Source: Synechococcus elongatus PCC 6301 (GTDB taxonomy: Bacteria; Cyanobacteriota; Cyanobacteriia; Synechococcales; Synechococcaceae). From it: 32,000 nucleotides of DNA. Positions 1 to 32,000 of this stretch are shown here, one piece after another. Each line of letters starts with the position of its first letter. Within the stretch, counting starts at the first letter, position 1. The stretch lies in NCBI RefSeq assembly GCF_000010065.1, contig NC_006576.1, positions 1,731,522 through 1,763,521 of the forward strand. Reading direction: 5' to 3'. The notes under the pieces were generated by a model. It saw only the letters and a list, made by a program, of their open reading frames with translations. It did not search any database and was not told the origin of the DNA. Made by a program: the position numbers and the translations under genes.

Positions 1-768
<768 letters not shown>

Positions 769-949
769 GCCAGTTGCACTCAAGGCGGTACGGGGATGAT
801 TGTTATCCCCATGGACAGAAAGGGTGACTCTCTAGCTCAGCTCCAATCGTCCTAGAGAACTTGAAGGTTTCTATGGCTTGCCAGCTCTGGCTGCTTCAGT
901 CGAGGTCATTTCGTCTTTAGCCTAGACAGCAGGCCTTTCGATCGCGCTT

Positions 950-2263
950 GTGACTGATTTCAAAATCATTGTTCTGGATGACGATCCTACGGGATCGCAG
1001 ACCGTGCACAGTTGCCCATTGCTGTTGCGCTGGGATGTCGAGACGCTTGTAACTGGACTGCGTCATCCATCGTTGCTCTGTTTCATTCTGGCGAACACAC
1101 GATCGCTCAGCACTGAGGCCGCCGCTGCCCGAACTCGCGAGATCTGCCGCAACTTACAGCAAGCGATCGCTCAGCTCAGGCTCCAGCATTGGCTGATTAT
1201 CAGTCGCGGTGACTCGACTCTGCGCGGTCATTTCTGGACGGAACCCCAAGCGATCGCGGCTGAACTAGGCCCATTTCAAGCGCAATTTCTCGTTCCTGCT
1301 TTTCTGGAGGGTGGCCGGATCACGCGGCAAGGCTGGCACCTCCTGCGAACTCCTAGGGGCGATCGCCCCTTGCATGAAACAGAATTTGCCCAAGATCCGC
1401 TGTTTGGCTATCGCACCAGTTATCTACCCACTTTTCTGGCGACTCAAGCCGAGGATCCCAGTCTGAGCGATCGCATTCCGGTCTTGACTGCCGACAATCT
1501 AGAAACTGCTTTTACAACTGCATCTGCAACGAGCGATCGCTGGTTTGTGGTCGATGCAGAAACCCCTGATCAACTGCAACAGTTTGCCAATCGCCTCAAA
1601 GCCGCAGTTCTCAACCACGGTCACTACCTCTGTCGCAGTGCTGCCAGCCTACTCAGTGCTTTGGCGCAACTGCCGCTGCAACCGATCGCACCCCAGCAAT
1701 TCGGCCAACTCAATCCGCAGCATCGTACTGGTGTTGTGGTTGTTGGCTCTTGGACGACAATCAGCACAGGGCAACTCGAAGCTTTATTGGAACAACCGCA
1801 GGTTGCCGCGATCGCAGTTCCGATTGAGCCATTTGTCGAGTCTGACGGTCGCGATCGCCCCCCGCTCGCGGAGGATCTCGATCGCCAGATTCAGCAAGCT
1901 TTGCAGCAAGGTCAAACGCCTGTGATCTTCACTGAGCGGCAATTTCACGCCTGCGCCAGCCCAGAGCAGCAACAGCAACTGAGTCGAGCGATCGCGGATT
2001 TTCTGGCTGAGCGCGTCTGTGCTTTACCCGCAGAGATTGGCTATCTGATCTGTAAGGGCGGGATCACGACCAACACGATTCTGGCGAACTTGGATGCCGC
2101 GATCGTGGAGTTGCGCGGACAAATTCGGACTGGCGTCAATTTGGTGCAGCTTCCCGCCAGCCATCAAAAATTCCCCAGTCTGCCGATTGTCAGCTTCCCG
2201 GGGAATATTGGCGATCGCCACGATTTGGTGACGATTCAGCAGATTCTCAGTAGCGCTAGTTAA
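950..2263 (+). CDS. DUF1537 / four-carbon acid sugar kinase family protein (OtnK/DenK/YgbK-like)
   Basis: 437-aa ORF with GTG start. N-terminal IIVLDDDPTGSQTVHSCPLLLRW, SRGDSTLRGHFW, and C-terminal CKGGITTNTIL / GNIGD patterns are characteristic of the family. Confidence 0.85.
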   Translation: MTDFKIIVLDDDPTGSQTVHSCPLLLRWDVETLVTGLRHPSLLCFILANTRSLSTEAAAARTREICRNLQQAIAQLRLQHWLIISRGDSTLRGHFWTEPQAIAAELGPFQAQFLVPAFLEGGRITRQGWHLLRTPRGDRPLHETEFAQDPLFGYRTSYLPTFLATQAEDPSLSDRIPVLTADNLETAFTTASATSDRWFVVDAETPDQLQQFANRLKAAVLNHGHYLCRSAASLLSALAQLPLQPIAPQQFGQLNPQHRTGVVVVGSWTTISTGQLEALLEQPQVAAIAVPIEPFVESDGRDRPPLAEDLDRQIQQALQQGQTPVIFTERQFHACASPEQQQQLSRAIADFLAERVCALPAEIGYLICKGGITTNTILANLDAAIVELRGQIRTGVNLVQLPASHQKFPSLPIVSFPGNIGDRHDLVTIQQILSSAS

Positions 2264-3324
2264 GCCAAGGACGGGACTAAGCCGCGCTGGGCTCGGGCTA
2301 GCTCCCGCAGCATTTTCTCTGTGGTCGGAAAGTCGACGCAGGGATCGGTGATGCTTTGGCCGTAGCGCAACTCTGACAAGTCGGCTGGGATGGGTTGATT
2401 GCCTTCAACCAGGTGGCTTTCAATCATCACGCCCATCAGGTGACGCGATCCCTCAGCAACCTGTTCGGCCAGATCTGAGAGCACCACTGACTGACGGCGA
2501 TAGTCCTTGTTGGAGTTGCCGTGGCTGCAGTCCACCATCACTCGTGCATGGAGGCCCATGCTAGCCAGTTGATAGGCTGCTTCTTCAATGTCCGCTGCTG
2601 CGTAATTTGGACCTTTGCTGCCGCCGCGCAGCACTAAATGACCGTCTGGATTGCCGGTGGTCGAGACAATGCTGGCCAGACCGTCATGGTTAATTCCCAG
2701 GAAATGGTGGGGCTGGCTGGCGGAAAGCATGGCATTGGCTGCGATATGGAAGCTACCATCGGTGCCATTTTTGAAGCCGATCGGCATCGACAGGCCCGAA
2801 GCCATTTCGCGGTGAGTTTGACTTTCGGTGGTTCGCGCCCCAATCGCCGTCCAAGCAATTACATCAGCGATGTACTGCGGAATAATCGGGTCGAGCAGTT
2901 CTGTCGCGGCGGGCAAGCCCATATCTGCCAAACCGAGCAATAACTTGCGAGCCCGCTGGATGCCGGTATTGATGTCGTAGCTGCCGTCGAGGTGGGGATC
3001 GTTGATCAATCCTTTCCAGCCGACCGTCGTGCGGGGCTTTTCAAAGTAGACCCGCATCACGATTTCAAGTTCATCCGCCAGCTCTTCGCGCAGTGGCAAG
3101 AGCTTTTGGCCGTAGTCGTAAGCTGCGTTGACGTCGTGAATGGAGCAGGGCCCGACAATCACCAACAGGCGGCGATCGCTATTGCGCAAAATGCTACGAA
3201 CGCGATCGCGGGTAGAAGCCACCAAGTCTGCTGCTGTCTCGGAAAGGGGCAGCTTCTGGTGAATTTCCGCAGGACTGATCAAGGAACGCGTCTCGACGAC
3301 GTGGAGATCGGAAGTCTGTTTCAT
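2260..3324 (-). CDS. 3-deoxy-7-phosphoheptulonate (DAHP) synthase, type I (AroF/G/H family)
   Basis: Contains VGPCSIHD, MRVYFEKPRTTVGWKGLINDPHLDGSYDIN, AIGARTTESQTHREMASGLSMPIGFKNGTDG, VMVDCSHGNSNKDY. Likely start is the internal Met (MKQTSDLHVV); the provided ORF extends to 3360. Confidence 0.93.
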   Translation of the reverse strand: MKQTSDLHVVETRSLISPAEIHQKLPLSETAADLVASTRDRVRSILRNSDRRLLVIVGPCSIHDVNAAYDYGQKLLPLREELADELEIVMRVYFEKPRTTVGWKGLINDPHLDGSYDINTGIQRARKLLLGLADMGLPAATELLDPIIPQYIADVIAWTAIGARTTESQTHREMASGLSMPIGFKNGTDGSFHIAANAMLSASQPHHFLGINHDGLASIVSTTGNPDGHLVLRGGSKGPNYAAADIEEAAYQLASMGLHARVMVDCSHGNSNKDYRRQSVVLSDLAEQVAEGSRHLMGVMIESHLVEGNQPIPADLSELRYGQSITDPCVDFPTTEKMLRELARAQRGLVPSLA

Positions 3325-3546
3325 GGGCGGCTGAGAAAGCAAGCGCTGCGGCCGCCGCAACGCCTTCCCATATTAGCGCCGCCGATCGAGGCATCGGGAT
3401 CCTCCTGCAGAAACGTGACTGAGCTTAAACAACTGGCGATCGCTTAAGCATGGCCCGAAGACTGCAAAACATTAAGGGCGGAGCGGCTTTTATTGATCGC
3501 CCGCAACCCTTGGTGCTTAATAGGGGCGTATTCGGCTGGATCACGA

Positions 3547-4167
3547 ATGATCAGCGTCTATTGGTTTTGCTTTTTATTCGGTGGCATTTTTGTGGCACTT
3601 GCCGCTGTCGGAGGGCTGGACCACGATTTCGGTCATGACTTCGACTCTGACTTTGACCACAGTTTTGACGCTGAAGCAGCGGTTGAGCCCGATGTAGCCG
3701 CTGATGTCGATCTGCCAGAGCCTCCAAGTTCAGGGCGGCGGCTGTGGTTGCCGATTACCAGCTTTAAGTTTTGGACCTTTGGCCTTTGTTTCTTTGGCAT
3801 GACGGGTCTGCTGCTGGGCTGGCTCAATCCGAACTTGCCGGGCTCTCTGCAGTTGGGCCTTGCGATCGCGATGGGTCTGCTGCTGGGTACGGGCATGGCT
3901 GGTCTGCTGCGGCAGTTGCGCAATCGCCAGGTCGATAGTCTGGTGCGGAGTACGGATCTGGTTGGTGCCCGCGGCATCGTTGTCTTGCCTTTCAATGCCC
4001 AAAGCCGCGGCAAGGTGCAGCTGGAAGTCAAAAACAGTGTGATTGAGCTCAGTGCTTGTACCGATTCGCCCTTGGATTTTCAGCGGGGCGATGAAGTGGT
4101 GGTGCTGCGATCGGAAGGGCAACGACTGTGGGTGATTGGTCGCACGGAATTAGATCTGCAACCTTGA
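3547..4167 (+). CDS. NfeD-like / OB-fold membrane protein
   Basis: ORF 3493..4167, likely start Met19 at 3547. Has hydrophobic segments, an Asp/His-rich loop (DHDFGHDFDSDFDHSFDAE), and a C-terminal beta-rich domain (LVGARGIVVLPFNAQSRGKVQLEV...GDEVVVLRSEGQRLWVIG). Sits directly upstream of two flotillin-like genes. Confidence 0.7.
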   Translation: MISVYWFCFLFGGIFVALAAVGGLDHDFGHDFDSDFDHSFDAEAAVEPDVAADVDLPEPPSSGRRLWLPITSFKFWTFGLCFFGMTGLLLGWLNPNLPGSLQLGLAIAMGLLLGTGMAGLLRQLRNRQVDSLVRSTDLVGARGIVVLPFNAQSRGKVQLEVKNSVIELSACTDSPLDFQRGDEVVVLRSEGQRLWVIGRTELDLQP

Positions 4168-4207
4168 ACCGCTGCTGTCTGAGAGCTTGTTTCCTAGGAG
4201 AGTCTGT

Positions 4208-5548
4208 ATGTCCCTGCTCCCGCAATATTCCCCGCTGGTGCTAGCGCAATTTGAATCTCAGCCGTCCAGCCGTAATACCGGACAAGAAAGTGACTGGGTG
4301 GGCGGCACCCTCGGCTTTGGGATTGTTGGATTCCTTGTCCTGTTTGTCATCCTCAAATCCTGCCTGCGCATTTGTAACCCCAACGAAATTCTGATTGTGT
4401 CGGGGCGAAAGCATCGCAATCCCAAAGGGGAGATGGTGGGCTACCGTGTGCTGTTTGGTGGACGGACGCTGACGATCCCGGTGATCGAAACTGTCAAGCG
4501 CATGGACGTGACTACGATGCCCGTACCGGTTGAGGTGACTAATGCCTACGCCAAGGGCGGCACACCGATCAATATCCAAGCGATCGCCAACGTCAAAGTT
4601 TCAACGGATCCCCGCTTGGTCGGCAATGCGATCGAACGCTTCCTCGATCGCAATCGCTCTGAAATTGCCCGCGTCGCCCGCGAAACCCTAGAGGGCAACT
4701 TACGAGGGGTGGTCGCGACCCTCACTCCTGAAGAGGTCAATGAAGACCGGCTGCGGTTCGCGGAACGGATTGCTGAGGATGTCAGCCACGATCTCTCGAA
4801 ATTAGGGCTGCGGTTGGACACGCTCAAAATTCAAAGTGTGGCCGACGATGTGGACTACCTCAAGTCAATTGGTCGTCGTCGCATTGCCCAGATCACTCGC
4901 GATGCAGAGATTGCTGAGGCCGAAGCCCTAGGGGAAGCCGATCGCCGCGAGGCCGATGCCCAGCAGCAGGCAGAAGTTGCTCGCGCCCAGGCGGCAACGG
5001 TGGTGCAGCAGCGCCAGAACGAACTGCGCAAAATCAAGGCGCAACTCGATCAGCAAGTCCGCTCCGAGGAAGAACGGACAACCGCCGCCGCTAAGGAAGC
5101 TCGTGCTCGGGCGGAGCAGCGCCTCCAATCGCTACGGGCGGAGCTCGAAAAACTCCGGCTAGAAGCCGATGAGGTCTTACCTGCCGAAGCTCAACGGGTG
5201 GCCAAGACCCTGCAAGCCCGCGGTAGTGCGGCGGTGCTGGCTGAGAATGCCAAAGCGGCTGCAGAAGTGAGCGATCGCCTCAGTCAAGTCTGGCGATCAG
5301 CAGGCCCCGAAGCGGCGGAACTCTTCTTGATTCAACAGATTGAAATGGTGCTGCGAGAAGCGGCGCAAATTCCCGGACGGCTGCACCTCCACAAGGTTCG
5401 GGTCGTCGATGGCGGCGATGGCCAAGCCCTAGCCCGCTTGATTAATGCCTATCCAGAAATTGTCCAGCAGTTCCTACAGAGGGTGGACTCCACCTTGGGG
5501 CTGGATGTGATCGGAACCCTGAGCCGTCGTCCTGGAGGTGAAGTCTAA
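4208..5548 (+). CDS. SPFH/flotillin-family protein (paralogue 1)
   Basis: ORF 4187..5548, likely start MSLLPQYSP at 4208. N-terminal TM, CNPNEILIVSGRKHRNPKGEMVGYRVLFGGRTLTIPVIE, IQAIANVKVSTDPRLVGNAIERFL, then a long Ala/Glu-rich coiled coil. Confidence 0.9.
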   Translation: MSLLPQYSPLVLAQFESQPSSRNTGQESDWVGGTLGFGIVGFLVLFVILKSCLRICNPNEILIVSGRKHRNPKGEMVGYRVLFGGRTLTIPVIETVKRMDVTTMPVPVEVTNAYAKGGTPINIQAIANVKVSTDPRLVGNAIERFLDRNRSEIARVARETLEGNLRGVVATLTPEEVNEDRLRFAERIAEDVSHDLSKLGLRLDTLKIQSVADDVDYLKSIGRRRIAQITRDAEIAEAEALGEADRREADAQQQAEVARAQAATVVQQRQNELRKIKAQLDQQVRSEEERTTAAAKEARARAEQRLQSLRAELEKLRLEADEVLPAEAQRVAKTLQARGSAAVLAENAKAAAEVSDRLSQVWRSAGPEAAELFLIQQIEMVLREAAQIPGRLHLHKVRVVDGGDGQALARLINAYPEIVQQFLQRVDSTLGLDVIGTLSRRPGGEV

Positions 5549-6792
5549 TGTTTGAAACGATTTTTGCGCTGCTGATTGTTCTAGGCGCTGGCGCCGGGGC
5601 TGGCAGCTTAGTCCTGCGCAATCTCTACTACATCTGCCAACCCAGTGAAATTTTGATCTTTGCTGGCAGTAGTCGCCGCAGTAGTGATGGCCGCCGAGTT
5701 GGCTATCGCTTGGTCAAGGGCGGCAGCAGCCTGCGGGTACCTCTGCTGGAAAAAGCGCTCCGCATGGATCTGACCAACATGATCATTGAGTTGCGCGTTT
5801 CCAATGCCTTCTCCAAGGGCGGCATTCCCCTGACTGTTGAAGGCGTTGCCAATATCAAGATTGCTGGGGAAGAACCGACCATCCACAACGCGATCGAGCG
5901 GCTGCTTGGCAAAAACCGTAAGGAAATCGAGCAAATTGCCAAGGAGACCCTCGAAGGCAACTTGCGTGGTGTTTTAGCCAGCCTCACGCCGGAGCAGATC
6001 AACGAGGACAAAATTGCCTTTGCCAAAAGTCTGCTGGAAGAGGCGGAGGATGACCTTGAGCAGCTGGGTCTAGTCCTCGATACGCTGCAAGTCCAGAACA
6101 TTTCCGATGAGGTCGGTTATCTCTCGGCTAGTGGACGCAAGCAGCGGGCTGATCTGCAGCGAGATGCCCGAATTGCTGAAGCCGATGCCCAGGCTGCCTC
6201 TGCGATCCAAACGGCCGAAAATGACAAGATCACGGCCCTGCGTCGGATCGATCGCGATGTAGCGATCGCCCAAGCCGAGGCCGAGCGCCGGATTCAGGAT
6301 GCGTTGACGCGGCGCGAAGCGGTGGTGGCCGAAGCTGAAGCGGACATTGCTACCGAAGTCGCTCGTAGCCAAGCAGAACTCCCTGTGCAGCAGGAGCGGA
6401 TCAAACAGGTGCAGCAGCAACTTCAAGCCGATGTGATCGCCCCAGCTGAGGCAGCTTGTAAACGGGCGATCGCGGAAGCGCGGGGGGCCGCCGCCCGTAT
6501 CGTCGAAGATGGAAAAGCTCAAGCGGAAGGGACCCAACGGCTGGCGGAGGCTTGGCAGACCGCTGGTGCTAATGCCCGCGACATCTTCCTGCTCCAGAAG
6601 CTCGAGTCCCTGCTCGTCACGCTTTCAGGCACCGTGCCAGATATCGACGTGGAGTCGATCACTGTGATTGGCGAAGGGGAAGGCAGCGCTACCCAAATCG
6701 CTAGCTTGCTGGAGAAGCTGAAACAAACCACGGGCATTGATCTGGCGAAATCCCTACCGGGTCAATCCGACTCGCCCGCTGCGAAGTCCTAA
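5548..6792 (+). CDS. SPFH/flotillin-family protein (paralogue 2)
   Basis: CQPSEILIFAGSSRRSSDGRRVGYRLVKGGSSLRVPLLE, VEGVANIKIAGEEPTIHNAIERLLGKN, coiled-coil C-terminus. TAATG overlap with the upstream paralogue, SD GGAGG upstream. Confidence 0.9.
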   Translation: MFETIFALLIVLGAGAGAGSLVLRNLYYICQPSEILIFAGSSRRSSDGRRVGYRLVKGGSSLRVPLLEKALRMDLTNMIIELRVSNAFSKGGIPLTVEGVANIKIAGEEPTIHNAIERLLGKNRKEIEQIAKETLEGNLRGVLASLTPEQINEDKIAFAKSLLEEAEDDLEQLGLVLDTLQVQNISDEVGYLSASGRKQRADLQRDARIAEADAQAASAIQTAENDKITALRRIDRDVAIAQAEAERRIQDALTRREAVVAEAEADIATEVARSQAELPVQQERIKQVQQQLQADVIAPAEAACKRAIAEARGAAARIVEDGKAQAEGTQRLAEAWQTAGANARDIFLLQKLESLLVTLSGTVPDIDVESITVIGEGEGSATQIASLLEKLKQTTGIDLAKSLPGQSDSPAAKS

Positions 6793-6891
6793 GAGATAGC
6801 GATGTGACCGCGATCGCTTGTCAAGAATCCCAGTGATCCCGAACCATAGGAAGGCAAGCTCAATGCTTGCCTCGTCTTGAGGACTATCTAG

Positions 6892-7347
6892 ATGTCTGTG
6901 GAACGCACATTTATTGCCATCAAGCCCGATGGCGTTCAGCGGGGTTTGGTCGGTACGATCATCGGCCGCTTTGAGCAAAAAGGCTTCAAACTGGTGGGCC
7001 TAAAGCAGCTGAAGCCCAGTCGCGAGCTGGCCGAACAGCACTATGCTGTCCACCGCGAGCGCCCCTTCTTCAATGGCCTCGTCGAGTTCATCACCTCTGG
7101 GCCGATCGTGGCGATCGTCTTGGAAGGCGAAGGCGTTGTGGCGGCTGCTCGCAAGTTGATCGGCGCTACCAATCCGCTGACGGCAGAACCGGGCACCATC
7201 CGTGGTGATTTTGGTGTCAATATTGGCCGCAACATCATCCATGGCTCGGATGCAATCGAAACAGCACAACAGGAAATTGCTCTCTGGTTTAGCCCAGCAG
7301 AGCTAAGTGATTGGACCCCCACGATTCAACCCTGGCTGTACGAATAA
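6892..7347 (+). CDS. ndk: Nucleoside diphosphate kinase
   Basis: [90 protein letters not shown]: canonical NDK with active-site His in NIIHGSD. Confidence 0.98.
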
Positions 7348-7376
7348 GGTCTGCATTCCTTCAGAGAGACATTGCC

Positions 7377-8576
7377 ATGCCCGTGCTGCGATCGCCCTTC
7401 CAAGCTGCCTTGCCCCGCTGTTTCGGGCTGGCAGCCCTGGCGTTGGGGCTGGCGACCGCTTGCCAAGAAAGCAGCGCTCCGCCGGCTGCCGGATCCCAGC
7501 CCTTGGGCTTGGCGATCGCTCAAACCGGCAATGCCTCTCTGTTTGGTCAGGAACAGTTGGCGGGTCTTCAGATTGCCAAAGCAGTCTTTGAACGACCTGC
7601 TACTGGTGTTCCGATTGACTTTCGCTTGCAGGACAGTGGCAGTGATGAAGCCAGTGCAATCAATGCCTTCCAGACGTTGATCAACGTCAATGAAGTGGTC
7701 GCGATCATTGGTCCGACCCTGTCGCAGCAAGCCTTTGGAGCCGATCCAATCGCTGAACGCGCCGGTGTGCCTGTCCTAGCCGCCTCGAATACCGCCAAGG
7801 GAATTCCAGAACTCGGCCAATTTATCGTCCGCCTCTCGGCTCCGGCCGCCGTCGTTGCGCCCCAAGCGATCGCGGCAGCCCGCAAGCTCAATCCTCAAGC
7901 GCAACGGGTGGTGGTTGTCTACGCCCAAGATGATGCTTACTCGCGCTCGGAGACAGAAGTTTTTCAAAAAGCGGTCAAAGACGCTGGCTTGAATCTGACG
8001 CTGGTGCAGCGCTACCAAGTCAGTGACAGCGACTTTCAAGGCTTGATCAGTCAAGCACTCCAGCAGAAGCCCGATATCATCGTGCTCTCGTCGCTAGCAG
8101 CCGATGGTGGCAACCTCGTGCGGCAACTGCGAGAGCTAGGCTATGGCGGTCTGATCGTCGGCGGCAACGGCTTCAATACGCCGAATGTGTTCCCCGTCTG
8201 CCAGCAGCGCTGCGACGGTATCATCGTCGCCCAAACCTACAGTCCCAACTTCGATAGCCCCGTCAACAAGGACTTTCGCCAGCGATACGAGGCCCAGTTT
8301 GGTAAACAGCCCTCGCAGTTTAGTGCCCAGATTTTTTCAGCAGTACAGGTGATTGCAGAATCACTGAACCGCGTCAACCAAAAGCAACCGGTGGTAGACC
8401 TTCCCCTACCGGAGCGCCGTAAAGCTTTGCTGCAAGCGATGCTGACGGGCACCTATGACACGCCGTTAGGGCGTCTCTCGTTTACACCTGGCGGTGAAGT
8501 CAACCAAGAGCAGTTCTACGTGGCGCGGATTCGCATGAAGCCCGACGGTCAAGGCGACTTTGAGTTGTTGCCCTAA
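7377..8576 (+). CDS. Branched-chain/neutral amino-acid ABC transporter substrate-binding lipoprotein (LivK/NatB-like)
   Basis: Start MPVLRSPFQ at 7377; lipoprotein-like N-terminus ending near LATAC. Periplasmic-binding fold features (LAIAQTGNASLFGQEQLAGLQIAKA, EVVAIIGPTLSQQAFGADPIAERAGVPVLAASNTA). Followed by LivH/M/G/F-type genes. Confidence 0.9.
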   Translation: MPVLRSPFQAALPRCFGLAALALGLATACQESSAPPAAGSQPLGLAIAQTGNASLFGQEQLAGLQIAKAVFERPATGVPIDFRLQDSGSDEASAINAFQTLINVNEVVAIIGPTLSQQAFGADPIAERAGVPVLAASNTAKGIPELGQFIVRLSAPAAVVAPQAIAAARKLNPQAQRVVVVYAQDDAYSRSETEVFQKAVKDAGLNLTLVQRYQVSDSDFQGLISQALQQKPDIIVLSSLAADGGNLVRQLRELGYGGLIVGGNGFNTPNVFPVCQQRCDGIIVAQTYSPNFDSPVNKDFRQRYEAQFGKQPSQFSAQIFSAVQVIAESLNRVNQKQPVVDLPLPERRKALLQAMLTGTYDTPLGRLSFTPGGEVNQEQFYVARIRMKPDGQGDFELLP

Positions 8577-9517
8577 TGGATTGGTTGCAACCGCTGATCA
8601 ATGGTCTGGCCATCGGGGGCGTCTATGCCCTGTTTGCCTTGGGGTATACCTTGGTCTTTTCGATCCTGGGGGTCATTAACTTTGCCCATGGTGCCGTTTT
8701 TACCCTCGGTGCCTACCTGACTTACGCTCTAGTGGGTGGGCGTTTCAGCTTCAACGGGTTGCTCGCCAATGCCGCGCTGCCCTTCAGTTTGCCGTTCGCC
8801 TTGGCTCTGCTGCTCGGCAGTTTGCTGGCCGGCGGTGCCAGCCTCTTGATTGAGCAAGTGGCCTTTCGTCCCCTGCGCCGCCGCCAAGCGGATCCCCTCC
8901 TAACCCTGATCTCCAGCCTTGGCGTGGCGGTGTTTATCGTCAATTTGATTCAAATCTTGGTGGGAGCCGAGATTTACACCTTCCCAAGCAACATCTACGG
9001 CGACCTACCCAGTGCCATCAACTTAGGCAGCAGCGATCGCCCGATCCAGATCCGCACGGTGCAAATCATCCTGTTTGTCGTGGCGATCGCGATGTTCAGT
9101 CTGCTGACTTGGCTGATCAACGGCACCCGCGTTGGCCATGCCCTGAAAGCTGTTGCCGAAGATGCCACCACCGCTAGCCTGCTGGGCATCGATCCCGATC
9201 GCTACATCCGGCTGACCTTCTTCCTGAGTGGCGTCCTTGGTGGTTTGGCGGGCACCTTGGTCGGTACCAGTGTCAGTATCACCGGCCCCTATTTCGGGAT
9301 TGCCTACGGGCTGAAAGGCCTGAGTGTGATGGTCTTAGGTGGACTCGGCAATATTCCCGGCACGATTGCGGGCGGCTTGTTGTTGGGTCTGGCGGAAGCT
9401 TGGGTGCCGCCACAATGGTCGGGCTATCGCGATGCCGTTGCCTTTGCGCTGCTATTTGCCATGCTCTTGATCCGTCCCCAGGGCTTGTTTAGTCGTGCTC
9501 GGACAGAGAAGGTGTAG
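8576..9517 (+). CDS. Branched-chain amino-acid ABC transporter permease, LivH-type (NatD-like)
   Basis: LINGLAIGGVYALFALGYTLVFSILGVINFAHGAVFTLGAY, VGHALKAVAEDATTASLLGID, LGGLGNIPGTIAGGLLLGLAE. TAATG overlap with upstream gene. Confidence 0.93.
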   Translation: MDWLQPLINGLAIGGVYALFALGYTLVFSILGVINFAHGAVFTLGAYLTYALVGGRFSFNGLLANAALPFSLPFALALLLGSLLAGGASLLIEQVAFRPLRRRQADPLLTLISSLGVAVFIVNLIQILVGAEIYTFPSNIYGDLPSAINLGSSDRPIQIRTVQIILFVVAIAMFSLLTWLINGTRVGHALKAVAEDATTASLLGIDPDRYIRLTFFLSGVLGGLAGTLVGTSVSITGPYFGIAYGLKGLSVMVLGGLGNIPGTIAGGLLLGLAEAWVPPQWSGYRDAVAFALLFAMLLIRPQGLFSRARTEKV

Positions 9518-9520
9518 AGC

Positions 9521-10444
9521 ATGGGCAATGTGGTCGCCACCTACGGGTTTCTGTTGGTTTCGATGCTGCTGGGCGCGACGCTGGGTCTGTCAGTCTATCT
9601 GCCGCTGATGGCAGGACAACTATCCTTGGCATCGCCCGCTTTCTATGCTCTGGGCGGCTATCTGGCGGCCATCCTCTCGACGAAAGGTCTGACTGCCAGC
9701 CCTGAATACAGTGTTGGGGCTTTGCTGCTAGAGATGGGTCTTGCAGCGATCGCGGCGGCGGTTCTCGCCTTTCTGGTCGGCTATCCGGTGCTGCGGCTGC
9801 GCGGCATTTATCTGGCAATCGCCACGATCGCGCTCGTGGAAATTGTGCGGGTTGTCGCACTGAATCTCTCGATCACGGGCGGTGCCGTCGGCATTTTTGG
9901 GATTCCCCAGCCCTTTAGCTCGGCGGTTGGCTACCTCTGGATTGCCTTGCCGCTGCTGCTGATCGCAGTTGCTGCCTGCTGGCGCCTGCAACAGGTGCGG
10001 ACTGGCCTAGTGCTGGCCGCAATCCGTGAAGATGAACTCGCAGCCAGTGCGATCGCGGTCAACACAACCCGCTACAAGGTGCTGGCCTTTGTGCTGGGGG
10101 CGGTTCTGGCCAGCCTTGTCGGAGCGGTTAGCGCCCACTTCCTCAATACCTGGAACCCGCGCCAAGGCACCTTTGATGCCAGCATCACCTTTCTGGCCTT
10201 TGTGCTGATCGGCGGATCGCGCAGTGCCTTTGGCCCTGTGTTGGGCGGGATGGTGCTGACTGCCTTGCCAGAACTATTGCGGGCGATCGGTTCGGTGCCG
10301 GGCTTGTGGCCGGGACTGAGTCGCCTCTTGCAGGACGGTCGCCTGTTGATTTTTGGGCTGCTGCTGGTCTTGGGCAGCATCTATTTCCCGCAGGGATTGA
10401 TCAAGCCCCGCGCCAGCCAGCCACGCCGACGGAGGACCTCATGA
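9521..10444 (+). CDS. Branched-chain amino-acid ABC transporter permease, LivM-type (NatC-like)
   Basis: SLASPAFYALGGYLAAIL, LRLRGIYLAIATIALVEIVRV, GLVLAAIREDELAASAIAVNTTRYKVLAFVLGA, FVLIGGSRSAFGPVLGG. Confidence 0.93.
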   Translation: MGNVVATYGFLLVSMLLGATLGLSVYLPLMAGQLSLASPAFYALGGYLAAILSTKGLTASPEYSVGALLLEMGLAAIAAAVLAFLVGYPVLRLRGIYLAIATIALVEIVRVVALNLSITGGAVGIFGIPQPFSSAVGYLWIALPLLLIAVAACWRLQQVRTGLVLAAIREDELAASAIAVNTTRYKVLAFVLGAVLASLVGAVSAHFLNTWNPRQGTFDASITFLAFVLIGGSRSAFGPVLGGMVLTALPELLRAIGSVPGLWPGLSRLLQDGRLLIFGLLLVLGSIYFPQGLIKPRASQPRRRRTS

Positions 10445-11202
10445 GCCTCCTGCAGCTCGAGCAAGTGACGCGCCGCTTTGGTGGCCTTGTTGCGGTCAAT
10501 CAAGTCTCCTTCAAGGTCGAAGTGGGTGAGATCTTTGGACTGATTGGCCCCAATGGTGCGGGCAAGACAACGCTCTTCAACTTGATCACCGGCTTACAAC
10601 CGTTAAGCGGCGGTGAGATTTGCTTTCAGGGCGATCGTCTCGATCGCCAGCGACCGGATCAGATCGCGCAGCGGGGCATTGCCCGAACATTTCAGAACCT
10701 GAGGCTGTTCAATCAGCTATCAGTGTTCGAGAACGTGCTGGTGGCGCGTCATCGGCAAGCTCGTACTTCTCTGTGGGATGAGCTGATCGGGTCGAGCCGA
10801 GCGACCCGTCAAAGTCGAGGCGATCGCCGCCGTGTGCAGGAATTGCTGGAGTTGCTCGAGCTGAGCGATCAAGCGGATCAGCCCGCTGCCAGTTTGGCCT
10901 ATGGCGATCGCCGCCGTTTGGAAATTGCCCGTGCGCTAGCGCTAGAGCCGCAACTCTTGCTGTTGGATGAGCCTGCAGCTGGACTCAACCCTCGGGAAAA
11001 ACAGGATTTAAGCGATCGCATTCGGGCGATTCGGGAGCAATTCCAGCTGACGGTGGTTTTGATTGAGCACCATGTGCCGCTGGTGATGGGTCTGTGCGAT
11101 CGCATTGCGGTATTGGATTTTGGGCAATTGATTGCCCTTGGCGATCCGGCCACGGTTCGCCAGGATCCGGCTGTGATTGAGGCATACCTAGGCGATGAGT
11201 GA
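10441..11202 (+). CDS. ABC transporter ATP-binding protein, LivG-type (NatA-like)
   Basis: Start MSLLQLEQVTRRFGG at 10441, overlapping the upstream stop. Walker A GPNGAGKTT, LIxGL..., Walker B LLLLDEPAAGLNPRE, H-loop VVLIEHH. Confidence 0.95.
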   Translation: MSLLQLEQVTRRFGGLVAVNQVSFKVEVGEIFGLIGPNGAGKTTLFNLITGLQPLSGGEICFQGDRLDRQRPDQIAQRGIARTFQNLRLFNQLSVFENVLVARHRQARTSLWDELIGSSRATRQSRGDRRRVQELLELLELSDQADQPAASLAYGDRRRLEIARALALEPQLLLLDEPAAGLNPREKQDLSDRIRAIREQFQLTVVLIEHHVPLVMGLCDRIAVLDFGQLIALGDPATVRQDPAVIEAYLGDE

Positions 11203-11908
11203 GCCCCTGCTGCAACTGAGTCAGATCGCAGTGAACTATGGGGCTGTGGTCGCCCTGACTGACTTGACGCTCGAGATTTTTCCGGGCGAGATCGTGGCGC
11301 TAATCGGGGCGAATGGCGCCGGCAAAAGCACGACCCTACGGGCAATTTCTCGCCTTGTGCCGCTTCAACAAGGCCGGATCTACTACGACCAGCAGGATCT
11401 GGGTTTGATCCCAGCGCCGCAACTGGTGGGACGAGGACTAGCGCATTGTCCTGAGGGTCGCCGTGTCTTGGCTCGTCAGAGTGTGCGGATCAATCTGGAA
11501 CTTGGAGCTTACTGTCGGCGCGATCGCATTGGAATTCAAACGGATCTAGAGCTGCAATTCGATCGCTTTCCGCGCCTGCGGGAACGACAGAATCAACCGG
11601 CTGGTACCCTCAGTGGCGGCGAGCAACAGATGCTGGCGATCGCCCGAGCGTTGATGAGTCGTCCTCGCTTGCTGCTGTTAGATGAACCGAGCTTGGGCCT
11701 AGCTCCTCAGATCGTCCAAGAGATTTTTAGCGTCATCCGCAGCTTGCGTGAGCAAGGTATGACGATTCTCTTGGTTGAGCAGAATGCTACTTTGGCGCTC
11801 CAGACTGCCGATCGCGGCTACGTTCTGGAGGCAGGACAACTGCTCTTCTCAGGGCCAGCAGCGGATCTGCTGATTGATCCCCGCGTCAAGCAAGCCTATC
11901 TGGGCTAG
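11195..11908 (+). CDS. ABC transporter ATP-binding protein, LivF-type (NatE-like)
   Basis: Walker A GANGAGKST, signature LSGGEQQMLAIARALMSRP, Walker B LLLLDEPSLGLAP, VEQN. 8-bp overlap with upstream ATPase gene. Confidence 0.95.
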   Translation: MSEPLLQLSQIAVNYGAVVALTDLTLEIFPGEIVALIGANGAGKSTTLRAISRLVPLQQGRIYYDQQDLGLIPAPQLVGRGLAHCPEGRRVLARQSVRINLELGAYCRRDRIGIQTDLELQFDRFPRLRERQNQPAGTLSGGEQQMLAIARALMSRPRLLLLDEPSLGLAPQIVQEIFSVIRSLREQGMTILLVEQNATLALQTADRGYVLEAGQLLFSGPAADLLIDPRVKQAYLG

Positions 11909-12074
11909 GAGCAGCCGGCGCTCCAACGAGTTGGCTGTATTGCATTTAGCAAGAAAATCAGGACTTTTGTGTCTAAGCTGCCTAGTCTCCAACCCGTGGT
12001 CACCACCGGCAAGTTTTACCCGCCGCGATCGCGATCCAGCCGATCAGTCGCACCCGAAATCTTGTTGCGGGGGG

Positions 12075-12129
12075 CTGGGGGAGTCGAGTCCCCCAGTGCG
12101 TGGGTGTGGGGGTGCGCAATCACCCCCAC
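12075..12129. terminator. Two adjacent perfect GC-rich inverted repeats between the convergent transporter operon and gyrB (candidate bidirectional terminator)
   Basis: CTGGGGGA-gtcgag-TCCCCCAG (12075-12096) and GTGGGGGTG-cgcaat-CACCCCCAC (12106-12129). No clear T-tract follows on the + strand. Confidence 0.4.
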
Positions 12130-12313
12130 GGACAGAGGCTGTTGAATCCAAACCAACCAACTCAAAAATCGTCCTAACCTTCCTGCAGAATGCTATGGGC
12201 ACCAACAAACGCCGCATTGACCGGCACTAGGATGCCTTAGCCGACTGCTGTTTGCTGAAGACTCGTTATGGCGGCAGAGCAAGACTGATGAGGAATTGCG
12301 ACGGGCTGGGACT

Positions 12314-14311
<1,998 letters not shown>

Positions 14312-14372
14312 TCAAAATACTAGCACAAAAGCCTTAAAGCCGCTTCTGGATGGCTCTCAAGGCGCGATCGCA

Positions 14373-15299
14373 GTGGAGATGGAATCGCGTTTGAAACCAG
14401 GTTTGATTGTCCTCTGTGGGCCAACGGCGGCAGGAAAATCGAGTTTGGCGATCGCGATCGCCCAGCGTTTGGGCAGCCCAATTTTGAGTGCTGATTCGCG
14501 GCTGGTTTATCGCGACTTTAATATTGGCACCGCCAAGCCCACCCCTGCCGAGCAGCAGCAGGTGCCCCACTATTTAATGGATCTCTGTGATCCCCGCCAA
14601 GTTTTTACCGTTGGGGATTATCAAGATTGTGCAGTGCCACTGATTCAGCAACTCCAGGAAAAAGGAATGCTGCCCTTGTTGGTAGGGGGTACAGGTCTCT
14701 ACATCAAAGCGATCGTCAACGGTTTACGCTTTCCCCGCATTGCACCGCAGCCTAAGCTGCGATCGCAACTTCAAGCGTTAGGTCAGCCACTCTGTCATGC
14801 CCTATTACAGCGGGTTGATCCGGTGGCTGGCGACCGAATTCATGTCAATGATCGCGTTCGGACCTTGCGAGCCTTAGAAGTCTTCTATGTCAGTGGCGAT
14901 CGCCTGACGGATCTGCAGCAGGAGCAACCGCCGAGCTATCCAATTCTGCAGATTGGCTTGGATAGCGATCGCTTAGAAGCCAGGATTCAGCAGCGCACCC
15001 AGCAGATGTTAACGTCGGGCTTCGTTGAGGAAGTGCAAGGATTGTGCGATCGCTACGGTAGCGATCTGCCGCTGCTCAATACCCTGGGCTATCGCCAGGT
15101 TTGTGCTTTTCTACAGGGAAGTTTGAGTCGGTCAGAGTTGCCAGAGCAAATCGTCCTGCAGACGCGCCAGTATGCCAAACAGCAGCGCACTTGGTTCCGG
15201 GCCGATTCATCGATTCAGTGGATTGATGCCGAAGCCGGCAATCGCCTGGAGCGGGCGCTAGACCTGATTGAGCGCTTCCGAAAGAGTGAGGGCGTTTGA
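14373..15299 (+). CDS. miaA: tRNA dimethylallyltransferase
   Basis: LIVLCGPTAAGKSSLAIAIAQ, ILSADSRLVYRDFNIGTAKPTPAEQQQVPHYLMD, VGGTGLYIKAIVNGL, KQQRTWFR. The start may be the next in-frame Met (14379). Confidence 0.96.
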   Translation: MEMESRLKPGLIVLCGPTAAGKSSLAIAIAQRLGSPILSADSRLVYRDFNIGTAKPTPAEQQQVPHYLMDLCDPRQVFTVGDYQDCAVPLIQQLQEKGMLPLLVGGTGLYIKAIVNGLRFPRIAPQPKLRSQLQALGQPLCHALLQRVDPVAGDRIHVNDRVRTLRALEVFYVSGDRLTDLQQEQPPSYPILQIGLDSDRLEARIQQRTQQMLTSGFVEEVQGLCDRYGSDLPLLNTLGYRQVCAFLQGSLSRSELPEQIVLQTRQYAKQQRTWFRADSSIQWIDAEAGNRLERALDLIERFRKSEGV

Positions 15300-15393
15300 G
15301 CTAAGCTTCAGTCCCTACATCAAGCTCGGGGTCGAAGAGTGCTGAGAGCATAAGCACAAGCTTCGAGAAACGTGGCAAGGGGGAAACAGCTGC

Positions 15394-15669
15394 TCAGCGA
15401 CCGTATTTGTAGCCAGCCGCGAGAGCCTCCTCGAAGCACGACTTCAGGCTAGGACTCTCATCCAAGAGCTGTCCAACCACCAAGTGTGGATTTGCGATTG
15501 TAATCCGCTCATTGCGACTGCGACGATCGGACTGATATTGCCATTTCAGATGGTGCAGGCCGAGCTGCTGGAAAGCAGACCCTAAAGCGCAGTACTCGCT
15601 TGTGCCCCAGTCTTCGATCTCCACAATCACAGTGGCCCAAGCTACCTGCTCGTAGCGGCACAGCCGCAA
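15394..15669 (-). pseudogene. Fragment resembling a DUF29-family protein (lacks N- and C-terminal parts)
   Basis: VIVEIEDWGTSEYCALGSAFQQLGLHHLKWQYQSDRRSRNERITIANPHLVVGQLLDESPSLKSCFEEALAAGY resembles the cyanobacterial DUF29 core (IEEIExmG...HLLKWQYQPxRRSxSWxxTI...SPSLKxxLxExxxxAY). The usual start and C-terminal tail are missing. Confidence 0.55.
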
Positions 15670-15751
15670 CAGTTAGGCTGCAGAGCAAGCTGAACTGCGA
15701 AGATCTTGATCGCAGCAATTGAGAGGCAGGGGATTTTGCAGTGCCAAGAAC

Positions 15752-16360
15752 CTACGGCTGGCGGGGTTTGAGTCGTGAGGGCTTGCTTGGTGCTGGCTGA
15801 GAAGCTGGCGTCTGCAGCTCTGAGACTTTGCAGTCCTTCTTCAGGAATAAGTCAGTCAAATGTTCGCGGCGGGCGGTCGCCGTCCCTAGTTCACCGCCAA
15901 GCTTCATCAACTCTCCTTGGCTGGTCTCGAGTTCAGCTATTTGGGCTTCCAAAGCACTGAATTCGGCGGCTTGGGCTGCAGAGCTGGCAAGGCTGCCGAC
16001 AGTACTAGTAATCAGGCCCGCACCTGGAATCAAACCTGCGAGGCCACTAAGCGTACTGATGGCGCTGGATGCCCCCCCAATACCACCAGCAGAGGAAGTC
16101 ATGGCGCGGCTCGTGCGACTGACTTTGTCCATCAGAGCTTCGTACTGGGTTTGGCGATCGCGGATCGTTGTTTCCAGATCCTGCACTTCGGTGTAGAGCT
16201 GGGCACAGGTCAGCTCGCCATCGCCGAGTTTTTTGACTGGGCCGGTGGGAAATACCCCTTCGGAATCGAGCAGAGGGTCAAAAGTTTGAGCAAAGGCAGC
16301 ACCGATACTCGAACTCAAGAGCATGGGGACGAGCAAAAGCTGACTCAGGAGCCAACGCAT
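15752..16360 (-). CDS. Hypothetical exported protein with coiled coil and Gly/Ala/Ser-rich central segment
   Basis: 202-aa ORF with a clear signal peptide (MRWLLSQLLLVPMLLSSSIGAAFAQ), helical heptad-like segments flanking GGIGGASSAISTLSGLAGLIPGAGLITSTVGSLASSAAQ, and a Pro-rich C-terminus. Confidence 0.7.
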   Translation of the reverse strand: MRWLLSQLLLVPMLLSSSIGAAFAQTFDPLLDSEGVFPTGPVKKLGDGELTCAQLYTEVQDLETTIRDRQTQYEALMDKVSRTSRAMTSSAGGIGGASSAISTLSGLAGLIPGAGLITSTVGSLASSAAQAAEFSALEAQIAELETSQGELMKLGGELGTATARREHLTDLFLKKDCKVSELQTPASQPAPSKPSRLKPRQP

Positions 16361-16431
16361 AGTGGTGTCTCTCGGAAAGGTTAGGACTGCTGGAGACTGG
16401 GGCGATCGCTGCCTTCGCAGTGAACCCCAAG

Positions 16432-16650
16432 TTATGCAGCGGATTGCAGTTGATCGAGTCGCAACCAGACATTGGGCGTTGGGCGCGAGAAGCGAACAAG
16501 GGCATAGTCGCCTTTGATATCCAAGATCTCGCCGTTGGTTTCGAGCACATAGCTGGGAATGCGACCGTCACTGGCCAACAGTTCGACGCTGCCTTGAAGT
16601 TGCTCGGCGATCGCACGAACCAAAGATCCTTTCTTGAGGGCTGCAGCCAT
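16432..16650 (-). CDS. ndhO: NAD(P)H-quinone oxidoreductase subunit O
   Basis: 72 aa; [12 protein letters not shown]...[43 protein letters not shown] matches the cyanobacterial NdhO pattern. Confidence 0.93.
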
Positions 16651-16957
16651 GGGGCTTATCCGAGGAGCAATACGCCCCTCATTGTAGGCAGAGTTGGCGA
16701 TCGCAACAGTTCAGGGACCTGATCAGAGATTGATGAAAATCATAAATTTAGGAATGATGACCTGACAGAACAGCCTTAGTTCTTATTTATTTAATAATCC
16801 TGAAGACTGGCAGCAAAGCTTCATTGAGACTTGACCTAGCGCTTTGGTAAACGCCGTGTTTGAACAAGGTTTGTATCCCGTGTAGCTAGTTACGGATCAG
16901 GTTGACTAAAGTCCGGCAGAATAGAATTAGATTTAAGAGAAGAGGGCCAGACGGTCT

Positions 16958-18538
16958 ATGGCTCGACGATGGGTCCACAAAAAACGCAACAGCAGCGATC
17001 GCGGCTATATCCTAGGCATCGTAATTGTCCTTGCCTTAGTTCTAGGGGTTAGTGTCGCTGCCCTAGCGCTCCGGAGTGCTGGTGAAAAAGCTGGGTCGAG
17101 CCAGCGGAATAGTGTTGATCTGAGCCTTTCAGCAGCAGAAATCGGTCAAGACCGCCTCTTTGCTAATCTCAATGGAGTTTTTGGACCTTATGCCTCAGCG
17201 GCGTTCCCTGATACAACGACAGGAGTTGCAACGACCGCAACTCGTTCTTGGGCACAACTCAGAACAGTTCTGACTTCGGGAGGGACAGCTAACGCTAATC
17301 CCTGCTCAACTCCAACTCCAGACTTTAATATCCTCACGACAGTTGGAACGAGTACTTTAGGAAATAGTGGTCAGCTGAGTTGGCAGTTGGTTAGCTATAA
17401 GCCTCAGGCTAACAATACAGCCCGGGTCGTCATGCGGGGTTTCCAAGGTACAAGTAGCTCAAACATACGAACAGAAGTTGAGCGAACCTACGCCACACGT
17501 CGAGTAACAGCCTTTAATACTGCTTCTACGTTTCCTGCACTGCTGACGGGCAGTGTGACACTAGGGAACAACGATGTAATTTCTGTCGTAGATCCAAATA
17601 CAGGACAATCTGTTTGTAACGCTAATGTTTACTGTCTAACTTGTACCGGTATTAATAATTTTGGCCAGAACCCTCAAAGTGTTGTTGATGGTGACTTGGT
17701 TTATCGTGCAACAACACCCGACGCCGATGGGAACTCTCTACTAAGTAATGGCATTGACTGGAATCAGAATACTAATTTTCCAGCTCCTAAGGTATGGCCA
17801 GGTTATCCAACAATCCCTATTCCTTTTTCTGCAGTAACTAACTTGCAAATTGCAGCTCTTTTTGCGGCACCTTCTTCTACTCTAAATCCTGGGTTCTACA
17901 ATGACTTAGGGGGTAGGCTAAGCCCAAGTAACCCGCTAGATTTACGGCTGAATCCAGATATCACAGGAAGTATCACTCTTCCGCGCTCAACTGATGTTAT
18001 TGGAGCAAATGGAGCCTACAACTATTTAGTCCGGGATGTAACAACCAACGGTAATGAGTTTATTCGCGTCAATACGCCTGGCTGCGAAGGTGTAACCCCC
18101 GTCCCAACTTCAACCTGTAAGCCAGTTTATCTATATGTCGTGGGTGACGTGAATGCTGATTTCTTGCATACAAACTCGCCCACTGGGACTACAACGGTTA
18201 ATGAGCCGGAAGACTTTGTGATTTTTGGTCGGCCTGGTGACTACACTGCCTCTGGCATTGATCAGACCATTACTATCAATGGTGGCTCGCGAGTAACCAG
18301 TGCTTTAGTGGTCGCTCCCCGCGCACGAGTAGGCGTCAACGGGGGGTCTAACAACCCAGACTTTTACGGTGCTGTCTGGTCAAAGGAATGGAATGGCTCT
18401 AGTAGTAATAACGTTGAGATTGTTGTTCCCCTCGACATTGCTGAGAGAGCAAGAGAATTCTACAATTCACCCCGTCCAACGGTCCTTCGCCTGAACTTCC
18501 TAGATATTTGGAGAGCAGGGGGTACGTTTAATCCATGA
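16958..18538 (+). CDS. Large minor-pilin-like protein (PilX/GspK- or HpsA-like N-terminus), copy 1
   Basis: N-terminus DRG|YILGIVIVLALVLGVSVAALALRSAGEKAG resembles a prepilin-peptidase site followed by a hydrophobic helix. Clear paralogy with 20096..21583 at both termini (GYIL..., AAEIG..RL; C-terminal APRARVGVNGG...NNVEIVVPLD). Confidence 0.8.
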   Translation: MARRWVHKKRNSSDRGYILGIVIVLALVLGVSVAALALRSAGEKAGSSQRNSVDLSLSAAEIGQDRLFANLNGVFGPYASAAFPDTTTGVATTATRSWAQLRTVLTSGGTANANPCSTPTPDFNILTTVGTSTLGNSGQLSWQLVSYKPQANNTARVVMRGFQGTSSSNIRTEVERTYATRRVTAFNTASTFPALLTGSVTLGNNDVISVVDPNTGQSVCNANVYCLTCTGINNFGQNPQSVVDGDLVYRATTPDADGNSLLSNGIDWNQNTNFPAPKVWPGYPTIPIPFSAVTNLQIAALFAAPSSTLNPGFYNDLGGRLSPSNPLDLRLNPDITGSITLPRSTDVIGANGAYNYLVRDVTTNGNEFIRVNTPGCEGVTPVPTSTCKPVYLYVVGDVNADFLHTNSPTGTTTVNEPEDFVIFGRPGDYTASGIDQTITINGGSRVTSALVVAPRARVGVNGGSNNPDFYGAVWSKEWNGSSSNNVEIVVPLDIAERAREFYNSPRPTVLRLNFLDIWRAGGTFNP

Positions 18539-19128
18539 AGAGAATTCATAAACGATCGCGCCGGTCGCAGTTAGGCTTCTCACTGGTCGAGATCCTAGTC
18601 GCTGCTATTCTGACTGTCCTCTTAGCTCAAGCAACTGCGGCTGCTTTAAGAATTTCAGTCCAAACTCAAAATCGGGCCAGCACTGAAAACTCTTTTGAAA
18701 ATGCCATTGTTGCTGATTTAGAGCAAGTTAGAGCTATCAATCGAAATCTTTGCCGTAATCCTAACTTTGATCGCACTGCAACAACTTCTCCTAACAACCT
18801 GAGCTATGGTCCTTTTGGTGACTGTGCTGGAACTATCTTTCAGGAAAGATGCCGGGCAACGGGCACCACACCCGGATTTGGTAATCTTCTCCAAGCGCAA
18901 GTCCCTAATTTTACGAGCCAGACTGTGATTGTGAATGGACAGACTTGGACTATATCTCGACAAACTCTTGTTCCCGATCGTCCTCTCAACTCAGGAGATG
19001 CCGGCTATGCAGAATCGAGTCAGTCAGTATTGAAGGTTAGATATGACTTGACTAGAGGAAGTACAACAATTGCACCGGCTTTTGTCACCGAGTTTGTTCC
19101 TGATGCAGTAGGCTCGTGTCAAGGATAA
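18535..19128 (+). CDS. Type IV minor pilin, PilV-like, copy 1
   Basis: LG|FSLVEILVAAILTVLLAQATAAAL class III signal peptide with Glu at +5; ATGA overlap with upstream gene; paralogous to 21583..22152. Confidence 0.82.
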   Translation: MKRIHKRSRRSQLGFSLVEILVAAILTVLLAQATAAALRISVQTQNRASTENSFENAIVADLEQVRAINRNLCRNPNFDRTATTSPNNLSYGPFGDCAGTIFQERCRATGTTPGFGNLLQAQVPNFTSQTVIVNGQTWTISRQTLVPDRPLNSGDAGYAESSQSVLKVRYDLTRGSTTIAPAFVTEFVPDAVGSCQG

Positions 19129-19273
19129 GTTAATTAACCCTAGTATTAAACTTTCTACTAGATTAAAGGTTTGCCCTTTCTAGCATGTCCATAGCATTCG
19201 TTTAATTCATTCTTTCATCCTGAAACTCAGTAGTCAGTATGACTCGTAGCCTAGCAACAGGAGAACTATCGAG

Positions 19274-19966
19274 ATGAGTACGCAACGCCTCTTTTGGCGA
19301 TGGTTTTTACAGCGTCATGGTGAAGCTGGTATCACTCTAGTCGAGGTTCTAGTTGCGGGTATTATTGGCGTGTTGGTTGTTTTGGCGGGCGGTTATGCGT
19401 TAGTGACCAACCTCCGAGTCGATCGCGAACTGTCATCAGCCGCAATTCAACGCAATCTTCAAACGAGAGCTTTGGAGTACATCAGTAGTGAAGTCCGTCA
19501 AGCCAACTTAATCTACGCGCCGAATAACACACCGAACCTGTGCAGTAGCTATACGAGAGTCTTGGGGCTGCAAACAACGGTGAATGGTAGCAATCGCAAT
19601 ATTGTTTATGCGGTTGGCAATGCCAACAACCCATGGCGGGGCGATCGCGTGCTATATCGCTGTGGCCCGCCAATCGATACCTCCACTGGACGTTACAGCT
19701 CAGGTAGCGACGTTGAAGAAGTGATTTTGGATGGCTTGAGCAGCGCTACCCTGGTGGCTAATAGCAATGGATGTGGTGCTGTCCCGACGGCCTACGCTGT
19801 TAGCAGCAGCAATACAGCAGGCCTGCGTGCTTTTTTCCGTACTGCCAGTAACGTCGTGAACACTAATTCCGCACAAATTCTGCTGGGGATGCAAATTGAT
19901 CGAGGTATTCAAGGAAATGCAACGAGTTGTGCAAGCATTGTTGCTTCCAATCGTTCGACCCCTTGA
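19274..19966 (+). CDS. Type IV minor pilin, PilW-like, copy 1
   Basis: AG|ITLVEVLVAGIIGVLVVLAGGYALVTNLRVDRELSS; shares RNLQTRALEYISSEVRQAN and YRCGP with 22195..23427. Confidence 0.82.
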   Translation: MSTQRLFWRWFLQRHGEAGITLVEVLVAGIIGVLVVLAGGYALVTNLRVDRELSSAAIQRNLQTRALEYISSEVRQANLIYAPNNTPNLCSSYTRVLGLQTTVNGSNRNIVYAVGNANNPWRGDRVLYRCGPPIDTSTGRYSSGSDVEEVILDGLSSATLVANSNGCGAVPTAYAVSSSNTAGLRAFFRTASNVVNTNSAQILLGMQIDRGIQGNATSCASIVASNRSTP

Positions 19967-20095
19967 TAAATGAGTAATGCTAAGTATTTAGCGATTTTTG
20001 ATCGCCTAGAGAATCTAGTGAACTGTACTTGTCTACCGCTAGCAGCAAAAATTCACTAAGATTTGGGTATATTCGTCTCTGGTGCTTAGGCTGCA

Positions 20096-21583
20096 GTGAT
20101 GGTGAGACCTATCCAACTTGTGCGGGCGTGGTTGATCAGGCGATCGCCTAAGGCACGGTACCGTAAGCCCGGTGGGTACATTTTGGCGACCGTCATTGGT
20201 TTGAGCCTTATTTTGGCGGTTGGCATCACCTCAGTCAGCATCCGAGCTGCTGCCGAGCGAGCAGGTAGTTTGCAGACAACGACGATAAATCTTTCTCAAT
20301 CCGCAGCCGAAATTGGGATCGAGCGCTTGTATGCCGTTCTCAACAACGGACCTTATCAGTCATTAGCAAGCAAAAGATTTGATAGAGATTCAGACACAAC
20401 TACTTGGACAACAGAGATCAGTAATATCAACTCGGCAGCCAATCAGAACAGTAACAACGTAAGAGGGTGTGGTATTACCCCAGCAGTTACCACCCAGCAG
20501 CAGCTAAATGACTTGACAGCCGGGACTACAACAATTGCTTCTACTTCAAACAATATCTGGTGGAGACTGAAGAGCTATTCCCCACCGGATCTAACAACTA
20601 ATCCAAAAACCCCTGCAACTATCGTGATGCAAGGTGGAACAGGTACTAGCTCTGGTGATACCTCAGGTCGAAGAACCGAAATTGAGAAAAAGTTTTTCCC
20701 TGAGAATGGAACCCCCATTCTTCGCAATGCACTAGGAAATGCTGCACTCTTTGCCGGGTCAATTGACCTTGGCAACAATGATGTCCTCTCCAGTGATGCT
20801 ACTCAGGGCTGCGCCAACGTCTATTGCCGGGATTGCCAAACTGGGCAAGGTCCAAACAGTACTGTTGAAGGGGCCGTTATTACCTTGCCAGCTTCAGTTC
20901 CATTCCCGGAACCAAAAGTCTGGCCATCTTCTGGAGCAACCCAAGCGAATGGTTTCTACGACCGTAAAGGTCAAGCGCAACCTTTTGGAACTCCCCCACT
21001 CTTACGAGTTGCAGATTTTCCTAATACAGATGCCAATAAGTTTATCAACATTCGAGTTGATGATATTCCTGCCAATTTAAAAGTCATTAATGACAGTTGT
21101 GGGGGAGCTATCAGCACTCCTGATCGATTGCCTGTCAATACCAATTCCGGCTGTAAGCGAGTTGCAATTTACTTTGAAGGCAATATCACTGGACCTATTA
21201 CTCAACTTTATGCAGACCTTCCTACGGCTACCTTTCTTCCTTACCCAGAAAATCTAGTTCTTTATGGCTTGCCTTCCACTGCCACCGGCAATCAAAACAT
21301 TACCTTAAGTGGCAACAGTGACAAAATTCAAGGAGCAGTTATCGTAGCTCCCAAAGCCCGTGCTGGGATTAACGGTGGTCCGCCGAAAAGTCGTACTAAC
21401 CCAGATGTTTATGGGCCACTCTATGTGGGAATTTGGGATCGCTCTAACAGTAATAACGCAGAAATTGTCGTTCCTTATGATATGTTTGCCCGAATTGATG
21501 GCTTAATTCCCAATCTCAATGAGATCACGACTTTAGTTTCACTGCGGAGTGCAACATCATGGCAAAAGGGAGGCAATCTCTAG
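20096..21583 (+). CDS. Large minor-pilin-like protein (PilX/GspK- or HpsA-like N-terminus), copy 2
   Basis: PGG|YILATVIGLSLILAVGITSVSIRAAAERAG; C-terminal APKARAGINGG...NPDVYGPLY...NNAEIVVPYD parallels copy 1. Start could be GTG 20096 or ATG 20099. Confidence 0.8.
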   Translation: MMVRPIQLVRAWLIRRSPKARYRKPGGYILATVIGLSLILAVGITSVSIRAAAERAGSLQTTTINLSQSAAEIGIERLYAVLNNGPYQSLASKRFDRDSDTTTWTTEISNINSAANQNSNNVRGCGITPAVTTQQQLNDLTAGTTTIASTSNNIWWRLKSYSPPDLTTNPKTPATIVMQGGTGTSSGDTSGRRTEIEKKFFPENGTPILRNALGNAALFAGSIDLGNNDVLSSDATQGCANVYCRDCQTGQGPNSTVEGAVITLPASVPFPEPKVWPSSGATQANGFYDRKGQAQPFGTPPLLRVADFPNTDANKFINIRVDDIPANLKVINDSCGGAISTPDRLPVNTNSGCKRVAIYFEGNITGPITQLYADLPTATFLPYPENLVLYGLPSTATGNQNITLSGNSDKIQGAVIVAPKARAGINGGPPKSRTNPDVYGPLYVGIWDRSNSNNAEIVVPYDMFARIDGLIPNLNEITTLVSLRSATSWQKGGNL

Positions 21584-22152
21584 TGGGATTGAGTTTTCTT
21601 ACCAAGCCTTACAAATCCCTTGGCCGGCGGCGTCGCTCTCAACGAGGCTTTAGCATAACTGAAGTTATCGTTGCTGCCATCCTGACCATTTTGATCGCTC
21701 AGGCAACAACTGCTGCTTTAGTGGTTAATGCTCGAACTCAGGGCACCTCTGTCGAAGAGTCGCAATTTCTGAGGATTGTTAACCAAGATGTTGAGCGAGT
21801 CCGAGATGTTGCTAGTGCACTGTGTAGAAGCTCAACTTCTCCCTTGAGCTACAACGGTTGCAATCCTCCAACTAATCCCAGCTTGAAACAACGCTGTGAC
21901 AGTACAAGTTCTAATGCTGGGCTGGCACAATTACTTTCAAGTAGCCTACCCGCTTTCTCTGACAATATATTTACAAGTAAAAATCGTTCGACTGTGACGA
22001 TCACTAGAACTTCCTCTATCCCGACTGTCCCGGGTGCCTCATCTTTCTCTGTGTTACGTCTGGCCTATACTTCATCTGGTCTATCACCGAATTTATCGTA
22101 TGTGACGGAAGTGGTGCCGGACGTCGTCGGTTGGTGCTCAACTGCCATTTAA
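21583..22152 (+). CDS. Type IV minor pilin, PilV-like, copy 2
   Basis: RG|FSITEVIVAAILTILIAQATTAAL. The provided ORF starts at 21559, but an in-frame GTG at 21583 overlaps the upstream stop (TAGTG) and has GGGAGG at suitable distance. Confidence 0.82.
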   Translation: MGLSFLTKPYKSLGRRRRSQRGFSITEVIVAAILTILIAQATTAALVVNARTQGTSVEESQFLRIVNQDVERVRDVASALCRSSTSPLSYNGCNPPTNPSLKQRCDSTSSNAGLAQLLSSSLPAFSDNIFTSKNRSTVTITRTSSIPTVPGASSFSVLRLAYTSSGLSPNLSYVTEVVPDVVGWCSTAI

Positions 22153-22194
22153 AAACCTTCATTCAACTGATCACTAGTTTTTACAGGCATATCC

Positions 22195-23427
22195 ATGAAG
22201 AGCGATAACTTAAGTGCCTTGCTAAGAATCTATTGGGCTCTAGTACCCAAGGATGAAGCGCGATCGCAGCAAGGGTTTACGATTACCGAGTTATTGGTCG
22301 CCAGTACCATTGGTATCATTGTGATTTTGGGCGGAGGCTATCTGCTTAAGACTAATCTCGATGTCGATCGTGTTAGCTCTACCAACTCAGCTCAAAGGAA
22401 TATTCAAAATCGAGCCTTAGATTTTATTAGTAATGAAATTAGGCGGGCCAATGCTGTTGTGAGTTCAAGCTCTCGTTCCTGTAACGGAGTAACGCCAGTC
22501 CTCAGTATTCGAGTACCTGATCCGAGCAACTCTACGAGCACTTCCGCAGTCAGAATTATCGACTACGCCGTTGCTACTCCAGCTGCTCCTTGGCAAACGA
22601 CTAGTAATGCTCGGGCGATTTATCGATGTGGCCCAGAGATTAACAGTTCTGGTCAATATGATTTCACTTCTTCCACAACCGTGACTGACCTGCTCGTTGA
22701 TCGAGTTGCAAATGCTAACCCTACGGCAAGCGGTGTTTGTAGCAATCTTAATGCCAATGCAATTACTTCACCTTTTTCGGGCTCAGCAACAACTAGTGGA
22801 ACAAACGGTTTAGTTGTTCGCTACGAAGCAAGTGATCCGCGATCGGCTCAAGTCTTGATTGCCTTCTTGCGAAACGTAGGGAATGGAGGTTCTCCAGGTA
22901 CCGACTGCGTCACGAATATTGTTGCTGCTCGCGCGATTGATCCTGCCAATATTGCGTCTAGCCCATCGCCTAGCCCTACGCCGACACCCACGCCTACGCC
23001 GAGCCCATCTCCTACTCCGTCACCTAGCCCTACGCCGACACCCACGCCTACGCCGAGCCCATCTCCCACTCCGTCACCTAGCCCTACGCCGACACCCACG
23101 CCCACGCCAAGCCCATCACCTGCGCCGACTCCCGTTTCTATCTCAATTGCCTCAATTTCTGGTGGAGGTAATAACTCAACTGTTGGGCTTAACCTTGGTA
23201 GCCTTAGTTTGCTCGCAGGTGTAACCGGTTTCAGGATTTTTGGTTGCACACAAAACAATAGTACCTGTACACCTTCCACGGGCGGTACGCCGACCTTAAC
23301 TACTTCATCCACTACCCCTACTATTCCAAATATCGACTTGCAAGGTAATAGGAGAGCTTGTTTTACTGCTCAAGCAGTTGGACCTCTCAATATTGTTTTA
23401 GGAACTTCTACTGTGTGCACAAATTAA
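22195..23427 (+). CDS. Type IV minor pilin, PilW-like, copy 2, with Ser/Thr-Pro repeat linker and extra C-terminal domain
   Basis: QG|[35 protein letters not shown]; paralogous to 19274..19966 up to about residue 250, then [18 protein letters not shown] repeats and a Cys-containing tail. Confidence 0.85.
22966..23127 (+). repeat. Three tandem copies of a 54-bp in-frame repeat encoding [18 protein letters not shown] (third copy diverged)
   Basis: Units at 22966-23019, 23020-23073 and 23074-23127. Units 1 and 2 differ at about two bases by eye; unit 3 ends ...SPSPAP. Confidence 0.95.
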
Positions 23428-23438
23428 GTTCTATTCTT

Positions 23439-24317
23439 GTGAATTTTGACTTGAAGCCTCTAAATTTGATAAAAACTATTTATGATTTCAGTCGACAAGA
23501 GGTTCTTTTAACTGAAACTGAGTTGTTTCAGTTACTCCAAAGCTTTGAGGACTGTCCACCTCGTGAGAGTCTACAAAGTTCCTCTTTTCAGTGGAGGAAC
23601 CTGTTGTTTTCTCAGGTGTCAGCGGGTAATACGACTTACTGGTATTCCCAACAAATACCGATTCAAATCAATTCAAATTTAAGTGGTATTGCCAACCATC
23701 TAGCTGTAGAGTCTTCAACAGGGAAGCCAGATATTTTATATTGGCGAATCCTTGATTTTTTAAGCCCTGAAAAGCTACAACAGCTTTGGAATTATTTACT
23801 AACTGCCCGATCGCAATTTAATCCGGCTCACAACTCCGCAGGTTTGAATAACTATCGACAATCTCTTTTTACTGCTCCTCCTCCTGAAATTTATTCCGAG
23901 ATCAGTGAAAAGATTTTAGGTGCTTTGATACCAATTGCCGATGAGCTGCCCAATTCCTCACAAGAAATTGGCGAGATAGAGATGCAAATAACAGCTCACA
24001 ACGATGGTCATTATTACAAAATTCATAATGATAACGGCAGTCCTGATACAGCTACACGTTTTCTCACTTACGTTTACTACTTCTATCGACAACCCAAACC
24101 ATTTACTGGTGGCGAGCTGCGACTGTATGAACTTGCTATCAAAGATGGCTTTTACGTTGCAGGCGATCGCTATCAAGACATTGAACCGCTACACAATAGC
24201 CTGATTGTTTTCCCAAGCCACTACATGCACGAAGTTCTACCGATTCGATGTCCTTCTCAGCGATTTGAGGATAGCCGCTTTACAGTTAATGGTTGGATTC
24301 GAGTTGCTATTGACTGA
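23439..24317 (+). CDS. 2-oxoglutarate/Fe(II)-dependent dioxygenase, prolyl-4-hydroxylase-like catalytic domain
   Basis: Contains HYYKIHNDNG (HxD), TRFLTYVYYFYRQPKPFTGGELRLYE, NSLIVFPSHYMHEVLPI (distal His) and RFTVNGWIRV (2OG-binding Arg). In-frame GTG at 23439 lies 11 nt after the pilin stop; the provided ORF starts at 23358 inside the pilin gene. Confidence 0.82.
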   Translation: MNFDLKPLNLIKTIYDFSRQEVLLTETELFQLLQSFEDCPPRESLQSSSFQWRNLLFSQVSAGNTTYWYSQQIPIQINSNLSGIANHLAVESSTGKPDILYWRILDFLSPEKLQQLWNYLLTARSQFNPAHNSAGLNNYRQSLFTAPPPEIYSEISEKILGALIPIADELPNSSQEIGEIEMQITAHNDGHYYKIHNDNGSPDTATRFLTYVYYFYRQPKPFTGGELRLYELAIKDGFYVAGDRYQDIEPLHNSLIVFPSHYMHEVLPIRCPSQRFEDSRFTVNGWIRVAID

Positions 24318-24321
24318 TTTT

Positions 24322-24873
24322 CTAGCTTGAAGTTCGACAGCTACCGCTTTGCACAGTACCAGTTCTGACTAGCCCTAGGGGTCGTGCAAGAACGACACAG
24401 CGTTGTACTGGCGTTAATGTACTACTCAAGCGAATTTCTTGGGTTGCATTACCTGTCCAGTAAACATTGCCGCTGGGATATGCGAGTACGTTTGAACTTA
24501 GATTCTGAGCTACTGTGATTTGATTTCTAGCAAAGCTACGACTACGTAAAAGACAATTCCCCGTGGGTGCTGCTGTTGTATCACGGTTAATTCCACCAGC
24601 AACAAGATCAGTGGCTTTCAAGGTACAGGTTCGATTTAACCGCTGAGCTTCACGTTGCATCTCTAGAATGGCTGACTGTACTTCTGAAGTAGCTTGATCT
24701 AGCTCTTGCTGACCCAAAAAACCAGCCACGCTAGGTCCTGCGATCGCGGCTAGAATCCCTGCCACAATTAAAACGACTAAGATCTCAGTGATTGTAAAAC
24801 CTTGCGATCGCACTGCTCGGCGTAAATGAGCATAAAGTAAACGCTGCTCTAAGACGAGTTTTAATCGTGACAT
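24322..24873 (-). CDS. Type IV minor pilin, FimT/GspH-like
   Basis: SQG|FTITEILVVLIVAGILAAIAGPSVAGFLGQQELDQATSEVQSAILEMQREAQR. ORF extends to 24888; MSRLKL at 24873 is an alternative start. Confidence 0.85.
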   Translation of the reverse strand: MSRLKLVLEQRLLYAHLRRAVRSQGFTITEILVVLIVAGILAAIAGPSVAGFLGQQELDQATSEVQSAILEMQREAQRLNRTCTLKATDLVAGGINRDTTAAPTGNCLLRSRSFARNQITVAQNLSSNVLAYPSGNVYWTGNATQEIRLSSTLTPVQRCVVLARPLGLVRTGTVQSGSCRTSS

Positions 24874-25388
24874 TGCTAACCTTTCCATCCCAACGCGATC
24901 GCAGCTTACCTCTATTCTCGCAAACGATGCAGGGATTAGCTTGCCCTAGGCGAGCGATCTTGTGCCAAAGACCGATCGCCTGGCCTTTCCTGATCAATAC
25001 TCAGTGACTCTCTAACTATAGTCAGCGCATGATCAACAGAGGCTACCTAGTAAAAAAGATAGGACTGGTGTAGTCGAATAAGGATCAGCTTATCTTCAAC
25101 AACAACTCACTACGCTCAAACATTGCTTAGCTACTCTCTGAGACTGTCGCGATCGCCTTCAACCCCTGCCAGAGTAGTACTGCCAATGTCTGAATTCTTG
25201 TTGTGTCTACCGCTTCTCCTGCGCAGAGAGTAGATCAGTGATCGACCCCAAGAACTCTCTGGTATTCCAAAGAAACCAGTAATCTCCTATCCATTAGTGA
25301 TAGCGATCGCTGTTGGGGCGGATTTCTCGCCTGCCAGCATCAAGGCCCGAGTGTCAGAGTAGAAGGAGAACCCTTCAGAGGCAGACTG

Positions 25389-25763
25389 ATGACCGACGTA
25401 CTGCCCACGATCGAACTGTTTGATGGCATCGCTGAAGAACTCGATAACGTCAGCTTGCGGCGCGATCGCCAATCCGGCACCCGCAATGTCTTGCTCCGCT
25501 TCCGTGCCCTCAAAGCCCTTGATCGCTTCAATAGTTTCCGAAGCCGCTTTTCCAAAGCGATTCGCCTCACCGATAGTGAAGGGGCAATCGAACTTTGGCC
25601 CGACTCCTCCAAGTTGGTGTTTGGCGGTGATGACGGCGATGAACTGGACCGCGTCGAGTTTGTCGTCCCGATCGACAATGAAGACCACTGGCAACGCTTC
25701 ATGCGATTTATGGAGCGCTACGCTGCGGCCAATGACATGACCTACGGCGATCGCCAGGCATAA
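25389..25763 (+). CDS. Psb28-family protein (photosystem II assembly factor family)
   Basis: IELFDGIAEE...VSLRRDRQSGTRNVLLRF...DHWQRFMRFMERYAAANDMTY matches the Psb28 pattern (RSxxGxxGTATFxFExP ... W.RFMRFMERYA.xNGL). Confidence 0.8.
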   Translation: MTDVLPTIELFDGIAEELDNVSLRRDRQSGTRNVLLRFRALKALDRFNSFRSRFSKAIRLTDSEGAIELWPDSSKLVFGGDDGDELDRVEFVVPIDNEDHWQRFMRFMERYAAANDMTYGDRQA

Positions 25764-25778
25764 CGACGGGAGATAGGT

Positions 25779-26675
25779 GTGAAGATTGCGATTACGGGTG
25801 CGACAGGCTTCGTTGGGCAGCGCTTAGTCGAACGACTGCAGGCCGAGGGTCACGAACTGCGCATTCTCAGTCAGCGACCGACTGTGGCGCAGCAACTGAC
25901 GGGCTGCCAAGTCTTCGATACTGCGACTGAAACGAGCTGGTTAGCAGCGCTAGAAGGTGCTGATGCAGTCGTCAATTTAGCGGGGGAACCGATCGCAGAA
26001 CAACGCTGGACACCAGCCCAAAAACAACGCCTTAAAAACAGTCGTGTTCAAACCACTCGGGCCTTGGTGACTGCGATCACGGCCGCAACCCAGAAACCCC
26101 AAGTCCTCGTCACTGCCTCTGCGATCGGCTACTACGGCACCAGCGAAACGGCGCAATTTACGGAGGAGAGTGCTGCTGGACAGGATTACCTCGCGGAAAT
26201 TTGCCAAGCCTGGGAACAGGAGGCGCAAGCGGTAACAGTGAGTGGGACCCGTTTGGTGACCCTGCGAATTGGAATTGTTGTTGGCCCAGGTGGCGCGATC
26301 GGCAAAATGCTTGGTCCCTTCAAGCTGTTTGCTGGTGGCCCGATCGGCAGCGGTCGGCAGTGGGTCTCTTGGATTCAACGAGAAGACTTGGTCTCGCTGA
26401 TTCTGGAAGCGATCGCTAATCCCAGCTATCAAGGGACTTACAACGCCACAGCGCCACAGGCAGTGCGAATGGCTGACCTCAGTGCCACCCTTGGTGAAGT
26501 CCTACAGCGGCCATCTTGGTTGCCAGTGCCGGCGTTTGCCCTCGAAGCACTCCTGGGTGAAGGGGCGCTACTAGTTCTGGAAGGTCAGCAAGTGCTGCCC
26601 AAACGCTTGGAAGCCGCGGGTTTTCAATTCCGCTATCCCGATCTGAAATCAGCGCTGCAGCAATTCCTGCCCTAG
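25779..26675 (+). CDS. NAD-dependent epimerase, TIGR01777/YfcH family
   Basis: MKIAITGATGFVGQRLVERLQAEGHE, ADAVVNLAGEPIAEQRWTPAQKQRLKNSRVQTTRAL, SAIGYYGTS, VLVLEGQQVLPKRLEAAGFQFRYP. Confidence 0.93.
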   Translation: MKIAITGATGFVGQRLVERLQAEGHELRILSQRPTVAQQLTGCQVFDTATETSWLAALEGADAVVNLAGEPIAEQRWTPAQKQRLKNSRVQTTRALVTAITAATQKPQVLVTASAIGYYGTSETAQFTEESAAGQDYLAEICQAWEQEAQAVTVSGTRLVTLRIGIVVGPGGAIGKMLGPFKLFAGGPIGSGRQWVSWIQREDLVSLILEAIANPSYQGTYNATAPQAVRMADLSATLGEVLQRPSWLPVPAFALEALLGEGALLVLEGQQVLPKRLEAAGFQFRYPDLKSALQQFLP

Positions 26676-26983
26676 CTGACAACCGCCATCGGAGCGATCG
26701 CCGCAGGCGTGAGCGATCGCTTCAGGATGACAAGTTGAATCAGGCCGCAAATCACCGTCAAGCCACAGAGGATAAAGGTGGGAGCGGCAACCACACCCAC
26801 TGCCCACCAGCTATAGACATGGAGCACCATCAAGATCGCTGGCAGCGCTCCAGCCAGGGCGAGGCTGCGTTGCCAAATGCGAGGGGCTTCCGCCAATACC
26901 AGCAAAATCGCACTGAAGGTCAGCAGAATCGTCAGCGGTACCAAGGCGCCACAAAGGGCGATACAGTGCTCACGCGAAAACAT
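26672..26983 (-). CDS. Small hypothetical membrane protein (about 3 TM segments)
   Basis: Hydrophobic segments VPLTILLTFSAILLVLAE, LALAGALPAILMVLHVYSWWAVGVVAAPTFILCGLTVICGLIQLVIL. ORF to 27049; Met at 26983 is the likely start. Confidence 0.6.
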   Translation of the reverse strand: MFSREHCIALCGALVPLTILLTFSAILLVLAEAPRIWQRSLALAGALPAILMVLHVYSWWAVGVVAAPTFILCGLTVICGLIQLVILKRSLTPAAIAPMAVVS

Positions 26984-27146
26984 CGACAGACTGCACAACC
27001 AAGACACGCGATCGCAAACTCCTACCGAAACAGAGACCGGCGATAGCACGGCTCGCTGATCAGCCTAACGCTGATACCAGAGAAAAACCGCGAACCGTAA
27101 CGATCGGTGAGTATTTGCTCAGATTCGCAGCATCGAGCGATCGGCT

Positions 27147-28547
27147 TTAACAAGTGGCTTCCAAGCGTTGCCGCACAGAGGCCAAGGCTGATCGTACTTG
27201 CTCAAAACCCGTGCCACCCAAGCTGTTGCGGGCTGCAACAACCTGTTGCGGTGCGATCGCTGTGTAGATGTCGGCTTCAAACTGCGGGTGTAGAGCCTGC
27301 CATTCAGCCAAGCTCAAATCCTTCAGGAGTTTGCCTTGCTCCAAACAGGTGCGCACCACGCGACCGACGAGGTTGTAGGCTTCTCGGAAAGGCACACCCC
27401 GCGCTGCCAAGTAGTCTGCGACATCTGTAGCATTGGAAAAATCGGCTTCGACCGCTGCCGCTAGGCGATCGGGCTGGAAGCTCAGACCTTCTGCAAACAA
27501 AATCGTCATGGCTTCGAGGCAGCTTTCCACGGTTTGCACTGCGTCAAACAAGCCTTCTTTGTCTTCCTGCAAGTCCTTGTTGTAGGCCAACGGTAAGCCT
27601 TTCAAAACGACGAGCAGCGCTTGCAGATGCCCAAACACCCGTCCCGTCTTGCCCCGCACTAGCTCTGGCACATCAGGATTTTTCTTCTGCGGCGTGATAC
27701 TGGAGCCAGTGGCGCAGCGATCGCTGAGGCGAACAAAGCGAAACTCCTCCGAAGCCCAGAGGATCACTTCCTCAGCCAAGCGGCTGAGGTGCACCATGAT
27801 CAAGCTGGCGGCTGCCAGAAATTCCACGAGACTATCGCGATCGCTGACGGCATCCAAGCTGTTGGCGTAGATGCGTTCAAAGCCGAGTAATGCCGCCGTG
27901 CGCTGGCGATCGATTGGGAAAGTTGTCCCCGCCAAGGCCCCTGCGCCCAAAGGAGAGGTATTCAGGCGCTTGCGCAGGTCGCCTAATCGTTCCCAATCAC
28001 GCTCTGCCATCTCTAAGTAGGCATGGAGATGATGTGCCAAGCTCAAGGGCTGGGCGCGTTGCAGGTGGGTATAGCCCGGAATTAATGTCTCAAGGTGTTG
28101 CTCGGCTTGGCTCAGTAGAACACGCTGATAGTCACGCAATTGCTGACGAATGTGATCGACGCGGTCGCGCAGATAGAGCCGCGTATCTGTACCCACTTGG
28201 TCATTGCGCGATCGGGCGGTGTGGAGCTTTTTACCAACATCGCCGAGGAGTTCTGTCAGTCGCCGTTCCACCGCAAAGTGGACATCCTCAGCATCCAATC
28301 CTGGCTGGAATTGACCGGTGCGATATTCACTGCGAATCTGCTCAAGCCCAGCGACGATCGCCTCACCTTCCTCGCGGCTGATGATGTCTTGCTCTGCCAG
28401 CATTTGCGCATGCGCCTGGGACCCCGTGAGGTCATATTCGATCAGCGCCAGATCAAAACCGATACTGGCATTGAAAACCACGATCGCTGGATGGAGCGCT
28501 GTCTCGAAGCGATCGCTCCAGGGTTGTGGGGCAGCAGCTTGGGTCAC
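27147..28547 (-). CDS. argH: Argininosuccinate lyase
   Basis: [64 protein letters not shown], signature [12 protein letters not shown]. The provided ORF begins with TTG at 28571; GTG at 28547 is a plausible start. Confidence 0.96.
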
Positions 28548-28654
28548 CAGAATCTTTGTGCGGAAGGCCAAAGGCGATCATAGTCCCGACTGGCCTGTTA
28601 GGGGCAGCCAGACTGCAGCCCGGCCAAAGGCGCGATCGCCTCGGGGACTCACAA

Positions 28655-28816
28655 TCAGCCGTAGCTGGTGAACTTGGCAACAAAATAACCAAACGCCATC
28701 CCAAACAGCGCTGCCCAAGCCTGACCAGAACTGACAAAGCCCTCCCAAGCCTGGCGCATATTTTGAAGGACATCGCTATTGCTGACGTCAATGGCAAACC
28801 GGACCGCTTCTAGCAT
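28655..28816 (-). CDS. Small 53-aa protein, probable single C-terminal TM segment (below the ORF-track length cutoff)
   Basis: Manual translation: MLEAVRFAIDVSNSDVLQNMRQAWEGFVSSGQAWAALFGMAFGYFVAKFTSYG*. Amphipathic N-terminus followed by a Gly/Ala-rich hydrophobic helix; occupies the gap between argH and the phosphatase gene. Confidence 0.5.
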   Translation of the reverse strand: MLEAVRFAIDVSNSDVLQNMRQAWEGFVSSGQAWAALFGMAFGYFVAKFTSYG

Positions 28817-28871
28817 TGTTGCGTTTCCACAAAAGGGTCTACAGCAGATCGCTCACCGATCCATCGTCTCG

Positions 28872-30260
28872 TCAAACGGCCCGCAGGACTACGAGGGTCA
28901 TGTCATCTTCATTGTGGCGATCGGGCCCAATGAAGCGCTGGACTCGGTTGAATAGGTCGGCTAGGAGGGCTTCTGCTGACAGTCGTCGCCGGCAAGCCTC
29001 ACGGAAGGCGATCGCGACGTTCTCCTCATCGAAGCGGTTACCCCGCGGATCAGCCGCATCGGTCAAACCATCGGTGTAGTAGAGAACCACATCGCCCGGC
29101 TGAAGCTGCACGTGCTGTTCGGCGTAGGCATTATCGGCTTCGAGGCCAATCATCATGCCAAAGGTGTCGAGGCGCTTGAGGGTGCCCGTTGCCTGTTGCC
29201 AGAGCAGGGGTGGATTGTGGGCCGCATTGCTAAAGGTCAGCAAGCGCGAGCTGGGATCGTATTCCGAGTAAAACAGCGTGGCGAAGCGATTGGAATGCTC
29301 GAGGTCCGCGTAGATCACCTGATTGAGGTGTGCCAAGACCCGACTGGGCCGGTGCCGGTTCAGCACCTCTGCCCGCAGCATGCCGCGCAGCATCGTCATG
29401 ATCAAGCCAGCGGGGACGCCTTTGCCCATGATGTCGCCGATTGCGATCGCCCAGGGCGAGCCTGCATCGGGCTGCAAGCGTCCCTGTTCATCGCTGTGGG
29501 TGCGGGTAGGAATGAAGTCGTAGTAATCCCCGCCCACGCGGCTCGCTGTTCGACAGGCCGCCGCAATTTCTAAGCCTTCAATCGCCGGGCACTGACTCGG
29601 CAGTAATTGCAACTGAATTTCAGCACCAATTTCTAATTCGCGATCGAGGCGTTCTTTTTGGCGTAGCTCGGTGGTCAGCGCATCATTTTCTATCGCAACA
29701 GCAGTTTGATCCGCCACTAAGCGAACCAGTTTTTGACGCGATTCATTCCAGCTGTACTGGCCATCTAAGCTGAAGACGTACAGCCGTCCACGGGCTTGGT
29801 TCCGCACCAAAACGGCGGTGGCAAATAACTGCGCGTTGCGGCCTAGACAGCGTTGCACTTGGCGATCGATCTCAGCGATTGCTTCCGTTGGGGAACCACT
29901 GGGAGCCGTCCCAACCGGCAAGCTTGCGGGAATTCGATTCAGGGTCTCCGCAAGGCGGGGATCAGTGCAGTGTAGTTGCGCCTGCCAAAAGCGACCGTCG
30001 GGCCGAAAGGTCAATAACAGACTGCCTTCAGTGTCGGTGACTCGACTGGCAATGAGTGGGATCAGTTCTAGGAACTGGCCCAAATTGGTGAAGCTGCGGA
30101 GCGCGAACCCTAGGGAGGCCAACAATTCCTGAGCTTTGCGCTGTTCGCGATCGAGGCGCGCGACCAGATCCTTGAGGGCAATGACTGGTGAAAGGCTAGC
30201 TGAACCTTCCCCCGCCGAAGCCGGCGAAGCCGCGGGTTGGAAATAGGGGAGCGTCGTCAT
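28872..30260 (-). CDS. SpoIIE/RsbU-type PP2C serine phosphatase with upstream GAF-like domain
   Basis: LVRLVADQTAVAIENDALTTELRQKERLDRELEIGAEIQLQLLP linker, then GGDYYDF...AIAIGDIMGKGVPAGLIM...FATLFYSEYD...NAAHNPPLL...GDVVLYYTDGLTDA...EDDMTLVVLR. Confidence 0.93.
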   Translation of the reverse strand: MTTLPYFQPAASPASAGEGSASLSPVIALKDLVARLDREQRKAQELLASLGFALRSFTNLGQFLELIPLIASRVTDTEGSLLLTFRPDGRFWQAQLHCTDPRLAETLNRIPASLPVGTAPSGSPTEAIAEIDRQVQRCLGRNAQLFATAVLVRNQARGRLYVFSLDGQYSWNESRQKLVRLVADQTAVAIENDALTTELRQKERLDRELEIGAEIQLQLLPSQCPAIEGLEIAAACRTASRVGGDYYDFIPTRTHSDEQGRLQPDAGSPWAIAIGDIMGKGVPAGLIMTMLRGMLRAEVLNRHRPSRVLAHLNQVIYADLEHSNRFATLFYSEYDPSSRLLTFSNAAHNPPLLWQQATGTLKRLDTFGMMIGLEADNAYAEQHVQLQPGDVVLYYTDGLTDAADPRGNRFDEENVAIAFREACRRRLSAEALLADLFNRVQRFIGPDRHNEDDMTLVVLRAV

Positions 30261-30439
30261 AAGAGGACGGGCAGCTACGCTAAAAGCGATGGGAGAAAAG
30301 TTCCCAACGGTTATAGCACCTTATTTCTGGATTCGTGCAAATCCCCATCTAAATTGAGGTTCCTTGCAGTGATTGCCCAAAACAACCGTCAGGCATGGTC
30401 AATCTAGTGCGAATCAATGTCGATTCAGTTCAAAAAAAC

Positions 30440-31996
30440 TTAGCCATCCAACAGCGCTTGGATGAATTCATAGCTGGAGAAAGGCCGCAGATCTTGAATC
30501 CGTTCACCTGCTCCCAAGAATCGAATCGGTAGCTGGAGATCCTGGGCGATCGCGAGGGCGACACCGCCTTTGGCTGTGCTGTCCAGTTTGGTCAGGGCAA
30601 CCCCGCTCAGTTGGGCTGCTTCGGCAAAGACTTGGGCTTGGCGCAGCCCGTTTTGCCCTTGGGTGGCATCGAGGACAAGCAGGGATTCAACGATCGCATC
30701 TGGAGCTTTGCGATCGATAATGCGGCGGACCTTAGCCAGTTCGTCCATCAAATTCTTTTTGTTCTGGAGGCGACCGGCTGTATCTACTAGCAGTAGCTCA
30801 GTGCCCCGCGCTTGCGCTGCCGCGATCGCATCAAACACGACGGCAGCCGGGTCGGTGTTCTGGCCGGGGTTAGCAATCACATCCACCTCACTGCGATCGC
30901 CCCAGACTTTCACCTGCTCAACAGCAGCGGCCCGGAAAGTGTCAGCGGCGGCAATCAGACAGCGATAGCCCGACTTAGTGGCCAGATGGGCGAGTTTGCC
31001 AATCGTCGTCGTCTTACCGACGCCATTAACGCCGCAGACCAGCCAGACGTTGAGGCGACCCTTTTCAGGAGCCAGAATGTAGCGCCCCGAGGTTTCTAGG
31101 GGTTGATCCAACAACTGCTGCAGCAATTGCTTGAGATAGGCGATCGCCTGTTCTGGTGGCAGGGCTTCTTGGCGAAGCTTGGCTTGCAGCTGCGTCAGGA
31201 TGCGATCAGTGGCTTCGACCCCCACATCCGCCTGTAGCAACAGTGCCTCGATTGTCTCAACTGCATCGGCGCTGAGGGGGCCTTGGCCCACCGCAGACTT
31301 CAGTTGGTTGACGAGGCTGCGGCGGGTTTTATCCAGACCGCGCCGCAGGCTACTCAGCCAGTCGATCTCTTCGATCGAAATTTCTTCAGGACGCCGCCCT
31401 TGAGCTGCTAGCACTTCAGACGACCAGACAAAGTCATCGTCAAAGGTTAGCCCTTGGGGGGCTGAGGGTTCTGCGATCGCAGGGGGCTGGGGCTTCGGTT
31501 CTGGCTCCGGCTCCGCGATCGCTTCAGCAGTTAATTGTTCGAGGCGGGCTTCCCGCTCGCTGGCGGCGAGGTCAAAGAAAGAAGGGGGCTCAGCCGGAGC
31601 TGCAGGTTCTGGTTCTAGCTCGGGAGTGGCCTCAGCGATCGTCTGAGGTGCACTGGTCGTAACGGCTGTGTCGTCGGTTGTTGGCTCAACCGTAGCGGCT
31701 AGGTCGTCAGAGACCGCCCCAGGATCTTCCTCAACGGCAGCAGGATGATCTTGCTGCTTCAGATTCTGATAAGCCGCCTTCGCCCAAGCCAAATAATCAG
31801 GGTTGATTGTGGGAGTGGGCGCAGGAGGGCTTGCCGGTGCAGCTTCGGCTTCGGCTGGTTGTTGCTCCGTCGGTGGTTCTACGGGAGTGCGATCGGCCTC
31901 ACCAGTCGGCTCGCTAGCCTCCGGGGCAGCCTCGCTGGGCGCCTCAGTTAGGGACTCGGGTTGATTGAACTGACGGCGAAACCAATCGAAAACCAT
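30440..31996 (-). CDS. ftsY: Signal recognition particle receptor FtsY with long acidic N-terminal extension
   Basis: NVWLVCGVNGVGKTTTIGKLAHLA, AAADTFRAAAVEQVKVW, LLVDTAGRLQNKKNLMDELAKV, LDATQGQNGL, LTKLDSTAKGG, FLGAGERIQDLRPF; N-terminus MVFDWFRRQF followed by Glu/Pro/Ala-rich sequence. Confidence 0.97.
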   Translation of the reverse strand: MVFDWFRRQFNQPESLTEAPSEAAPEASEPTGEADRTPVEPPTEQQPAEAEAAPASPPAPTPTINPDYLAWAKAAYQNLKQQDHPAAVEEDPGAVSDDLAATVEPTTDDTAVTTSAPQTIAEATPELEPEPAAPAEPPSFFDLAASEREARLEQLTAEAIAEPEPEPKPQPPAIAEPSAPQGLTFDDDFVWSSEVLAAQGRRPEEISIEEIDWLSSLRRGLDKTRRSLVNQLKSAVGQGPLSADAVETIEALLLQADVGVEATDRILTQLQAKLRQEALPPEQAIAYLKQLLQQLLDQPLETSGRYILAPEKGRLNVWLVCGVNGVGKTTTIGKLAHLATKSGYRCLIAAADTFRAAAVEQVKVWGDRSEVDVIANPGQNTDPAAVVFDAIAAAQARGTELLLVDTAGRLQNKKNLMDELAKVRRIIDRKAPDAIVESLLVLDATQGQNGLRQAQVFAEAAQLSGVALTKLDSTAKGGVALAIAQDLQLPIRFLGAGERIQDLRPFSSYEFIQALLDG

Positions 31997-32000
31997 AGGA

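What the first reader, a model, noticed from the sequence alone, without database searches (positions are those of the whole stretch)
22195..24317. Candidate proline-hydroxylated pilin system: a (Ser/Thr-Pro)n minor pilin followed immediately by a prolyl-4-hydroxylase-like dioxygenase
Sequence: the PilW-like protein (22195-23427) carries an extensin-like linker, [21 protein letters not shown]... The next gene on the same strand (GTG 23439 to 24317, 11-nt gap) encodes a 2OG-Fe(II) oxygenase with HxD (HND, codons 24024-24032), distal His (24228-24230, HEV) and Arg (RFTVNGW). Established knowledge: P4H enzymes of algae and plants hydroxylate (Ser-Pro)n substrates, and the hydroxyprolines are often O-glycosylated; P4H-fold enzymes also occur in bacteria. 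Inference: the enzyme modifies the pilin linker before or during export, giving a rigid, possibly glycosylated stalk on a pilus or tip subunit. I do not recall such a substrate/enzyme pair being described for cyanobacterial type IV pili.
Basis: partly seen in the sequence, partly recalled or inferred. Interest (0 to 1): 0.87.

Follow-up and report, generated by a model that had tools for sequence, protein, structure and literature searches.

The report
Pilin with proline-repeat stalk beside hydroxylase
In Synechococcus elongatus a pilus-tip protein carrying a long Ser/Thr-Pro spacer is followed, in one co-regulated gene block, by a prolyl-hydroxylase-like enzyme; relatives of this enzyme sit next to other proline-repeat surface proteins far more often than chance, so the enzyme may hydroxylate such spacers, though nobody has tested this chemically.

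Summary
The window is Synechococcus elongatus PCC 7942/6311. ORF 22195-23427 (Synpcc7942_2481) is a PilW-type minor pilin with a 59-residue (S/T/A-P)n linker and a 97-residue C-terminal domain. ORF 23439-24317 (Synpcc7942_2480) is an intact 2OG-Fe(II) oxygenase.

The enzyme resembles PHD-type prolyl hydroxylases (Pseudomonas PPHD, Dictyostelium PhyA, PHD2). It does not match the algal or plant (Ser-Pro)n enzymes.

Support:
- Published RNA-seq places 2480-2483 in the same regulated groups.
- The pair persists in a diverged strain, under purifying selection.
- Two unrelated metagenomic loci pair a family member with a minor pilin carrying long (TP)n or (SP)n repeats.
- Across 160 loci, 10 of 112 immediate-neighbour families are proline-rich exported proteins, against 0.76 expected.

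Against:
- About 90% of homologues have no such neighbour.
- The enzyme has no signal peptide, while its proposed substrate is exported.
- The 2480 mutant is wild-type for biofilm, and 2480 is not significantly needed for transformation.
- No hydroxyproline data exist, because the linker peptide is invisible to tryptic proteomics.

I put about 0.4 on linker hydroxylation. This would be a new variant of a known kind of system.

The parts
20096..21583 (+). PilX-like minor pilin (Synpcc7942_2483), first gene of the second minor-pilin set
   Evidence: 33% identical to rntA-type ORF 16958-18538. Remote homologues carry DUF7305. Found in the exoproteome, 7-10x lower in pilus mutants. In RNA-seq groups DF5/O-A4.
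21559..22152 (+). PilV-like minor pilin (Synpcc7942_2482)
   Evidence: GFSITE motif. N_methyl hit. 38% identical to rntB-type ORF 18535-19128. Extracellular in a pilus-dependent way.
22195..23427 (+). PilW-type minor pilin with linker and extra C-terminal domain (Synpcc7942_2481, Q8GIS7)
   Evidence: Prepilin motif G27|F28TITE32. Residues 1-247 are 33% identical to the linker-less paralogue 19274-19966. 15 peptides in the exoproteome, 12-18x lower in two of the pilus-mutant comparisons.
22957..23133 (+). (S/T/A-Pro)n linker, residues 255-313, the proposed hydroxylation target
   Evidence: Sequence. 54-nt tandem unit x2.8, 94% match. A diverged strain keeps a 61-residue linker with a different SP/TP/AP/VP pattern. 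Not covered by the published tryptic peptides.
23134..23424 (+). 97-residue C-terminal domain with four Cys, probably displayed beyond the pilin body
   Evidence: No Pfam or NCBIfam hit. Its peptides were detected extracellularly with only carbamidomethyl and deamidation listed among the peptides visible. 85% identity and dN/dS 0.05 against strain L084.
23439..24317 (+). PHD-like 2OG-Fe(II) oxygenase (Synpcc7942_2480); alternative start at GTG 23415
   Evidence: Pfam PF13640 E 1.8e-18. AF2 model pLDDT 86. Foldseek best hits PPHD 4iw3, PhyA 6t8m and PHD2, E about 1e-10. In RNA-seq groups DF5/O-A4 together with 2481-2483.
23439..23672 (+). N-terminal domain (residues 1-78) of unknown fold, the fastest-evolving part of the locus
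   Evidence: AF2 pLDDT 86, three helices plus three strands. No significant PDB match: best E 0.63, TM below 0.45. 52% identity to the L084 orthologue, against 79% for the catalytic domain.
24024..24032 (+). H196-N-D198 iron-binding HxD motif
   Evidence: Sequence. Invariant. Aligned to the HRD of PhyA.
24228..24230 (+). Distal iron-binding His264
   Evidence: Sequence. Invariant.
24276..24278 (+). Arg280 of RFTVNGW, presumed 2-oxoglutarate C5-carboxylate ligand
   Evidence: Invariant. Its role is inferred from its position after the distal His; the PHD2 comparison is my own knowledge.
24322..24888 (-). FimT/GspH-like minor pilin pilA2 (Synpcc7942_2479), convergent; completes the PilX-PilV-PilW-FimT set
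   Evidence: N_methyl and GspH hits. Named pilA2. Extracellular in a pilus-dependent way.
16958..19966 (+). Paralogous first minor-pilin cassette (rntA, rntB, Synpcc7942_2484), needed for transformation, with no Pro linker and no oxygenase
   Evidence: 33-38% identity to the second cassette. (fitness -2.7 and -2.3 for 2486 and 2485). Different RNA-seq groups from 2480-2483.

Best explanation
Genes 2483-2482-2481-2480, with convergent pilA2, form the second minor-pilin set of S. elongatus. Its PilW-type subunit carries a small Cys-containing domain on a roughly 60-residue (S/T/A-Pro)n spacer, so the domain would stand off the pilus tip complex.

The co-expressed enzyme 2480 is a cytoplasmic Fe(II)/2-oxoglutarate protein prolyl hydroxylase of the PHD/PhyA/PPHD branch. 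I propose that it converts prolines of the spacer to hydroxyproline before or while the prepilin is handed to the Sec machinery. Its variable N-terminal domain would provide substrate recognition. The same enzyme family would do this for X-Pro spacers of other exported proteins, namely PEP-CTERM surface proteins in Nostocales and other minor pilins.

Shown: gene order, intact catalytic residues, fold, co-regulation, export of 2481, and the recurrent neighbourhood. Inferred: prolyl-hydroxylase activity, the linker as its substrate, the timing relative to export, and any effect on stiffness, protease resistance or glycosylation.
For: 1. Linkage. The gap is 11 nt, or a 13-nt overlap with the alternative start, and no terminator-like site lies between the genes.

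2. Co-regulation. 2480, 2481, 2482 and 2483 all fall in RNA-seq groups DF5 and O-A4 (down in PilB::Tn5), while 2484-2486 fall elsewhere. Baseline expression values are also similar.

3. Conservation of the pair. Strain L084/L085 (housekeeping genes 94-98% identical) keeps the whole block. Its PilW is 87% identical with a re-patterned 61-residue Pro linker, and its oxygenase is 71% identical with dN/dS 0.135.

4. Independent recurrences. In L112 a probable PilW-type ORF (motif LNRAQDFIADEVR, two long (TP)n runs, DUF4082) lies 92 nt upstream of a family member on the same strand. In L097 a PilX/HpsA-like 591-aa protein with about 40 SP repeats is adjacent, in convergent orientation. These oxygenases are not each other's closest relatives.

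5. General enrichment. Proteins with at least 12 Pro per 30 aa make up 26 of 281 immediate neighbours but only 10 of 1467 other genes (odds ratio 15, p 5e-14). At the level of families, 10 of 112 neighbour families are Pro-rich against 0.76 expected (p 9e-9). All are exported proteins: PEP-CTERM/XDD4/cistern proteins, a TPS exoprotein, a PqqD-TM-(TP)n protein, and pilins.

6. Enzyme class. The catalytic domain is closest to known protein prolyl hydroxylases.

7. Precedent. Cyanobacterial pilin genes often sit beside a modifying enzyme gene, ogt.
Against: - No chemical evidence exists. The published exoproteome listings show only Met oxidation, deamidation and carbamidomethylation. The linker lies in a tryptic peptide of about 100 residues that was not seen. 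A C-terminal peptide with four Pro was detected unmodified.
- About 90% of family members in 160 loci have no Pro-rich or pilin neighbour and sit among housekeeping genes such as hflX, purH, sppA, glgC and rplM-rpsI-rpmE.
- Most loci of the subfamily sharing the S. elongatus N-domain (Pseudanabaena and relatives) have no such neighbour. L097 is the only other type-A locus with one.
- The nearest solved relatives are site-specific enzymes acting on folded cytoplasmic proteins. No similarity to the (Ser-Pro)n-active algal or collagen type was found by profile search.
- The enzyme has no signal peptide, whereas pilins are inserted through the Sec pathway, which may leave little cytoplasmic access to the linker.
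- The 2480 mutant is wild-type for biofilm while the 2481 mutant is a sporadic biofilm former. 2480 and 2481 are not significantly required for transformation.
- S/T-Pro linkers are common unmodified spacers in bacterial secreted proteins (my own knowledge).
Confidence: 0.4

Rival explanations
1. The enzyme hydroxylates a conserved cytoplasmic protein, as PPHD does with EF-Tu or the ribosomal oxygenases do with ribosomal proteins. Its position beside the pilin is then incidental, or only indirectly useful, for example by tuning translation of proline-rich proteins.
For: The nearest solved relative by structure is the EF-Tu hydroxylase PPHD. The catalytic domain is 50-56% identical across cyanobacterial orders, with many invariant residues. 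Most loci place the gene among housekeeping or translation genes: hflX upstream in Nostocales, and rplM-rpsI-rpmE upstream in L116. The 2480 mutant shows no pilus-related phenotype in two screens.
Against: - This does not by itself explain why 10 of 112 neighbour families are Pro-repeat proteins, nor the two further pilin pairings.
- In S. elongatus the gene lies inside a low-GC pilin island (GC 0.41 against 0.55-0.60 for the flanks).
- It evolves faster than every pilin in the block (dN 0.21), which is unlike an enzyme serving a highly conserved target.
Confidence: 0.27
2. The enzyme does act on the pilus system but not on the linker prolines. It would modify another residue or another subunit: a specific Pro, Lys, Asn or Asp in PilX, PilV, PilW or pilA2, or in the C-terminal domain.
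For: PHD-type enzymes are site-specific. The enzyme is co-regulated with four pilins, not just one. Its rapidly evolving N-domain could track any fast-evolving partner.
Against: The one feature shared by the neighbours in S. elongatus, L112, L097 and the PEP-CTERM, TPS and PqqD cases is the X-Pro repeat, not any common folded domain. C-terminal-domain peptides of 2481 were seen unmodified.
Confidence: 0.13
3. The protein is mainly a sensor or regulator (of oxygen, 2-oxoglutarate or iron), or a passenger gene on a horizontally acquired island, with no substrate among the pilins.
For: Family members carry varied N-terminal modules, including a weak ribbon-helix-helix match in L112 (E 0.007). The gene has the lowest GC in the island. 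No mutant phenotype is known.
Against: The S. elongatus N-domain has no significant match to DNA-binding folds. The catalytic residues are invariant and the gene is under purifying selection. The neighbourhood enrichment argues against a pure passenger.
Confidence: 0.1

Closest known systems
Pseudomonas putida PPHD (PDB 4iw3/4j25), the EF-Tu prolyl 4-hydroxylase
   Same: Best Foldseek match (E 7.5e-11, TM 0.68 on the target, 22% identity). Single double-stranded beta-helix domain, HxD...H...R motif, bacterial, no signal peptide.
   Different: PPHD has no extra N-terminal domain and acts on one proline in a loop of a folded, universally conserved protein. Sequence similarity is weak (E 0.007-0.1). 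No pilin or Pro-repeat context is known for it.
Dictyostelium PhyA (PDB 6t8m), the Skp1 prolyl 4-hydroxylase
   Same: Best sequence and profile match among solved structures (E 3e-5 for the single sequence, 2.9e-9 for the profile). Cytoplasmic.
   Different: It is eukaryotic, has a single defined target proline, and has no repeat substrate.
Algal, plant and viral P4Hs acting on (Ser-Pro)n, (Ala-Pro)n or (X-Pro-Gly)n (Chlamydomonas Cr-P4H-1, PBCV-1 P4H, plant P4Hs, collagen P4H)
   Same: The same superfamily and chemistry. Their substrates are polyproline-II X-Pro repeats of secreted proteins, which is what the proposed substrate here would be.
   Different: No hit to any of them with the family profile at E up to 10 against all PDB sequences, and none among the top 50 Foldseek matches. 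Those enzymes work inside the secretory pathway (my own knowledge), whereas this one has no signal peptide.
Cyanobacterial pilin O-glycosylation by Ogt, encoded next to pilA
   Same: A pilin gene beside the gene of its modifying enzyme. It was described in S. elongatus itself and is common in cyanobacteria.
   Different: The chemistry differs (glycosyl transfer), the target is the major pilin, and that system has been shown experimentally.
Core minor-pilin sets PilX-PilV-PilW-FimT of cyanobacteria (Com-type sets; bioRxiv 10.64898/2026.02.12.705559)
   Same: The same four-gene composition. S. elongatus is described there as having a competence set plus a second set.
   Different: That description includes no oxygenase gene and no Pro-repeat linker. 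Control clusters L169 and L170 show neither an oxygenase nor a Pro linker in the sequence held, though the L169 contig ends inside a Gly/Asn-rich stretch after the PilW pilin domain.

Membership tests
2OG-Fe(II) oxygenase superfamily (PF13640 2OG-FeII_Oxy_3) | Profile match above the curated threshold | tested here: met
   67.8 bits against a cut-off of 27, E 1.8e-18.
2OG-Fe(II) oxygenase superfamily (PF13640 2OG-FeII_Oxy_3) | HxD/E...H iron triad plus a basic residue for 2-oxoglutarate | tested here: met
   H196, D198, H264 and R280 are present and invariant in 69 homologues. The geometry in the model was not inspected.
2OG-Fe(II) oxygenase superfamily (PF13640 2OG-FeII_Oxy_3) | Double-stranded beta-helix fold | tested here: met
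   AF2 model pLDDT 86 with eight or more strands in residues 177-289. Foldseek probability 1.00 to PHD structures.
PHD/EGLN-type protein prolyl 4-hydroxylases (PHD2, PhyA, PPHD) | Closest sequence and structure similarity to characterised members | tested here: met
   All top 50 Foldseek PDB hits are PPHD, PhyA, PHD2 or a Trichoplax PHD, E 1e-10 to 2e-8. Profile hit to PhyA at 2.9e-9. Identity is only 20-24%.
PHD/EGLN-type protein prolyl 4-hydroxylases (PHD2, PhyA, PPHD) | Catalyses 4-hydroxylation of a peptidyl proline | not testable with these tools
   Needs an enzyme assay or mass spectrometry.
Collagen/algal/plant-type P4H acting on X-Pro repeats | Detectable sequence or profile similarity to characterised members | tested here: not met
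   The family profile searched against all PDB sequences at E up to 10 returns only PhyA, PPHD, a PKHD-type hydroxylase and a few unrelated weak hits, none a collagen-, algal- or plant-type P4H. None is among the top 50 Foldseek hits. That the PDB holds such structures is my own knowledge.
Collagen/algal/plant-type P4H acting on X-Pro repeats | Located in the same compartment as the unfolded secretory substrate | tested here: inconclusive
   No signal peptide or membrane segment is evident in the sequence. One relative, L015, is fused to a MauE membrane domain. No dedicated predictor was run.
Tpa1/OGFOD1-type ribosomal prolyl hydroxylases (the name JGI gives many homologues) | Two tandem double-stranded beta-helix domains in a protein of about 550-650 residues | tested here: not met
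   The protein has 292 residues, one catalytic domain and a 78-residue N-domain. The tandem architecture of that family is my own knowledge.
Type IV minor pilin, PilW type (ORF 22195-23427) | Class III signal peptide with G|F(T/S)xxE and a hydrophobic alpha1-N helix | tested here: met
   SQQG|[24 protein letters not shown]. N_methyl E 3.5e-4, just below the Pfam cut-off.
Type IV minor pilin, PilW type (ORF 22195-23427) | Encoded in a PilX-PilV-PilW-FimT set and released from the cell in a pilus-dependent way | tested here: met
   Gene order. The shared motif NRALDFIxxExR also occurs in the PilW ORFs of L169 and L170. The exoproteome level falls 12-18x in two of the pilus-mutant comparisons.
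Hydroxyproline-rich surface (glyco)protein | Hydroxyproline present in the X-Pro repeat | not testable with these tools
   The linker is absent from the published peptide lists, and Pro oxidation does not appear among the listed modifications.

The most novel reading that the evidence does not exclude
Cyanobacteria may have a bacterial counterpart of the hydroxyproline-rich glycoprotein pathway. A phylum-wide family of cytoplasmic PHD-like prolyl hydroxylases, with interchangeable N-terminal recognition domains, would hydroxylate the X-Pro spacers of many exported surface proteins before export. These include minor pilins of the pilus tip, exosortase-dependent PEP-CTERM proteins with up to about 100 Ala-Pro repeats, and two-partner-secretion exoproteins. 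The modification could prime O-glycosylation and set the stiffness or protease resistance of these stalks.
Probability: 0.22. Interest if true: 0.85.

Novelty: new variant of a known kind. Interest (0 to 1): 0.62.

Why it matters
I found no report of hydroxyproline in type IV pili, and the 2025 review of cyanobacterial pili does not mention hydroxylation at all. Four literature searches found nothing on pilin or PEP-CTERM proline hydroxylation.

If the pairing is functional, it would add a new post-translational modification to pilus biology. It would also give a first substrate class to a large cyanobacterial enzyme family: more than 1000 homologues, all named only by homology. And it would suggest that the very long Ala-Pro or Thr-Pro spacers of cyanobacterial surface proteins are chemically modified rather than passive linkers.

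The question is directly testable in a genetically tractable model organism. Insertion mutants of 2480 and 2481 already exist (UGS 17A4 and UGS 4A7), and exoproteome raw data exist that could be re-searched.

Tried and rejected
- Co-occurrence through pilin orthologues. The pilin domain of 2481 has only one detectable homologue outside its own lineage (P0121, 222 aa, no linker, no oxygenase nearby). A direct survey of pilin orthologues was therefore impossible.
- A conserved operon partner. The upstream and downstream genes differ between clades: hflX, purH, sppA, chlM, glgC, ankyrin-repeat, RTX-lectin, NACHT and AcrB proteins. I found none.
- A winged-helix or DNA-binding N-domain. This was suggested by the helix-helix-helix-hairpin pattern. 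A separate AF2 model (pLDDT 86) has no significant PDB match (best E 0.63), so I dropped the idea.
- phmmer with all window pilins plus the L097 and L112 pilins against every ORF of 160 loci found no further pilins. Minor pilins are too divergent for this to be a strong negative.
- Regex hits such as 'SVALMEAA' in the first pilin scan were false positives. They fall in glutathione synthetase.
- No tRNA gene lies in the window, so none marks the island borders.
- The promoter and terminator scans were at or below the number expected by chance.
- The 569-aa membrane protein after the L112 oxygenase has no Pfam hit at E up to 10 and no NCBIfam hit at E up to 1.
Full report
**What is there**

The window is Synechococcus elongatus PCC 7942/6311: the oxygenase is 100% identical to a protein of that species. 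A low-GC island (0.44-0.49, against 0.55-0.60 in the flanks) spans about 16.9-24.9 kb. It holds two paralogous three-gene minor-pilin cassettes that are 33-38% identical. After them come the oxygenase gene and a convergent FimT/GspH-like pilin.

The supplement of Taton et al. 2020 gives the locus tags. Tags 2486 and 2485 are rntA and rntB, 2480 is 'Prolyl 4-hydroxylase, alpha subunit', and 2479 is pilA2. Peptides reported for Q8GIS7 (Synpcc7942_2481) match ORF 22195-23427 exactly, which fixes the mapping.

**Check of the observation**

- The 410-aa PilW-type pilin has a G27|F28TITE32 prepilin site.
- It has a 59-residue (S/T/A-P)n linker at 22957-23133, built from a 54-nt unit repeated 2.8 times at 94% match.
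- It ends in a 97-residue C-terminal domain with four Cys.
- The linker-less paralogue 2484 aligns only to residues 1-247, so the linker and end domain are an addition.
- The oxygenase ORF follows after 11 nt. With the 300-aa database form starting at GTG 23415, it instead overlaps the pilin gene by 13 nt.
- H196-N-D198 (24024-24032), H264 (24228-24230) and R280 are present and invariant in 69 homologues.

**What kind of enzyme**

Pfam places it in 2OG-FeII_Oxy_3 (E 1.8e-18). An AlphaFold2 model (pLDDT 86) shows three parts: a 78-residue N-domain, a disordered stretch around residues 76-96, and a double-stranded beta-helix domain.

All top 50 Foldseek hits in the PDB are PHD-type protein prolyl hydroxylases. 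They are Pseudomonas PPHD in complex with EF-Tu, Dictyostelium PhyA, human PHD2 and a Trichoplax PHD, with E 1e-10 to 2e-8 and 20-24% identity.

A profile of the family searched against all PDB sequences finds PhyA (2.9e-9), PPHD (0.1) and a PKHD-type hydroxylase (0.67). The four other hits, all weak (E 0.12-0.59), are unrelated proteins. It finds no collagen, algal or plant P4H even at E 10. So 'prolyl-hydroxylase-like' holds. But the enzyme belongs to the branch whose known members modify one proline in a folded cytoplasmic partner, not the branch that works on (Ser-Pro)n.

The N-domain, modelled separately (pLDDT 86), has no significant structural match.

**Published experimental context**

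- 2483, 2482, 2481 and 2479 are found in the extracellular fraction and fall 2- to 18-fold in mutants that lack pili. 2480 is not listed there.
- 2481 is covered by 15 peptides (36%). Those visible in the listing include both C-terminal-domain peptides, carrying only carbamidomethyl or deamidation.
- The linker lies in a tryptic peptide of about 100 residues and is not covered. Proline oxidation does not appear among the listed modifications.
- In the RNA-seq study of Simkovsky et al. 2022, 2480-2483 share groups DF5 and O-A4 (down in PilB::Tn5), and 2484-2486 fall in other groups. Thus 2483-2480 behave as one unit.
- Insertion mutants: 2480 is wild-type for biofilm, 2481 is a 'sporadic vessel-dependent biofilmer', and 2483 is wild-type.
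- In the transformation screen, 2480 (fitness -0.98, p 0.08) and 2481 (-0.35) are not significant, unlike 2485 and 2486.
- A 2025 review of cyanobacterial pili does not mention hydroxylation. My literature searches found no report of pilin proline hydroxylation.

**Comparative test 1: homologues**

The family has more than 1000 homologues, almost all cyanobacterial. The catalytic domain is 40-56% identical to the query, and there are at least two N-domain types.

I fetched 80 genomic and 80 metagenomic loci. In most, the gene stands among unrelated housekeeping genes and has no conserved partner. This counts against a dedicated pilin enzyme.

However, proteins with at least 12 Pro in 30 residues are strongly concentrated in the immediately adjacent gene. 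They make up 26 of 281 neighbours against 10 of 1467 other genes (odds ratio 15, p 5e-14). Because many of these loci are related Nostocales, I also counted distinct neighbour families. Ten of 112 contain a Pro-rich member, against 0.76 expected (p 9e-9). Collapsing the five Nostocales-type families into one still leaves six.

All these neighbours are exported proteins:
- PEP-CTERM proteins with (AP)n, (TP)n or (APTP)n runs of up to about 100 repeats and at least four different N-domains at the same position (XDD4, 'cistern' and others).
- A TPS/CHAT exoprotein.
- A PqqD-TM-(TP)n-Cys-rich protein in front of a MauE::oxygenase fusion.
- Two minor pilins, described next.

**Comparative test 2: pilins**

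Two metagenomic loci repeat the S. elongatus pairing.

In L112, an ORF that runs off the contig edge carries the PilW motif LNRAQDFIADEVR. Compare [12 protein letters not shown] in the window and LNRALDFINDEVR / LNRALDYISDDIR in two control clusters. The ORF continues through two long (TP)n runs to a DUF4082 domain. It ends 92 nt before a family oxygenase on the same strand.

In L097, a full-length relative with the same N-domain type as S. elongatus lies next to a convergent 591-aa protein. That protein has a PilX/HpsA-like N-terminus, a DUF7305 match, and collinear weak similarity to 2483. It ends in about 40 SP repeats.

By catalytic-domain distance, the three pilin-linked oxygenases are not each other's nearest relatives. 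L097's closest relatives (distance 0.16) lack the pilin. The pairings therefore arose separately.

A diverged S. elongatus-like strain (L084/L085) has flanking genes 94-98% identical to the window. It keeps the whole block. Its linker is 61 residues with a different SP/TP/AP/VP pattern. Its oxygenase is 71% identical with dN/dS 0.135, the highest dN in the locus, and the N-domain is only 52% identical.

The reverse question, whether Pro-linker pilins occur without the enzyme, could not be tested. Two PilW-type ORFs run into non-Pro low-complexity stretches just after the pilin domain: Gly/Thr-rich in L086 and Gly/Asn-rich in L169. Both contigs end inside that stretch.

**Interpretation**

The most economical reading of the neighbourhood statistics is a functional link between this enzyme family and X-Pro spacers of exported proteins. 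The simplest form of that link is direct hydroxylation. Adjacency, co-regulation and conservation place 2481 as the local candidate substrate.

Three things keep my confidence at about 0.4:
- The enzyme class is site-specific in all solved cases.
- The enzyme seems cytoplasmic, while pilins enter the membrane through Sec. The ogt precedent for enzyme genes beside cyanobacterial pilin genes exists, but whether Ogt acts in the cytoplasm is my inference.
- There is neither chemistry nor a mutant phenotype.

The main rival (0.27) is a conserved cytoplasmic, possibly translation-linked, substrate. Smaller shares go to another target within the pilin set (0.13) and to a sensor or passenger role (0.10).

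**Verdict**

The enzyme's annotation as a prolyl 4-hydroxylase is already in the databases. The pairing with Pro-repeat pilins and PEP-CTERM proteins was not described in any paper I could find. If true, it would be a new variant of a known kind of system: a known enzyme family with a new substrate class. Interest 0.62.

Noticed in passing
window 16958-24888: Low-GC island (0.41-0.51 per gene, against 0.55-0.60 in the flanks) holding two tandem paralogous minor-pilin cassettes, 33-38% identical. Only the first (rntA, rntB, 2484) is needed for transformation and is dusk/dark-induced. The second is co-regulated with the oxygenase.
   Followed up: yes
window 23439-24317 against L084 11418-12284: The oxygenase is the fastest-evolving gene of the block between two S. 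elongatus-like strains: 71% aa identity and dN 0.21, against 79-95% identity for the pilins and 94-98% for flanking genes. Its N-domain is only 52% identical, yet dN/dS is 0.135.
   Followed up: yes
L015 8372-10621 and L089 2618-5054: In Coleofasciculus-like genomes the oxygenase is fused to an N-terminal MauE membrane domain. In front of it lies a protein with a PqqD-like domain, one membrane segment, a (TP)n run and a Cys-rich tail. This looks like a peptide-modification cassette.
   Followed up: partly
L112 3414-6344: Directly after the pilin-oxygenase pair come a 569-aa multi-pass membrane protein with no family match and a second oxygenase of the JmjC/Cupin_8 type. A further modification step such as glycosylation is conceivable but unsupported.
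   Followed up: partly
L005, L017, L021, L022, L034-L036, L041-L043, L047, L051, L052, L063, L064, L066, L070, L072, L073 (about 450-1500 bp downstream of the oxygenase): In Nostocales the slot between the oxygenase and grxC-gshB always holds a PEP-CTERM protein with very long (AP)n, (TP)n or (APTP)n runs. The folded N-domain differs between genomes (XDD4 type, a Cys-containing type, others, and one with KADYEKAQKDAD repeats), as if the domain were swapped while the repeat and anchor stay.
   Followed up: partly
L010, L012, L028, L030, L044, L067, L069 (gene after the oxygenase): A tandem second copy of the same oxygenase family (292 aa) occurs in Microcoleaceae-like genomes. In Microcoleus loci L038, L055 and L059 the convergent neighbour is instead a 493-aa ankyrin-repeat protein.
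   Followed up: no
L116 8280-10618; L121: The closest relatives of the L097 oxygenase have no pilin neighbour. In L116, three small ORFs that look like ribosomal protein genes rplM-rpsI-rpmE (identified by eye from the sequence starts, not tested) lie upstream on the same strand. In L121 the oxygenase sits at the contig edge, so its upstream side is not held.
   Followed up: no
L084 13187-13883, L085 13131-13827: The related strain has a nucleotidyltransferase/HepT toxin-antitoxin pair inserted between pilA2 and psb28. The window has none (about 500 bp of intergenic sequence at 24889-25388).
   Followed up: no
L169 8962-9891; L086 2985-3746: Other PilW-type ORFs run into Gly/Asn-rich or Gly/Thr-rich low-complexity stretches just after the pilin domain, instead of Pro repeats. 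Both contigs end inside the stretch, so it is unknown whether a C-terminal domain or an oxygenase follows.
   Followed up: partly
window 22848-23312 (-) and 22883-23224 (+): The 154-aa antisense ORF (GVGLGD repeats) and the 113-aa out-of-frame ORF (LRRHP repeats) are by-products of the linker repeat. The sense frame is confirmed by mass-spectrometry peptides.
   Followed up: yes
model m417275e4a250 against BFVD: Cyanophage 2OG-Fe(II) oxygenases (S-CAM9, S-MbCM6, S-N03 and others) are close structural relatives of the catalytic domain (E down to 6e-13, TM 0.79 on the target). Their substrates are also unknown.
   Followed up: no
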